Origin: Desulfobacteraceae bacterium
GTDB lineage: Bacteria; Desulfobacterota; Desulfobacteria; Desulfobacterales; RPRI01
DNA: 64,000 nucleotides
NCBI GenBank assembly: GCA_011391695.1
Contig: JAABQB010000008.1
Span: forward strand, 2,719 to 66,718
Reading direction: 5' to 3'
This document shows positions 1 through 64,000 of the stretch, piece by piece; positions within the stretch are counted from its first letter, which is position 1, and each line of letters starts with the position of its first letter. The position numbers and the translations under genes were made by a program. The notes under the pieces were generated by a model. The model was given only the letters and a program-made list of their open reading frames with translations. It had not been told where the DNA came from and did no database searches.

Positions 1-2
1 GA

Positions 3-428
3 GAAGAGAAAGTTTACAGCGAGGGTGATATAAACATCACGGTTGAACTGAAAGGATGGAAGATCAGGCCGTTTATCTGCTACGATTTGAGATTTCCGTG
101 CTGGACAAGAAATCATAACAATTCATACGACGTTGCTGTATTTGTTGCGAACTGGCCTGAAAAGCGCTCCTATCACTGGAAAACACTTCTTTTAGCAAGG
201 GCGATCGAAAACCAGTGTTATGTCATAGGCGTAAACCGGGTAGGAAAAGACGGGAACGGCTACTATCACAGCGGGGATTCATCCGTAATCGATCCTGCCG
301 GAAACATAATCTTCCGAAAGCAGGATGAAGAATCGATTTACACGGCTTCGCTCTCATATCCGGTTTTGCAGGAATACCGCAAATCCTTTCCGGCCTGGAT
401 GGATGCAGATGGATGCGGACTGCAATGA
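3..428 (+). CDS. Nitrilase-family amidohydrolase (omega-amidase/YafV-like), 5' truncated by window edge
   Basis: Frame is open from base 3 (EEKVYSEG...PFICYDLRFPCW). Contains the nitrilase ICYDLRF nucleophile motif and ARAIENQCYV. Confidence 0.9.
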   Translation, partial: EEKVYSEGDINITVELKGWKIRPFICYDLRFPCWTRNHNNSYDVAVFVANWPEKRSYHWKTLLLARAIENQCYVIGVNRVGKDGNGYYHSGDSSVIDPAGNIIFRKQDEESIYTASLSYPVLQEYRKSFPAWMDADGCGLQ

Positions 429-1498
429 TTAGAACTGAGCTTGAAAGAAAAATCCTTCACGGCCTTGCTCTGGAATGGGAGAATGCCCTCTATCTTCTTG
501 ATTCAAAATACCGCGAATTGATGCGGTTGCCTGCCTTCAGCCTGAAAAATATGAAAAGAAGGCTGGGATACTGGTCGGGCGATAAAAATGAGATCTGCAT
601 AAACCGGGAATATGCATTATCGCGCAACTGGGATTCTGTAAGGCGAATATTGCTTCATGAGATGGCTCATCAGCTTGCCGAACAGGTTTTCGGAGCTCAG
701 CAGACAGAAACTCCTCACGGGCCATTGTTCCGGAAAGCCTGTTATCTTTTAAGGGCCGATTATAAGGCATCTGAAGAATATATATCCGATGACGGCAACT
801 CCGGTATGATGGGGCGGATAAAGAAGCTTTTTGCCCTTGCGGAAAGCAGTAACCGGAACGAAGCCGAATCTGCCATGAGAAAAGCTCATGAACTGGCGGC
901 AAAATACAATATTGAAATTCTTGCACAAAACACAAACCGCAATTTCACAAGCGTATTTGCAGGAACTCCCGGTCTTAAGCATCCCCGTGAAGAATATTTT
1001 CTTGCCCAGCTTCTGAGGGATTACTATTTTGTCTGGACCATCTGGGTTCCCGCATACGTGATAGAAAAGCAGAAGATGGGGCGTGTACTTGAATTGAGCG
1101 GAACACCTGATAATATCTCGATAGCCTCTTATGTCTATGATTTCATCAGGCGATACATTGATAACTGCTGGACCGAATACAACAGCCTCAACCTTCTGAA
1201 CCGTTACCGAAAGACCGATTTTGCATCGGGCATAATAAAGGGTTTTACCTCAAAATTAAAATCCAACAGCAAGATTAAGTCCCTTCCAGGGAGCGCGCTG
1301 ATAAAAGTCGGCGATCCCCTGCTGAAAGAATACGCTCAATACAGATATCCACGGACTGTATCGATTTCACGAAAAGGTTCAAGCTGCTGCGCAAATATTC
1401 TTCAGGATGGAATAAATATCGGAAAGGAGCTTGTTATTTCAAAAGGCATCACAAAGTCGGGCGGCAGTACGAGATTTCTTTTAGGGTGCAGCGAGTAA
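425..1498 (+). CDS. SprT-like zinc metalloprotease fused to DUF2786-type domain
   Basis: LLHEMAHQ (HExxH) plus HGPLF; IKKLFALAESSNRNEAESAMRKA resembles DUF2786. ATG 425 overlaps the upstream TGA (ATGA). Confidence 0.75.
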   Translation: MIRTELERKILHGLALEWENALYLLDSKYRELMRLPAFSLKNMKRRLGYWSGDKNEICINREYALSRNWDSVRRILLHEMAHQLAEQVFGAQQTETPHGPLFRKACYLLRADYKASEEYISDDGNSGMMGRIKKLFALAESSNRNEAESAMRKAHELAAKYNIEILAQNTNRNFTSVFAGTPGLKHPREEYFLAQLLRDYYFVWTIWVPAYVIEKQKMGRVLELSGTPDNISIASYVYDFIRRYIDNCWTEYNSLNLLNRYRKTDFASGIIKGFTSKLKSNSKIKSLPGSALIKVGDPLLKEYAQYRYPRTVSISRKGSSCCANILQDGINIGKELVISKGITKSGGSTRFLLGCSE

Positions 1499-1506
1499 CA
1501 AAATCG

Positions 1507-2196
1507 CTATAATTTACCGGATCTGAATATCGACCTTGCAATTGCAAGGTCTGCCGGAGTGGTAATTTTGATGTTATTTATGCTTCCGCTTATAACCTTT
1601 ACCTTCTCGCCCAGTCTTTCCACAAGGGATGCGTCATCAGTTCCTGTAAAGCCATCTTTTCTGGCGCTCTCATGGGCTTTTTTTATAAGAGCATAATTAA
1701 AAGCCTGGGGGGTCTGGGCAAGCCATACGGCATCCCTTTTCATTGTCTTTTCAATATATCCAGAACCGTTTACAAACTTTAAAGTGTCGGAAACAGGCAA
1801 ACCGAGAATACAGGCTCCATGCAAAACAGCCTGCTTTGCGCATTCTTCTATTTGATCCGGGCTGACAAATGGGCGGACTCCGTCGTGTATTACAACCATA
1901 CTCTCTTTATCATCCACTGCCAGAAGTCCGTTATAGACCGAATCCTGGCGTTTTAAACCGCCTGCAATAATATCGGTTTTTTTATGAATTTTAAGAGGAT
2001 CGATTATTTCATCTATGCAAAACCGGAAGTCATCGGGAGGAATAACAAGGATAATTCGGTCAACTGTTCTGCACGAATCAATGACTTTGAGTGTCCAGTA
2101 CAAGACAGGGAAGCCGTCAATTTCTATATACTGCTTGCGTACCGCCCCTTTCATTCTTATGCCTTTTCCGGCGGCTACAACTATTGCATAGACCAT
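1507..2196 (-). CDS. ispD: 2-C-methyl-D-erythritol 4-phosphate cytidylyltransferase
   Basis: AAGKGIRM, RQDSV, IHDGVRP, QTPQAF, TDDASLVE, NIKITTPADL motifs. Confidence 0.96.
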   Translation of the reverse strand: MVYAIVVAAGKGIRMKGAVRKQYIEIDGFPVLYWTLKVIDSCRTVDRIILVIPPDDFRFCIDEIIDPLKIHKKTDIIAGGLKRQDSVYNGLLAVDDKESMVVIHDGVRPFVSPDQIEECAKQAVLHGACILGLPVSDTLKFVNGSGYIEKTMKRDAVWLAQTPQAFNYALIKKAHESARKDGFTGTDDASLVERLGEKVKVISGSINNIKITTPADLAIARSIFRSGKL

Positions 2197-2219
2197 AGCA
2201 TAAAATTCTAATAATCATA

Positions 2220-3530
2220 CTATTTTAAATATTTCAGCTCTTTGGGAAGTGGTATTCCCTTTCCCATGCTGTCTTCCCCGTAATTTACACTTGCAAGAAT
2301 CTTTATATCGTTTAAGGCGCGCACATCACCTTCAAAAGCAACCGCAGACATCTTTTCTTTTTGAATCTTGCCTCCTGCCCATTGTATATCAAGAACATTG
2401 CTTGCATCAAATCTGTCTGAACCGACACAAAGTTCCACCTGACCTCCGAAATGCTGCACTATTCTGGCAACAAGAAGGCTTGGCCTGCTGTGAAAACCAA
2501 GGGATACCGGAACTCCGACCGAAATGGTTGAGCGCTCTATGTTCTCATTTAATATTTCTTTCGCAAGATTTTTTCCGTTTGTTAAAAATTGGCAGACATA
2601 AAACAGGCCGTAATTAATAGTCCGGTCTAAAAGTATATTGGGATCCATAAAAGATGAAAGCTTCTCCTGGACAATTTTGTATATGTTCTTATAGCCAGCA
2701 TCATGCAAATGTCTCTCATAAAAATGGAGGAGCCGCCCTATTATCTGCAGAAGATGGAATACCACCGAAAAATAACTGCGCAGTTGTTTTAATTTCCTGT
2801 TACCAAACTGGTATCCACCGTGTATCACATATGTATCAAATGATGATTGAAGATTGTGCACCACCATTTCAAAACGCCTGATTTCAACCTCATTGATTCT
2901 GTCTGGAACAATGGAGTTTAATTCATCAACATCATACGGTTCGAAAAAAGCATACTGATCGAAGCTTGCGGCAATATTCAGAAATTCACTTGCTATTTTA
3001 ACTATATTTTTTTTTTGTTGATCCCTGTTTTCATCGTCTATGTCGTATTCCAGTTTCTCCCCTGTTGAAAGGCTGGGAAAATCGGCTGGGCTGAAACTTT
3101 CTTCCGGCACAGGAATGCCAAGACGTTGCGCTTCTTTAATTATCGAAGGAGATATTTTGACAAGAGCTTCGGTAAAGAAATCGAGGACCACATTCCCTTC
3201 ATTACTGAATTTTTCAACATCGGGAAGATCATAGAAAGGAAGCCTGTTCAAAATGTGGGACTGTGAATAACAGGCAAGGCTCAAATGCCTTACTGCGGCC
3301 GAAAGCTCCCTGTAGTAATACCAGTTCCTGGTGTTTTTTGCCCCGTGGAAATCAAGAAAATCTTCAAGAAGCTGGGAAGAAGATATAAAGGTGGAATAGA
3401 ATTTTTTTACAAGAAATTGCCTGGGATCGTCATGGCTTAAAAGTGACAGGCAGCATTTAAGGTAATCTCTGGAGAAGATACCGACCTTTTCTGCAAAAGA
3501 TCCGTCTATTTTGTTTTCCTGTAATTGCAT
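2220..3530 (-). CDS. Large protein with C-terminal HPr-like phosphocarrier domain
   Basis: C-terminal GFHSRPSLLVARIV matches the HPr His15 motif (GLHARP). The N-terminal ~340 aa are unrecognised. Confidence 0.7.
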   Translation of the reverse strand: MQLQENKIDGSFAEKVGIFSRDYLKCCLSLLSHDDPRQFLVKKFYSTFISSSQLLEDFLDFHGAKNTRNWYYYRELSAAVRHLSLACYSQSHILNRLPFYDLPDVEKFSNEGNVVLDFFTEALVKISPSIIKEAQRLGIPVPEESFSPADFPSLSTGEKLEYDIDDENRDQQKKNIVKIASEFLNIAASFDQYAFFEPYDVDELNSIVPDRINEVEIRRFEMVVHNLQSSFDTYVIHGGYQFGNRKLKQLRSYFSVVFHLLQIIGRLLHFYERHLHDAGYKNIYKIVQEKLSSFMDPNILLDRTINYGLFYVCQFLTNGKNLAKEILNENIERSTISVGVPVSLGFHSRPSLLVARIVQHFGGQVELCVGSDRFDASNVLDIQWAGGKIQKEKMSAVAFEGDVRALNDIKILASVNYGEDSMGKGIPLPKELKYLK

Positions 3531-3566
3531 GGCTTATCGGAACCGCGCTTCTTCAATAAATTAAAA

Positions 3567-3948
3567 CGGCCGGAGCAACCCGTAAGCCGAATTCTGTTTC
3601 CGGTCCGGGTTGCCCCGAAACGGACAACGACCATTCATCTTTGGATGCAGATTGCCCTGCATCTCTTGCGACCTACCCGGGAGCTCGGACGGGCAACCCT
3701 CAAGCACTCCCCTATTTGGTCTTGCACCGGGTGGGGTTTGCAAAGCTTCCCCGGTCACCCGGAGAACTGGTGCGCTCTTACCGCACCTTTTCACCCTTAC
3801 CCTGCAATTAATGCAGGGCGGTATATTTTCTGTTGCACTTTCCTTCGCGTCGCCACGACTCCACGTTATGGAGCACCCTGCCCTGCGGTGTTCGGACTTT
3901 CCTCAGGATCAGGATCTGACCCTGCGGTCGTTTAGATTGCTCCGGCCG
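3567..3948 (-). ncRNA. rnpB: RNase P RNA (type A)
   Basis: Minus strand has GAGGAAAGTCC near the 5' end and AACAGAATTCGGCTTA near the 3' end. The termini (cggccggagcaa / ttgctccggccg) form P1. Confidence 0.97.
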
Positions 3949-3952
3949 GATA

Positions 3953-4669
3953 TCAAGCCTTTCCCCAGTAAATTATTCTCTGACAATGGGGGCAGAATTT
4001 TATGCTGTCAAACCGCTGAAGTTCATTATACATCTGGGGAGGAATATTCATGTTGCATCCAAGGCAAATTGAATCTAAAACCGGGGCAATTGCAGTCCCC
4101 TTGGTCAACCCCTTGACGGTATTGAACTTTAACATTAAATCCTTATCGACATTCTTTGCTATACTGCCCCGTTTTTCATTAAGTTCTGCAAGATCGATCT
4201 CACCCTGCCCGATCTTTTCCCCTATTATCTCTTTCTCCCTGTCAATTCTCTCTTTTGTTTCAAGGAATTCCTTTTTCAGGGCAACCATTCCTTTCTCTGT
4301 AGCCTCAATTACATCGAGGCTTTTTAACATTTCATCTTCGACCAGTGAATTTTTTGCCTTGATGTCATCGATCTCCTTCAATATCGACTGGTATTCCTTA
4401 TTAGTCTTTACAGCGGCCAGCTTCTCCTGGCTTTTCCGGAGCATTGAAAGGTTGGCCTGGTAATCCGACTCATTTAAGCGATATTTTTTTCTCAATTCGT
4501 CGACAAGCGACTTTTTCATTTCCATATCCTGTTCGGCGTCCCTTATTTCTTTATCAAGGATTGCCATCTTTCCAGGAATAACTTCAAGGGCTGATTTGAT
4601 CTTATCAATATTGCTTTCGATTTCCTGCAGCTGAACTACAATGCCTATTTGTTCCCTCATGTTAATCAT
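3953..4669 (-). CDS. Coiled-coil protein with C4 zinc ribbon (DUF164/CT398-like)
   Basis: Long coiled coil followed by CLGC...CPHC. Typical position between nif3 and rnpB. Confidence 0.88.
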   Translation of the reverse strand: MINMREQIGIVVQLQEIESNIDKIKSALEVIPGKMAILDKEIRDAEQDMEMKKSLVDELRKKYRLNESDYQANLSMLRKSQEKLAAVKTNKEYQSILKEIDDIKAKNSLVEDEMLKSLDVIEATEKGMVALKKEFLETKERIDREKEIIGEKIGQGEIDLAELNEKRGSIAKNVDKDLMLKFNTVKGLTKGTAIAPVLDSICLGCNMNIPPQMYNELQRFDSIKFCPHCQRIIYWGKA

Positions 4670-4705
4670 ATCTTCTTATATCATAAAATCAGTTATGCGC
4701 CCGTT

Positions 4706-5824
4706 TCACAAGATGCGAAACGGGTCACGTTCAATACTGCATGCCTTAACCAATACCTCGAAACCTGCTTTCCTTATCATAGCCCTGAGTCTTTTAGCCA
4801 GAGCCCCAACAACTATATGTTCCGATGCGAAATGTCCTATATCAATGAGCCCACGGCCCTCTGCTTCGGCAGTTCTTGCATCATGATATCGTATATCTCC
4901 TGTAATGTAAACCTGGGCATCCGATTTAATGAAATGTTTCATAAGCGATGACCCGCTTCCTGTGCAAACTGCGGCATGAGTTACGAAAAGCTCCTGGCTT
5001 CCTGCAATCCTTATACTCTTTAAAGCAAGCCTTTCCTTTATTTTCTGAGCAAAAAGGAGAAAACTCATTTTTTCCTCTAGTTCGCCCACGCGCCCCAAAC
5101 CATCAGAATTACCATATTCATAAAGCGGATAAACATCATAAGCTATCGTCTCATATGGGTGACTTTCTCTTATATGTGCAATGATTGCAGGAATATCCTG
5201 TTTGACGGCAACCGCTTCAATTCTAGCTTCATCCACATCGGATATTTCGCCTCTTTTCCCTGTAACAGGCTTTGCCGAAGATCCAGGTCTGAAAGTCCCT
5301 TTCCCTCTGCTCCTGAAAGAACAGCAAGTATATGAGCCTATTATTCCTGCGCTTGTTTCAAAGAGCGCTTCAAGAATCTTTGTTTCGTATTTGACGGGAA
5401 CATAGACTACGAATTTACACCTTACGGATGAGTCAGTCCCGCTCAACGCCCTTGTATTTTTGAGGCCAATGCGTGATGCAAGAAGATCATTCAGACCATC
5501 TTTGGCAGAGTCAAGATTGGTATGAGCTGAAAAGATTGACAGTCTGTTAACTGCCGCCATTTGAATAAGGTTGCCTTCAACAGATCCAAAATCGATACAT
5601 TTTAAAGGATTCATGATCAGGGGATGGTGAGTAACCAGGATATCAACCTTGCTCCGGCATGCTGCAGCTATAACATCAGGGGAAGGATCCAGGGCAACCC
5701 ATGCAGTTTTGACCGGCCAATTCTTTCTTCCAACCTGAAGACCCGGATTGTCCCATTTTTCTGCAAGCATGGATGGTGCAATTTTTTCAATTATCTTTAT
5801 AACATCAGATACTGTGGCTTGCAT
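4706..5824 (-). CDS. Nif3-like dinuclear metal centre protein with PII-like insertion
   Basis: WDNPGLQVG, THHPL, HTNLD, HPYE, TGDIRYH and GHFASE motifs. Confidence 0.93.
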   Translation of the reverse strand: MQATVSDVIKIIEKIAPSMLAEKWDNPGLQVGRKNWPVKTAWVALDPSPDVIAAACRSKVDILVTHHPLIMNPLKCIDFGSVEGNLIQMAAVNRLSIFSAHTNLDSAKDGLNDLLASRIGLKNTRALSGTDSSVRCKFVVYVPVKYETKILEALFETSAGIIGSYTCCSFRSRGKGTFRPGSSAKPVTGKRGEISDVDEARIEAVAVKQDIPAIIAHIRESHPYETIAYDVYPLYEYGNSDGLGRVGELEEKMSFLLFAQKIKERLALKSIRIAGSQELFVTHAAVCTGSGSSLMKHFIKSDAQVYITGDIRYHDARTAEAEGRGLIDIGHFASEHIVVGALAKRLRAMIRKAGFEVLVKACSIERDPFRIL

Positions 5825-5890
5825 GGGATAATCTCATCATTTTGATGATCCTTTAACAATTTGCAGAATTGCTGTAGATTCTCAGGAATC

Positions 5891-5926
5891 ATAAAAAAAG
5901 GCGTGGTTTCATGCAACCACGCCTTT
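5891..5926 (-). terminator. Rho-independent terminator downstream of rpoD/tRNA-Ile2
   Basis: AAAGGCGTGGTT/AACCACGCCTTT 12-bp stem followed by a T7 tract on the minus strand. Confidence 0.75.
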
Positions 5927-6021
5927 AAATTAAAAAACTGGTTTTCTTGGAGTAAAACAAATATACCATATTGCGATGACCTTTAAAAATACAAGTCATC
6001 TCCTTTCTCCAATAATAGTGT

Positions 6022-6142
6022 GAGACCTCTATTTTACTCTGTTTGCATAAGACTTTGGGTTCTGGTCTCTGGTTTCATAAACCCAAGTCGTTATTATCGC
6101 CTTTTTGGACTTGAGCAAAAACGGAAGTTCTAAAAAAGTCTC
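6022..6142 (-). mobile_element. Degenerate MITE copy (GAGAC-terminus family)
   Basis: Minus strand GAGACTTTTTTAGAACTTCCGTTTTTGCTCAAGTCCAAAAAGGCGATAAT aligns with the 6253-6395 element. The other end is GAGGTCTC. Confidence 0.6.
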
Positions 6143-6148
6143 AAGGTA

Positions 6149-6221
6149 TGGGCCCACCTGGGATCGAACCAGGGACCGACCGGTTATGAGCCGGTGGCTC
6201 TACCAGCTGAGCTATGGGCCC
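6149..6221 (-). tRNA. tRNA-Ile2 (anticodon CAT, lysidine type); CCA not encoded
   Basis: GGGCCCATAGCTCAGCTGGTAGAGCCACCGGCTCATAACCGG...GGGCCCA. The acceptor stem and position after rpoD favour Ile2 over Met. Confidence 0.88.
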
Positions 6222-6252
6222 TCAACACACCTTAACGCCTGACTTTCTATAT

Positions 6253-6395
6253 GAGACCTTTGCATAGCACCCCCTTTTGCCCGACTACTGTGTCAGGCTC
6301 AAATTCTAATCCTCGAAATACTCCAATGTATTCCTGCGGTTAAAATTATCGCCTTCCTTGTACTTGGCCAAAATTGGACGTTCTTCAAAGGTCTC
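6253..6395 (-). mobile_element. 143-bp MITE with IS5-like terminal inverted repeats
   Basis: Ends GAGACCTTTG / CAAAGGTCTC, flanked by TATAT on both sides. No ORF. Homologous copies at 6022-6142 and 51098-51353. Confidence 0.8.
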
Positions 6396-6420
6396 TATAT
6401 TTGTATTGATACTTTGTCAA
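6392..6420 (-). promoter_or_regulatory. Putative sigma70 promoter of tRNA-Ile2, -10 region interrupted by MITE
   Basis: Perfect TTGACA at 6420-6415. The -10 position 17 nt away falls on the MITE junction. Confidence 0.5.
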
Positions 6421-6456
6421 GCTCTACATTTGAAGGCTTCGTAAAAATTCATTCTT

Positions 6457-8313
6457 TTACATTTCAATGAAGTTTTTTAACTTGCGGCTTCTCGTTGGAT
6501 GTCTCAGTTTTCTTAACGCCTTGGCCTCTATCTGCCTTATGCGCTCACGCGTCACCTGAAAATCCTGGCCGACCTCTTCCAGCGTATGGTCAGCCCTTTC
6601 TCCGATTCCGAATCTCATTCTAAGGACCTTCTCTTCGCGCGGAGTCAGCGTTGCAAGTACCTTTCTCGTCTGCTCTGCAAGGTTCTGGTTTATCGCCGCT
6701 TCGGAAGGAAGCATGAATTTTTTATCTTCAATAAAATCACCAAGATGGCTGTCTTCCTCTTCACCTATCGGTGTTTCCAGGGATATTGGCTCCCTTGCTA
6801 TTTTCAAGACCTTGCGCACTTTCTCCAGGGGAATTTCCATCTTTTCAGCAATCTCTTCGGGTGTCGGCTCGCGCCCCTGCTCCTGAACAAGACATCTTGA
6901 TGTCCGGATCAGTTTATTTATCGTTTCGATCATGTGCACCGGTATGCGTATGGTTCTTGCCTGATCCGCTATTGCCCTCGTTATTGCCTGCCTTATCCAC
7001 CATGTTGCGTAAGTACTGAATTTATACCCCCGACGGTATTCAAACTTATCAACGGCTTTCATCAGGCCAACGTTTCCTTCCTGGATCAGATCCAGGAACT
7101 GAAGGCCTCTATTTGTATATTTCTTTGCTATACTGACAACAAGGCGCAGGTTAGCCCTCGTCAATTCGCTCTTGGCTATTTTTGCATTCAGGCGCCCTTC
7201 TGCAACAGAAGACATGATTTTTTTCAGTGTACGGCAATTTGATTTTACTTCATGCTCTCTTTCATGCACATGCTCCTGGTTTTTTTTGAGTTCATCGTAG
7301 AGAGATGAAGCTTCATCCTTCCCAAGCTTGCAGCGTGACCTTGACCATTTTATGAAATTGCTCTTGGATTTAAGATTGGCACGAAGCTCTGATATGGAAG
7401 ATTCTACTTTATCAGCATAATTCGATATGGTTTTTTCCTTGGATTCGAACCAGCAGATATGGTCTTTCATGATCGCCTCAAGCTTGTCCAGAACACTGCT
7501 TTCAAGCCTCCATTCTTTAAGGAGATCAAATATTTTATTGTTGTTGACCGAAATCAGCTTCTTTATTCGCCGCACTTCGTCCTTGTCAAGTTTGGGAGAA
7601 TAGATTCTATCACGCAGTAACTTGTTCTCTTCATGTATCTCTTTTATTGAATGGATAGCCCTGATAAAATTTTCAATCTGGAGCATTTCATCAACGTAAG
7701 TATCGCCTTCGTCAAAATCCTTAAGGACATGTTTAGGCCTTTGCATTCCTCCTTCTATCTGCATCCCGAGATCTGTGACATATTCAACACATGTCACCGT
7801 ATTAATCAGAGCCCTTAATACCTCCTGCTCCCCGTCTTCTATTTTTTTGGCGATATCGACTTCCCCTTCCCTGCTCAAAAGAGTAACAAGCCCCATCTCC
7901 CTAAGGTACATTTTTACCGGATCAGTCACTGTTCCGAAATTTGCAAGAGCCGAGTCTACCCCTCTTTTTGTCTTTTTTTCTTTTAATCCTTTTTCACTTT
8001 CAGGCATTTTATCTTTACTATCATCAACCAATTCAATGTCCTGTTCGTTAAAAAGCATTAGTGTCTCATCTAACTGTTCCAGGGAAATAACATTTTCAGA
8101 TAATTCTTCATTAAGCTCTTCATAGGTTATAAAACCCTTGCTCTTTCCTTTTGATACCAAATCTTCAAAACTATTTTTATTTCTCTTTTTTAGACTTTTG
8201 GTCTTTGATACCGATCCCTTTTTTCTGCCCCTTTTACTTATTTTATGGGTCTCTTTTGTCAGGGCCTGCTTCTTTGTCTTCTTTCCCTTTTTTTGAACTA
8301 ATTTATCTGTCAT
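6457..8313 (-). CDS. rpoD: RNA polymerase primary sigma factor
   Basis: [63 protein letters not shown]. Confidence 0.98.
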
Positions 8314-10103
8314 TGGGTTTCGCCTCCCGCAGCGTTCAGGTTATTCAATCTCTTTTTTCTTGCCTGAATTTGCTTTTCTCTCAACAGTTCCAAAAGCAAC
8401 TTATCATCCTTTATTTCTTCAGCAGCTTTAATTTTATTAGTACTCGTATCTTTCTGCCGTTCCCGGCAATCTTCAAACTGAGCCACCAGTTTCATACAAC
8501 CATCGTGATCCCATGCATCTTCATTGATAGCAAGAAACGCTGCTATGCGGTTTTTCTCATCATCGTCAAAAACATGAATCATGTCAGTGGTGTGCCGAGT
8601 TCCCAGATTTTGCTGTCTGATAATATCATATCCGACAGACTTTAATATATCATCGGTAAAATTATTCAATACATTACGTTTTATTATTTCCGGTATTATG
8701 GCCGGAAACTGGAGCATCATAGAAATAATCCGTCTTTCAATTCTGCTGCCTCTTTCATTTCCGTTTACGGTAATGGACTCTGAACCGGAGATAGCCTTAG
8801 TTTCTCCGATCCTCTCACGGATTGCGGCTTCATCAATATCTGTTTTTTCAGCAAGTTCCTTTATATACAAAGATCTTTCAATATTATCTCCGACGGAAGA
8901 TATAATATTCTTTAATTCCGATATAATACGAATTTTCCCCTCGATCGACATGCCATGTTTTTTAATTGCTCGGTTTATCAGAAAAGAGACCGAACCGAGA
9001 GCTCCTGAAACAGCATTTTTAAAAGATTCGGCGCCAAATTCAACAAGGTATGAATCAGGATCGTATCCTGAAGGAAGTACGAGAATCCTTGCATCCGCGT
9101 ACCCTTTATCGAATATCTCGGTACTCCTGTATGCTGCCTTTATTCCTGCGTCATCTGAATCGTAAACAAGGATAAACTTACCCTCTTTGCCCACAATTCC
9201 CCTTAACATCTTCACATGCTCGGGTGTGATAGCAGTCCCAAGTGTGGCCACACAATTTTTAATTCCATGCTGATGGAGAGTAAGAAGATCGAAATAACCT
9301 TCGACAATATATACTGTTTCTGTAATTCTGCATTCGCTTTTTGCAGCATTCAGACCATACAGGGAACGACTCTTGTTAAAAACTACGGTTTCAGGAGAAT
9401 TAAGGTATTTAGGAAGTGAATCATCCATGACACGCCCCCCAAAGCCAATAACCTGAGAGCCGGCATCAAAAATGGGAAAAATTATCCTATCCCTGAAACG
9501 ATCGTAAAATCCGGCTGAACCATTTTTTTTTATTATCAACCCGGCTTTCTCAAGCAAAATGGGGGAATGCTTATCTTTTTTTGTCATGTAATTTAAAAGA
9601 GCATTCCACCCTTCCGGAGCATATCCGAGATAAAAACCACGCACAGTCTCTTCAGAAATCTCCCTTTTGAGAAGATAATCACGAGCTTTTTTTCCGGCGT
9701 TGCTTTCAGTCAGGCATTTTGAAAAAAAAATCATTGCCTGCTTATTAATAGATAAAAGGTTTTCCTTTTCACTTGTTTTTTGTTTCTGTTCCGGTGTAAT
9801 TGCATCCTCCGGAATATGTACCCCATATTTTTCTGCTATATATTTAACAGCTTCAGGAAAAGAATACCCTTCTTTTTTCATCAAAAAAACAAATACATTT
9901 CCACCTGTACCGCATCCAAAGCAATAAAATATCTGTTTCTCATAACTTACGGTAAAGGAAGGCGTTTTTTCCGAATGAAACGGACAAAGACCAACATGGT
10001 TTCTTCCCGCTTTTTTTAAAACCACAGATTCGGAAACGATATCAACAATGTCTGCCGCATTTTTTATTTCATTTATCTTTTCTTCGGGAATAAAAAAAAC
10101 CAA
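8310..10103 (-). CDS. dnaG: DNA primase
   Basis: CHC2 zinc finger (CPFH...CFGC), [13 protein letters not shown] and TOPRIM YDSD. ATGA overlap with rpoD. Confidence 0.98.
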
Positions 10104-10356
10104 GAGGAGAAACCTCCAACTTATTGAACTGAAATGAAATATAACGATGGAAGGTCATTAAAAATAGGGCTGGTTTTCAACAATTTCCAATATCCAAGAA
10201 AATGATTCACATATTAAACAGCGGACTATTATCAAAATACCCGGGGCAAACCGTCAACTGCTACTTGCGTAATCAGATTTTGAAATTAATCATCGCAGTT
10301 ATATGTGTCAAGATATTTTAAATATTATTATCAGAAATATTCTCTGCAATAAAGGA

Positions 10357-11097
10357 TCAATGATTTGCATGTTTTTGCTTTGAAATACGTACAGCATCTT
10401 TAAAATCAAGCGTTCCGCTATAAATAGCCCTGCCCGTGATAACCCCCACAACACCATATTTCTCAATTTTAAGCAGGTTATAAATATCTTCTTTTGTTGA
10501 AACACCGCCGGAAGCAACAACCGGTATTGATACCGATTCCGCAAGGTAACGCGTTTCCTCTATATTCGGTCCCGTCTGCATTCCATCCCTGTAGATGTCG
10601 GTAAAATTGATAGCAACCACTCCACAATCTTCAAATTTTTTCGCAAGATCTATGGCCTTCATCGTCGTTGTTTTAGTCCATCCTTCTATTGCAACAAGAC
10701 CGTTTCTTGCGTCAATACCAACAACTATCATTCCGGGATAGTGTCTGCACGCATCTTTTACCAGCCCTGGATTTCTATGTGCCTCCGTTCCGATTACAAC
10801 CCTTTTTACACCAATATCTGCAAACATGCCGATGGTCTCTTCATTCCTTATTCCGCCACCAACCTGTATATCAACCTTAACATTTGCAAGTATCTCTTTT
10901 ATGGCCTCAAGATTCCTGGGAGACTTTTCAAAAGCACCGTCAAGATCAACCACATGAATTAATTCTGCTCCTTCATTCTCCCATCTGCATGCCATCGCTG
11001 AAGGATTGTCTGAAAAAACAGTCTCTAAATCCTTTTCACCCTGCCTGAGCCTGACACATTTGCCGTTTTTAATATCTACTGCCGGTATTATAATCAT
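10357..11097 (-). CDS. hisA: ProFAR isomerase
   Basis: IPAVDI...CVRL, HVVDLDGA, QVGGGIR, TDIYRDG, SGGVS motifs. Confidence 0.96.
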   Translation of the reverse strand: MIIIPAVDIKNGKCVRLRQGEKDLETVFSDNPSAMACRWENEGAELIHVVDLDGAFEKSPRNLEAIKEILANVKVDIQVGGGIRNEETIGMFADIGVKRVVIGTEAHRNPGLVKDACRHYPGMIVVGIDARNGLVAIEGWTKTTTMKAIDLAKKFEDCGVVAINFTDIYRDGMQTGPNIEETRYLAESVSIPVVASGGVSTKEDIYNLLKIEKYGVVGVITGRAIYSGTLDFKDAVRISKQKHANH

Positions 11098-11107
11098 TTA
11101 TTTATAC

Positions 11108-11258
11108 CTTCGCAAAAAGTCAGAAAACGACTTTTTACTTGGCGGGAAAGGGCTTCCCCTCTCCCGCCGCTTGAAGTAAATTCAAGCGGTTCCACCCTCA
11201 CCCCAGGCCGTGGCTTATCAACCCTCGGCCTGTTGATGGACTTGTTACCAGTCCATCA
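11108..11258. repeat. Cluster of stacked hairpins including AAAAAGTC/GACTTTTT repeat-type termini
   Basis: CGCAAAAAGTC..GACTTTTT, GGCGGGA..TCCCGCC, CCGCTTGAA..TTCAAGCGG, TGATGGAC..GTCCATCA. Confidence 0.55.
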
Positions 11259-11942
11259 TTTCTTGAATAATTTCATAAGCAGGTCATCAAGACCCGAAGT
11301 TGCAAGGTCGTCTGCAGAAACCCACTCCCCTTTCCTTTTTATAAAAGAACCTATTTCAAAAAGATTTTCGCTTAATGAGTGTTGTGTCTCATTTACATGC
11401 CCTGACCATAGAACACGGCCGCTTGAAACGCCTACAAGATGCAGATCAAAGGCAACTGAAGCCGGTGAAACAACCGAATAAGTTGTTCCAATCCGCTCAC
11501 TGAAACGGTACAAATGACCTATCATCACCGCATCAGCCCCCATTAATCGTCCGCCTTCTATCAGCTTGTTAACTTCATGTGTCCTCGATTCCTTGCCACC
11601 TTTAAAATCATCTGATTGTATTTGGGTCTGATTTGGATAAACAATATTAATATCTGTATTGCTTTTAACAAATGAAACAAGATGTCTTGTTAGAATTACA
11701 TCAGCGCCTTCCTTTATGGTTCCGGAAATAAATACTTTTCCACAAATAGGGCACCTCGCATTATTTCCCTTTCCATAACCGGCCGATATATCGTCAAAAG
11801 GCATAACGAGAACTTTTTTAATGCCATCAAGGGGAGACAACGGTTCAGAAATGATTATACCGGTCTTGCAGGCTGCAAGCAATAACGGCATAAAAAGAAA
11901 AAAGCAGAGCGTTTTTAAACAACGACGTTGCTTGCTTTGCAT
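11256..11942 (-). CDS. Putative lipoprotein (CsgG/DUF799-like fold suspected)
   Basis: Basic N-terminus, hydrophobic stretch and LAAC lipobox; VLVMPF strand; CPIC motif. Confidence 0.65.
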   Translation of the reverse strand: MQSKQRRCLKTLCFFLFMPLLLAACKTGIIISEPLSPLDGIKKVLVMPFDDISAGYGKGNNARCPICGKVFISGTIKEGADVILTRHLVSFVKSNTDINIVYPNQTQIQSDDFKGGKESRTHEVNKLIEGGRLMGADAVMIGHLYRFSERIGTTYSVVSPASVAFDLHLVGVSSGRVLWSGHVNETQHSLSENLFEIGSFIKRKGEWVSADDLATSGLDDLLMKLFKK

Positions 11943-11988
11943 AATATGACTCCGGCAGAGAAATAAAAGATACAGGATTTTTTTCCTG

Positions 11989-12576
11989 TTACAAAACCCC
12001 TTTTGTTGATTGGATTCCTTTTATACGCTCATCAATTGAAGTTGCCTGATCAAGAGCCCTTCCCGCAGCTTTGAAAACAGATTCGATTATATGGTGTTCA
12101 TTCTGACCGTAGAATACGTTGATGTGCAGATTCATGCCTCCCTGGGTTGAAAAAGCCCTGAAAAATTCCCTTCCGAGACCTATATTAAAATTCCCTCCCT
12201 GAAATGGAGTTGGATTCACATTGTAAACCATATAAGGGCGGTTAGACAGATCAATGGTAACAGAAGCCATGGCATCGTCCATCGGAAGAACAGCATGTCC
12301 GTAGCGCCTGATGCCTTTTCTGTCGCCAAGCGCTTTTTTAAATGCATCCCCCAGCACAAGGCCCACATCTTCAATTGTATGATGCAAGTCGACCTCAAGA
12401 TCACCCCTTGCGGTTATAAAAAGATCAAAAAAACCATGCACCGAAAAGAGAGAAAGCATGTGATCAAAAAAGGGGACCCCGGTATCTATTTCGTGTTTGC
12501 CTGTTCCGTCCAGACAAAGCTTCATGGTTATAGCTGTTTCTTTAGTCTTTCGGTCAACATCAGCTGTACGGTTCAT
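11989..12576 (-). CDS. hisB: Imidazoleglycerol-phosphate dehydratase
   Basis: RKTKET, FFDHML, HHTIEDVG, NEHHIIES and STKG motifs. Confidence 0.97.
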   Translation of the reverse strand: MNRTADVDRKTKETAITMKLCLDGTGKHEIDTGVPFFDHMLSLFSVHGFFDLFITARGDLEVDLHHTIEDVGLVLGDAFKKALGDRKGIRRYGHAVLPMDDAMASVTIDLSNRPYMVYNVNPTPFQGGNFNIGLGREFFRAFSTQGGMNLHINVFYGQNEHHIIESVFKAAGRALDQATSIDERIKGIQSTKGVL

Positions 12577-12606
12577 AAGCAACCTATAATTATATTATGA
12601 AATGTC

Positions 12607-12682
12607 TGGTGGAGATGAGGGGGTTCGAACCCCTGGCCTCGGCGTTGCGAACGCCGCGCTCTCCCAACTGAGCTACATCCCC
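12607..12682 (-). tRNA. tRNA-Ala (CGC)
   Basis: GGGGATGTAGCTCAGTTGGGAGAGC; anticodon arm CGGCG-TTCGCAA-CGCCG; ends TCCACCA. Confidence 0.95.
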
Positions 12683-12696
12683 ACATTTTTTACTGT

Positions 12697-12725
12697 TTAT
12701 TACCAAATCGGAAAGAAACGGTCAA
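12697..12725 (-). promoter_or_regulatory. Putative sigma70 promoter for tRNA-Ala
   Basis: TTGACC-17-TAATAA on the minus strand. Confidence 0.55.
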
Positions 12726-12818
12726 TTTAAAAAAATTTATTTTTAAGGCAAAAGATGATAAATTAACTTGATTGTATATAAAAAGCAGTTAAATTTAAAA
12801 CCACGGGGGAACCTATAA

Positions 12819-14549
12819 ATGGGCTACAAGGTTATTCTTTCCGATGCTTTCAAGCGTTTTACACTGGATCAGGACAAGATAAAAACACCTGGTGAAACTG
12901 TTGAATATTTCAAAAATAAATTGAAAACGCTTGATCTTGACATTCTTGAAAGCACTGCAAGAATAGACAATGGCAGGCTTGGCATACCAGTATATTTCAG
13001 CAGATGCGGGAAAGACGCATCATCCATAACCGGAACAAAAAAACAGATGGGGAAAGGAGCCACACCAGCTCAGGCAGAAGCAAGCGCAGTTATGGAGCTT
13101 GCAGAAAGATTCAGCTTTTTCTCTTTTTGCAGGAATCCAGGCAATTTTTTCCATGAAAAATATATAAATATAAAGGAAAACGCAATATCCTTTGAAATGA
13201 TCGCAAGTTCGGTCCATGATTCTTCCGGAGATATAGAAAAAGCACGAAAGATATTCGAGAACATGACATTGAAATGGACATGGGCTTATAATCTTACAAG
13301 AAAGCAGGAAGTCCTTATCCCTTTCAACTGGTTTTATATGATCAACGAATTCAATGGCCCATCAGCAGGAAACTGCGTCGAAGAAGCATTAAGCCAGGGA
13401 ATATGCGAAATTATTGAAAGACACGTCTCGTCATTGATTAGCAGAAACAACCTTGATGTTCCGGGAATTGACCCTGATTCGGCCACCGACCCGATGGTTG
13501 TCGAAATGATAAATAAATATAGAGTTGCCGGAATAAGTTTACATATCTCGGACTTCTCCCTTGAAACAGGCCTGCCTACAGTAGGTGTGCTCGCTTATGA
13601 TCCGTCAACTTTTCCTGAAAAGAGTGAAATAGTATGGACAGCAGGAACAACGCCGGACCCGCAAAAGGCACTCAGCCGTGCGCTTACCGAAACGGCCCAG
13701 CTTGCCGGCGACTTCAATTCATATTCAAATTATGTTGCAAGCGGCCTTCCTAAGTATAAAAGAATCGAAGATGCTTCATATATAATAAATCCAAAGACAA
13801 CAAAAAGCATTCAGAGCCTGCCTGATCTTTCCGACAGCAATATAAAAGTGGAGGTTGAAAACCTCATATCTGTTCTTGCAAAGAACGGGATGGAAATAAT
13901 AGTTGTAAACACGACACATCCCGAGCTTCAAATACCGGCATTTTATACTGTTGTTCCAGGAGCTCATTTCAGGGAAAGAGCAATCGGGACAAGCGTTGGC
14001 TTGTTCTGTGCCAAGATAACTGTTGAAAACTTTAAACCTGAAGATGCAATCAATGAATTAACAAAGATCGGAGAAGCACTTCCCGGAAAGTATTATATAC
14101 ATTTTTATATCGGCCAGACTCATCTTTCACTAAATGATCCGGACTCTGCGCTTTCCAGCTTCAGACAGGCGATCGAACTGGATCCTCCCTTACAGGACAT
14201 TCCAAGCATATATTCATATATGGGTATATGCCTGAAAAATATGGGAAATTATAAAGAAGCCATCGATGTTCTGAAAAAAGGCGAGTATTACGATAACGAA
14301 CGCACGGATATTTATAATCTCATGGGGTTTTGCCACTTTATGCTCAAAGAACATGAAATGGCGATAGAGAATTTCAAGAAGGTTATTAAAATCGACCCCG
14401 GTTCGGCAATTGACTACGCAAACATTGCATCGAATTACCGTGATATGGGAGAAAATGAAAAAGCTATTTATTACTATAAGGTAGCGCTTGAGCTTGACCA
14501 TTCAATTGAGTTTGCCAAAGTATCTCTTGCCAGGCTGCTTCAGGTCTGA
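12819..14549 (+). CDS. YcaO-family ATP-dependent enzyme with C-terminal TPR repeats
   Basis: MGKG..QAEASAVMELAER, NGPSAGN..EEA...ICEIIERH and RALTE ATP-binding motifs. About four TPRs in the last ~150 aa. Confidence 0.88.
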   Translation: MGYKVILSDAFKRFTLDQDKIKTPGETVEYFKNKLKTLDLDILESTARIDNGRLGIPVYFSRCGKDASSITGTKKQMGKGATPAQAEASAVMELAERFSFFSFCRNPGNFFHEKYINIKENAISFEMIASSVHDSSGDIEKARKIFENMTLKWTWAYNLTRKQEVLIPFNWFYMINEFNGPSAGNCVEEALSQGICEIIERHVSSLISRNNLDVPGIDPDSATDPMVVEMINKYRVAGISLHISDFSLETGLPTVGVLAYDPSTFPEKSEIVWTAGTTPDPQKALSRALTETAQLAGDFNSYSNYVASGLPKYKRIEDASYIINPKTTKSIQSLPDLSDSNIKVEVENLISVLAKNGMEIIVVNTTHPELQIPAFYTVVPGAHFRERAIGTSVGLFCAKITVENFKPEDAINELTKIGEALPGKYYIHFYIGQTHLSLNDPDSALSSFRQAIELDPPLQDIPSIYSYMGICLKNMGNYKEAIDVLKKGEYYDNERTDIYNLMGFCHFMLKEHEMAIENFKKVIKIDPGSAIDYANIASNYRDMGENEKAIYYYKVALELDHSIEFAKVSLARLLQV

Positions 14550-14835
14550 TTTGCCTGAACAAACTCTGATAATCATCCATTCCCTTTCTAACGTCCATCA
14601 TCCGAAGACTCTTGACAGTATAATACAATAATCAATGCGCAAAAATAGGCCCTTTGGAACCAAATATTAAAAAATATGGCAATATCTTGTAAATTATAAG
14701 ATTTTATGATATTAAGTATTCCAGTATGGAACCTGAACAGGAAAGCATGGCATTAGTAATTATCTCGGTTTAAGATAACATTTATCAATTTCGTTTCATT
14801 TATTGAAATTCATATTTTTAGAAGGAAAACAGGCT

Positions 14836-14982
14836 ATGTCAAAAAAACATCCTGAATGCCCGCTATATAATCCATTAAATTGCAAGGAATATTACAATCC
14901 AAAGCTTTGCGCTTTTGTAAGAAAAGACAAGATATGTCTTAAAAAGAAGAAGCCAAAAACAAAAGCAAAAGATAAGGAATGA
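14836..14982 (+). CDS. Unannotated 48-aa Cys4/Lys-rich microprotein
   Basis: AGAAGGA RBS upstream; MSKKHPECPLYNPLNCKEYYNPKLCAFVRKDKICLKKKKPKTKAKDKE. Below the ORF-track length cutoff. Confidence 0.7.
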   Translation: MSKKHPECPLYNPLNCKEYYNPKLCAFVRKDKICLKKKKPKTKAKDKE

Positions 14983-15048
14983 TATAAAAAGAAACTGGCA
15001 AAGGGGAGTATGTTAATTATTAATAAATTTTGACTTTAACAAAAAAAA

Positions 15049-15618
15049 TCACGCGTGCCCCGCTGTTGCGGAAAGAAGCGCCGGGTCTATTCCCATTTTT
15101 TTCACAGTCTCTTCCCACCGGATTTCAGCCGGTAATTTAAAAATAATATCCTCTGATACCGAACAGGTAAGCCATGAATTATCCTTTATCTCTGATTCAA
15201 GCTGGCCCGGCCCCCACCCTGCACATCCAAGCGCAATAATATAAGACATGGGCCCATTTCCTCCCGCAATAGCCTGGAGTATGTCCATTGTGTTGCTCAT
15301 GGCAAGATTCCGGGTAATCATAAAACAACCTCTCCATGTAAACGGCGCCGAATGGAGTATGAATATTTCACCTGTATGAACAGGCCCGCCGATGTATACT
15401 GGTATTGAATCAGCCCCAGGGATATGCTCGATATTAAGTTCATCAAAAATATCTTTTCCGGTAAGAGAGGAAGTCATCCTGTTTATGACTATTCCAAGCG
15501 CACCTTCTGAATTGTGTTCAGAAATACAGGTTACTGTCCGGTAAAAATTAGGATCAGCAAGAGCAGGCATGGCTAAAAGAAAATTTCCTTTAAGTGTGAC
15601 CTGCAGGTTGTCTTCCAT
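15049..15618 (-). CDS. YqgE/AlgH family protein
   Basis: LLAMP..DPNF, GALGIVIN, GGPV, LGCAGWGPGQLE.EI..NSW. Confidence 0.93.
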   Translation of the reverse strand: MEDNLQVTLKGNFLLAMPALADPNFYRTVTCISEHNSEGALGIVINRMTSSLTGKDIFDELNIEHIPGADSIPVYIGGPVHTGEIFILHSAPFTWRGCFMITRNLAMSNTMDILQAIAGGNGPMSYIIALGCAGWGPGQLESEIKDNSWLTCSVSEDIIFKLPAEIRWEETVKKMGIDPALLSATAGHA

Positions 15619-15648
15619 ATCAACTCCGGTAATGTTTCATTATATTTC

Positions 15649-15930
15649 TTAAGAATTATGCACTTTATTGAGTTTTTTTAGCTGTTCAATCCTGTTATTA
15701 CACAATGCAAGATCAAACCACTTGCAAAATAAAGGAACAAGACTTTTTTGAAGTTCCTTCTCACTCGCCGACTTCATTTTCTCAAGTTCTAAAAGGGCAT
15801 CCGAAACATCGTGTCTGTCCGGATCCTGTTTCAACAAATTATTATATATCCCGACCGCATTGTCATACAATCCCTGCCTTGCATATATTTTCGCCATAGT
15901 CACTGTATTTAAATCACTTGCCTCAACCAT
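15649..15930 (-). CDS. Small TPR-like hypothetical protein
   Basis: TVTMAKIYARQGLYDNAVGIY TPR-like helix pair; RBS present; co-oriented with neighbours. Confidence 0.65.
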   Translation of the reverse strand: MVEASDLNTVTMAKIYARQGLYDNAVGIYNNLLKQDPDRHDVSDALLELEKMKSASEKELQKSLVPLFCKWFDLALCNNRIEQLKKLNKVHNS

Positions 15931-16008
15931 TCCTGCATTCCCCCAAGTTGCCGTTTAGTTTCCATCCGGAAATGTCATAGTCCCTTAAATTTATTTTCTG
16001 GATCGATA

Positions 16009-16323
16009 CTATTTAATTTTTTCAGGCACACCGGAATCTTTAGTATTGTCAATTTTGAATATGATTTCGTTTTTACCGATCATGCCCAATTCCTGCCTTG
16101 CAACATTTTCTATATATTTAGGATCGTGTTTTAATCTATTTATTTCATTATACATTAAATCATTCTGCCGGACGAGTTCCTCATTCGTCTTTATTAGAAC
16201 GTTCCTGTCTTTTTTCAGGCGGTTGAACTCAAGCAGGGTATTCTCTCCGAAAAATATCAGAATAAGAAATGAAAATACCACAACAAGCCCGATACCAATT
16301 AATATTTTATGCTTTTTAGTCAC
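16009..16323 (-). CDS. ftsB: Septum formation initiator family protein (FtsB/DivIC)
   Basis: Single TM segment, coiled coil, IENVARQELGMI.KNE. Confidence 0.85.
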   Translation of the reverse strand: MTKKHKILIGIGLVVVFSFLILIFFGENTLLEFNRLKKDRNVLIKTNEELVRQNDLMYNEINRLKHDPKYIENVARQELGMIGKNEIIFKIDNTKDSGVPEKIK

Positions 16324-16326
16324 CTT

Positions 16327-17892
16327 TTATGCATCCCTTCTGGCTCTTGCATATAAATTTTTAATCTCATTGCTGTTAAACAAATAAGAAAAAAAACCGT
16401 AAGATATTATTCCGGTTAATATGCAACAGCTTACACTTAGAAAGAGCCCGCTGAAAGATATATTTCCAGCAGGCATAATGACTGATGCAACCATCCAAAC
16501 AATTACACCCATAATCACCGAACATGCGGCAATTTTTATAACCGATTTTTTTAGTTTATTCTCATCCAAAGGCCCTAATTTTATTCCGAGGGCCCTATAC
16601 AGAAGAATTACGTTCAGCATTGAAGATAAAGAATTCGCCAAAGCAAGCCCTCCGTGTTTAAGGGGAATCATAAGCAGAAGGCTTAAAACAATATTTGTTA
16701 ACAAGGATATGACAGCAATCCGTACAGGCGTCTTTGTGTCATTCAAAGCATAAAATACTGCAATAATTATTCTAACAGATGAAAACGCCCATAATCCGAT
16801 ACTATAGTATAAAAGGGCCTGGGCGGTCAATCTAACGGTTTGGGTATTAAACGCACCTCTTTTAAAAAGGAGCATAATAATTGGCTCTCTTAAGATGATG
16901 AGACCCGCCATGCAAGGCAAAGTAATAAAAAATACCATTCTCATTGAATATAAAAAAGTATCCCTGACTGCTGCCATATTATTTTCAGATGCCTGCCTGG
17001 AAAGAGAAGGAAATATCACCGTAGCGGCAGCAATTGCAAAAATCCCTAAAGGAAACTGAACAAGCCTGTCGGCATAATACAGATAAGAGACGCTGCCCTC
17101 GGGCAGAACCGATGCCAGAATTGTTCCGATAAATATGTTTATCTGGTACACCGCGGCGCCAAATATCGCCGGGAACATTAGCACCCCTATCTTTTTAAGG
17201 CCCGGATGGTATATCTCGGTTTTATTCCAAAAATATATCCCTTTTTTTATAATAAACGGAACCTGGAGCATTAGCTGGAGAAAACCTCCGGCAAGCACAC
17301 CAAAAGCAAGTATTCTGGCAGACTCTCCCGTGTGGGGAGAAATAAATAAAAGCGCTGTTATCATTGAAACATTCAACAGTACCGGCGCAAAAGCCGGCGC
17401 CGCAAAATTACCAAGCACATTCAGTATTCCCATAAACAGAGCCGTAAGAGAAATGAAAAAAATATAGGGAAACATTATGCGGGTAAGGGAAACTGTAAGC
17501 GAGTATTTGTCCGGATCATCAATAAATCCCGGCGCTATCAAACGAACAATAACAGGAGAAATAATTATCCCCGCAGTTATAACAGCAACAAGAATGACTG
17601 ACAAGAGACGAACTGCAGATCCTGCAAGGCTGAAAGCTTCATCTTTTCCTTTCTTTACTAAATATTCAGAGAAGACAGGAATGAAAGACATACTCAGCGA
17701 ACCTTCTGCAAATAGCCTGCGAAAGATATTAGGTATCCTGAATGCAACAAAAAAAGCGTCCGAATAAAGACCGGCACCAAAATACCTTGCTATTACAATA
17801 TCTCGCACAAATCCTAATATGCGGCTTAGCAGCGTAGCGCCGCTCACCACACCCGCTGCTTTTGTCAAACGGTCTTTTTCCAACTCAGGCAT
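16327..17892 (-). CDS. murJ: Lipid II flippase
   Basis: SRILGFVRD, AFRIPNIFRRLFAEG, YADRLVQFPLG; multi-TM. Confidence 0.97.
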   Translation of the reverse strand: MPELEKDRLTKAAGVVSGATLLSRILGFVRDIVIARYFGAGLYSDAFFVAFRIPNIFRRLFAEGSLSMSFIPVFSEYLVKKGKDEAFSLAGSAVRLLSVILVAVITAGIIISPVIVRLIAPGFIDDPDKYSLTVSLTRIMFPYIFFISLTALFMGILNVLGNFAAPAFAPVLLNVSMITALLFISPHTGESARILAFGVLAGGFLQLMLQVPFIIKKGIYFWNKTEIYHPGLKKIGVLMFPAIFGAAVYQINIFIGTILASVLPEGSVSYLYYADRLVQFPLGIFAIAAATVIFPSLSRQASENNMAAVRDTFLYSMRMVFFITLPCMAGLIILREPIIMLLFKRGAFNTQTVRLTAQALLYYSIGLWAFSSVRIIIAVFYALNDTKTPVRIAVISLLTNIVLSLLLMIPLKHGGLALANSLSSMLNVILLYRALGIKLGPLDENKLKKSVIKIAACSVIMGVIVWMVASVIMPAGNISFSGLFLSVSCCILTGIISYGFFSYLFNSNEIKNLYARARRDA

Positions 17893-17953
17893 AAATATTT
17901 CCCGCTAAAAATAAAACAGGTTGCAAATTCATTCCGGTTTAATCTAATATCCC

Positions 17954-17982
17954 TTGACAGGCTGTATACTATTTTGTATTAA
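17954..17982 (+). promoter_or_regulatory. sigma70 promoter of rpsT
   Basis: TTGACA-17-TATTAA with TG extension. Confidence 0.7.
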
Positions 17983-18019
17983 AGCGCTCTTAAAAAAAAT
18001 AACAAAAGGAGTATGAATT

Positions 18020-18286
18020 TTGGCAAATCATAAATCTGCTTTAAAACGTGCACGGCAAAATGACAACAGGCGCTTGCGCAACAAGTCTTCCAGGACTGCA
18101 GTAAAAAACACTGTTAAGGATTTGAGAACTGCGGCAAATAACAAAGAGGACAAGGAATCTGCAGCTAAAAAACTTGATACCGCAAAGTCGGTAATTGACA
18201 AGGCGGCAAAAAAAGGCATCCTTCACAAAAGAACTGCGGCACGGAAAATATCCCGCCTTACAAAACTTGTAAATTCTGCAAATTAA
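18020..18286 (+). CDS. rpsT: 30S ribosomal protein S20
   Basis: ANHKSALKRARQ...KGILHKRTAARKISRL; TTG start after AAAGGAG. Confidence 0.98.
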   Translation: MANHKSALKRARQNDNRRLRNKSSRTAVKNTVKDLRTAANNKEDKESAAKKLDTAKSVIDKAAKKGILHKRTAARKISRLTKLVNSAN

Positions 18287-18293
18287 TTGTTAC

Positions 18294-18330
18294 GCTTTGC
18301 CGGAGCTTTTCCTTTTCCGGCAAAGCTTTT
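18294..18330 (+). terminator. Rho-independent terminator after rpsT
   Basis: GCTTTGCCGGA/TCCGGCAAAGC stem followed by TTTT. Confidence 0.75.
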
Positions 18331-18435
18331 ATCATCTCTGTCTCAAAGGGAAGTCACCTGCTCTAAAAAAGCGGGTCAACCCACAGCCCCGCTTCAAAAG
18401 ACTGATCTTCCGGTAAGCAGTCCGGTCAAAATTAG

Positions 18436-18969
18436 CTAAAAACTATCCGTCAGCCGGTTATAAACATTTTCTGCAAGTCGTTTTGAAAGAAGCTCGATAG
18501 CAGTGCTCTTGTTTTTTTCGGTTTCATACTTGTCCGCCGTAACGGTAAACGCCTGATCTGCCGCAATGCCTTTTCTGGTCCAGATAATTTTGCCGCTTTT
18601 ATCTTTTAATTTCAAACTAAGAATAACCGTTATGCGCCTTTCAAGAGAAGTTTGAGCACTCTTACGTGAAATCGCCTCATCATTGGCAGATTCAATTATC
18701 CCGGTTAAATATGCGTCAGCATCATCAATTTTTGCCGCAACCTTGCCGTTTCTTATAAATTCATAGATAATATCGTTTGTGATTGTTTTTTCAATGCCGC
18801 TTTCGACGGTTTTGTTCTCAAGAACTGCTATGCTTACTCGCTTGACGGATGAAGGCAGATCACCCCCTCCTACAAACTTGTAACCGCATGCAGAAAACAA
18901 AAATCCGGCAATAACCGTTAAAACCACTGCAACTCTTAAATTTATCAAAACTGTTCCTCCACATTTCAT
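18436..18969 (-). CDS. lptE: LPS assembly lipoprotein LptE family
   Basis: Lipobox FSACGY; position directly downstream of leuS. Confidence 0.8.
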
Positions 18970-21557
18970 GTTACGATGTTTACAAGCTTTTTCTTTACAA
19001 CGATAACCTTTTTAACTTGCTTGTTATTTATAAATTTCTTTACATTATCGTCCGACAAAGCTCTTTCTTTTATTGTATCATCTCCGGAATCCGGACTCAC
19101 GCTGAATTTACTTCTCAGTTTTCCGTTAACCTGAACCACTATGAGAATATCATCTTTGATAAGGGCATCCTTTCTGTAAACAGGCCAGGATGCAAGGAGA
19201 ACACTTGATTCATGTCCCAGAGCTTCCCAGATCTCCTCGCTGAAATGAGGAGCAATCGGTGACAATAGAAGTGCTATTGATTCTATTGCGAATCGGATTA
19301 CCCCTGCTTCCTCCTTGACATCTTTTTTTAACTCAATCCCGTATATCATATTTACAAGCTCCATTACAGCGCTTATGGCCGTATTGAAATGGAACCTCTC
19401 TTCTATGTCATTTGTAACTCTGCGTATAGTGTGATGCGTCTTCTTGTACAATTCCCGCAAATCACCCTTAAGCTGTCTCGGTTCACCGACAAATGATCCT
19501 GCATCTCCTATTACATCCATGTACGTTCTTACAAGTCTCCATACACGTGCAAGGAACCGGTATCCTCCCTCAACACCCTGCTCATTCCATTCGAGGTCTC
19601 TTTCAGGAGGAGCTGCAAAAAGGCAAAAGAGCCTTGTGGTATCAGCGCCATATTTATCAAGCAGGTAATTGGGATCTATGACATTCCTTTTTGACTTGGA
19701 CATTTTTTCAACCCGCCCGATCAAAACTTCCCTGCCGCATTTTTTGCATGTACGGTTATCTGATTCCCCTTCAGCCTCCTCTGGAAATAAGTATCCGTGC
19801 TCAGGACAAGAAACGGTCTCCTTGCACACCATGCCCTGGGTTAAAAGCCTTGTGAAAGGTTCTTTGTATTCAACAAGCCCGAGATCTTTTAAAACACGGG
19901 TGAAATACCTTGAATAGAGAAGATGTAAAATAGCATGTTCGACTCCTCCTATGTACTGGTCTACAGGCATCCAGTAATCAACGGCTTTCTTGTCAAAAAG
20001 CCCGTCTCCGAATTTTGGACTGCAGTAACGTTCAAAATACCATGAAGATTCGACGAAGGTGTCCATGGTATCAGTTTCCCTTCTGGCATCTTCCCTTCCG
20101 CATCCGGGACATTTTGTCTTTGTGAAGTAGTCAAGCAATGGGAGGGGCGACTGTCCGCCTTCAAGCAGTGCCGAATCTTCGGGAAGCAATATCGGAAGAT
20201 CCTTTTCATTAACGGGAACAATTCCGCAGCGTTCGCAATGAACTACAGGTATCGGCGCTCCCCAGTAGCGCTGCCTTGATATACCCCAGTCTCTTAACCT
20301 GAAGCTTACAGTTTTTTTCCCAATACCTTTTTCTTCAAGAAAGGCCGCAATATCATCAAGAGCTCTTCTGTTGCTGATGCCGTTAAACTGCCCTGAATTA
20401 GTCATGATTCCATCACCGGCATATGCTTCGGTCATGGTAGCCGGATCAAGGTCGCTGTCATCAGGCTTGACAACAACAACAATCTCCATGCCATATTTCT
20501 TAGCAAAATCGAAATCCCGCTGGTCGTGCGCAGGTACAGACATGACAGCGCCGGTGCCATATTCCATTAGAGCGAAGTTGGCTGTATATATAGGCATGCG
20601 TCTGCCATTCACCGGATTAATACACCAGGCCCCCGTGAAGACGCCCTCCTTTTCATAATTTTCAATCGCCCTGTTCGATCTTTCCTGCAGCGATATTCTT
20701 TCAACAAATTCCAGGACATTCTTCTCCTCGCCGGTTCCCCTTGAGAGCCTGGTTACCAGGGGATGCTCCGGAGCAAGGCACATGAAAGTTGCCCCGAAAA
20801 CAGTGTCCTGCCTTGTTGTGAAAACAGGAATATTCTCATCCATGTTTTCAACGGGAAAACTGATTTGTGCCCCTACGCTTTTTCCTATCCAGTTTTTTTG
20901 CATTGTTGTGACCTTTTCCGGCCATCCCGGAAGCATATCACAGTGTGCAAGAAGATCCTGGGCATAATCTGTTATTTTAAAAAACCATTGCCAGAGTTTT
21001 TTCTGCCGGACCGGCTTCCCGCATCTCCAGCACATGCCGGCTTCAACCTGCTCATTGGCAAGAACCGTTTGGCAGGAATCGCACCAGTTGACAAAGGACT
21101 CCTTTCTGTAAGCATTACCTCTTTCAAGCATTTTTAAGAAAAGCCACTGTTCCCAGCGGTAATATTCCGGTCTGCAGGTTGCAATCTCTCTGTCCCAGTC
21201 ATAGGAAAAACCCATTCGCTTCAGCTGCATGCGCATGTAATCGATATTTTGATATGTCCAGATTGCAGGATGAGTCTTGTTCGATATCGCAGCATTTTCA
21301 GCAGGCATTCCGAACGCATCCCATCCCATCGGATGGAGCACATTGAATCCCTGCATTCTCTTATATCGTGCAACAACATCACCTATTGTATAATTTCTCA
21401 CATGCCCCATGTGAATTTTTCCGGAGGGATAAGGAAACATCTCAAGAAGATAATACTTTTTTTTATCAGATTCCTCGGAGACTTTAAAGAGACCTGATTT
21501 ATCCCAGCGGGATTGCCACTTTGCTTCTAAAACCTTCGGATCGTACTTGTCTTCCAT
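18966..21557 (-). CDS. leuS: Leucyl-tRNA synthetase
   Basis: [13 protein letters not shown] (HIGH), [15 protein letters not shown]. Confidence 0.98.
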
Positions 21558-21871
21558 TATTAATTCCGGCCCCTTTATAACTTTTAGCCAAATTCAGATG
21601 GCTTTATATTTTTAAATAATGTATTAATAAACCCGACCGTTAAAACAGTGCCTTCTAATGCCATAATATAATATAAATAGCAAGGACGGGTGAATTTTTT
21701 TCAGATTGCATTTTGGGATCATCTCCAACCAATCAGGAGAAGAATCCAAATAATTTATTTGACTTACAGCCGGCAATTACATATTCAGATAAAAAAATAA
21801 GTTCCAATCACGCATAAATAAATGATTGAAATTAGATAGATAGAACAAATCTATAACCAAGGAAAAGATAC

Positions 21872-23338
21872 ATGAGCAGCAAGATATTGATTAATGCGCT
21901 TGACCCCGCAGAATGCAGAATAGCAAAGGTTAAAGACAGCAAACTCGAAGAATTTCATATTGAAAGTGCGGCAAGAGAGATCACTCACAGCAACATTTAC
22001 AAGGGAATTATTGTCCGCATAGAACCCAGCCTGCAGGCTATTTTTGTCGATTACGGAGTCGAACGCCACGGCTTTTTACAAAAACATGAAATACACAGCG
22101 ATTATTTTCAGGACAGCGATTCGGGAAACCGTTCAATTACAGGCATAGTCAAACAGGGTCAGGAACTTCTGGTGCAGATAACAAAAGACCCTTTTATGAA
22201 AAAAGGGGCGATGCTTACCACATACATTTCCCTGCCGGGAAGGTTCATTGTCCTTATGCCGGGAAGCGAAGGACTTGGTGTGTCCCGTAAAATCGAAGAC
22301 GAAGAGGAACGTAAAAGGCTGAAAGAAATAATAAGCACAATAAAAATCCCCGAAGAATTCGGCATTATTGTCAGAACAGCGGGCATAGGTTGCACAAAAG
22401 CGCAGATATCCGGAGATCTTGCTTATCTTTTAAGGCTCTGGAAGAATATAAAGGGAAACGTAATGAAGGTTAAATCCCCTGCCCTGTTATATAAGGAAAG
22501 AAACCTAGTGGTCCGGTCAATACGGGATTATTTCACTCCGGATGTGAATGAAATCCTGATTGATGATCCGGCCGTTCATCGCGAAGCCAAAGATTTTATA
22601 AAAATAATATCCCCGAAACATTCAATGATTGTAAAGCTATATAAGGAAGATAAACCGATATTCACAAAGTTTCAGCTCGAAAGCCAGATTGACTCCATTT
22701 TTGAGAGCAAAGTCAAACTCAAATCGGGAGGTTCCATTGTTATCGAGCAGACGGAAGCCCTTGTATCCATAGATGTCAATTCAGGTAAGGCAACCCAGGC
22801 AAAATCGGTTGAACAGACGGCCCTTGTTTCAAACCTTGAAGCTGCTGAAGAGATAGCGCGTCAGCTCCGTTTGAGGGACTTGGGTGGCCTGATAGTTATT
22901 GACTTTATAGATATGAGAGATTCAAAACATAATCTTGAAGTCGAAAAAAATCTGAAAACTTTTGTTAAAGACGATAAGGCCAGGATCAAGTTCGGAAAGA
23001 TTTCACGGTTCGGAATAATGGAGATGTCAAGGCAAAGGATAAGACCGTCGATCGAATTTGGAAGCTTTGAACCGTGCAAACATTGCCGTGGAAAAGGAGT
23101 TACACCATCTCCTGAAACCCAGGGGCTCAGCTTTTTGCGCAAACTCAATCTTGAAATATTAAAGGATGAAATAGCCGGCGTAAAAGGAACCGTTCCGTCC
23201 AATGTCGCAGATTATCTGTTAAATAAAAAACGCAAAGAAATACTTGATCTCGAAACCAGACGCAACTTGAACATACGCATCGAGGGAAGCGATACCATGT
23301 TCCCTGGCGATTTTGAAATCATCAGTGAAAAGACGTAA
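21872..23338 (+). CDS. Rne/Rng family endoribonuclease (catalytic domain, no long C-terminal scaffold)
   Basis: S1 domain, SIDVNSG, DLGGLIVIDFIDM, Zn-link CKHC. Confidence 0.93.
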   Translation: MSSKILINALDPAECRIAKVKDSKLEEFHIESAAREITHSNIYKGIIVRIEPSLQAIFVDYGVERHGFLQKHEIHSDYFQDSDSGNRSITGIVKQGQELLVQITKDPFMKKGAMLTTYISLPGRFIVLMPGSEGLGVSRKIEDEEERKRLKEIISTIKIPEEFGIIVRTAGIGCTKAQISGDLAYLLRLWKNIKGNVMKVKSPALLYKERNLVVRSIRDYFTPDVNEILIDDPAVHREAKDFIKIISPKHSMIVKLYKEDKPIFTKFQLESQIDSIFESKVKLKSGGSIVIEQTEALVSIDVNSGKATQAKSVEQTALVSNLEAAEEIARQLRLRDLGGLIVIDFIDMRDSKHNLEVEKNLKTFVKDDKARIKFGKISRFGIMEMSRQRIRPSIEFGSFEPCKHCRGKGVTPSPETQGLSFLRKLNLEILKDEIAGVKGTVPSNVADYLLNKKRKEILDLETRRNLNIRIEGSDTMFPGDFEIISEKT

Positions 23339-23340
23339 TG

Positions 23341-23369
23341 TTGACACCCTCTTTTGATTCCTGTATCAA
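23341..23369 (+). promoter_or_regulatory. sigma70 promoter of purB-yajC-secDF
   Basis: TTGACA-17-TATCAA with TG extension. Confidence 0.6.
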
Positions 23370-23388
23370 AGGCGCAAAAGAAAATATA

Positions 23389-23496
23389 AGGGTTCAGGGA
23401 TTCAAGGTGTCAAGGGTTCCAGTGAAAAGGACAGATAGCTGGAACTTCTGAATGCATACGTTTGAACCCCTGAATCCTCGAATCCTTGACCCCTTA
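23389..23496. repeat. 8-mer-unit inverted repeat element (family 1, copy a)
   Basis: Four AGGGTTCA-like units, then AGTGAAA, a spacer and four TTGAACCC-like units. Confidence 0.8.
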
Positions 23497-23517
23497 TTTA
23501 AATTACAGGTTGAAAAT

Positions 23518-24819
23518 ATGATAAAAAGATACACAAGAAAAGTTATGGGTGACATCTGGACCGATGAAAACAGGTATAAAACCTGGCTGAAGGTTGAAAT
23601 ACTCGCCTGCGAAGCTATGGCTGAAGGCGGAAGAATTCCGAAGACCGCTGTTGGCACGATTAAAAAAAAGGCTGACTTCAATACCGACAGAATCAACGAA
23701 ATCGAGGAAATTACAAAGCACGATATTATAGCTTTCCTGACAAATGTTGCGGAATATGTCGGTCATGACTCAAGATACATACATCTGGGGTTAACTTCAT
23801 CAGACATTCTCGATACGAGCATGGCCTGCCTTCTTAAAGAAGCCGGTCGAATAATTCTTTCCGGCTGCGATAATCTCATGGAGGCAATCAGGGAAAAGGC
23901 ATTTAAATATAAAGACACATTGATGATTGGCCGTTCCCATGGAATCCATGCTGAGCCAATCACTTTCGGCCTCAAACTGGCCGTCTGGTATGATGAAATG
24001 AGGAGGAATAAAAAACGGTTTAAAAGCGCTGTTAAAACCGTAAGCTACGGGAAAATATCAGGCTCTGTCGGCACCTTTGCAAACATCTCTCCGCAGGTCG
24101 AGGAATATGTGTGCAGGGGTCTTGGTTTAAAACCGGCTCCGGCCTCTACCCAGATCATACAAAGAGACCGGTATGCGGAATATTTCACGAGCCTTGCCAT
24201 AATGGCATCTTCCATTGAAAAGATGGCTCTTGAAATCAGGCACCTTCAAAGAACAGAAGTTCTTGAGGCCGAAGAATACTTTTCAAAAGGGCAGAAAGGC
24301 TCCTCGTCGATGCCCCATAAGAGAAACCCGGTGGGCTCGGAAAACATGTGCGGCCTGGCAAGAGTCATAAGGTCAAATGCCATGGCAGCCCTTGAAAACA
24401 TACCCTTGTGGCATGAGAGGGATATAAGCCATTCGTCTGTTGAAAGAATCATAGCACCGGACAGCACCATACTGATGGATTATATGCTCAACAGGTTTGC
24501 CGGCATAATCAAAAATCTTGTCGTTTACCCTGAAAGAATGGCTGATAATCTCAACAAGCTTAAGGGGCTTATCTTTTCCCAGCAGCTTCTTCTTGCTCTT
24601 GCCGAATCCGGCATATCCCGTGAAGATGCATATCAGATGGTACAGACGCATGCCATGAAAGTATGGAATGGGAAAAAGAATTTTAAAGCCCTTATTGCCG
24701 GAGACAAAAAAATATGCGGTCTGCTCGGAAAGGAAAAAATTGAAGAAATATTTGACGTAACATATCATTTAAAGTATATCAGCGCCATTTTTGAACGTGT
24801 TTTCGGCAGCAGGGGTTAA
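23518..24819 (+). CDS. purB: Adenylosuccinate lyase
   Basis: GSSSMPHKRNP signature and RSHGIHAEP. The ORF-track extension to 23452 runs through the repeat. Confidence 0.97.
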   Translation: MIKRYTRKVMGDIWTDENRYKTWLKVEILACEAMAEGGRIPKTAVGTIKKKADFNTDRINEIEEITKHDIIAFLTNVAEYVGHDSRYIHLGLTSSDILDTSMACLLKEAGRIILSGCDNLMEAIREKAFKYKDTLMIGRSHGIHAEPITFGLKLAVWYDEMRRNKKRFKSAVKTVSYGKISGSVGTFANISPQVEEYVCRGLGLKPAPASTQIIQRDRYAEYFTSLAIMASSIEKMALEIRHLQRTEVLEAEEYFSKGQKGSSSMPHKRNPVGSENMCGLARVIRSNAMAALENIPLWHERDISHSSVERIIAPDSTILMDYMLNRFAGIIKNLVVYPERMADNLNKLKGLIFSQQLLLALAESGISREDAYQMVQTHAMKVWNGKKNFKALIAGDKKICGLLGKEKIEEIFDVTYHLKYISAIFERVFGSRG

Positions 24820-24881
24820 TTTTTTTATCATTAATATTTTATAACTTTATTATATCCATATAAGGATAAGGAGGTCTTATT

Positions 24882-25250
24882 TTGACAAGTTTAGCATACG
24901 CAATGGGCACGGGTGGAGCGGCTTCTGGGCAGGGCGCCGGCGGTCTTACGGCATTCATTCCGCTGATTCTCATGTTCGTAATTTTCTATTTCCTGCTTAT
25001 CAGGCCGCAGCAGAAAAAGGCCAAGGAACACCGCGAAATGATCGCGAGCCTTAAAAAGGGAGACAGAATTATCACAAGTGGCGGTATTTACGGCACAATA
25101 ACTGGCGTGGAAGATAATACCATAACCGTGGAAATCGCCGAAAAAGTACGTGTCAAGGTAAGCCGTGGAAATGTAGCAGGTCTTGCCCAGGCATCACAAC
25201 CGGTTCAACCCGCAAAAGGCAAGGAAGCTGAAAAAGACAAAACAGGTTGA
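24882..25250 (+). CDS. yajC: Preprotein translocase subunit YajC
   Basis: FYFLLIRPQQKK, LKKGDRIITSGGIYG. Confidence 0.95.
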   Translation: MTSLAYAMGTGGAASGQGAGGLTAFIPLILMFVIFYFLLIRPQQKKAKEHREMIASLKKGDRIITSGGIYGTITGVEDNTITVEIAEKVRVKVSRGNVAGLAQASQPVQPAKGKEAEKDKTG

Positions 25251-25314
25251 TAATTTAGTAATTTAATAAGTCATAAACAGGCTGTTTGAAGTCTTAAATG
25301 AAAGGAACGGATCA

Positions 25315-26892
25315 TTGAAGATTTTTTCATGGAAATCGATTTTGTCTGTTGCGGTAATAATCGCCTCGGTTATTTATATCCTTCCCACAATAAAACCAGG
25401 TCTATGGCCGCATAAGAAAATAAATCTTGGTCTTGATTTACAGGGAGGAATGCATCTTGTTCTTGAAGTTGAAACTGACAAAGCTGTTGAGAGCACGATC
25501 GAGCGTATATCAAATGACCTTAAGGGATTACTAAGAAGCGAGCATATAATCTTTACCGGTATCGAACGGATAGAAGGAACAAAAATATCGGTAGTACTGC
25601 AGGGTCAGGAGAATATTGATGGGTTTGAAAAGATTCTCGACAAGGAGTTCAGGGATCTGAGGATTCTTTCACGTACCAAGGATAATGATCTTCTTACGAT
25701 AAAAATGGATCTACCAGAAGCAGAGACCGATAACATAAAGAAACTGGCTACAGCCCAGGCGCTTGAAACCATCAGAAACCGCATAGACCAGTTCGGCGTC
25801 AGTGAACCTGATATCCGTATCCAGGGCGAAAAAAGGATTCTCATCCAACTCCCGGGAATTACAGATACCCAGAGAGCAAAGGAGCTGATAGGCAAAACCG
25901 CCCTTCTCGAATTCAAGCTCCTTGATGAATCCCGTGATGCTGAAACAGCTGTTTCTGAAGGCGCTCCTCCGGGCTCTGAAATCCTTTACGAGATAAGAGA
26001 AGACGCCCAAACCAAGCGCGTAATAAAAAGGCCTTACCTTGTAAAAAAAGGAGCGCTCCTAACCGGCTCATATCTTACGAATGCATCCGTCCAGATAGAT
26101 TCACAATATAACGAACCCTATGTTTCCATAGATTTCGACAAAAAAGGAGCGAGGATATTTGAAAACATAACTGAAGAAAACGTTAAGAAACGCCTTGCAA
26201 TAGTTTTGGACAACAAGGTTTATTCCGCCCCGGTAATACAGGAAAAAATTTCGGGAGGCCACGCCCGGATCACCGGAAGTTTTACAACTGAAGAGGCGCG
26301 CGACCTTGCCATAGTTCTTCGCGCCGGGGCTCTTCCCGCACCGGTTGTAATTCTCGAAGAAAGGACGGTGGGCCCGTCACTGGGAACCGACTCCATTAAC
26401 AAGGGGCTCTTTTCCATGTGGATCGGAGGTCTGCTTGTTATGATTTTCATGGCTGTTTATTACAAATGGTCTGGTGTTGTTGCGGATATCGCCCTCATGT
26501 TCAACATCGTAATACTTGCTGCAGCTCTTGCTGCTTTCCAGGCAACCCTGACCCTTCCGGGTATTGCAGGAATAATTCTTACCATAGGCATGGCTGTTGA
26601 TTCCAATGTTTTGATATATGAAAGAATAAGGGAAGAATCGGCCGTAGGAAAAACGCCCCGGGCGGCGCTCGATGCCGGTTTTGAAAGGGCGACCCTGACG
26701 ATCCTTGACTCGAACATTACAACTCTTATAGCAGGTCTAGTCCTTTTCCAGTTCGGAACCGGACCTGTCAAGGGGTTTGCCGTAACCCTCAGCATCGGAA
26801 TTTTATCAAGTGTTTTTACCTCGCTCATAATGACACGTGTAATATTCGACTATTTTCTGCTAAGCAGAAAGGTAAAACGAATCAGCGTATAA
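25315..26892 (+). CDS. secD: Protein translocase subunit SecD
   Basis: LGLDLQGG, RNRIDQFGVSEP, LRAGALPAP, GMAVDSNVLIYERIREE. Confidence 0.97.
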   Translation: MKIFSWKSILSVAVIIASVIYILPTIKPGLWPHKKINLGLDLQGGMHLVLEVETDKAVESTIERISNDLKGLLRSEHIIFTGIERIEGTKISVVLQGQENIDGFEKILDKEFRDLRILSRTKDNDLLTIKMDLPEAETDNIKKLATAQALETIRNRIDQFGVSEPDIRIQGEKRILIQLPGITDTQRAKELIGKTALLEFKLLDESRDAETAVSEGAPPGSEILYEIREDAQTKRVIKRPYLVKKGALLTGSYLTNASVQIDSQYNEPYVSIDFDKKGARIFENITEENVKKRLAIVLDNKVYSAPVIQEKISGGHARITGSFTTEEARDLAIVLRAGALPAPVVILEERTVGPSLGTDSINKGLFSMWIGGLLVMIFMAVYYKWSGVVADIALMFNIVILAAALAAFQATLTLPGIAGIILTIGMAVDSNVLIYERIREESAVGKTPRAALDAGFERATLTILDSNITTLIAGLVLFQFGTGPVKGFAVTLSIGILSSVFTSLIMTRVIFDYFLLSRKVKRISV

Positions 26893-26955
26893 ACAGCAGA
26901 AATAACTGTATTTACGGCTTTTACAACAATATAATTTTCTTGAGGCAACCGTTAA

Positions 26956-27996
26956 ATGGAAATAATAAAAAAAGGGATTAATATAGACTTTATAGGCAAA
27001 AGACGCATCGCCTATACTCTATCATCATTGGTGATACTCATCGGCATTCTTTCTCTTGTTTACCACGGAGGGCCCAAGTACGGAATCGATTTTGCCGGAG
27101 GAACCCTTATCCAGATCAAATTCAGTTCTCCTGTTGGAATCGACACTATCAAATCGGGACTTTCGGCTGCAAATCTTTCCAATTCATCGCTCCAGATGTT
27201 TGGAGACGAAAAAGAGAATGAATTCCTGGTAAGGACCAACACACCCGTCATGGCAAACAAGGAATTCTCCCGGTCACTTGTTGAAGCTTTAAAAACAACA
27301 ACCGGGAACGTTGCGGAAATACGACGCATTGAAATGGTGGGACCGCAGGTCGGAAAAGACCTGCAGCAGAAAGCTCTTTTTGCAATATTTTACTCACTTG
27401 TATTCATAGCGGTTTATATCTCGGGCCGCTTCGAATTCAAATGGGTGCTCAGCATTATAATCGGGGCCTCGCTTTTCGGCGCAGTATATTTCTTTTCCCT
27501 TTTTAACTTAAACATGGGAATACTTATAGCCACAGCTCTTCTGGTCACATTTATTATATTCTGGCTGCTTAATTTGAAGTATGCCATGGCTGCTATAGTT
27601 GCGCTTGTTCATGATGTCATGATTACAGTCGGAATGTTTTCGATATTGGACAAGGAATTCAACCTGCCGATTATAGCCGCCATACTGACCATTATCGGGT
27701 ACTCGCTCAATGATACGATAGTTGTCTTTGACCGTATTCGTGAAAATATTAAAAAATACACCAAAACCCCTTTTATTGAGATAATAAACAGAAGCGTGAA
27801 TGAAACCTTAAGCCGGACAATCCTTACATCGGGAACGGTTTTTCTCGTTGTCATAGCCCTTTTTATCCTTGGCGGAGAAATTATTCATGATTTCGCATTT
27901 GCCATGCTCATCGGGGTGATTACCGGAACCTATTCTACCATATATGTTGCAAACCCTATTCTTATTGCATGGCAGGGTAAAAATAAAAAAAGATGA
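26956..27996 (+). CDS. secF: Protein translocase subunit SecF
   Basis: GIDFAGG, VGPQVG, GYSLNDTIVVFDRIRE, TLSRT. Confidence 0.97.
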   Translation: MEIIKKGINIDFIGKRRIAYTLSSLVILIGILSLVYHGGPKYGIDFAGGTLIQIKFSSPVGIDTIKSGLSAANLSNSSLQMFGDEKENEFLVRTNTPVMANKEFSRSLVEALKTTTGNVAEIRRIEMVGPQVGKDLQQKALFAIFYSLVFIAVYISGRFEFKWVLSIIIGASLFGAVYFFSLFNLNMGILIATALLVTFIIFWLLNLKYAMAAIVALVHDVMITVGMFSILDKEFNLPIIAAILTIIGYSLNDTIVVFDRIRENIKKYTKTPFIEIINRSVNETLSRTILTSGTVFLVVIALFILGGEIIHDFAFAMLIGVITGTYSTIYVANPILIAWQGKNKKR

Positions 27997-28031
27997 CGAT
28001 ATATTAATAATGCTTGCTGCAGCACCTTATT

Positions 28032-29132
28032 ATGGAAAATATTCTGCCATGGTTTACCTTGAAAAGTGTCCCCGGTGTCGGTAATCATCTTTATAAGAGG
28101 ATAATCAATAGATTCAAATCACCGGCGGCCGCATTAGGAGCATCCCGCGATGAGCTTATGCAGATAGAGGGTGTTTCGGACAGGCTCGCAAGCGCCATTA
28201 TAAAACACAGGACGCCCGAACATGTAATAAAAGAGATAGATCTTATATCTGAAAAAGGCTTCAGGATTGTGACCATGGCAGCCCCGGATTATCCTCCCCT
28301 CCTCCTGGAAATACCCGATCCGCCTCCCTTTTTATATGTTTCCGGAATTCTCGACAGATCTTCAAATAATATAGCTGTTGTCGGATCACGGAATGCAACG
28401 GATTACGGCGTTTCAATGACAAAAACATTATGCGCCGATCTCGCTTTTTATAACATAACGGTTGTAAGCGGAATGGCAAGAGGAATAGACACAGCCGCTC
28501 ACGAAGGAGCTTTGGATGGAAAAGGAAAAACAATAGCGGTTCTTGGAAGCGGTCTTGAAAGGATTTATCCGGCTCAGAACAAAAAGCTCTTTAAAATGAT
28601 ATCGGAAAACGGCGCTGTAATATCTGAGTTTTCTCTCATGGCCGAACCCGACGCATTCAACTTCCCTGCAAGAAACAGGATAATAAGCGGTATTTCATTA
28701 GGAACTGTTGTAGTGGAAGCTACAAAACAGAGCGGATCACTGATTACCGCCCGGCTTGCGGCGGAACAGAACAGGGAGGTTTTTGCCGTGCCAGGGAGTA
28801 TCCGGTCGTTTAAAAGCACCGGCACTCATACATTGATAAAGCAGGGAGCAAAACTGGTTGAGAACGCGAAGGATATAGTTGATGAACTTTTATTTTCTAT
28901 CAGGCCAAAAGAGGATATAAACGAACAGGGAGAAAAATGCCTGCATAGAAACCTTTTCTTGTCGGAAGAGGACTCGCTGGTTCTAAAAGCCCTCGGACCC
29001 TATCCTGTTCACATAGATGATCTTATAAGAAAAATTAAAATGGAGCCCGGCAAGATCATGAGCATACTGTTAAAGCTTGAACTGCAGGATTTAATAAAAC
29101 AATCACCTGGAAAATTATTTAATTTGACTTGA
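28032..29132 (+). CDS. dprA: DNA-processing protein DprA
   Basis: VVGSR, VSGMARGIDTAAH, FPARNRIISG, SGSLITA. Start uncertain (TTG 28014 possible). Confidence 0.95.
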   Translation: MENILPWFTLKSVPGVGNHLYKRIINRFKSPAAALGASRDELMQIEGVSDRLASAIIKHRTPEHVIKEIDLISEKGFRIVTMAAPDYPPLLLEIPDPPPFLYVSGILDRSSNNIAVVGSRNATDYGVSMTKTLCADLAFYNITVVSGMARGIDTAAHEGALDGKGKTIAVLGSGLERIYPAQNKKLFKMISENGAVISEFSLMAEPDAFNFPARNRIISGISLGTVVVEATKQSGSLITARLAAEQNREVFAVPGSIRSFKSTGTHTLIKQGAKLVENAKDIVDELLFSIRPKEDINEQGEKCLHRNLFLSEEDSLVLKALGPYPVHIDDLIRKIKMEPGKIMSILLKLELQDLIKQSPGKLFNLT

Positions 29133-29157
29133 AGAATAAATAGAGAGGAAAAATTTC

Positions 29158-31425
29158 GTGAGTAAACCGCTTGTTGTTGTCGAATCACCCACAAAAGTGA
29201 GAACGATTAAAAAATATCTTGGAAATGGTTACAAAGTAGTATCAACGGTAGGACATATAAAGGACCTGCCTTCGAAAAAAATCGGGATTAATATTGAAGA
29301 GGGTTTTCAGCCCGAATATGTTATTATTCCCGGAAAACAGAAGGTAATATCCAATCTTAAAAAAGAAGCCGGCGACTCTATCGATATATATCTTGCGCCC
29401 GACCCGGACAGGGAAGGTGAGGCAATAGCCTGGCATACTGCGGATATTTTGAAAAAGAAGGGAAGAAATTTTCACCGGGTTCTTTTTCATGAACTGACCC
29501 GAAATGCCATACTTGCTGCGATTGCAGCCCCTGAGAATCTGAATGAAAGCAAATTTGAAGCCCAGCAGGCACGACGGATTTTAGACAGACTGGTAGGATA
29601 TCAGGTCTCTCCTCTTCTCTGGAAAAAGGTAAAAAGAGGTTTAAGCGCCGGGCGCGTTCAATCAGTCGCCCTTCGTATCATATGTGAAAGAGAGCGCTCA
29701 ATCCAATCTTTTATATCCGTGGAATACTGGTCGATAACGGCACATCTGGATACCTTTGATAAGTTATCCTTTTCGGCGAAACTAGTAAAGAAAAACGGGG
29801 AAAAGATCGATATTTCAAATGAAGAAACTTCTTCGGGCATAACCAGGGAATTATCCGGCGCCACTTTTACTGTTGAAAAGGTCCTTAAAAAATCGACATT
29901 AAGAAACCCTCTTCCGCCTTTTATTACAAGCAAGCTGCAGCAGGATGCCATAACAAAGTTAAAATTCTCCGCTAAAAAAACCATGACGGTTGCACAGCAG
30001 CTTTATGAAGGGATAGACCTCGGCCCGGGTGAACCGGTCGGCCTGATAACCTATATGCGAACCGATTCCACCAGGATATCGAGGGAGTCCGCCGAAGAAG
30101 CATTAAAACTTATAAGAGAAACCTTCGGAGATAAATATTCTCTTAAAGAACCAAGGTTTTTCCGCAACTCAAAAAGAGTGCAGGACGCACATGAAGCCAT
30201 ACGGCCTTCTTCCGTTTACAATACCCCTGAACAAGTTGCTCCGCACCTCTCAAAAGACCAGCTTGCACTCTACACTCTCATATGGAAGCGGTTTATGGCA
30301 TCCCAGATGACACAGGCTGTTATAGACAAGGTCACCGTCTCGATATCTGCCGGCCCATATATCTTCAACGCGAACGGCTCTGCGGTCAAATTTCCCGGGT
30401 TCATGTCACTTTACATATCAGCTGATGAAGATACGGAAGAAGAAAAGAAAAAAATGCTTCCTGACCTTTCAGAAGGCGTGGTCTTAAATCTTAATAAACT
30501 TGAGCCAAAGCAGCATTTTACACTTCCTCCCCCGAGATTTTCCGAAGCCTCCCTTGTAAAAGAGCTTGAAGAAAACGGAATCGGCCGTCCGAGCACTTAT
30601 GCCGCCATTCTGTCAACGATAAGGGAAAAAGGCTATGTCGATTTTGTAAAGGGCTATTTTAACCCGAGTGAACTCGGATTCATTGTAAATGATCTCCTTA
30701 TAGAAAGCTTTCCGAATATATTCAACGTGGATTTCACAGCCAAAATGGAAGACGATCTTGACCGTATAGAAGGCATGGAAGCCAAGGCGCTTGATGTCCT
30801 GAGCCGTTTCTACAAATCATTCAAGAATGAGCTGGATAAAGCATCTGAAGAGATGCTCAGTGTCAAAGGAGTGGGTTTCCCGACCGGTCTCAAATGCCCC
30901 GAATGCGGAAATGAGCTGAAAATAAAGGTCGGGAAAAACGGCCATTTTCTTGCATGCAGCGGTTATCCTGAATGCTCCTATTCCAGGGATTACAAGAGGG
31001 ATGAAAAGGGCGCGATCCAGCCGGTCTCACAGTCGTCAAGTGAAGCTACAGACCTGGTTTGCGAGAAATGTCACAAACCAATGGTGCTGAGGCATGGAAA
31101 GTACGGAGATTTTTTTGCCTGCTCCGGATATCCTGAATGCAGAAATACCCTGTCATCCAATTCAAACGGACGGATACAGACTACAGGAGTCAAATGCCCC
31201 GAGAATAATTGCTCCGGTGAAATATTTGAAAAAAAATCAAAAAGAGGTAAAGTTTTCTTCGGATGCAGCCGTTATCCCGAATGTACATTTGCAACATGGG
31301 ACAAACCTGTAGCAAAAGAATGTCCGTCGTGCGGTGCAAAGTTTCTTCTCGAAAAAACTACAAAGAGAAGCGGTTCATTATATTATTGTGCTGCAAAAGA
31401 TTGCGGATATAAGGAAAATAATTGA
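29158..31425 (+). CDS. topA: DNA topoisomerase I
   Basis: VVVESPTK, PDPDREGEAI, SAGRVQS, LITYMRTDS, GIGRPST; C-terminal zinc ribbons. Confidence 0.98.
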   Translation: MSKPLVVVESPTKVRTIKKYLGNGYKVVSTVGHIKDLPSKKIGINIEEGFQPEYVIIPGKQKVISNLKKEAGDSIDIYLAPDPDREGEAIAWHTADILKKKGRNFHRVLFHELTRNAILAAIAAPENLNESKFEAQQARRILDRLVGYQVSPLLWKKVKRGLSAGRVQSVALRIICERERSIQSFISVEYWSITAHLDTFDKLSFSAKLVKKNGEKIDISNEETSSGITRELSGATFTVEKVLKKSTLRNPLPPFITSKLQQDAITKLKFSAKKTMTVAQQLYEGIDLGPGEPVGLITYMRTDSTRISRESAEEALKLIRETFGDKYSLKEPRFFRNSKRVQDAHEAIRPSSVYNTPEQVAPHLSKDQLALYTLIWKRFMASQMTQAVIDKVTVSISAGPYIFNANGSAVKFPGFMSLYISADEDTEEEKKKMLPDLSEGVVLNLNKLEPKQHFTLPPPRFSEASLVKELEENGIGRPSTYAAILSTIREKGYVDFVKGYFNPSELGFIVNDLLIESFPNIFNVDFTAKMEDDLDRIEGMEAKALDVLSRFYKSFKNELDKASEEMLSVKGVGFPTGLKCPECGNELKIKVGKNGHFLACSGYPECSYSRDYKRDEKGAIQPVSQSSSEATDLVCEKCHKPMVLRHGKYGDFFACSGYPECRNTLSSNSNGRIQTTGVKCPENNCSGEIFEKKSKRGKVFFGCSRYPECTFATWDKPVAKECPSCGAKFLLEKTTKRSGSLYYCAAKDCGYKENN

Positions 31426-31450
31426 TAATCATTAAACGCGGAAAATCTGC

Positions 31451-32293
31451 ATGAAATTCGGCGGCTACGAGTGTGCTTCCATAGAACTTGGAAATTTTTT
31501 TCTTGATGGCGGAGCCATGTTTGGCGTTGTTCCCAAAATACTCTGGGAAAAGAAAATTCCTTCTGATGATAACAATCTCATCCCCATGAAAGCAAGATCC
31601 CTCCTGATACGGGGAAAAGGGAGAAACATCCTTGTGGATACAGGCCCCGGGAAAAAATTATCTGAAAAAATGAAAAAACAATATGGTATTGCCGACCATT
31701 CAACCGACGTAAATGTATCCCTGTCAAAACATGGCCTGACATGCGACGACATAACTGATGTAATTATAACCCATCTTCACTTTGATCATGCGGGAGGATC
31801 AACAATAATTGAAAACGGGAATGCTGTCCCCGCATTTCCAAACGCAAAATATTACATTCAAAAAACACAGTTTGAAACGGCGACCAACCCGGGACCCGGG
31901 GAAACCTCAAGCTATACAAAAAATGATTTTGTGCCACTTAAAGAATCGGGTGTGCTGAAAATGCTCGCCGGGTCATGTCTGTTTTCAGACGGCATCGAAA
32001 TTCTCGTCACAAACGGCCATGCAAAAGGTCAGCAGCATCCTCTTATAAGGGGAGAATCAGCTTCGCTCTTTTTTTGTGCCGATCTCATTCCGACATCTGC
32101 ACATATCCCCGCATCATGGCATATGGCGTATGACAATTATCCTTTAACCATTATTAAGGAGAAAGAAGAGATCCTTTCAAGAGCGCTTAAAGAAAACTGG
32201 ATCCTCTTTTTTGAACACGACCCTTATATAATTGCAGCCACAATCAGGCAGGGCAGAAGAAGCATGGAACCGGATGAAATAATCGCGTTATAG
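31451..32293 (+). CDS. MBL-fold metallo-hydrolase (YtnP-like)
   Basis: DGGAMFGVVPK, THLHFDHAGG, FEHD. Confidence 0.9.
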   Translation: MKFGGYECASIELGNFFLDGGAMFGVVPKILWEKKIPSDDNNLIPMKARSLLIRGKGRNILVDTGPGKKLSEKMKKQYGIADHSTDVNVSLSKHGLTCDDITDVIITHLHFDHAGGSTIIENGNAVPAFPNAKYYIQKTQFETATNPGPGETSSYTKNDFVPLKESGVLKMLAGSCLFSDGIEILVTNGHAKGQQHPLIRGESASLFFCADLIPTSAHIPASWHMAYDNYPLTIIKEKEEILSRALKENWILFFEHDPYIIAATIRQGRRSMEPDEIIAL

Positions 32294-32427
32294 TCTGAAA
32301 CTCCCGTTTTTTTATCTGCGCAACTCCGCGTTTTTGATTAATACAGAATTTTCACAATAATATCTTGACAAGGAAAATGAACACTGTTAGTCATGTGTAA
32401 AACTTCAGGAGATTTATTAGATTTAGA

Positions 32428-32526
32428 ATGAACTATTCAGACATTAACAACCTTATTAGCATTATTATCGTCCTCGTGGTCGGGATGCTTCTCCCCCTGC
32501 GAGGAAAGAGGTTGGTAATGGCTTAG
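32428..32526 (+). CDS. ilv operon leader peptide (32 aa)
   Basis: MNYSDINNLISIIIVLVVGMLLPLRGKRLVMA with an Ile/Leu/Val run, upstream of ilvD and a terminator. Confidence 0.85.
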   Translation: MNYSDINNLISIIIVLVVGMLLPLRGKRLVMA

Positions 32527-32548
32527 CTTTTAAACATATTTAAAATAC

Positions 32549-32591
32549 AAAAACCGTTATCAGCCGAAAAAGCTGATAACGGTTTTTTTTT
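32549..32591 (+). terminator. Attenuator terminator of the ilv-leu operon
   Basis: 16-bp stem AAAAACCGTTATCAGC/GCTGATAACGGTTTTT with T tract. Competing antiterminator at 32510-32524. Confidence 0.85.
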
Positions 32592-32603
32592 GGAGAAAAT
32601 CTT

Positions 32604-34274
32604 ATGAAAAGTGATCTGGTTAAAAATGGTATAGAAAGAGCTCCTCACAGAAGCCTCTTTAAAGCGATGGGATACACCGACAGGGAAATCGGAAGACCTC
32701 TTATCGGAATAGCTAATTCAGCCAACAGCATAATTCCCGGACATGTCCATCTTGATAAGATAGTTGAAGCTGTCATGGCCGGAGTTTACATGGCCGGAGG
32801 GACTCCGGTTGATTTCGGGGTAATCGGAGTTTGCGACGGCATCGCAATGAACCATGAAGGAATGAAATATTCACTTGCAAGCAGGGAGTTGATAGCCGAT
32901 TCGATTGAAGTCATGGCAACCGCGCACCAGTTTGACGCTTTAGTGCTTGTTCCCAATTGCGACAAAATTGTGCCCGGTATGATGATGGCGGCAGCCCGCC
33001 TTAATCTTCCATCAATAGTGATAAGCGGAGGGCCTATGCTCGCGGGGCGCCATCCTGATAATCCATCATCTGAAAAAATCGATCTTATCAGCGTTTTTGA
33101 ATCTGTAGGAGCTGTCCTTTCAGGCAATATGAGCGAAAAAGAGCTTTCTTTGATAGAAGAAGCGGCCTGCCCTACATGCGGTTCATGTGCAGGAATGTTT
33201 ACTGCAAATTCCATGAACTGTCTGACAGAAGCAATCGGCCTGGGTTTACCCGGAAACGGAACCATACCGGCTGTTATGTCGGCCCGCTTGCGGCTTGCCA
33301 AAGAGGCCGGCTTTCAGATTATGAACCTGCTTGAGAAAAATATAACTCCCCGGAAAATATTGACCGGGAAAGCTTTCCGGAACGCCATTACTGTCGACAT
33401 GGCCCTTGGCTGTTCGACAAATACCGTTTTACATCTTGCGGCCCTTGCTGCAGAGGCAGAAGTTAACTTCGATCTTAAGATTATAAATGAAATAAGCAAG
33501 GCCACTCCACATATATGCTCATTGAGTCCCGGCGGGAAACATCATCTTGAAGACCTTGACAGGGCAGGAGGAATACCGGCTGTAATGAAAGAACTTTCCG
33601 GGGCAGGATTGATTTACGATGATTGCATAACTGCCACAGGAAAGACGGTTAAAGAAAATATTGAAAGCGCAAGGATTATTGATAACTCTATTATCCGTCC
33701 ATCAGGCAGCCCCTATCATAAGGAAGGAGGGCTTGCTGTTCTTTATGGAAATCTGTCCCCGGATGGATGTATCGTTAAACAGACCGCTGTTCTTGATGAA
33801 ATGCTGAAGCACGAGGGGCCGGCAAGGGTTTTTGATTCGGAAGAAGATGCGACTAGATCCATTATGGCAGGAGATATCCGAAAAGGTGATGTTGTTGTAA
33901 TACGTTACGAAGGCCCAATGGGCGGTCCCGGAATGCGTGAAATGCTGACTCCGACATCTGCCATTGCCGGCATGAAATTAGACGCCCATGTTGCTCTATT
34001 GACTGACGGCCGCTTTTCAGGAGGAACCAGAGGAGCATCCATCGGGCACATCTCTCCGGAAGCCATGCAGGGTGGCCCGATTGCCGTCATTAAGGAAAAT
34101 GATCATATCGCCATCGATATTCCCGGCAAATCAATAACACTCAAGGTTTCGCAGGAGGAAATCACAAAAAGGTTATCGGCATGGTCAAGGCCTGAACCAA
34201 AGATATCTCATGGCTATATGGCAAGGTATTCACGGATGGTTTCTTCAGCAGACAGAGGAGCAGTAATCAAATAG
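32604..34274 (+). CDS. ilvD: Dihydroxy-acid dehydratase
   Basis: [38 protein letters not shown]. Confidence 0.97.
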
Positions 34275-34300
34275 ATATATCGCGAGCATGGAGATAGTAG

Positions 34301-36004
34301 ATGGAAAAGATGGAGAACAGAACACTGACAGGAGCCCAAATCCTGATGGAGATATTGAAGAGCGAAGGTGTCGATACAATCTTCGGATATCCCGGTGGCG
34401 CGGTTATAGATATTTATGACGCGCTTTCAAAAACAGATATCAGGCATATCCTTGTGCGGCACGAACAGGGAGCAGTTCATGCCGCCGACGGATATTCAAG
34501 GGCAAGCGGCCGGGTTGGCGTATGTTTGGTTACTTCAGGTCCGGGAGCAACCAACACGGTAACGGGTATAGCATCGGCATTCATGGATTCCATACCTGTT
34601 GTAGTTCTAACAGGGCAGGTACCGACACATTTGATTGGCAATGATGCTTTTCAGGAAGTTGACATAGTCGGAATCACAAGGTCGTGCACCAAGCATAATT
34701 ACCTTGTCACAAAGGCTGAAGATCTTGCGGGAACTTTAAAAGAAGCTTTCTATCTGGCAAGATCAGGCCGCCCCGGTCCTGTTCTTGTTGATATCCCAAA
34801 AGATATTGCAAGAACCATGGTTCAATTTACGATGCCTGAAGAATCTAATCTCAAGTCATACAGGCCTACTTACAACCCGAACATAAAACAGCTGCAAAAG
34901 ATCATTTCTTTAATCGAAGAATCTGAAAAGCCTGTTATTTTTGCAGGAGGAGGAGTAATTCTTTCAAAAGGTTCGAAGGAACTCACGGAATTTGCCAGGA
35001 AAACAAAGATTCCGGTTACGGCTTCCCTTATGGGGCTTGGCGCATTCCCTGGATCTGATCCGTTATGGCTCGGCATGATAGGCATGCATGGCACTTTCAG
35101 GGCCAATATGTCTGTGGGAGCCTGCGATCTTCTGATAGCTATAGGTGTGCGTTTTGACGACCGCGTTACAGGAAAAACCGACTCCTTTGCTCCAAATGCA
35201 AAAATAGTACACATAGATATTGATCCGACGTCGATACGCAAAAACATTCCTGTATCAGTTCCTGTTGTCGGAGACTGCCGGATTGCTCTTGATCAGCTTA
35301 ATCAGATGACAGGCAAGGCTGATTCCGGCAACATTACCAAAAAAAGACAGAAATGGTTTAACCAGATCAACAGATGGAAAATTACGAAGCCTCTTTCATA
35401 CAAACAGAAAGAAACGATAATGCCTCAATACGTTATTGAAAATCTTTTTAATATGACGAAGGGAAAAGCAATAGTTACGACTGAAGTTGGTCAGAACCAG
35501 ATGTGGGCAGCACAGTATTACCACTTTGACAAACCGGGCCATTTCATCACATCAGGAGGCCTGGGATGCATGGGGTTTGGACTTCCTGCTGCTATAGGGG
35601 CACAGGTAGCATGTCCCGGAGAACTTGTTGTGGATATTGCAGGTGACGGAAGCATACAGATGAATATACAGGAACTGGCAACCGCTGTTCAGTATTCCCT
35701 TCCGGTCAAGGTGGTCATATTAAACAACAGATATCTTGGTATGGTAAGGCAATGGCAGGAGCTGTTCTACGATAAACGCTACTCTTATACATGCATGGAT
35801 CATTCTCCGGATTTTGTTAAGCTTGCCGAAGCTTACGGTGCTGTTGGTTTAAGAGCAACAAAACCGGAAGAGGTCGTGCCTGTCCTTAAGAAGGGTCTTA
35901 ACTCGGATAAAACAGTCATAATGGATTTTCATGTTGAAAGAGAAGAAAACGTATACCCTATGGTTCCTGCCGGAGCGCCTTTAACTGAAATGCTCCTGGT
36001 TTGA
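34301..36004 (+). CDS. ilvB: Acetolactate synthase large subunit
   Basis: FGYPGGA, RHEQGA, TSGPGATN, GDGSIQMN ThDP motif, GMVRQWQ. Confidence 0.97.
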   Translation: MEKMENRTLTGAQILMEILKSEGVDTIFGYPGGAVIDIYDALSKTDIRHILVRHEQGAVHAADGYSRASGRVGVCLVTSGPGATNTVTGIASAFMDSIPVVVLTGQVPTHLIGNDAFQEVDIVGITRSCTKHNYLVTKAEDLAGTLKEAFYLARSGRPGPVLVDIPKDIARTMVQFTMPEESNLKSYRPTYNPNIKQLQKIISLIEESEKPVIFAGGGVILSKGSKELTEFARKTKIPVTASLMGLGAFPGSDPLWLGMIGMHGTFRANMSVGACDLLIAIGVRFDDRVTGKTDSFAPNAKIVHIDIDPTSIRKNIPVSVPVVGDCRIALDQLNQMTGKADSGNITKKRQKWFNQINRWKITKPLSYKQKETIMPQYVIENLFNMTKGKAIVTTEVGQNQMWAAQYYHFDKPGHFITSGGLGCMGFGLPAAIGAQVACPGELVVDIAGDGSIQMNIQELATAVQYSLPVKVVILNNRYLGMVRQWQELFYDKRYSYTCMDHSPDFVKLAEAYGAVGLRATKPEEVVPVLKKGLNSDKTVIMDFHVEREENVYPMVPAGAPLTEMLLV

Positions 36005-36048
36005 TTTGTAATGTATGGATCACCTCCAAAAGAGTTAGAGATTATATT

Positions 36049-36208
36049 AGGAATCAAGGGTTCAAGGATTCTAGAATTCAAGTGAAAGGGAAGCCTGTTA
36101 GAATTTAGTCAGAGATATAAGATAGATTGAAAAGGGTACGCAAGAAGTTGATATAATAATCAGAAAACAAACACTCGAACCCTTGAACCCTTGAATCCTG
36201 GAACCCTT
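36049..36208. repeat. 8-mer-unit inverted repeat element (family 1, copy b)
   Basis: AGGAATCA AGGGTTCA AGGATTCT AGAATTCA AGTGAAA ... GAAAACAAACACTCGAACCC TTGAACCC TTGAATCC TGGAACCC. Confidence 0.8.
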
Positions 36209-36248
36209 TCTCTCAAAATATTAATGAACAAAAAAGGAACTGATTTTT

Positions 36249-36728
36249 ATGCCAGAAGAAAAGCATGTGCTGACAATGCTTGTAGACAACAAACCCGGGG
36301 TTCTTTCAAGAGTTGTCGGTCTTTTCAGCGGAAGAGGATTTAATATTGAAAGCCTCTGCGTAGCTGAAACTATTGACCCGCTTATATCAAGAATCACGGT
36401 TGTAACAAAGGCAACCGAATCGGGAATAGAGCAAATTGAAAAACAGTTGAACAAGCTCATAAATGTAATCAAGCTCAGGAAGGTTTCCGGGCCGAAATCG
36501 GTTCAAAGAGAAATGGCACTGATATATGTGATGGCAAAAAATGGCCAGCGCGCTGAAATATTGAGAATTGTTGATATATTCAGGGGGAAGATAATTGATG
36601 TCGGTACAGACCATTTTGTTATCGAAGTAACCGGAGATGAAGAGAAAATATCAGCAATAATAAATCTTCTCAAACCAATGGGAATTAAGAAAATATCCAG
36701 AACTGGCATCATCGCCCTGTTCAGATGA
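36249..36728 (+). CDS. ilvN: Acetolactate synthase small regulatory subunit
   Basis: ACT domain LVDNKPGVLSRVVGLFSGRGFNIESL. Confidence 0.95.
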   Translation: MPEEKHVLTMLVDNKPGVLSRVVGLFSGRGFNIESLCVAETIDPLISRITVVTKATESGIEQIEKQLNKLINVIKLRKVSGPKSVQREMALIYVMAKNGQRAEILRIVDIFRGKIIDVGTDHFVIEVTGDEEKISAIINLLKPMGIKKISRTGIIALFR

Positions 36729-36740
36729 TTTATAAAGATT

Positions 36741-36845
36741 CAGGCGTATAGACTGTAGGCTTTTAGACTGTAGCAACACTCCATGCAGGACCATACAAAG
36801 ATTCTATCTTGCACAACGACTAACAGCCTTCAGCCTAAACACCTG
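36741..36845. repeat. Inverted repeat element of a second family (AGGCTGAAG-like units)
   Basis: 26-nt imperfect inverted repeats: CAGGCGTATAGACTGTAGGCTTTTAG versus the reverse complement of CTAACAGCCTTCAGCCTAAACACCTG. Confidence 0.75.
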
Positions 36846-36888
36846 TGGAGTTAACAGGCTTTAATACACGTAAAACAAGGAGAAACCG

Positions 36889-37938
36889 ATGGCACTGATA
36901 GATTTTGGAGGAGTTTTGGAAGAAGTAATAACATCCGAGGAATTTTCTCTCGGGAAAGCTAAAAGCATACTGAAGGATGAAACTGTTGCCGTGCTGGGAT
37001 ATGGCGTACAGGGACCGGGACAGGCCTTAAATCTAAGAGATAACGGCATCAATGTTATTGTCGGCCAGCGTGAAGAGAGTAATTCATGGGAACGCGCAAA
37101 AGCCGATGGCTTCATTCCCGGCAGGACCCTGTTCCCGCTGGAAGAGGCAGCAAAAAGAGGCACGGTTATTCAATTTTTACTATCGGATGCCGGTCAGGTT
37201 AAGGCATGGCCTCAAATAAAGAAGTGTCTTAACCGGGGAAATGCGCTCTGTTTCTCCCACGGATTTTCTATTGTATATAAGGATCAGACAGGCATCATTC
37301 CCCCTGAAGATGTTGATGTTATACTTGCAGCACCGAAAGGATCAGGACGAACAGTCCGCACAAACTTTCTGAACGGAAGCGGAATAAACGCGAGTTTTGC
37401 GATACATCAGGATTACACAGGAAGAGCAAAGGAAAGAATTCTTGCCCTTGGCATTGCTATCGGCTCCGGCTATCTTTTTCACACCACCTTTGAAAGAGAG
37501 GTTTACAGCGACCTGACCGGTGAACGGGGAGTTTTAATGGGATGTCTGGCCGGCGTAATGGAGGCACAGTACAATCTTTTGAGAAATCACGGGCACAGCC
37601 CCAGCGAGGCATTTAATGAAACTGTTGAAGAACTGACGCAGAGCCTGATACGTCTTGTAGCCGAAAACGGTATGGACTGGATGTTTTCCAACTGCAGCAC
37701 GACAGCGCAAAGAGGCGCACTTGACTGGGCGCCCAAGTTCCGCGACGCAGTAACCCCGGTATTTGACAATCTTTATCAGAGCGTTATATCAGGAAAAGAG
37801 ACAAAAAGGGTTCTTGATGCGAACAGCACTTCCGACTACAGGGATAAGCTGCAAAAGGAACTGGATGAAATCCGTAATTCCGAAATGTGGAAAGCAGGAG
37901 CCGCTGTAAGATCATTAAGGCCTGAAAACAGGAAATAA
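36889..37938 (+). CDS. ilvC: Ketol-acid reductoisomerase
   Basis: GYGVQGPGQALNLRD, FSHGF, APKGSG, SDLTGERG, CSTTAQRGALDW. Confidence 0.95.
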   Translation: MALIDFGGVLEEVITSEEFSLGKAKSILKDETVAVLGYGVQGPGQALNLRDNGINVIVGQREESNSWERAKADGFIPGRTLFPLEEAAKRGTVIQFLLSDAGQVKAWPQIKKCLNRGNALCFSHGFSIVYKDQTGIIPPEDVDVILAAPKGSGRTVRTNFLNGSGINASFAIHQDYTGRAKERILALGIAIGSGYLFHTTFEREVYSDLTGERGVLMGCLAGVMEAQYNLLRNHGHSPSEAFNETVEELTQSLIRLVAENGMDWMFSNCSTTAQRGALDWAPKFRDAVTPVFDNLYQSVISGKETKRVLDANSTSDYRDKLQKELDEIRNSEMWKAGAAVRSLRPENRK

Positions 37939-37964
37939 AATGAGGAACATTTTGGGAGAGTGCA

Positions 37965-39569
37965 ATGGAACCTGTCCTTTTATACGATACGACATTAAGA
38001 GATGGAACTCAGGGAGAAAACATCAGTTTTACCGCTGATGAAAAAATAGTTATTGCAAGAATGCTTGACGATATAGGCATACATTACATTGAAGGAGGAT
38101 GGCCCGGTTCTAACCCCAGAGATAAGCAATTCTTCGACCTCGCAAAGCGAACAGAGTTTATTAATTCACGTCTTACTGCTTTCGGCTCAACCCGCCGGCC
38201 CGGCATCTCTCCTGATGATGATCAAAACCTTATAGCTCTCATTAACAGCGGAACCCCGGCCGTTGCGGTTTTCGGCAAAACGTGGGAACTTCACATAGAG
38301 CAGATAATGGAAAACACCCTTGAGGAAAATCTTGTAATGATAAGAGACTCCGTAGAATTCCTGAAGAACAATGACCGCGAGGTTATATATGATGCCGAAC
38401 ATTTTTTCGACGGATACAGGGAAAACCGAGACTATGCCCTGAAAACCCTTGATGCGGCAATAGAAGGCGGGACTGATTTCATTGTTCTTTGCGACACAAA
38501 TGGAGGGAGTCTCCCCTTTGAAATTGAATCAGCAATAGCCGATGTTCAAAAAGCTCTTGGCAAAAAATACCGTAAAAGAAATCAGGGCGGCAATATCAGA
38601 ATAGGAATTCATACACACAATGATTGCGGACTGGCTGTGGCAAATTCGATTATTGCCGTAAATACCGGTGCCGTAATGGTCCATGGAACTGTGAACGGAT
38701 ACGGAGAAAGATGCGGTAATGCTGACATGACGTCTCTCATACCCATATTATGCGCAAAAATGGAGAGGAAATGTTTACCAAAGGAAAGTCTTTCAAAATT
38801 GACAAAATTGTCGCGTGCTGTGAGTGAAATGGCCAACATGATTCCGTTGAGCAGCAGACCCTTCGTCGGAAAAAGCGCTTTTGCGCACAAAGGAGGAATT
38901 CATGTCAGCGCTATCATGAAAGAGCCGAGGGCTTACGAGCATATGTATCCCGAAATTGTTGGAAACACCCGCCGTGTTCTTGTGTCCGACCTTTCAGGAA
39001 AAAGCAATGTGGAATACAAAGCAAGGGAGCTTGGCTTAGAGCTTGGAGGCAATGGATTTAACAGCCGCAAAATTGTTTCTGAAATAAAGCGCCTTGAACA
39101 GGAAGGGTATCAGTTTGATGTGGCCGATGGTTCCTTCAAAATACTGGTCGAAAAGTTTACCGATCAGTTCAAACCCCTTTTCGATCTCGAATCATTCAGG
39201 GTTACAGTTGAAAAAGACAGGGATAAGCCATGTTCTGCGCATGCAACAATCAAAATTTCTGTTGGAGATAAAAACGAAATAACTGCCGCGGAAGGACACG
39301 GCCCGGTTGGAGCTTTGGATAACGCCCTGCGCAAGGCTCTTGGAAATTTCTATCCTGATCTTGAATCAATGCGCCTTGTTGACTTCAAGGTAAGAGTAAT
39401 TGACGGCCGCGAAGGTACTGCCGCAAGAGTAAGAGTTCTCATTGAATCACGAGACAAGGATGACATCTGGAGCACCATGGGTGTTTCTGAAGATATTATC
39501 GAAGCAAGCTGGCATGCACTCGCGGACAGTTTTCAGTATAAATTGGCAAAAAAGGGGAAAATGCAATGA
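37965..39569 (+). CDS. cimA: Citramalate synthase
   Basis: DTTLRDGTQGE, EGGWPGSNP, DAEHFFDG, HKGGIHVSA, SDLSGKSN. Confidence 0.92.
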   Translation: MEPVLLYDTTLRDGTQGENISFTADEKIVIARMLDDIGIHYIEGGWPGSNPRDKQFFDLAKRTEFINSRLTAFGSTRRPGISPDDDQNLIALINSGTPAVAVFGKTWELHIEQIMENTLEENLVMIRDSVEFLKNNDREVIYDAEHFFDGYRENRDYALKTLDAAIEGGTDFIVLCDTNGGSLPFEIESAIADVQKALGKKYRKRNQGGNIRIGIHTHNDCGLAVANSIIAVNTGAVMVHGTVNGYGERCGNADMTSLIPILCAKMERKCLPKESLSKLTKLSRAVSEMANMIPLSSRPFVGKSAFAHKGGIHVSAIMKEPRAYEHMYPEIVGNTRRVLVSDLSGKSNVEYKARELGLELGGNGFNSRKIVSEIKRLEQEGYQFDVADGSFKILVEKFTDQFKPLFDLESFRVTVEKDRDKPCSAHATIKISVGDKNEITAAEGHGPVGALDNALRKALGNFYPDLESMRLVDFKVRVIDGREGTAARVRVLIESRDKDDIWSTMGVSEDIIEASWHALADSFQYKLAKKGKMQ

Positions 39570-41104
39570 GTGAACGCATATATATTTTCGACACCACCTT
39601 AAGAGACGGTGAACAATCGCCGGGCGCAAGCATGAATACAGCAGAAAAATTGAGAATCGCATTGCAGCTTGAAAAACTTGGCGTTGATGTTCTTGAAGCC
39701 GGCTTTCCGGCAGCGTCAGATGGTGATTTTGAATCTGTTTCAAAAATAGCGGAAAAATTAAAAAATACAGAGGTAGCCGCTTTAGCTCGCACATCCCGAT
39801 CCGATATCGACCGGGCTTGGGAAGCACTTAAAGGAGCCGCAAAACCGAGAATACACACATTTATCGCGACTTCAGATATTCATATGAAATACAAGCTGAA
39901 TATGAGCAGAGACGAGGTCATACGGAAAGCGGTTGAAGCGGTCCGATATGCAAGGTCTTATACGGATAATGTTGAATTTTCGGCGGAAGACGGTTCGAGG
40001 AGCGACCGTGATTATTTATGCAAAGTTTTTGAAGCTGTTATTGAAGCCGGTGCAAAAACCGTAAATCTTCCTGACACTGTTGGTTATGCCATACCATCCG
40101 AGTTCGGCAACCTCGTAAAATATGTAATTAATCACACCCCGAATATTTCAAAAGCAATATTAAGCGTTCACTGTCATAATGATCTCGGGCTTGCAACAGC
40201 CAACACCATTGAAGCAATTTCAGCAGGAGCAAGACAGGCAGAAGTCACTATAAACGGAATAGGCGAAAGGGCGGGAAATGCCTCTCTTGAAGAGCTGGTG
40301 ATGACTCTTCACACAAGACCCAATTATCTCTTATTCTCTTCGAACATAAAAACGGAATTTATTTATCCTACAAGCAGACTCGTAAGCATGATAACAGGTA
40401 TAACGGTTCAGCCGAACAAGGCGATTGTCGGCGCCAACGCATTCCTTCATGAAGCAGGAATTCATCAGGATGGTATGCTCAAAAACCCGATGACGTATGA
40501 AATAATGAAACCTGAAACAATAGGGCTCAGTAAAAGCAGGCTTGTCCTCGGAAAACATTCCGGAAGGCATGCTCTCCGCACACAGTTAAAAGAGCTTGGA
40601 TATGACCTTTCCGACGACGAGCTTAAAATCATATTCTCCAAGTTCAAGGAGCTGGCGGACAAGAAGAAAAATGTTGTTGATGAAGATCTGGAGGTTCTCG
40701 TAACAGAGGGGATTCTCCGCACGACTGACACCTTCAGGCTGGAATATCTTCATGTAACAAGCGGAACCACAGTTTTACCGATGGCAAGCGTCAAGCTTTC
40801 AATCAACGGCCGTTCAGTAAAGGGAGCAGACTATGGAAACGGTCCCATAGATTCGGCTTTCAAAACTATAGCAGCCCTTACCGGAACAAACTCTGAGTTA
40901 TTAAGATTTTCAGTAAGCGCAATCACGGGCGGAACTGATGCCCAGGGTGAAGTTACAGTGCGTTTAGAAGAAAACGGACTCATCGCTCTTGGGAGGGGTG
41001 CAGATCCGGACATTATTACAGCAAGCGCCAAGGCTTATATAAATGGCTTAAACAGGCTTGAGTATCTGAAAAACCATCCAACAAGAACACCGGAAGCATT
41101 ATAG
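39566..41104 (+). CDS. leuA: 2-isopropylmalate synthase
   Basis: DTTLRDGEQSPG, HCHNDLG, GERAGNA, HEAGIHQDG, LGKHSGR. Confidence 0.96.
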   Translation: MSERIYIFDTTLRDGEQSPGASMNTAEKLRIALQLEKLGVDVLEAGFPAASDGDFESVSKIAEKLKNTEVAALARTSRSDIDRAWEALKGAAKPRIHTFIATSDIHMKYKLNMSRDEVIRKAVEAVRYARSYTDNVEFSAEDGSRSDRDYLCKVFEAVIEAGAKTVNLPDTVGYAIPSEFGNLVKYVINHTPNISKAILSVHCHNDLGLATANTIEAISAGARQAEVTINGIGERAGNASLEELVMTLHTRPNYLLFSSNIKTEFIYPTSRLVSMITGITVQPNKAIVGANAFLHEAGIHQDGMLKNPMTYEIMKPETIGLSKSRLVLGKHSGRHALRTQLKELGYDLSDDELKIIFSKFKELADKKKNVVDEDLEVLVTEGILRTTDTFRLEYLHVTSGTTVLPMASVKLSINGRSVKGADYGNGPIDSAFKTIAALTGTNSELLRFSVSAITGGTDAQGEVTVRLEENGLIALGRGADPDIITASAKAYINGLNRLEYLKNHPTRTPEAL

Positions 41105-41112
41105 AAGTGAAA

Positions 41113-41229
41113 AGGGTTCAAGGGGGCAAGGGTTCGGGGATTCAAGTGAAATGATGAGCATAATGCCTTGATAAAAACTTCAGCAAGCAAACACTTGACC
41201 CCCTGAATCCTCGGCCCCTCGAACCCTTA
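41113..41229. repeat. 8-mer-unit inverted repeat element (family 1, copy c)
   Basis: Four left units, AGTGAAATG, a short core encoding ALIKTSASKHLTP*, four right units. Confidence 0.82.
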
Positions 41230-41236
41230 TAGTCTC

Positions 41237-41767
41237 CTATTCTTTTTGAAGATCTATAGCCAGTTTTACAACTTCAGCAACCTTTTCATTCGGAACCCGT
41301 CCGCGGAAAATATACTTGCAAACGCGGTTTTTATCCAGAAGAATAACATTTGAAGTATCTTTTCCAAGACCCCAGGCATTCCTTAACGACGCATCATAAT
41401 CGAAAAGAATTACTGTATTATATTTTTTTGCTTTCATGTCTGCAATCGCCCGGATAAGCGCATTCGGCTTCCATGTGGCAGCACAATCGGCAAAGCCTAT
41501 TCCCTTGTAAGTTTCATCCTTAAGAAGACCGTCATCTTTTGCCTTTTTCATGGCATCAGTAAAATGTTCGTTCAAATCCTTTTCATCTGGGTCAGCATAA
41601 GTCACGAGCAGAACCTTTCCCGCCCAGGATTCCATGGTAAATACCTTGTCATCTGCATCCTTAAAAGACCAGTCCGAAGCTTTTGCCCCGATCTTTAGTT
41701 CATCAGCAAATGCGGCGCCTCCGGCAAGAAAAACAAACGCTATCAGCAAAAATAAAAATCTTTTCAT
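41237..41767 (-). CDS. YtfJ-like exported thioredoxin-fold protein
   Basis: Signal peptide after GGAGG RBS; AWGLGKDTSNVILLD resembles the YtfJ family. Confidence 0.65.
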   Translation of the reverse strand: MKRFLFLLIAFVFLAGGAAFADELKIGAKASDWSFKDADDKVFTMESWAGKVLLVTYADPDEKDLNEHFTDAMKKAKDDGLLKDETYKGIGFADCAATWKPNALIRAIADMKAKKYNTVILFDYDASLRNAWGLGKDTSNVILLDKNRVCKYIFRGRVPNEKVAEVVKLAIDLQKE

Positions 41768-41797
41768 TAAAAAAACCTCCTTCTTCATAGTTAATGT

Positions 41798-42724
41798 TCA
41801 ATTCTTCGTATCAAGTGTGCCCGTAATTTCAGAAAGAGATGAAATGTTTCTCTCAGCCAGATATTTTTCTATCCCTTCTATTATATCAATAGTTGCCCTC
41901 GGGTTAACAAAATTTGCAGTTCCGATTTGAACGGCCGTTGCTCCTGCAATAAAAAACTCGATGGCATCTTCAGCGGAAAATATTCCTCCAACGCCTATGA
42001 CCGGAACTTTCACTTTCTGAGCGACCTGCCAGACCATTCGCAATGCAATTGGCTTGATCGCAGGCCCTGAAAGCCCTCCCGTGATATTAGCAAGTCTCGG
42101 TCTCCTTGTATTAATATCTATTGCCATGCCCGTTATGGTATTTATCAGAGACAGCGAATCGGCGCCGGCCTCAACCGAACTCTCTGCTATTTCTGTAATA
42201 TCCGTTACATTGGGAGAAAGCTTGACAATAAGAGTTTTGGTCGTTTTTTCCCTGACCGCTTTAGTTACGTTATAAGCCGATTTTGCTTTTATTCCAAAGG
42301 CAATTCCGCCCTTTTTTACATTTGGACAGGAGATATTAACCTCGATTGCCGTGATGTCTTCGGTATCCTCAATAATTTCAGCAAGCCTTGCATATTCATC
42401 TATGCTTTCCCCATAAATATTTACAATGATCGGGGTGGAGAGAGTTTTAAGAAAAGGAAGCTTTTTATTGATAAATATATCAATACCTACATTTTCAAGA
42501 CCTATTGCATTCAGCATTCCGCATGGCGTTTCGACAATGCGGGGCGGCTTGTTTCCCTTGGAGGGTTCGAGAGACAGGCCTTTGACTATTATAGCTCCTA
42601 TCCGGTTTAAATCAACCAAAGACCTGAACTCTTCACCGTATCCGAATGTGCCTGAAGCTGTAATTACCGGGTTCTTGAGCGTTATACTACCGATCTTTGC
42701 TCTCAGGTCTGGCTGTTTACTCAT
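41798..42724 (-). CDS. pyrD: Dihydroorotate dehydrogenase (family 1B catalytic subunit)
   Basis: ASGTFGYG, NAIGLEN, NISCPN, KLSPN, GGLSGPAIKP. Confidence 0.95.
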   Translation of the reverse strand: MSKQPDLRAKIGSITLKNPVITASGTFGYGEEFRSLVDLNRIGAIIVKGLSLEPSKGNKPPRIVETPCGMLNAIGLENVGIDIFINKKLPFLKTLSTPIIVNIYGESIDEYARLAEIIEDTEDITAIEVNISCPNVKKGGIAFGIKAKSAYNVTKAVREKTTKTLIVKLSPNVTDITEIAESSVEAGADSLSLINTITGMAIDINTRRPRLANITGGLSGPAIKPIALRMVWQVAQKVKVPVIGVGGIFSAEDAIEFFIAGATAVQIGTANFVNPRATIDIIEGIEKYLAERNISSLSEITGTLDTKN

Positions 42725-42743
42725 AAGGGACACCGATATTTCA

Positions 42744-43955
42744 TTACCCGCCAATTGCTCCGGCCATCTTGAATATTGGAAGGTACAGTGCTATAACCAT
42801 ACCCCCGATGGTTACACCAAGAAAAACAAGCATGAAAGGCTCAATCAGCGCAGTCAGGTTTTCAACAGCCTGATCAACCTCGTCGTCGTAGAAATCCGCA
42901 ATCTTTCCAAGCATTGCATCAAGGGCGCCGGTTGACTCTCCCACTGCGATCATCTGGCATACCATCGAAGGGAAAACGCCGCTTTCCAAAAGAGGATCGG
43001 CCATGGTCCTGCCTTCCGTAATACCTGATCGTACATCATATACGGCCCTTTCTATTGACTTGTTTCCGGCGGTCTTCGCTACAATATCAAGCGCCTCCAA
43101 TATGGCAACTCCGCTTGAAAGCATGGTTCCCATAGTACGGGTAAACTTGGCAACAGCTACTTTACGTAAAAGAATTCCAAAAACAGGGAGCCTGAGGAAT
43201 ATATCATCCATAATAATGCGTCCTCTTTCAGTTTTGTAGAATCTTCTGTACGCAAATATAAAGAGGATAACAGCCACGATAAGATAAACTATCTTTGATT
43301 TAACAAACTCGCTTGCTTTGACTAATATCTGTGTTGGAACCGGAAGCTCGCCGCCAAAATCAGCAAACATATCCTGAAATACAGGAATAACGAAAACAAG
43401 AATTACCATAAGTACGAGAGCGGCAATAATTAACGTAACTATAGGGTACACCATGGCCCCCTTTACCTTGCCTTTTAATTTTGCCGCTTTTTCCATAAAT
43501 GCGGCAAGCCGCTGTAAAATCACATCCAGTATGCCGCCGGCCTCACCCGCGGCTATCATATTCACAAAGAGATCGTCAAAATGATTCGGATATTTCTTCA
43601 GGGCTTCGGCAAGAGTTGATCCGCTTTCAACTGTTTCTTTAATCTTTTTCAGCATAACTTTAAAAGTCTTGTTTTCCTGCTGGGAATAAAGAATATCGAG
43701 ACACTGAATAATAGGAAGGCCTGCATCGATCATGGTGGAAAATTGTCTGGCAAAAAGAATAATGTCCCCTTCCTTAACGCTGGGTTGAAGAAAAGCAATG
43801 TTTTCGAAAAGATCCTTGGGTTTCAACTTTACTTTTATCGGGGTGATTTTCTGGGCATTAAGCCTGCTCTTTACAGCTTCTTCGCTAGATAGCTCCATCT
43901 CCCCTTTTAGGATCTTGCCTTTTTTGTTCTTTCCTGTCCACTTATAAATGGGCAT
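42744..43955 (-). CDS. pilC: Type IV pilus inner-membrane platform protein
   Basis: Two T2SS-F domains (FARQFSTMIDAG, AGEAGG, VGESTG). ATG 43955 follows AGGAGG. Confidence 0.93.
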   Translation of the reverse strand: MPIYKWTGKNKKGKILKGEMELSSEEAVKSRLNAQKITPIKVKLKPKDLFENIAFLQPSVKEGDIILFARQFSTMIDAGLPIIQCLDILYSQQENKTFKVMLKKIKETVESGSTLAEALKKYPNHFDDLFVNMIAAGEAGGILDVILQRLAAFMEKAAKLKGKVKGAMVYPIVTLIIAALVLMVILVFVIPVFQDMFADFGGELPVPTQILVKASEFVKSKIVYLIVAVILFIFAYRRFYKTERGRIIMDDIFLRLPVFGILLRKVAVAKFTRTMGTMLSSGVAILEALDIVAKTAGNKSIERAVYDVRSGITEGRTMADPLLESGVFPSMVCQMIAVGESTGALDAMLGKIADFYDDEVDQAVENLTALIEPFMLVFLGVTIGGMVIALYLPIFKMAGAIGG

Positions 43956-44053
43956 GATAGACCCTCCTTGCTGTAGGAAAAAATACGGAAACCAAATTAA
44001 TCGGAACAAAACTGCAAAATGTCTGGTATAAAATCAAAAGTAAGAATGAGAAC

Positions 44054-45007
44054 CTATTCTTTTTCACTCTTTACAAAATAAAAGACCCCTCTTGGCATGC
44101 TGATTTTTGTTATTTCTCCATTTTCACAAAGTTTATCAAGATGTCTTTTTGTATCGTTTTCATTAATATTCAATACGCGGGAAATATCCTCCGCGGTACA
44201 TGGTCTTCTTTTAACTGTTGATATGATGTATTCTCTTAAATCTTTGCCTGATATCTTTCCGGCTGCATCCGGCCTATGAACAACCTGGGCGTTATGAAGA
44301 TATCCTGCAACACTTGTCAGAAAAGACTCTTCAACAGGTTCAATCCATGTTTCTGTCCCCGGCCTGTCAATAGTATTCAAATGGACTCTGTCAGGCCTGA
44401 CAAGCTTCAGTATATCTTTTATCTTTTTAAGTTCTATATCGTTATCGTTCAACCCTTTGACGATAAAGACTTCAACCCATAATTGATTTGAATAAATTTT
44501 TCTAAAACCGATCAGCCCGTCAATTATTTTGGATATTTCAAGATCTTTATGCGGCCTGTTGATACGAATAAAATTTTCAACAGATCCGGCATCGAGCGAA
44601 ACCTTTACGACATCCGCATCAAGAACCCGTGTTCTGACCTCAGGATCATACAAGAGGGTTCCATTAGTCAGTACAGCCACAAGATAATCCGGATATTCGC
44701 ATTTCAAAAACCGGATCAGGTCGCCAATTTGTTTGTGGAGAGTTGGTTCACCCGAGCCGGAAAAGGTAACAAAATCAATCCTTGGCCCCAGTGATAAAAA
44801 ATCCTTCAACTCGGATTTGACCTTTTCGACAGGGACATACTCTTTTATATCAAGAGTGAGATTCTCTGTCCTGCCGCATTCACAGTATATGCAGTCAAGT
44901 GTACAGGTCTTTGAGGGCAAAAGATCCACGCCCAGAGAAATCCCAAGCCGCCTTGACGGTACGGGACCGAAAAGATACCTGTATCCTGAATTCAGTTTAT
45001 TATCCAT
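44054..45007 (-). CDS. Radical SAM protein (COG0731-like)
   Basis: FGPVPSRRLGISLG, CTLDCIYC (CxxxCxxC), SGSGEPTL. Confidence 0.9.
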   Translation of the reverse strand: MDNKLNSGYRYLFGPVPSRRLGISLGVDLLPSKTCTLDCIYCECGRTENLTLDIKEYVPVEKVKSELKDFLSLGPRIDFVTFSGSGEPTLHKQIGDLIRFLKCEYPDYLVAVLTNGTLLYDPEVRTRVLDADVVKVSLDAGSVENFIRINRPHKDLEISKIIDGLIGFRKIYSNQLWVEVFIVKGLNDNDIELKKIKDILKLVRPDRVHLNTIDRPGTETWIEPVEESFLTSVAGYLHNAQVVHRPDAAGKISGKDLREYIISTVKRRPCTAEDISRVLNINENDTKRHLDKLCENGEITKISMPRGVFYFVKSEKE

Positions 45008-45182
45008 TTATGTACTAATGTATCAGAATCTTTGTATTTATAACATAATTGCAACAAAACAACAATAGTTTTAAATAATATCTTGAGCTTGATAAACTTC
45101 CTCATATATGTATATGATAAAATTTCATATTTGGACAAATCATCAAACAGGGTTAGCTGCCTTATATCACTAAAAGGGAATT

Positions 45183-47861
45183 ATGATGGAAGCAATACAA
45201 AATCCTGAAAACAAGGGTATCACAATCATAACAACCCATACGAATGCCGACTTTGACGCAATAGCTTCCATGCTTGCGGCACAGAAACTTTATGCCGGTT
45301 CTCTGGTTATTTTCCCCGGCTCACAGGAAAAAAGCCTGAGAAATTTTTTTATAGATTCAATGGTCTATCTTTTTAACATGGCAGATTTAAAAAAGATAGA
45401 TTTTTCAAACATCAAAAGGCTTGTTCTGGTTGATACACGACAGGCAGGCAGAATCGGAAAGCTGTCATCCGTTCTTGAACGCGATGATCTTGATATTCAT
45501 ATATACGATCACCACCCGCCCGCAGCTAATGACATAAAAGGTCACTATGAAGTATATCGTCAGACTGGCTCAACAGTCACAATACTTGCCGGAATTTTAC
45601 AGGAAAAAGACATAAATATTACACCTGATGAAGCAACAATAATGTGTCTTGGCATCTATGAAGACACCGGTTCTTTTACATTTCCCTCCACTACCGAAGA
45701 TGATTTCAAAGCGGCGGCCTTTCTGCTTTCAAGGGGTGCAAATTTGAACGTAATCTCAAATCTTATTTCCAGAGAAATAAATCCAAAGCAGATTTCGCTG
45801 TTAAATGACATGATACAGGCCTCCATGAAATATAACATAAATGGTATTGAAATTGTTGTTACTACCATATCCTCGGACACCTATATTCATGATTTCGCCT
45901 TTCTTGTTCACAAGATGGCCAGGATGGAAAATCTTGACGCCATATTTGCCATTGCCCAGATGGAAAACAAAATATACCTGGTGGCAAGAAGCAGGATATC
46001 GGAAGTTGATGTCGGAACTATTGTCACGCCCTTAGGCGGCGGAGGGCACACATTTGCAGCTTCTGCCACGATAAAAGGCAAAACACTCGCGCAGATTGAA
46101 CAGAAGCTGATCGAAGTTCTTTATGATAAAATCAAGGCGAGAAGAATGGCAAGACAGCTGATGTCTTCTCCACCCATTATGATAGGCCGTGACATATCAT
46201 GCAAAGAGGCAAGTGATATTCTGACGCGTTACAATATAAACGCTCTGCTTGTAACTGATAAGACAGATGATAAAGTCAACCTTATCGGTTATATCACCCG
46301 GCAGGTTATCGAAAAAGCACTTTACCATAAACTGGATCATGTCTCTGTCGGGGAATATATGACCACTGAAATTGAATCGGTAGGACCGGATGCCGAACTT
46401 CTGGAAATCCAGAACAAAATTATAGAAAACAAACAGCGCATTCTTCCTGTTATAGATAAAAGCACTATACTTGGAGTTGTAACGCGGACAGATCTTTTAA
46501 ACATTCTTGTAAGGCAGTCGCAGCAGAATTACTCCGAACTTTCAGATCAGCCGAGAGAACAGGTTAATGCAAGGACAAGAAAAATTGTCAAGTTTATTGA
46601 AGAGCGTCTTTCGAAACATCGCATAGATCTGTTACGGAAAATAGGAAGGGTTGCGAATGAGATCGGCTGCGGAGCATATGTAATCGGCGGATTCGTCCGC
46701 GACCTTCTTCTTTACAGAAATAATGAAGACGTTGACATTGTGATTGAAGGAGACGGCATTGCTTTTGCAAAAAAATTTGCCCAGCTCGTAGGAGCACGTG
46801 TTCACATATATGGAAAATTCGGCACGGCAGTTGTAATTTTCCCGGATGGCTTCAAAATAGACGTTGCATCAGCAAGAATGGAATATTATAAATTCCCGGC
46901 CGCGCTTCCTACAGTTGAAATGAGTTCCATAAAGCTTGATCTCTTCAGGAGGGATTTTACCATAAACACACTTGCAATTCAGTTAAACCCTGAGAGATTC
47001 GGCACCCTGATCGATTTCTTCGCTGCACAAAAAGACATAAAGGAAAAAGCGATTAAAGTCCTGCATAATTTGAGTTTGGTTGAAGATCCGACACGTGTCT
47101 TCCGGGCAATAAGATTCGAACAGCGGTTCGGATTTACTATAGGCAAACTGACTTCCGGGTTGATAGAAAATGCTGTTAAAATGGATTTTTTCAAACGTCT
47201 AAGCGGCAGGAGGGTTTTTTCTGAACTCAAACAGATCCTTGGTGAGGAAAATCCCACGCCGTCGATAGTCCGGCTGAATGATTATGGCCTTCTGAAAGTT
47301 ATTCACCCTTCATTAACACTAAACAAGGATCTGATATCATCACTTAACTCTGTTAAACAGGTTCTGTCATGGCATGATTTGCTTTTTCTCGAGGAATCTT
47401 ATATGAAGTGGGCCGTTTATTTTATGGTCCTTTTCAGACATTGCGAAATTGATGTATCAAAGGAAATATGTGACCAGTTTGAAATAGCTCCGAAATATCA
47501 GGAGATATTCTGCAAAGAGCGTTTTGAGGCCGAAAGATGTCTTTACAGACTTGAAATTGATCATAAAATCAAAAATGAAGAGCTTTATAAAGAGCTTTCT
47601 GCATTCAGGATTGAACTAATCCTGTATATGATGGCTGTTGCCAGAAATGAAAGGGCAAAAAAGGCGATTTCCTTTTTTGTCACGCAACTCAGGCAGATAA
47701 AAATATCGGTATCAGGAAAAGACTTGAAAGAGATGCGGCTTGAACCGGGACCTCTTTACAGGATAATTTTACAAGCTGTTCTCGACGCAAAACTAAACGG
47801 GCAGCTTAAAACAAAAAACGACGAACTGAATTTTGTGCGGGATTATGCTCCAAGATCTTAA
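45183..47861 (+). CDS. DHH-DHHA1-CBS-tRNA nucleotidyltransferase fusion
   Basis: HTNADFD, YDHHP, GGGGH, CBS pair, GGFVRDLL..DVDIV, RRDFTIN, EDPTRVFRAIRF. Confidence 0.9.
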   Translation: MMEAIQNPENKGITIITTHTNADFDAIASMLAAQKLYAGSLVIFPGSQEKSLRNFFIDSMVYLFNMADLKKIDFSNIKRLVLVDTRQAGRIGKLSSVLERDDLDIHIYDHHPPAANDIKGHYEVYRQTGSTVTILAGILQEKDINITPDEATIMCLGIYEDTGSFTFPSTTEDDFKAAAFLLSRGANLNVISNLISREINPKQISLLNDMIQASMKYNINGIEIVVTTISSDTYIHDFAFLVHKMARMENLDAIFAIAQMENKIYLVARSRISEVDVGTIVTPLGGGGHTFAASATIKGKTLAQIEQKLIEVLYDKIKARRMARQLMSSPPIMIGRDISCKEASDILTRYNINALLVTDKTDDKVNLIGYITRQVIEKALYHKLDHVSVGEYMTTEIESVGPDAELLEIQNKIIENKQRILPVIDKSTILGVVTRTDLLNILVRQSQQNYSELSDQPREQVNARTRKIVKFIEERLSKHRIDLLRKIGRVANEIGCGAYVIGGFVRDLLLYRNNEDVDIVIEGDGIAFAKKFAQLVGARVHIYGKFGTAVVIFPDGFKIDVASARMEYYKFPAALPTVEMSSIKLDLFRRDFTINTLAIQLNPERFGTLIDFFAAQKDIKEKAIKVLHNLSLVEDPTRVFRAIRFEQRFGFTIGKLTSGLIENAVKMDFFKRLSGRRVFSELKQILGEENPTPSIVRLNDYGLLKVIHPSLTLNKDLISSLNSVKQVLSWHDLLFLEESYMKWAVYFMVLFRHCEIDVSKEICDQFEIAPKYQEIFCKERFEAERCLYRLEIDHKIKNEELYKELSAFRIELILYMMAVARNERAKKAISFFVTQLRQIKISVSGKDLKEMRLEPGPLYRIILQAVLDAKLNGQLKTKNDELNFVRDYAPRS

Positions 47862-48507
47862 TTTATACAAACTCTTTCTAATGTTGATTCCCCTAATTTT
47901 TTCCGTAACAGTTCACGAAGTTGCGCACGGTTATGTTGCGTATAGACTGGGGGACAATACTGCAAAGCTTGCCGGCAGGTTGACTTTAAATCCTCTGAAG
48001 CACCTTGATTTTGTAGGCTCTTTTTTATTGCCGGCCATTCTCAAGTTTATGGGTTCTCCAATTATTTTCGGTTATGCGAAGCCGGTACCTGTAAACTTTG
48101 CTAACCTTAGAAATTACCGTATGGGAACGATACTGGTTTCATCTGCCGGTGTACTCTCCAACCTTGCTGTTGCGATCATATCAGGCGCTCTTTTTCAGTT
48201 TCTCACGCAGGATGGAAATACGTTTTATAATCCGCGAACCGCCTCCATGATTTCAGACATAAATTATATGCTTTATTACAGCGTAATTATTAATTGTGTA
48301 CTTGCCATTTTCAATCTTATACCAATTCCGCCCCTTGACGGCAGCAGAATTCTGGGAATGTTTCTGCCAGAGGCAATGAGGATTAAATACGCCCGCATGG
48401 AGCGTTTTGGAATGGCAATTATTATTTTCTTTCTGGTGACAGGCCTTATTCAAAAAATCATAAGATACTTCACGGTACCTCTGGTCGGCTTTCTTATTGG
48501 AAGCTGA
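47845..48507 (+). CDS. Site-2 protease family (M50) protein
   Basis: HEVAHG, NPLKHLD, FNLIPIPPLDGSRI. Confidence 0.92.
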   Translation: MLQDLNLYKLFLMLIPLIFSVTVHEVAHGYVAYRLGDNTAKLAGRLTLNPLKHLDFVGSFLLPAILKFMGSPIIFGYAKPVPVNFANLRNYRMGTILVSSAGVLSNLAVAIISGALFQFLTQDGNTFYNPRTASMISDINYMLYYSVIINCVLAIFNLIPIPPLDGSRILGMFLPEAMRIKYARMERFGMAIIIFFLVTGLIQKIIRYFTVPLVGFLIGS

Positions 48508-48546
48508 CACGCACAATACATTTCAAAAGCACACAGGAGTTGTTAA

Positions 48547-49533
48547 ATGACTGACAAAAAACGGATATTGAGCGGAATGCGTCCTACCGGCCCACTTCAT
48601 CTGGGAAACCTGCACGGGGCGCTTTTAAACTGGATCAGTATGCAGGATGAATACGACTGTTTCTATTTCATTGCCGACTGGCACGCGTTAACAAGCGACT
48701 ATGAGAATACAAGCATGATTTCGGAATACACCAGAGAGATGATTATTGACTGGCTCAGCGCCGGTCTTTCACCAGATAAAAGCACAATGTTTATCCAGTC
48801 CCGCATCAAGGAACATTCCGAGCTTTTCCTGATCCTTTCCATGATCACTCCCGTGCCATGGCTTGAACGGAATCCGACATACAAAGATCAGATTGTCCAG
48901 CTCAGCAACAAGGATCTTTCAACCTTTGGATTTCTCGGATACCCGGTCCTTCAGGCGGCAGATATCATAATGTATAAACCATCCGGAGTGCCGGTCGGCA
49001 TGGATCAGGTTCCGCACGTGGAAATTACAAGGGAAATAGCCAGAAGATTTAACTATCTTTACGGGGAAGTCTTTCCCGAACCAGAAGCGATATTAACCAA
49101 AACACCCAAAATCCTGGGCCTTGACCGACGCAAGATGAGCAAGAGCTACAACAACGCGATATTTCTTTCCGATAAACCGGATGTTATATCATCAAAAGTT
49201 TCCATAATGATTACAGATCCGCAGCGAGCAAGAAAGACCGACCCTGGAGATCCGGACGTATGCAACGTTTTTGAATTTCACAAAATATACACGGATCAAG
49301 AGACAAGAAATGACATCTCTCCCAAATGCCGAAAAGCTGAAATAGGATGTGTTGAATGCAAAAAAATAATGGCAAGAAATCTCTCGAAGGCTCTTGAACC
49401 GATCAGGGAAAAAAGAGAATATTACGAAGCACATCCTGCCCTCGTTGATGAAATTATAGCGGACGGCATATTGAAAGCAAGAAAAGTAGCCGAAAGAACA
49501 ATGGAAGAAGTCAGGGCTTCAGTAAAAATATAG
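48547..49533 (+). CDS. trpS: Tryptophanyl-tRNA synthetase
   Basis: SGMRPTG.LHLGN, YPVLQAADI, KMSKS. Confidence 0.97.
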   Translation: MTDKKRILSGMRPTGPLHLGNLHGALLNWISMQDEYDCFYFIADWHALTSDYENTSMISEYTREMIIDWLSAGLSPDKSTMFIQSRIKEHSELFLILSMITPVPWLERNPTYKDQIVQLSNKDLSTFGFLGYPVLQAADIIMYKPSGVPVGMDQVPHVEITREIARRFNYLYGEVFPEPEAILTKTPKILGLDRRKMSKSYNNAIFLSDKPDVISSKVSIMITDPQRARKTDPGDPDVCNVFEFHKIYTDQETRNDISPKCRKAEIGCVECKKIMARNLSKALEPIREKREYYEAHPALVDEIIADGILKARKVAERTMEEVRASVKI

Positions 49534-49548
49534 CAAAGAAAAGCCGCC

Positions 49549-50274
49549 ATGTCCGAAGAATCAGAAGAAATTTATGAAGTTCATTTAAAAGACGTATTTG
49601 AAGGTCCGATGGATCTTCTCATTCATCTTATCAAAAAAAACGAGGTGGATATTTATGATATCCCGATCGCCCTTATAACCGATCAATATCTTCAGTACAT
49701 CGACTGGATGAAGTCTATGAACATCGACATAGCCGGCGATTTTCTTCTTATGGCAGCGACCCTGACTCATATTAAATCGAAAATGCTTCTTCCTATAGAT
49801 GAAAACGGAGCTGAAGATGAAGATGACCCGCGCATGGAAATTACAAGACCCCTTCTTGAATATCTCCAGATGAAATCGGCCGCGGCAAGACTTTCTGAAA
49901 GGGATATTCTGGGAGATAAGACTTTCAGCAGGATTCTTGACAGGAAAGATCTCCCGATAGATAATGAAGACAGGGTCATTAAAGTCGGCCTCTTTGAACT
50001 GATGGATGCTTTCCAGAAATTGCTTGAAAAGATTCCAGCTTCCAGGGGAATTGATTTTACAACCGATAAAATTTCCGTAAAAGAAAAGATTAACCAGCTT
50101 GTGGACATATTCGAAAAAAAAGGAAGCGTTACATTCGATCAGCTTTTTGATGAAAATGCCACAAAAAGTGAGCTTGTTGTAACTTTTCTTGCAATACTCG
50201 AAATGGTGAAACTCGCTCTGATAGGAATCATTCAGAATGTTCAGACAGGTGTAATCAGGCTTTTTTATTTATGA
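49549..50274 (+). CDS. scpA: Segregation and condensation protein A
   Basis: FEGPMDLLIHLI, FLLMAATL..IKSKMLLP, TFLAILEM. Confidence 0.95.
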   Translation: MSEESEEIYEVHLKDVFEGPMDLLIHLIKKNEVDIYDIPIALITDQYLQYIDWMKSMNIDIAGDFLLMAATLTHIKSKMLLPIDENGAEDEDDPRMEITRPLLEYLQMKSAAARLSERDILGDKTFSRILDRKDLPIDNEDRVIKVGLFELMDAFQKLLEKIPASRGIDFTTDKISVKEKINQLVDIFEKKGSVTFDQLFDENATKSELVVTFLAILEMVKLALIGIIQNVQTGVIRLFYL

Positions 50275-50295
50275 TCCTTGAACCCTTGACTCCTT
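50273..50295. repeat. Right-arm fragment of family 1 element (copy d)
   Basis: ATCC TTGAACCC TTGACTCC TT at the scpA/scpB junction. Confidence 0.5.
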
Positions 50296-50315
50296 TATCT
50301 CAACTTCAGGATACT

Positions 50316-50963
50316 ATGCATATTCCAGCCGAACAAGATCTGAAAAACATCATAGAGACACTGCTCTTTGTGGCAGACACTCCCCTTTCAACCGACCGGA
50401 TTAAAAGTATAGTTCCGGCTGACACTAAGGAAATTAAAGATGTCCTTTTCTTGCTTGCCAGGGAATATGAGGAGAGAAAGGGTGGATTTTTACTTTTTGA
50501 AGTAGCGGGAGGATACCAGATTCGAACCAGACCCGAATATGCCGAATGGATAAAAAAACTGGTTCAGCCAAACCCTCTGCGGATGAGCAAAGCCGCCCTC
50601 GAAACCCTCACAATTATTGCATACAAGCAGCCTATTATCCGGAGCGAAATAGAGCACATAAGAGGTGTCGACAGCGGGGGCATTCTCAGGATGCTGCTCG
50701 AACTCAAGCTGATACGTGTTCTTGGAAGAAAAGAAATACCGGGCCGCCCTCTTATCTATTCGACAACAAAACGTTTTCTTGAGATATTCGGGTTAAGGGA
50801 TTTAAAAGACCTCCCGACCCCTGAAGAAATCAAAGGTCTTGTGAATCCCCCGATTTCTGAAAGTCAACATCCGGATCAGCTTCCCCTTATAGTCACTGAA
50901 GATCCTGAGAGCGTTCCAAAAGATACTCTCATAAACGAGAATGAAAAAATTAACTTGACTTGA
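50316..50963 (+). CDS. scpB: Segregation and condensation protein B
   Basis: IETLLFVA, AGGYQIRT, SKAALETL.IIAYKQP, PGRP..YSTT. Start uncertain (50271 possible). Confidence 0.94.
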   Translation: MHIPAEQDLKNIIETLLFVADTPLSTDRIKSIVPADTKEIKDVLFLLAREYEERKGGFLLFEVAGGYQIRTRPEYAEWIKKLVQPNPLRMSKAALETLTIIAYKQPIIRSEIEHIRGVDSGGILRMLLELKLIRVLGRKEIPGRPLIYSTTKRFLEIFGLRDLKDLPTPEEIKGLVNPPISESQHPDQLPLIVTEDPESVPKDTLINENEKINLT

Positions 50964-51000
50964 AACTCGGAAAGCCGTTATTTTATTCAACAAGATCGCA

Positions 51001-51072
51001 ATTCCCGTGAAAAAGGGAATCAGGTTGTTTTGGTGCTTTCTATATGTCATTCCCGTGAAAACGGGAATCCAG
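51001..51072. repeat. Two REP/dRS3-like palindromes ATTCCC-N8-GGGAAT
   Basis: ATTCCCGTGAAAAAGGGAAT at 51001 and GTCATTCCCGTGAAAACGGGAATCCAG at 51046. Confidence 0.8.
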
Positions 51073-51097
51073 TTTCTTTTATATGAAGTCTCGCAAT

Positions 51098-51353
51098 GAG
51101 AGCTTCGCAGAACATTGAAGCTCCCCGCAGCAAGCTACGGGGAATCTTCGACCGTAGGGAATAGCGTCTATTTTTAATTCGCTCGCTAACCCCGCTGCAA
51201 GCAGCGAGGAATGCGCTCGCTGTTTCGGCTCAATTTTGCTCAAGTTCAAGGAAGGCGGTAATTTTAACCACAGGAATACATTTAGTATTTCGAGGATTAA
51301 AATTTGAGCCTGACGAAGAAATCGGGCAAAAGGGAGTGTTATGCAAAGGTCTC
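51098..51353 (+). mobile_element. GAGAC-family MITE interrupted by a nested element
   Basis: Left end GAGAGCTTCGCAGAAC. 51235-51353 aligns with the reverse complement of 6253-6395 and ends ATGCAAAGGTCTC. Confidence 0.75.
51114..51234. mobile_element. 121-bp nested non-autonomous element ('element A')
   Basis: Ends ATTGA/TCAAT; two internal CCCCG..CAAG..CG(G/A)GGAAT hairpins; partial second copy at 56606-56638. Confidence 0.65.
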
Positions 51354-51360
51354 ACAATAA

Positions 51361-51435
51361 GGGCGGTTAACTCAGCGGGAGAGTGCTACCTTCACACGGT
51401 AGAAGTCACTGGTTCAAACCCAGTACCGCCTACCA
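51361..51435 (+). tRNA. tRNA-Val (CAC)
   Basis: GGGCGGTTAACTCAGCGGGAGAGT; anticodon arm CTACC-TTCACAC-GGTAG; ends CCTACCA. Confidence 0.95.
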
Positions 51436-51443
51436 AAAATATC

Positions 51444-51478
51444 AAGGGGTTAGCCGTTTACGGTTAAGCCCCTTTATT
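51444..51478 (+). terminator. Hairpin/terminator after tRNA-Val
   Basis: AAGGGGTTAGCCG-TTTA-CGGTTAAGCCCCTT followed by TATTT. Confidence 0.55.
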
Positions 51479-51491
51479 TACAGGAGGTGCC

Positions 51492-52475
51492 ATGTTCAGG
51501 ACCAGAATAACCGAGTTGCTGGGAATTCAATATCCGATTATCGGCGGGACCATGATGGATATTTCGCTGGCCCCATTCGTGGCTGCAATTTCCAATGCTG
51601 GCGCGCTGGGCATTATCGCCTCGGCAATCTTCAAAGACCCGGAGAAGCTTCGTCTGGAAATCAGGAAAACCAGGGAATTGACCGATAAACCGTTCGCCGT
51701 AAATATCAATCTCTTCCCCCAGTTGATGCCGCCCGATAACCGCGCGTTTCTCGATGTGCTCTCCGCCGAGGGGGTAAGAATAGTCGAGACATCGGGCTAT
51801 CAGGCTCCGGTAGATCTGGTGACACTCTTCAAGGAATACGGCATGACCTGGATTCACAAATGCGTCGGGGTGCGTTACGCCAGGAAAGTGGCTTCGCTCG
51901 GCGCAGACGCCGTAACGGTTGTGGGATATGAAAATGGCGGGGCAACGGGGATATTGAACATCACCACGCTGGTGCTGGTGCCGTCGACGGTCGATGCGGT
52001 TCAGATTCCGGTCATCGGCGGCGGTGGCGTTGCTGACGGACGCGGACTCTACGCCGTTCTCTCGCTCGGTGCGGAAGCAGCCATAGTAGGCTCGCGCTTC
52101 GTACTTTCCGACGAATGCCCGGTGCATCCACATCTGAAGCAGGCGCTTTGCGAAGCCGACGAACTAAGCACCGACCTGATCATGTTCTCGGTCGGTTTCA
52201 CGCATCGCGTATGGATGAATGAGCCGGCGAAAAAGACCCTTGAAATCGAAAAAAGAGGGGGTTCGCTTGAGGAGATACTCCCCTACGTTTCCGGCGAAGC
52301 GGCGAGGAAGATGTACCAGACCGGCGATTTGAACGCGGGAACCATTTCCATATCACAGGGAATAGGCATTCCCAAAAAAATCATGCCAGTACGGGATATC
52401 ATCGAAGAGATGATCGGTCAGGCGCAGACGATACACAAGCGAATGACCCAAATAGGAGTTGGTGCAGGAATGTAA
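51492..52475 (+). CDS. Nitronate monooxygenase / FabK-like flavin oxidoreductase
   Basis: RITELLGIQYPIIGG, KPFAVN, GYENGG, GGGVADGRGL, GSRF. Confidence 0.9.
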   Translation: MFRTRITELLGIQYPIIGGTMMDISLAPFVAAISNAGALGIIASAIFKDPEKLRLEIRKTRELTDKPFAVNINLFPQLMPPDNRAFLDVLSAEGVRIVETSGYQAPVDLVTLFKEYGMTWIHKCVGVRYARKVASLGADAVTVVGYENGGATGILNITTLVLVPSTVDAVQIPVIGGGGVADGRGLYAVLSLGAEAAIVGSRFVLSDECPVHPHLKQALCEADELSTDLIMFSVGFTHRVWMNEPAKKTLEIEKRGGSLEEILPYVSGEAARKMYQTGDLNAGTISISQGIGIPKKIMPVRDIIEEMIGQAQTIHKRMTQIGVGAGM

Positions 52476-52525
52476 ACAGCCCGATGGCCATGACTAAATC
52501 ATTCATATCTGACAGGGAGGGATTT

Positions 52526-52804
52526 ATGAAGAGAATTCTTATTTTGACATGTGCGGTTTTCTTTGTTGCCGCGATCGCTTTCGCGGCAGGACCTAAGACT
52601 TATCAGGTGACCGGGCCGGTTCTTGAAGTTAAGGGAGATGTGATAGTTGTCGAAAAGGGAAAAGACAAATGGGAAATCACCCGTGATGCCTCCACCAAGG
52701 TAACCGGTGATTTGAAGGTGGGTTCCAAAGTGACAATCGAATATACCATGAAGGCGACGACCGTCGAAGTAAAGGAGGCAAAGCAGGCCGCACCGAAAAA
52801 GTAG
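52526..52804 (+). CDS. Small exported beta-barrel (OB-fold-like) protein
   Basis: GGGAGG RBS, AFA signal peptide, alternating beta strands. Confidence 0.75.
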   Translation: MKRILILTCAVFFVAAIAFAAGPKTYQVTGPVLEVKGDVIVVEKGKDKWEITRDASTKVTGDLKVGSKVTIEYTMKATTVEVKEAKQAAPKK

Positions 52805-52829
52805 TATTACCAACTGGGAATGAGTTCAT

Positions 52830-52872
52830 AAAAATGGCTGCTTCTGCCGATTACGCTGGGGCAGCCATTTTT
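52830..52872 (+). terminator. Terminator after the small exported protein
   Basis: AAAAATGGCTGC/GCAGCCATTTTT inverted repeat. Confidence 0.6.
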
Positions 52873-52965
52873 TCTGCCGGCGACACAGCAGCAGGAAGAT
52901 AGACCAATATGTGCTCCCACATACTGAACAGAATGAAGAAGTTCTAATTTCCTGTTCTAATTTCC

Positions 52966-52994
52966 TTGACAGGCAAGCGTCTCCCCGTTACACT
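52966..52994 (+). promoter_or_regulatory. sigma70 promoter of the HEAT/HD-GYP operon
   Basis: TTGACA-17-TACACT. Confidence 0.7.
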
Positions 52995-53056
52995 CCAACC
53001 GCTAAAAACAGCAAAACCAACTGATTTTCAATTAAAAAACTTCACAATATCCATCG

Positions 53057-55273
53057 ATGAATGATTTCAAAGGGAAAACGGGCCTAAACCCTTCATCGGT
53101 TGGGTCAATGCAGTTATTGCATATCATTACTGCCCTGAACCTGATCAGGATGAATCTTGGGATGTACCCGCCCGGCCACTCCCGAATTACAGAAAGCGTT
53201 GATTATGCATTTGATTTGATACAGAAGATCCTTCAGTGGAAGGTCGAATTGTTTATTGGTTTTGCCGGAGACACAATAACGTTCGGTGAAACCGCACCGG
53301 ATAAAGAAAAGAATAATTCCGTTTTCAGGGATTATGCTCACTGCCTGAACAATCTCCGTATTGTCTCTTTCACCATGCACCATGACTTGAATAAGAAAGA
53401 CCTGCTGGAGTTCAATCGAATTTTGACTTCCAAACCGGCCGATATCTGGGCCATGGGTAAAATCGAATCGGTATTTTCCCGTTCCGGCATCAAAGGAATC
53501 AAGGTAAAGGTCATCGATGCGGATTCCTTTCGTCCGGAGGAGAAGAAGGAGATCATCCAGACCAAGGTCGATCAGAAGGCAAAAGATGATCTTTTCTGGC
53601 AGGAATTCTTTGTCCGTCAGAAGCCAGAGGAGTTAAAAAGGAGTCCAAGCGACGGCATCCCGACGGATCAGGGAAAACCGGACACGGTTGAGGCCATCAG
53701 TCTTCTCAACCAGCAGCGGGAAAATTGGCCTTCGGCCGTCACCAGCTATGAGAAGATGCTTAATGAATATTTTTCTGAAATACCAAAAAGAAAACCTATA
53801 AGCACTGAAAAGTATGCAACACTGATCGGCGTCAACGCCCTTGTCAATGATCTAAATCCAGAATTAAAAAACCAACTTATCGATGTCGTGGAGCAACAGT
53901 TCAATCTTCACTCCGATACAGCGCTCATTGAGGAGAATTTGAAGTGCTTTCCCGATGCCGTATTCATGGATATTATCCGTCGGACAAATGAAAGAGGGGC
54001 TCAGATCTCTCCTGCTCTCGTCAATCTCCTCAAAAAAATGGCCGGCATCCATGAAGCAACCGTTCCAACAGACGAGCCAAAGGGAAAGGATTTTTCATCC
54101 GAGGATATGGAAACCCTTTTCAAACGCGAACAATATGAGAATTATGTATCTGAAGACTACGAAAGGTTATTGAAAAAGGCGGCGGGAACCTCCTCTTCCG
54201 GCAAAGATATCGATGAATCTCAATTCCCTCTCCGCAATTATCTGAAAACCCTTACCCATGAACATGTCGATTTCCAGATCTGTCAATTGATCCATTTCAT
54301 AATCGACGAGGTATCGAAAGAAGACTACCTATCAAGTTCCGAGAAGCTGAAAAGATCCATACCCGAACTTCTCAAAGCGGGTCGATTCTCATTTCTGATA
54401 ACCGTCATGGAGACCCTGCGCCGTCATGCAATTGAAAAGCCCGTCGAAATTATTCGCCAGAAAGCGCTGTCCCTTTTGGGTTCACTCTCGGAAAAGGAAA
54501 CCATAGCCAGGTATGTTGCACCGTTTATCCTCAAAGGAACAGAGGAACCCGCTGTGCTGACTCAATTTCTGATCTCAAGCAGTGTGCAGAACATATCCTG
54601 GCTTTTCGATCTTTACCTTGATCCGAAGGTGCCCTTGTCGGCAACGATTATCGAAATCATGAAAGGCTTTGGAAAAAGCGCGACCGAGGAGGCTGCAAAA
54701 CGACTGCCTGATCAGGATTCAGAAACAATAACACGTCTGCTTACGTTTATACGCGAAGCGGACGACAGATCTGTTTCGTCATCACTGAGGAATCTCTTCA
54801 ATCACGACGATTGGCCGGTGAGGAGAGAAATTATCAAGACACTCATTCAGTTTAACGATCCTGCTGTCATCGAACTTTTACAAAGAAGCCTTAAGGCCAG
54901 AGATCATAACGAGGTTTTGGAGGCCATCGGCCTGTCCTGCAGCTACCGGGTCGGTGATATGCTGAATGATCTGACATCCATGCTCAAGACCTTTGTCATT
55001 CGCGAGGAGGATGCAATACTTAATGAATGGATTGTCAGTGAACTTATGAAAACAGGACATCCGTCGGTTATTCCTCATTTGGAGAGAATTGCAGCGACAT
55101 GGTTCACCATCTCCCCGAAATATCTTTCCAGGATGAAAGTCACACTCTACAGGTATCTCCACCATTTTCCGAAAAATCAGATAAAGGAGCTTCTGCAAAA
55201 AGGGAAGAAATCCCGGAATGAGGAGATCAGGACGATCTCGGGAAAAATTTTGAAAGCGAGGGATAAAAAATGA
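53057..55273 (+). CDS. Large protein with C-terminal HEAT-like repeats
   Basis: 738-aa ORF; helical repeats such as LRNLFNHDDWPVRREIIKTL and LQRSLKARDHNEVLEAI. Confidence 0.75.
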   Translation: MNDFKGKTGLNPSSVGSMQLLHIITALNLIRMNLGMYPPGHSRITESVDYAFDLIQKILQWKVELFIGFAGDTITFGETAPDKEKNNSVFRDYAHCLNNLRIVSFTMHHDLNKKDLLEFNRILTSKPADIWAMGKIESVFSRSGIKGIKVKVIDADSFRPEEKKEIIQTKVDQKAKDDLFWQEFFVRQKPEELKRSPSDGIPTDQGKPDTVEAISLLNQQRENWPSAVTSYEKMLNEYFSEIPKRKPISTEKYATLIGVNALVNDLNPELKNQLIDVVEQQFNLHSDTALIEENLKCFPDAVFMDIIRRTNERGAQISPALVNLLKKMAGIHEATVPTDEPKGKDFSSEDMETLFKREQYENYVSEDYERLLKKAAGTSSSGKDIDESQFPLRNYLKTLTHEHVDFQICQLIHFIIDEVSKEDYLSSSEKLKRSIPELLKAGRFSFLITVMETLRRHAIEKPVEIIRQKALSLLGSLSEKETIARYVAPFILKGTEEPAVLTQFLISSSVQNISWLFDLYLDPKVPLSATIIEIMKGFGKSATEEAAKRLPDQDSETITRLLTFIREADDRSVSSSLRNLFNHDDWPVRREIIKTLIQFNDPAVIELLQRSLKARDHNEVLEAIGLSCSYRVGDMLNDLTSMLKTFVIREEDAILNEWIVSELMKTGHPSVIPHLERIAATWFTISPKYLSRMKVTLYRYLHHFPKNQIKELLQKGKKSRNEEIRTISGKILKARDKK

Positions 55274-56409
55274 GTTCCGCAGAGTTTCAAAAAACGATGA
55301 GCAGGATGGTCCCCCAGTTCACTGCGGCCGTTCAGAATGCAGGGATCTATCCGGACAACCATCCGCAGTCCCTTTCCTATATCCAGGAGACCTATCACGT
55401 AATGGAGGAGCTGTTTGAAGTAAAAGAAAAAATAACCCTCCTTCTCATTGGTGACAGCCTCATGTCAGATAATCGACCACTGACCATTACCGGCTCCTGT
55501 GAGACGGCCTTTGCCCAGATCTTTAGAAATAATGAGATAGAGCGTGTAACCTTCATCAAAGGTCTTACCCTTCTCCAGCTTAAGGAATTTATCCGGAACC
55601 TGTCTTCGGCAAGTGTTTCGGACATGCCTTCAATACGATATATCAAGTTCGGAAAACTCGAGATCAAGGAGCGTGAGGATCGGTACAAGGATCATGACGA
55701 TTCGCACGCAGCTGAGATCGACACGATTCACGACATGGAAACAAAGACCACGGACGAGAGAATTAAAAATATCTACCGGGAAGTCCTCGGTGGGGGGAAA
55801 ATCAACCTGGAAGACACAAGCGAGATTATCAGTCTTTTTATGGACAATCTCCACAGGGAGTCAAATCCTCTTCAGCTTCTCGCCAAAACAAAATCGAACG
55901 ACGAATACACGTTCACCCACACGGCAAATGTCGGCATCCTGACGCTGTTTTTCGCCGAATATCTCGGATTTAAAGGATCTTACCTCAACAATATCGGAGT
56001 GGCAGCCATTCTCCATGATACAGGTAAGGTCACGACTCCCGACAAGGTCCTTTCAAAACCGGGGCCTCTTACATTCGACGAGCGGGAGGAGATGGAAACG
56101 CATGCGATCAAGGGCGCTTTCAACCTGATGGAACAGGCAAATATACCCAATATTGCCGTTCTTGTTGCTTTCGAACATCACATGAAATATGACGGCACCG
56201 GTTATCCCCGCATCAAGGGCGATTGGGAACAGAATATCGTAAGCCAGATGATCTCTATCGCGGACGTGTACGATGCACTGCGGACGACGCGGCCGTACCG
56301 ACATGATCCTGTGCCGATGGACCAGATTATCCAGATCTTCATAAGTGGAAGCGGTACCAATTTCAATCCATATCTCGTCGAACGGTTTCTGAACCTGGTC
56401 AATAAATAA
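55270..56409 (+). CDS. HD-GYP domain phosphodiesterase
   Basis: DEYTFTH, LHDTGK, HAIKG, EHHMKYDGTGYP, ADVYDAL..RPY. ATGA overlap with the upstream gene. Confidence 0.92.
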   Translation: MSSAEFQKTMSRMVPQFTAAVQNAGIYPDNHPQSLSYIQETYHVMEELFEVKEKITLLLIGDSLMSDNRPLTITGSCETAFAQIFRNNEIERVTFIKGLTLLQLKEFIRNLSSASVSDMPSIRYIKFGKLEIKEREDRYKDHDDSHAAEIDTIHDMETKTTDERIKNIYREVLGGGKINLEDTSEIISLFMDNLHRESNPLQLLAKTKSNDEYTFTHTANVGILTLFFAEYLGFKGSYLNNIGVAAILHDTGKVTTPDKVLSKPGPLTFDEREEMETHAIKGAFNLMEQANIPNIAVLVAFEHHMKYDGTGYPRIKGDWEQNIVSQMISIADVYDALRTTRPYRHDPVPMDQIIQIFISGSGTNFNPYLVERFLNLVNK

Positions 56410-56489
56410 AATAGATTTCATTGCCGGGTTATCCGAAAATAGTCTCTACCCGCTGCTCGATGTTTGTCTCGCTTACCTGAACCCCGCCA

Positions 56490-56545
56490 ACTCCTGTCTT
56501 CCTCATCATTATACAAATTATCCGTCTTCTCCTCGATACCCTACC
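56490..56545 (-). pseudogene. Possible frameshifted remnant of an IS200-like (RAYT) transposase
   Basis: With frameshifts it reads G-I-E-R-R-R-I..Y-N-D-E-E-D-R, reminiscent of RAYT 'RGIERR.IF.DD.DR'. Short and uncertain. Confidence 0.3.
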
Positions 56546-56605
56546 CTCTTTTCTAAACGGCAGTAAACCGTAAAGCAAAAAACAATTGAAACATTAACAT
56601 CCATC

Positions 56606-56638
56606 ATTGGGGGGAATACGCTCGCTGTTTCGGCTCAA
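56606..56638. repeat. Truncated copy of element A
   Basis: GGAATACGCTCGCTGTTTCGGCTCAA matches 51208-51233 with one mismatch. Confidence 0.75.
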
Positions 56639-56650
56639 GGATAAAAGCTG

Positions 56651-57073
56651 TTATTCTGTTTTATGCCAATTTAAGACTTTGAAGTTCTCGAACAATTTGA
56701 AATCGTGAGTGTTCCGCGTGATCAGAATTAGATCATTAACTCTCGTGATTGCCGCGATCTGACCGTCCACAAAAGACGGCATCTTCCCCTGCATGGATAG
56801 CTTTGACCTCTGTTCCGCATGCCATTCTGCCGCCCGTTCATCATATGGAAGAATATCCACGTTCCTCAGTACGACATCCTCTAAATATGCTTTAAGCATC
56901 TCACGCTTACGGGAAACAGGAAGCCGAAGGCAGCCGTACAGTAGTTCATGCCATACCGGAGCAGCCGTCGCAATTTCGTCTTGATGTTTTTCGAGCATTG
57001 CTATCACATACCGGTCGGGGTTCACTTTCACAGCTTCAGATAAAACGTTTGTGTCAAGCAGGTATTTTATCAT
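56651..57073 (-). CDS. vapC: VapC-family PIN-domain toxin
   Basis: YLLDTNVLSE, ELLYG, DGQIAAI, LITRNTHDF. Confidence 0.92.
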   Translation of the reverse strand: MIKYLLDTNVLSEAVKVNPDRYVIAMLEKHQDEIATAAPVWHELLYGCLRLPVSRKREMLKAYLEDVVLRNVDILPYDERAAEWHAEQRSKLSMQGKMPSFVDGQIAAITRVNDLILITRNTHDFKLFENFKVLNWHKTE

Positions 57074-57351
57074 GAAAAGTCGACCTCCCGGCCTGAGAAA
57101 TCATCTCTAATGCTTTCAAATTCTTCTCCGGTAACAACCACACCTTCTTTTTCCACGTTTTTCCGCCAGGAATTCAATGCACTCCAGTATCCTTCTCTTT
57201 TCCGGTTCAGCCTTTGGTAATCTTTAATGGACAACAAAACAGCTACGGGCCTGCCATGCCGGGTCAGCTTGACAGCTTGTCCTGTTTCCACGGAATGAAT
57301 GAGCGATGTCAGCTTGTTTTTGGCATCGACTATCGTATACTGCTCTTCCAT
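57070..57351 (-). CDS. Phd/YefM-family antitoxin
   Basis: YTIVDAKNKLTSLI..VE.G..V.LTRHGRPVAVL; overlaps the toxin start. Confidence 0.92.
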   Translation of the reverse strand: MEEQYTIVDAKNKLTSLIHSVETGQAVKLTRHGRPVAVLLSIKDYQRLNRKREGYWSALNSWRKNVEKEGVVVTGEEFESIRDDFSGREVDFS

Positions 57352-57401
57352 GATTTATACCTCCCTTTGCCGCACAAGATGCTTTTTATGTATTTTTGAG
57401 G

Positions 57402-57430
57402 ATAATAGCCATTTTTATAGCCATTGTCAA
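57402..57430 (-). promoter_or_regulatory. TA operon promoter with overlapping direct-repeat operator
   Basis: TTGACA-17-TATTAT. AATGGCTAT occurs twice (12-nt period) across the spacer and -10. Confidence 0.75.
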
Positions 57431-57445
57431 GAAAGACCGTTGGTA

Positions 57446-57475
57446 AGCTAACGTTCGTGCTGAGCGTGCATGGCG
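57446..57475 (-). other. attC-like right half site
   Basis: Minus strand ...GCTCAGCACGAAC-GTTAGCT directly upstream of the TA promoter. No matching left half found. Confidence 0.35.
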
Positions 57476-57880
57476 GAACACCCGCCTGCCCAGAACTTAT
57501 CCGGTCCGGCAGGAACAGACCTGTTCACATAATAAAATTCATATCATGCGCAACAGTTTGTATTTTATTTGCATTTTAACCGGATTTTGTTAAAGGATAT
57601 TTGGAAATCGGGGGATAGGCGATATACGTAACTGAGAAACTGAATATTCGGTATTCGATTGGACGGTTAAACGGTACTCGTTACAGGTGTAGGTTGCCGG
57701 TTTAAAGGAGAAGAAAGCCAAGCATAATTATTAAGTTGCGTTGACAGAAACGGAATATTATCGGAACCCCTGATCGAATAATATCAATTTTTCCGGAAAT
57801 AGTGACCAAACCGTTGACCAAGTGCCCTTAAAAGCGAAAGAGGATTAACCGATGAACTGGCTAACCCTCTGTTTTTATTA

Positions 57881-57967
57881 TGGTGCCGAAGCGGGGACTT
57901 GAACCCCGATGGAGAACTCTCCACTAGACCCTGAACCTAGCGCGTCTACCAGTTCCGCCACTTCGGC
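57881..57967 (-). tRNA. tRNA-Leu (CAG)
   Basis: GCCGAAGTGGCGGAACTGGTAGACGC; anticodon arm CTAGG-TTCAGGG-TCTAG; long variable arm; ends GCACCA. Confidence 0.95.
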
Positions 57968-58081
57968 ATAAAAACAAATAAAATATTGATTTAAAATCGA
58001 GAGTGGGATAGTTAATTTTTTTCTGATAATTTGTCAAGTCTATTGTTGGAAGTCTATTTATTTGAATCTGGAAACTATGTA

Positions 58082-59017
58082 ATGATACTTATTGATGATA
58101 TTAACTCGATTACAAAACCGTTTGACAACGCTGTGATAACGATAGGTAATTTTGATGGTGTTCATTTAGGACACCAGGCTCTTTTCCATGAAGTTATTGA
58201 AAAGGCGGATGCCATAAACGGAACTTCAATAGCCATGACATTTAACCCTCATCCTGTGAGAGTCTTAAAACAGAACGGACATCCCCCGCTTATCACTGTT
58301 CACGAACAAAAGACAGAACTTATCGAAAAGACAGGTATCGACGTTTTGATCTGCATTCCTTTTACTTTTGATTTTGCATCAATATCGGCAGAGGATTTTG
58401 TAAGGGATCTTCTTGTTAAACGAATTGGGATGAAGGCAATTGTTGTCGGGAAAGACTACACTTTCGGGAAAAACCGTGAAGGAAATCTCGAATTTTTAAA
58501 GAGATACGCAAAGGAACATGACTTTGAAGTAATAGTAACCAACTGGATACCGATTTCAAACAACCTGCAGGGGCGTATCAGCAGCACAAAAATACGTGAA
58601 CTGGTGACAGACGGAAAAGTTGCCGAAGCCCAGCATCTTCTTGGCCGTTATTATCAGGTAAGAGGAACTGTCATGACCGGACGGAACAGGGGCGGGAGAC
58701 TTCTCGGATTTCCTACGGCAAACATAAAACTGCAGGATGAGCTTTGTCCCAAAACAGGAGTTTATGCCGTAACCGTCGAATACATGGAATCCAAGTATAA
58801 GGGTGTGGCGAATATAGGGTACAGCCCGACATTTGAGGATAATATTTTTACTGTTGAAGTTCATATTCTCGATTTCAACGAAAACTTATACGGATGTCAT
58901 ATCAGGGTAAATTTCATCAGCAGGATCAGGGATGAATTGAAATTTGCCGGTATTGATCAGCTTTCCGAACAGATAAGGAAAGATATAGATAAGGCGCGAA
59001 GGATATTGTCTCTGTAG
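58082..59017 (+). CDS. ribF: Bifunctional riboflavin kinase / FAD synthetase
   Basis: IGNFDGVHLGH, ISSTKIR, RGGRLLGFPTAN, NIGYSPTF, EVHILDF. Confidence 0.96.
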   Translation: MILIDDINSITKPFDNAVITIGNFDGVHLGHQALFHEVIEKADAINGTSIAMTFNPHPVRVLKQNGHPPLITVHEQKTELIEKTGIDVLICIPFTFDFASISAEDFVRDLLVKRIGMKAIVVGKDYTFGKNREGNLEFLKRYAKEHDFEVIVTNWIPISNNLQGRISSTKIRELVTDGKVAEAQHLLGRYYQVRGTVMTGRNRGGRLLGFPTANIKLQDELCPKTGVYAVTVEYMESKYKGVANIGYSPTFEDNIFTVEVHILDFNENLYGCHIRVNFISRIRDELKFAGIDQLSEQIRKDIDKARRILSL

Positions 59018-59031
59018 CCGTAAATAATATA

Positions 59032-60117
59032 ATGAACAGAAACACAGCCATCTCCCTTTTCATTGGAACTGCAATCTCTGTTGCAGCATTATACTTTGCC
59101 TTCAGGAATATTCCCCTTGATGATCTGTTCATATACCTTTCTTCCATAAACTATTTCTGGATAATCCCGGCTGTTGCGGTAAGCCTTTCAACTTTTATCA
59201 TAAGGGCATTAAGATGGCAGTCAATACTTGAACCTGTCCGGAAAATAAGCTTTATAAAGGCATTTCATCCCCTCATGACAGGCTTTATGTTAAACTGCAT
59301 ACTTCCGGGAAGAATAGGAGAGGCGGCAAGGCCTGCCATCCTGATGAAAAACGAAAATGTGCCTTTTTCGACAGGGGTGGCAACGGTCGCTGTTGACCGG
59401 ATATTCGATATTCTTTTTTTATTTATTCTTTTCACGGCCATAATGGCTGGCATAAGAATTGATCCTGAACTTACTGTTGATTTCGGAGGATACCGGCTGA
59501 ATAACGCGGATCTGATTACTGCAGGTAAAAATCTCGCCGTAACAGGCGCGATAATTGTTGCGGGCATTATTTTTATTTTTTCAGGTAAATCCAGAAAATA
59601 CATAGGTTTTATCATCATGAAATTACCTGCTGTTTTCTTCCTTGCAGGCTCAGCTTTCAAAAAGAAGATAGAAAATAAAATCTCTCTTCCAGCTCTTCAA
59701 ATCCTTGAAAATTTTTCAAACGGTTTTTTGCTGATAAAACACCCCCGGACAATATTGATATCTTCCTGCTACACTCTCGCAATCTGGATTCTTACCGCCC
59801 TTTCGTATTACCTGATGGCACTCGGCTGCCCGGGAATCAATCTCTCATTCATGGAACTTACCGCTGTCATGATTATAGTCTGTTTTTTCATAGCTCTTCC
59901 TTCCGCACCCGGTTACTGGGGTCTCTGGGAAGCAGGCGGTATTTTTGCAATGTCTCTTTTTGGGATTTCAGCAAAGGAAGCGGCTGGCTTTACTCTGACA
60001 AATCACGTAATACAAATGGTTCCGGTAATCATAATCGGTCTTGTTTCAGCAATAATAACGGGGGTAAATATACGATATTTCAATAAATCAGACAAAACAA
60101 TAAAGATGGACTCATAA
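59032..60117 (+). CDS. Lysylphosphatidylglycerol-synthase TM domain (UPF0104 flippase-like) protein
   Basis: RALRWQ, GFMLNCILPGRIGE, DRIFD, PSAPGYWG; multi-TM. Confidence 0.85.
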   Translation: MNRNTAISLFIGTAISVAALYFAFRNIPLDDLFIYLSSINYFWIIPAVAVSLSTFIIRALRWQSILEPVRKISFIKAFHPLMTGFMLNCILPGRIGEAARPAILMKNENVPFSTGVATVAVDRIFDILFLFILFTAIMAGIRIDPELTVDFGGYRLNNADLITAGKNLAVTGAIIVAGIIFIFSGKSRKYIGFIIMKLPAVFFLAGSAFKKKIENKISLPALQILENFSNGFLLIKHPRTILISSCYTLAIWILTALSYYLMALGCPGINLSFMELTAVMIIVCFFIALPSAPGYWGLWEAGGIFAMSLFGISAKEAAGFTLTNHVIQMVPVIIIGLVSAIITGVNIRYFNKSDKTIKMDS

Positions 60118-60130
60118 AATTCCATAATCA

Positions 60131-60256
60131 GACGGCAAAGTAAAAAGCTCATTATGCAAAGCGCGCGAATCTTGAGGAATGAAGCGTACATTTTGGTACG
60201 CTGCAATGACGAAAGGTGAAGCGCAACACAGCAGAATGACTTTTTAATAAGCCGTC
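60131..60256. mobile_element. 126-bp MITE/REP-like element with GACGGC-N5-AAAAAG termini
   Basis: GACGGCAAAGTAAAAAGCTC ... GACTTTTTAATAAGCCGTC; internal AGCGTAC/GTACGCT hairpin. Confidence 0.6.
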
Positions 60257-60277
60257 AATAAATGACGGAGTTTAACT

Positions 60278-60793
60278 ATGGCGCTACTTAACATACTTGC
60301 ATATCCGGATAAATTCCTGGCAAAAAAAGCAAAAACTGTTACAAATATAGACGGCGCTCTTCAGAAAATTATAGATGACATGGTTGAGACCATGTACGAT
60401 GCGCCCGGAATCGGTCTTGCGTCAATCCAGATAGGATGTGATAAGAGCATTATTGTATATGACCTGCGTTACGGTGAAAATGAACGTTCTCCCCAGGTTT
60501 TTCTGAATCCTAAAATCATTGAAACAAGCGGAGAAATCGTTTCAGAAAATGAGGGGTGCCTGAGTGTGCCGGATTTCAGGTCTGATGTAAAAAGGTCGGC
60601 ATCCGTTATCGTTGAAGCTCTTGACAGAGAAGGAAAACCTTTAAAGATAGAAGCTGAAGAACATCACGCGATTGTTCTGCAGCATGAAATTGATCATCTG
60701 AATGGAATATTGTTTATTAACAGGGTAAGCACTTTGAAACGTGAACTTTATAAAAGACACATCAAAAAACAGTTGAAGCAGGATGATAACTAG
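60278..60793 (+). CDS. def: Peptide deformylase
   Basis: GIGLA, EGCLS, QHEIDHLNG. Confidence 0.97.
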   Translation: MALLNILAYPDKFLAKKAKTVTNIDGALQKIIDDMVETMYDAPGIGLASIQIGCDKSIIVYDLRYGENERSPQVFLNPKIIETSGEIVSENEGCLSVPDFRSDVKRSASVIVEALDREGKPLKIEAEEHHAIVLQHEIDHLNGILFINRVSTLKRELYKRHIKKQLKQDDN

Positions 60794-61724
60794 GCAAAAA
60801 GTCATATTCATGGGCACTCCTGAATTTGCGGTACCGTCATTAAAAGCCCTGTATAATTCCGGCTATGAGGTTGCCCTTGTCGTAACACAGCCCGACCGTC
60901 CGCGAGGAAGAGGTCAGAAGGTACATTTTTCTCCGATAAAAGAGGCCGCTCTTGAGCTCGGATATGATATTCTCCAGCCATTATCAGTCAGAACTCCCGA
61001 ATTTTATAAAAGAGCGGCCGCTCTTTCTTCTGATATATTTGTTGTCGTTGCTTTCGGACATATCCTGCCGAAAACAGTTCTTTCAATTCCTCAAAAGGGA
61101 GCAATCAATCTTCATGCTTCCCTTCTTCCTAAATACCGGGGTCCTGCGCCGATTCAGAGAGCAATAATAAATATGGATAAAGAGACCGGCGTAACTGCCA
61201 TGCTGATGAACGAAGGACTCGATACCGGCGATATCCTGTTGTCCACCAAAACCAAAATCTCCTCGAAGGAAACCTCGTCTTCGCTGCATGATCGCCTCTC
61301 CCGGATAGCGGGAGACCTGCTGATAATGACTTTATCAGGTATCGGCACAAACAGCATAAAACCCGTACCGCAGGATAATTCTCTTGCCACATATGCCCCG
61401 ATGCTCAAGAAAAAAGACGGGCTTATAGACTGGTCAAAACCTGCCGAAGAGATAGAAGCATTCATACGCGGTATGACACCGTGGCCCGGCGCATTCACGT
61501 TTGTCGGAAGCAGAAGGTTAAAATTATTTGCTTCCGATGTGGTCTATATCGATTCAAAAGAAGATCCAGGAACGGTTACCGGAGAAGCACGGGATAAATT
61601 GTGGATTGCAACAGGAAAATATCTTTTATCAATTAAAGAAATACAGGAAGAATCAGGGAAACGGCTTTCCATAAAAGATTATCTGCGCGGGAGCATTATT
61701 TCCACCGGAATAATCCTCGGTTAA
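60783..61724 (+). CDS. fmt: Methionyl-tRNA formyltransferase
   Basis: FMGTPEFA, TQPDRPRGRG, NLHASLLPKYRG.AP, GLDTGD. Confidence 0.97.
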   Translation: MITRQKVIFMGTPEFAVPSLKALYNSGYEVALVVTQPDRPRGRGQKVHFSPIKEAALELGYDILQPLSVRTPEFYKRAAALSSDIFVVVAFGHILPKTVLSIPQKGAINLHASLLPKYRGPAPIQRAIINMDKETGVTAMLMNEGLDTGDILLSTKTKISSKETSSSLHDRLSRIAGDLLIMTLSGIGTNSIKPVPQDNSLATYAPMLKKKDGLIDWSKPAEEIEAFIRGMTPWPGAFTFVGSRRLKLFASDVVYIDSKEDPGTVTGEARDKLWIATGKYLLSIKEIQEESGKRLSIKDYLRGSIISTGIILG

Positions 61725-61763
61725 TCCTTTAGAGTGCTTAAATCTTAAGTACTTCAATAAGTT

Positions 61764-61928
61764 ATGCCAGTCAAAATCGGGGAAGTTGAAAGTATAATAA
61801 AATCCATGATAAAATTATTAGAAAACAAACACTTGAACCCTGCCGAAGGCCCGCCAATCTTTATAGCGGGAATCCCCGAACCCTTGAACCCTTTTCTTCA
61901 ACTGATTGGGAGAAGAACCTTAATATGA
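61764..61928 (+). pseudogene. 3' remnant of a putative four-helix-bundle gene plus family 1 right arm (copy e)
   Basis: KIGEVESIIKSMIKLLENKHLNP followed by TTGAACCC units. The frame runs to a TGA overlapping the rsmB ATG. Confidence 0.55.
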
Positions 61929-63280
61929 ATGATGCCCGAGGCCTTGCCCTTCATATCTTAAACACGCTCGATAAGAGCGATAAGACTCTTGACATCATTC
62001 TGGACGAGTTTCAGAAGGATCTTCTTCTTCCGAAAAGAGAAAGGGCTCTATTTAACGCTATTATATATGGTGTTTTAAGGTGGAGAAACAGGCTCGACTG
62101 GATAATAAGTCATCTTTCCAAGCTGCGCATCAATAAAACTAAGCCTGAAGTTTTAAATATTCTGCGCATCGGTCTTTTCCAGATAATTTATTTAAACAGG
62201 ATACCTGTTTCTGCGGCAGTAAACACTTCTGTTGAAATGGCAAAACATTCGGCAGGAGAACGCGGTGCAGGATATGTTAACGCCATATTACGGAAAGCAT
62301 CAAGGGAGTACGAAACCTTTCTTTTTCCGGATAATGTGAAAAAACCTGAACATGTCCTGTCCGTCAGCAAATCATTTCCTGGGTGGATGATAAAAAGATG
62401 GATCAAGCTTTTAGGAAAAAGCCGGACAATTGAGATGTGTGATGCCATTAATGAAATTCCCCCGATTACTATAAGAGCTAACACTCTTAAAACAAACCGT
62501 CGGGAATTAATCATCTGCATGGAATCGGATGTACGGAATATCAGGCCGACTGTTCATTCTGCGTTCGGAGTCTCTTTTTCAAATCCGGTAAAGAGCATTC
62601 ATGAAATGGAAGCCTTTAAAAAAGGCTGGTTCCAGGTTCAGGATGAAGCCGCTCAGCTTGTTACCATGCTCCTTGATCCAGGCCCCGGAGATTCGGTTCT
62701 CGATGCATGTGCCGGGCTTGGCGGTAAAACAGGACATATCGGTCAGTTGATGAAAAACAGCGGAAAGATAACAGCCCTCGATATCGATAAGGGCAGACTG
62801 GACAAGCTGAACAGTGAAATGGAAAGGCTTGGCATCACAAATGTTAAAACAGTTAGAGACGATATAGGTAATCCTCTCTTATTAAAAAACTATTTCGGAC
62901 ATTTCGACCGGATTCTCCTCGATGCCCCCTGCTCGAACATGGGTGTCCTTCGCAGGAACCCTGACGTAAAATGGAAGCTGCAGGAGAAAAATCTTATTCC
63001 ATACGGGAAAAGGCAGCTTCTTTTTCTTGATAACCTCGCAAACCTGTTGAAACCGTCGGGGATAATGGTATATGCCGTATGCAGCAACGAACCGGAAGAA
63101 AACGAAGAGGTCATAAAAGAATTTTTGATAAAGCGCCCTGATTTTGGTATTGATAATAAAGCGCTTTATCTGCCTTATAGTTTCGGCGCGTTATTGAACA
63201 GCAGCGGGTTTATTAAAACGTACCCACATATTAATAACATGGACGGTTTTTTTTCAGTCCGCCTGGTACGGCTGAAGTGA
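61925..63280 (+). CDS. rsmB: 16S rRNA m5C967 methyltransferase (NusB-RsmB)
   Basis: N-terminal NusB-like domain, VQDEAAQ, DACAGLGGKT, LLDAPCS, YAVCS. Confidence 0.95.
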   Translation: MNDARGLALHILNTLDKSDKTLDIILDEFQKDLLLPKRERALFNAIIYGVLRWRNRLDWIISHLSKLRINKTKPEVLNILRIGLFQIIYLNRIPVSAAVNTSVEMAKHSAGERGAGYVNAILRKASREYETFLFPDNVKKPEHVLSVSKSFPGWMIKRWIKLLGKSRTIEMCDAINEIPPITIRANTLKTNRRELIICMESDVRNIRPTVHSAFGVSFSNPVKSIHEMEAFKKGWFQVQDEAAQLVTMLLDPGPGDSVLDACAGLGGKTGHIGQLMKNSGKITALDIDKGRLDKLNSEMERLGITNVKTVRDDIGNPLLLKNYFGHFDRILLDAPCSNMGVLRRNPDVKWKLQEKNLIPYGKRQLLFLDNLANLLKPSGIMVYAVCSNEPEENEEVIKEFLIKRPDFGIDNKALYLPYSFGALLNSSGFIKTYPHINNMDGFFSVRLVRLK

Positions 63281-63319
63281 TTATAAAGGAAGGATCACCT
63301 CCAAAAAAGTTGGTGATCC

Positions 63320-63396
63320 TGGATTCAAGGGGTCGAGGATTCGAGGGTTCAAACAAAAGGCTGACAAATTATAACGAATTTTATAAAATAACCGAA
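63320..63396 (+). repeat. Left arm of family 1 element (copy f)
   Basis: TGGATTCA AGGGGTCG AGGATTCG AGGGTTCA, then a short frame LTNYNEFYKITE. Confidence 0.65.
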
Positions 63397-63419
63397 ATGC
63401 TTACACTTGGAGATAGAAC

Positions 63420-64000
63420 ATGAAACTGATAGCGCCTTCAATATTATCCGCCGACTTCTCACGGCTTGGAGAAGAGATCGAATCGGTTGAAAAAGCAGGA
63501 GCCGACTGGATCCATGTTGATGTGATGGACGGGCATTTCGTTCCGAACATAACCATGGGGCCCCTTGTTGTTGAAGCCGCCAGGCGGGTTTCTTCACTTC
63601 CGATCGATGTGCATCTTATGATAGAAAACGCGGACCGTTTCATACCTGATTTTGCCAGAGCGGGAGCTTCGTTTATCTCGGTGCAGGTTGAAGCGTGCAC
63701 TCATCTGAACAGAACGATACAGCTTATTAAGGAGCTTGGCGTAAAACCCGGTGTAGCGCTTAACCCGGCCACTCCCCTTTCAGCGATCGAATGGGTGCTC
63801 GAACATATTGACTTTGTCCTTATCATGAGCGTCAATCCAGGCTTCAGCGGGCAGGCCTTTATCAGAAACAGCATCGATAAAATTAAAGACCTTTCAGAAA
63901 TAATAAATAAAAAAGGCATTTCAACTCTTATTGAGGTTGACGGAGGAGTCAACAAGGATACCATAAAAGACATTTCCATTGCAGGGGCCAATGTTTTCGT
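63420..64000 (+). CDS. rpe: Ribulose-phosphate 3-epimerase, 3' truncated by window edge
   Basis: IAPSILSADF, HVDVMDGHFVPN, DVHLM, MSVNPGF, EVDGGV. Confidence 0.97.
   Translation, partial: MKLIAPSILSADFSRLGEEIESVEKAGADWIHVDVMDGHFVPNITMGPLVVEAARRVSSLPIDVHLMIENADRFIPDFARAGASFISVQVEACTHLNRTIQLIKELGVKPGVALNPATPLSAIEWVLEHIDFVLIMSVNPGFSGQAFIRNSIDKIKDLSEIINKKGISTLIEVDGGVNKDTIKDISIAGANVF

Follow-up and report, generated by a model that had tools for sequence, protein, structure and literature searches.

A HEAT-repeat protein and an HD-GYP protein with a common uncatalogued N-terminal domain are probably two subunits of one second-messenger signalling enzyme in a Desulfobacteraceae bacterium

In many anaerobes, members of this phylum among them, c-di-GMP is hydrolyzed mainly by HD-GYP enzymes, most of whose N-terminal regions are unassigned and whose regulation is poorly understood. 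In the window analyzed here, a 64,000-nucleotide stretch of contig JAABQB010000008.1 from a Desulfobacteraceae bacterium, a gene encoding an HD-GYP protein (P0002) directly follows a gene encoding a HEAT-repeat protein (P0001), and the locus raises the question of whether the two products are independent proteins or subunits of one enzyme. An earlier note on this DNA had described the genes as coupled, and both open reading frames were found, with the stop codon of P0001 overlapping the start codon of P0002 in the sequence ATGA, an arrangement that couples their translation. The positions of the genes and their parts are given in Table 1. The candidate promoter listed there is weak evidence, since shuffled sequence would be expected to contain just as many such sites as the region does. 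Homologs were collected for P0001 (n = 69, identity 41-99%) and P0002 (n = 603).

Table 1. Positions in the window of the P0001/P0002 gene pair and its predicted parts.
Feature	Coordinates	Strand	Basis
Candidate sigma-70-type promoter, TTGACA-17-TACACT	52966..52994	+	Consensus scan, 10/12 matches; 63 nt upstream of P0001 start
P0001 gene, N-domain/HEAT-repeat partner	53057..55273	+	ORF, 738 aa
N-domain, HEAT-side subtype, P0001 residues 17-152	53105..53512	+	hhalign, AF2, invariant columns
P0001 middle region, conserved, all-helical, residues 205-335	53669..54061	+	AF2 helices 210-328, pLDDT ~65-84
P0001 acidic segment, predicted disordered, residues 341-398	54077..54250	+	AF2 and column identity
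HEAT/ARM-type alpha-solenoid, P0001 residues 400-738	54254..55270	+	AF2, Foldseek, Pfam
P0002 gene, N-domain/HD-GYP phosphodiesterase (predicted)	55270..56409	+	ORF, 379 aa
N-domain, HD-GYP-side subtype, P0002 residues 3-128	55276..55653	+	hhalign, AF2, invariant columns
P0002 linker and helical lead-in, low confidence, residues 132-198	55663..55863	+	pLDDT <50 at 132-160 and 183-198
HD-GYP catalytic domain, P0002 residues 200-379	55867..56406	+	phmmer, Foldseek, conservation in 118 homologs, motif table

The pairwise BLASTP match between P0001 and P0002 is marginal and unconvincing alone (E 0.019, 19% identity over 42 residues). Profile-profile alignment of the two N-termini with hhalign, using profiles built from 118 and 60 homologs, gave a probability of 97.4% and an E-value of 1.5e-11 over 107 columns. 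The match is far beyond chance, because one reversed and eight column-shuffled controls gave E-values of 0.1-0.7. The three blocks that had been matched by eye in the earlier note are the residue pairs that hhalign aligns (P0001 34-44 with P0002 24-34, 66-74 with 57-64, and 97-123 with 85-111). AlphaFold2 predicts that helices and strands follow one another in the same order in the two N-domains, with six of the eight predicted elements in register. In P0001, where pLDDT is mostly 82-92 over residues 21-120, helices are predicted at 17-36, 42-59, 88-99, and 113-124 and strands at 64-67, 102-108, and 148-152; in P0002 (pLDDT ~70-93) the helices lie at 3-26, 32-49, 75-87, and 101-112 and the strands at 54-60, 63-66, 92-96, and 125-128. 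The only residues invariant across both are polar or aromatic, an Asn, a Tyr-Pro pair, and a His (N33, Y37, P38, and H41 in P0001; N23, Y27, P28, and H31 in P0002), and all are found in one loop between helices 1 and 2. Profile alignment and predicted structure together show that each protein begins with one homologous, uncatalogued α/β domain of ~115 residues, hereafter the N-domain.

The N-domain had been described as unnamed, and by sequence it matched neither a Pfam or NCBIfam family nor a solved structure. A Pfam search with 36 N-domains at E <= 10 returned no consistent family and no GAF family match, the NCBIfam search found no family for it, and the best match of its profile to PDB sequences had an E-value of 0.78. 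Foldseek searches with the full-length models were dominated by matches to the HD-GYP and HEAT parts. Identity with DUF3391 was rejected: PF11871 was not matched in P0001 or P0002, in the 36 N-domains, or in the bacterium's own genome, and hhalign against 22 genuine DUF3391 N-termini gave E-values of 0.1-0.26, compared with 1.6e-11 for the positive control. A relationship to GAF was not supported by sequence either: both the N-domain profile and the full-length profiles stop short of the N-terminus of 4mcw.

The N-domain family comprises 2,972 cluster representatives at 50% identity, and 101 of 301 genomes sampled across the phylum, about one in three, carry the domain. In all 16 loci for which downstream DNA was available, down to 35%/43% identity, the HD-GYP-type gene directly follows the HEAT-type gene. 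The same order was found in 14/14 further loci with an N-domain/HD-GYP gene, including the long and short size classes, and in the four loci (4/4) found from three divergent representatives. The co-occurrence of the pair expected by the earlier note is thus without exception in the loci examined, where the HD-GYP enzyme is always encoded with its paralogous HEAT-repeat partner. Neither outcome that the earlier note had named as refuting its idea, non-homologous N-termini or a lack of both interaction and co-occurrence, was observed. Flanking genes differ between loci while the adjacency persists, and start/stop overlap of the two genes is frequent. Close relatives carry the pair at the same chromosomal place, with vertical inheritance across the phylum. 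A tree of the N-domain separates two subtypes, one per partner, with clade support of 96/96, and each subtype clade holds both size classes. As judged from this tree, the HEAT-side and HD-GYP-side N-domains are shown to be two old paralogous subtypes. One apparent fusion of a HEAT C-terminus to an N-domain-HD-GYP protein, the only one encountered (locus L037), was not counted as a Rosetta-stone case because the sequence of its HD-GYP half is garbled beyond KPG, probably through a frameshift.

The N-domain could be a ligand or redox input that was copied onto two co-expressed outputs, which would then act in parallel and form no complex. Its invariant polar and aromatic residues are gathered in a single loop, as in a ligand site, and it is N-terminal to its outputs, like the classical sensor domains described in the survey text of Galperin and Chou (10.1101/2021.11.05.467447). 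N-domain/HEAT proteins also occur alone; the bacterium's own genome encodes a 720-aa paralog in which the His is replaced by Ser. Since such solitary proteins exist, an HD-GYP partner is not a constant requirement of the N-domain. However, the strict adjacency and gene order in every locus examined, the frequent start/stop overlap, and the old partner-specific subtypes run against a shared sensor, and no output activity resides in the HEAT solenoid itself. Because of the strict adjacency and the old subtype split, subunits of one complex fit better than two independent readers, and we regard parallel outputs as rather unlikely.

The architecture survey with an N-domain profile, a check named in the earlier note, recovered the HEAT and HD-GYP types and a third type composed of a GGDEF cyclase, an AAA_16 NTPase, two N-domain copies, and HEAT repeats. 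These GGDEF-AAA_16-Ndom x2-HEAT proteins speak for the explanation preferred here, since by their domain content they would tie the N-domain to c-di-GMP turnover. As an indirect test of pairing between the subtypes, one N-domain of each was expected in the tandem pairs. The expectation failed, since both copies group with the HD-GYP-side subtype in the tree, and the absence of heterotypic tandems speaks against the preferred explanation and fits the shared-sensor reading. The presence of the N-domain fused or adjacent to domains that make c-di-GMP (GGDEF), that degrade it (HD-GYP), and that provide a protein-binding output could also suggest that it binds c-di-GMP or pGpG itself, with the HEAT protein as an effector and the HD-GYP- and GGDEF-type proteins regulated by substrate or product. 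Against such nucleotide feedback, which we consider improbable, the N-domain lacks both an invariant Arg and any RxxxR/RxxD-like motif, and it has no similarity to PilZ, MshEN, or other families.

The assignment of P0001 as a HEAT protein was borne out by a HEAT_2 match (PF13646) at residues 548-624 (44.2 bits versus a cut-off of 27.7), by a predicted α-solenoid of regular helix pairs with pLDDT ~90 over residues 400-738, and by Foldseek matches to generic solenoids only, for example, SF3B1, karyopherin-beta2, PP2A-A, and alphaRep. No catalytic motif was found in P0001. Its middle region matched no family, and our own HMM of this region found it again in most long-class partners. The acidic segment between the middle region and the solenoid has pLDDT <50 over residues 330-365 and 375-398, and its mean column identity of 0.69-0.78 equals that of the folded parts. 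A segment that is predicted to be disordered yet is conserved is a candidate linear binding motif.

For P0002, the HD-GYP assignment was confirmed by an HD_5 score of 55.9 bits (Pfam cut-off 27.2), by an HD match also above cut-off, and by similarity to the Persephonella marina enzyme PmGH (4mcw; phmmer E 2.3e-28); Foldseek matches of the model were 4mcw, 4r8z, and 9rbz. In a comparison of the nine HD_5 proteins of its genome it is the most divergent, at 58 bits versus 103-139 for the others, and the c-di-GMP network of the genome also includes at least four GGDEF, one EAL, and at least seven PilZ proteins. The metal ligands H217, H249-D250, H278, H303-H304, and D332 show little or no variation among 118 homologs, and the K263-P-G265, G311-Y-P313, and R341-P-Y-R344 motifs are conserved. 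The GYP region reads HHMKYDGTGYP and retains the HH, DG, and GYP of HHExh(D/N)GxGYP, with Met in place of Glu. The earlier note had remarked on HHM, which is indeed present (H303-H304-M305), but it is not peculiar to this gene: position 305 is Met in 73 and Ile in 43 of the 118 homologs, and across the clade HH is followed by M, L, I, V, T, or Q and never by E. The Glu of HHE is not among the metal ligands named in the survey text (10.1101/2021.11.05.467447). HHM is a clade trait and probably not a defect, and all metal ligands are intact. HD-GYP proteins with HH followed by a hydrophobic residue form a coherent clade that has kept its ligands rather than a set of degenerate copies, which matters for genome-wide counts that require HHE.

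The position of PmGH E185 is occupied in P0002 by Y213, which is invariant in the 118 homologs and is preceded by an invariant E212; the Glu or Asp of the trinuclear subfamily is therefore missing. According to the survey text, KPG and RxY[K/R] are the c-di-GMP-binding motifs, and some HD-GYPs hydrolyze cGAMP, to which the RxYQ variant is linked (Galperin and Chou, 10.1101/2021.11.05.467447). Whereas c-di-GMP, cGAMP, and pGpG had all been considered as substrates, RxYR and KPG favor c-di-GMP over cGAMP for the long-class P0002; short-class relatives carry RxYQ. On its motifs, P0002 is apparently an active c-di-GMP-degrading HD-GYP protein. The missing Glu of HHE, and the degenerate HD-GYPs that the same survey describes as acting through protein binding, could be taken to indicate an inactive pseudo-enzyme that acts only by binding, or the two genes could be neighboring paralogs with no functional link. 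We consider this very unlikely: the degenerate proteins have lost HD or HH, whereas here none of the metal ligands or substrate-binding motifs varies, and adjacency of the two genes is kept down to 35% identity.

The earlier note had listed phage challenge among its checks, and P0002 might clear a defense nucleotide signal while the HEAT protein senses infection. The cGAMP hydrolysis that the survey text reports for some HD-GYPs (10.1101/2021.11.05.467447), the RxYQ motif of short-class relatives, and the AAA_16/STAND-like NTPases of the GGDEF-type architecture would be compatible with such a module. We find it barely credible, however, as P0002 itself has RxYR, the pair is vertically inherited across the phylum and keeps its chromosomal position among close relatives, and neither a CD-NTase gene nor an effector gene is nearby. 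There was no sign of phage defense in PADLOC, which gave no defense-model match: P0001 had no match, and the only similarity of P0002 was a weak one to Cas3 (E 0.002), of a generic HD kind.

Taken together, P0001 and P0002 are probably two subunits of one undescribed second-messenger signaling enzyme. Whether the pair is, more specifically, a self-contained two-gene operon encoding a two-subunit c-di-GMP phosphodiesterase module appears to us evenly balanced. The c-di-GMP network of the genome weighs for this reading, and the homotypic tandems, the solitary N-domain/HEAT proteins, the replacement of HHE by HHM, and the divergence of P0002 weigh against it. P0002 would hydrolyze c-di-GMP, mainly to pGpG, as suggested by RxYR and by the Tyr at the Glu position of the trinuclear enzymes. 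The two N-domains would associate, with the invariant Asn, Tyr-Pro, and His loop as either their contact surface or a ligand site common to both, and the HEAT protein would be the non-catalytic subunit. Its solenoid and conserved disordered acidic segment may hold the phosphodiesterase at a target or regulate its activity, and such tethering or gating would allow local control of c-di-GMP. The broader proposal, that the N-domain is a widespread new signaling domain that recruits a dedicated non-catalytic HEAT subunit to HD-GYP enzymes and also wires GGDEF cyclases to HEAT outputs, is put forward tentatively. The analysis defines a large family, and if the complex forms, a degrading enzyme tethered to its target would provide a concrete and testable mechanism of local c-di-GMP signaling, and the N-domain would be an addition to the c-di-GMP toolkit that is present in GGDEF cyclases as well. 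If true, this would be the first holoenzyme-type organization, a catalytic subunit with a paralogous scaffold subunit, described for c-di-GMP turnover.

The earlier note could name no characterized system with this architecture, and our literature search likewise found no description of a HEAT/HD-GYP or GGDEF/HEAT system of this kind. The best sequence and fold match to the catalytic half of P0002 is PmGH (4MCW/4MDZ; profile E 5e-41, Foldseek E 1e-10), which at 369 aa, compared with 379 aa for P0002, has the same layout of N-terminal domain, helical lead-in, and HD-GYP. The N-terminal domain of PmGH is a GAF domain, to which the N-domain profile gives no match, its trinuclear site has Glu185 and HHE where P0002 has Tyr213 and HHM, and it is a single-gene enzyme for which no paralogous HEAT partner has been described. 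The binuclear enzymes PA4781 of P. aeruginosa (4R8Z) and V-cGAP3 (5Z7C) resemble P0002 in having a seven-ligand, binuclear-type site without the third-metal Glu, but differ in their REC or tandem HD-GYP architectures, canonical HHE, and lack of a HEAT partner. The Bd1817 family (DUF3391-HD-GYP, 3TM8; PA4108, VC2497), also with no HEAT partner described, has, like P0002, an uncharacterized cytoplasmic N-domain of ~120 residues before HD-GYP. In the survey text, DUF3391 consists of four strands followed by two helices (10.1101/2021.11.05.467447), whereas the P0002 N-domain is predicted as two helices followed by strand-strand-helix-strand-helix-strand. The eukaryotic PP2A A-subunit has no homology to P0001 beyond the repeat fold, and the PP2A scaffold and enzyme have no common paralogous domain; it provides a functional analogy only, as a HEAT solenoid without catalytic activity by which a metallo-phosphoesterase could be held and directed to targets.

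P0001 and P0002 are encoded by two ORFs on the same strand (see table), and both their coordinates and their coupling through an ATGA, in which the stop codon of the HEAT gene overlaps the start codon of the HD-GYP gene, match exactly what the earlier note had read from the window. The only Pfam family in P0001 is HEAT_2 (residues 548-624, 44.2 bits versus a cut-off of 27.7), and the only one in P0002 is HD_5/HD (residues 210-365, 55.9 bits versus 27.2); neither Pfam nor NCBIfam assigns a family to the first ~200 residues of either protein. The pair lies between scpB and ribF, a position common to close relatives. A vapB/vapC-like pair (Phd-type antitoxin and PIN toxin) sits between the HD-GYP gene and tRNA-Leu, and is a recent insertion, given that the close relative L003 lacks it and has ribF directly after the HD-GYP gene. 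Upstream are a nitronate-monooxygenase-like gene and a 106-aa lipoprotein-like gene, kept in L003 and missing in L001, another close relative, in which the HEAT gene comes next after scpB. Since the flanking genes are differently absent among relatives, the interval from tRNA-Val to tRNA-Leu is a mosaic of independent insertions and not one island.

Features of the gene pair, its HEAT protein and the surrounding interval
Feature	Residues	Window position	Strand	Remark
tRNA-Val		51361-51435
Nitronate-monooxygenase-like and lipoprotein-like genes		51492-52804	+
Candidate promoter of the pair		52966-52994		weak basis
P0001 gene		53057-55273	+	ORF, 738 aa
P0001 helical region	205-335			conserved, follows the N-domain
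P0001 acidic segment	341-398	54077-54250		predicted disordered (pLDDT < 50)
P0001 solenoid	400-738			confident in model
P0002 gene		55270-56409	+	ORF, 379 aa
vapB/vapC-like pair		56651-57351	-
tRNA-Leu		57881-57967

Direct BLASTP of P0001 against P0002 gave a borderline hit of 42 residues (19% identity, E 0.019). We gathered 603 homologs of P0002 and 69 of P0001, built a profile of the N-terminal 200 residues for each family and compared the two. The two profiles were aligned by hhalign with 97.4% probability and an E of 1.5e-11 over 107 columns (P0002 9-115, P0001 19-127), versus E 0.1-0.7 for one reversed and eight column-shuffled controls, and the N-terminal matches formerly picked out by eye recur in this alignment as the same pairings of residues. 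When full-length proteins were compared, the N-terminal region was the sole match. AlphaFold2 models built on the two family alignments contain a confident, compact alpha/beta unit in each protein with a common order of elements (P0002: H3-26, H32-49, E54-60, E63-66, H75-87, E92-96, H101-112, E125-128; P0001: H17-36, H42-59, E64-67, H88-99, E102-108, H113-124, then E148-152), and the hhalign register holds for six of the eight predicted elements. When 36 N-domains drawn from the two families are aligned jointly, just four positions never vary: Asn, Tyr-Pro and His (N23/Y27/P28/H31 in P0002, N33/Y37/P38/H41 in P0001), all in the loop that connects helices 1 and 2.

Searching species-representative genomes for the HEAT family retrieved 19 loci from Desulfobacterales and Syntrophales MAGs (Desulfonema, Syntrophus, Smithella). 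Three end at a contig edge, and in all 16 with downstream DNA the HD-GYP gene directly follows the HEAT gene, at spacings that range from an overlap of 1 nt to a gap of 180 nt and at identities down to 35%/43%. The genes flanking the pair are not conserved among the compared loci. Sixteen further loci were drawn from the phylum sample; an N-domain/HEAT gene lies directly upstream in 14/14 of those with an N-domain/HD-GYP gene, and two apparent singletons in this sample turned out to be paired. Three divergent HEAT-type representatives taken from elsewhere in the tree, each on a long NCBI contig whose surroundings are unrelated, likewise have an HD_5 gene directly downstream. The co-occurrence of the two proteins on which the original proposal depended, HEAT then HD-GYP, is thus borne out in all three sets. 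The pairs fall into a long class (~740-790 plus ~380-420 aa), to which the window pair belongs, and a short class (~525 plus ~455 aa). The short-class pairs L024-L029 and L036 have RxYQ, and in them DL, DH or DR replaces the DG before GYP; in L025, L026 and L028 a HEAT-like ORF of ~190 aa lies immediately downstream in convergent orientation. In locus L037 (1768-4928), an N-domain and middle region are followed by a HEAT C-terminus fused to N-domain-HD-GYP; because the HD-GYP half is garbled past the KPG motif, this probably reflects a frameshift or misassembly in that copy and not a natural fusion.

The joint N-domain profile of both families, searched against 1.84 billion entries, detected 2,972 cluster representatives (50% identity) at E ≤ 1e-3, 560 of which pass E ≤ 1e-10. 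The best 150 of these, sorted by architecture with our own HMMs, comprise about 86 N-domain plus HEAT proteins, 12 N-domain plus HD-GYP proteins, 36 short fragments and 7 proteins with two N-domain copies. By Pfam, the two-copy proteins represent a third architecture, roughly 1,420 aa long and consisting of GGDEF, AAA_16 (a STAND-like NTPase), two N-domains and HEAT_2; those that are shorter belong to the same clusters and are truncated. The survey of the shared domain proposed earlier therefore yields three architectures, and the N-domain is always accompanied by a HEAT solenoid, either within one chain or encoded by the neighboring gene. In the third architecture the GGDEF motif is mostly AGDEF and the remaining active-site elements are retained; the presence of the N-domain with both GGDEF-type and HD-GYP proteins links it to c-di-GMP synthesis and degradation. 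GGDEF-type genes are found at L030 1530-5774 and, as two genes in tandem, at L031 2050-6393 and 6896-11176; the Walker A of their AAA_16 NTPase is intact, and the NCBI label for these proteins is simply "diguanylate cyclase". In an even phylum sample the N-domain is present in 101/301 genomes and 76/201 genera, and beyond the phylum in single MAGs labeled Planctomycetota and Pseudomonadota.

Searched against PDB sequences, the N-domain profile gave no match below E 0.78, and Pfam at E ≤ 10 gave no consistent family for the 36 N-domains; against this background, a nucleotide-binding feedback domain is an unlikely identity. DUF3391 (Bd1817 family) is the usual comparison. Genuine members of PF11871 (DUF3391) occur in 12/81 genomes of the phylum, and none was found in the host genome or in the genomes where N-domain pairs were found. 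The N-domain was rejected as DUF3391, since hhalign against 22 genuine DUF3391 N-termini gave E 0.1-0.26, and 1.6e-11 for a positive control at the same settings; DUF3391 is described as having four strands and then two helices (10.1101/2021.11.05.467447). The full-length HD-GYP family profile matches Persephonella marina PmGH (PDB 4mcw), described as GAF-HD-GYP in the same survey, from residue 168, which places the GAF domain outside its reach. That survey, in which Galperin and Chou reviewed HD-GYP architectures, mentions neither the N-domain nor a HEAT partner. Full-text literature searching turned up no publication about a HEAT/HD-GYP or GGDEF/HEAT system, in agreement with the earlier note, which could name no characterized system of this architecture.

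The domain shared by the pair is undescribed and has two partner-specific subtypes. A maximum likelihood tree of 168 N-domains separates a HEAT-side clade, in which 101/102 rows are HEAT-type, from an HD-GYP-side clade (support 96/96). Each side contains both long and short classes, which places the N-domain duplication before the divergence of the classes; the HEAT and HD-GYP genes have been inherited together since. We hold with moderate confidence that P0001 and P0002 would form a complex through their N-domains, in which the HEAT protein would tether or gate the HD-GYP enzyme. The main rival, a tentative but serious one, is that the N-domain is a shared sensor on two independent outputs. 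Several observations speak for the sensor: the invariant loop is polar, and the tandem copies of the GGDEF-type proteins are not one of each subtype, contrary to what a heterotypic pair would predict. The two copies group in a clade of their own (100/98) within the HD-GYP side and originated by internal duplication, so that they are compatible with a domain that acts in twos and are not evidence for a HEAT-type:HD-type pair. The sensor is also favored by the existence of orphan N-domain/HEAT proteins, including a 720-aa paralog in the host genome (L023 1997-4159, minus strand; G000:C81), in which Ser replaces the invariant His (LYPPAS). This paralog has no HD-GYP neighbor, and upstream of it are genes for an AMP-binding ligase and an ABC ATPase; ~740-aa singletons resembling it recur in the phylum sample (E 1e-8 to 1e-12).

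P0001 is a non-catalytic HEAT protein: no catalytic motif is apparent, and Foldseek retrieved only generic HEAT/ARM scaffolds, e.g., SF3B1, karyopherin-beta2 and PP2A-A. Its acidic segment is as conserved as the folded parts (column identity 0.69-0.78), and is a candidate short linear motif for partner binding.

In P0002, the ligands of the binuclear HD-GYP site (H217, H249-D250, H278, H303-H304, D332) are invariant in 118 homologs, as are K263-P-G265, G311-Y-P313 and R341-x-Y-R344. From its sequence, P0002 is predicted to be a catalytically intact c-di-GMP-type enzyme, and it is very unlikely that the recurrent pair lacks a functional link or includes a pseudo-enzyme. The HHM that the earlier note singled out in place of HHE is present, but is a hallmark of the clade rather than a peculiarity of this gene: the residue after HH is M, L, I, V, T or Q, never E, in all N-domain HD-GYPs examined. 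The text of the survey does not list the HHE Glu with the metal ligands (10.1101/2021.11.05.467447). RxY[K/R] is tied there to c-di-GMP specificity and RxxQ/N to cGAMP; P0002 and the long class have RxY[R/K], and the short class mostly RxYQ. No defence-system match was obtained for the pair, and a defence or cGAMP role is highly improbable. Glu212 (window 55903-55905; motif D-E-Y-T-F-T-H) is invariant, one residue before Tyr213. The host genome (2.8 Mb, 98% complete) encodes at least four GGDEF domains, one EAL, nine HD_5 loci and at least seven PilZ domains, indicating that c-di-GMP is made and read in the host; P0002 is the most divergent of its nine HD_5 proteins.

Of the earlier interpretation, the conserved coupled pair, the shared undescribed domain and an enzyme that appears intact have stood, and the complex with tethering or gating may apply. 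Compared with known systems, P0002 has Tyr213 where PmGH has the aligned Glu185, and Tyr at this position is associated with binuclear centers whose hydrolysis usually stops at pGpG (10.1101/2021.11.05.467447). The HD-GYP kind of phosphodiesterase is itself known; the new elements here are its N-domain and a paralogous HEAT partner that is obligate.
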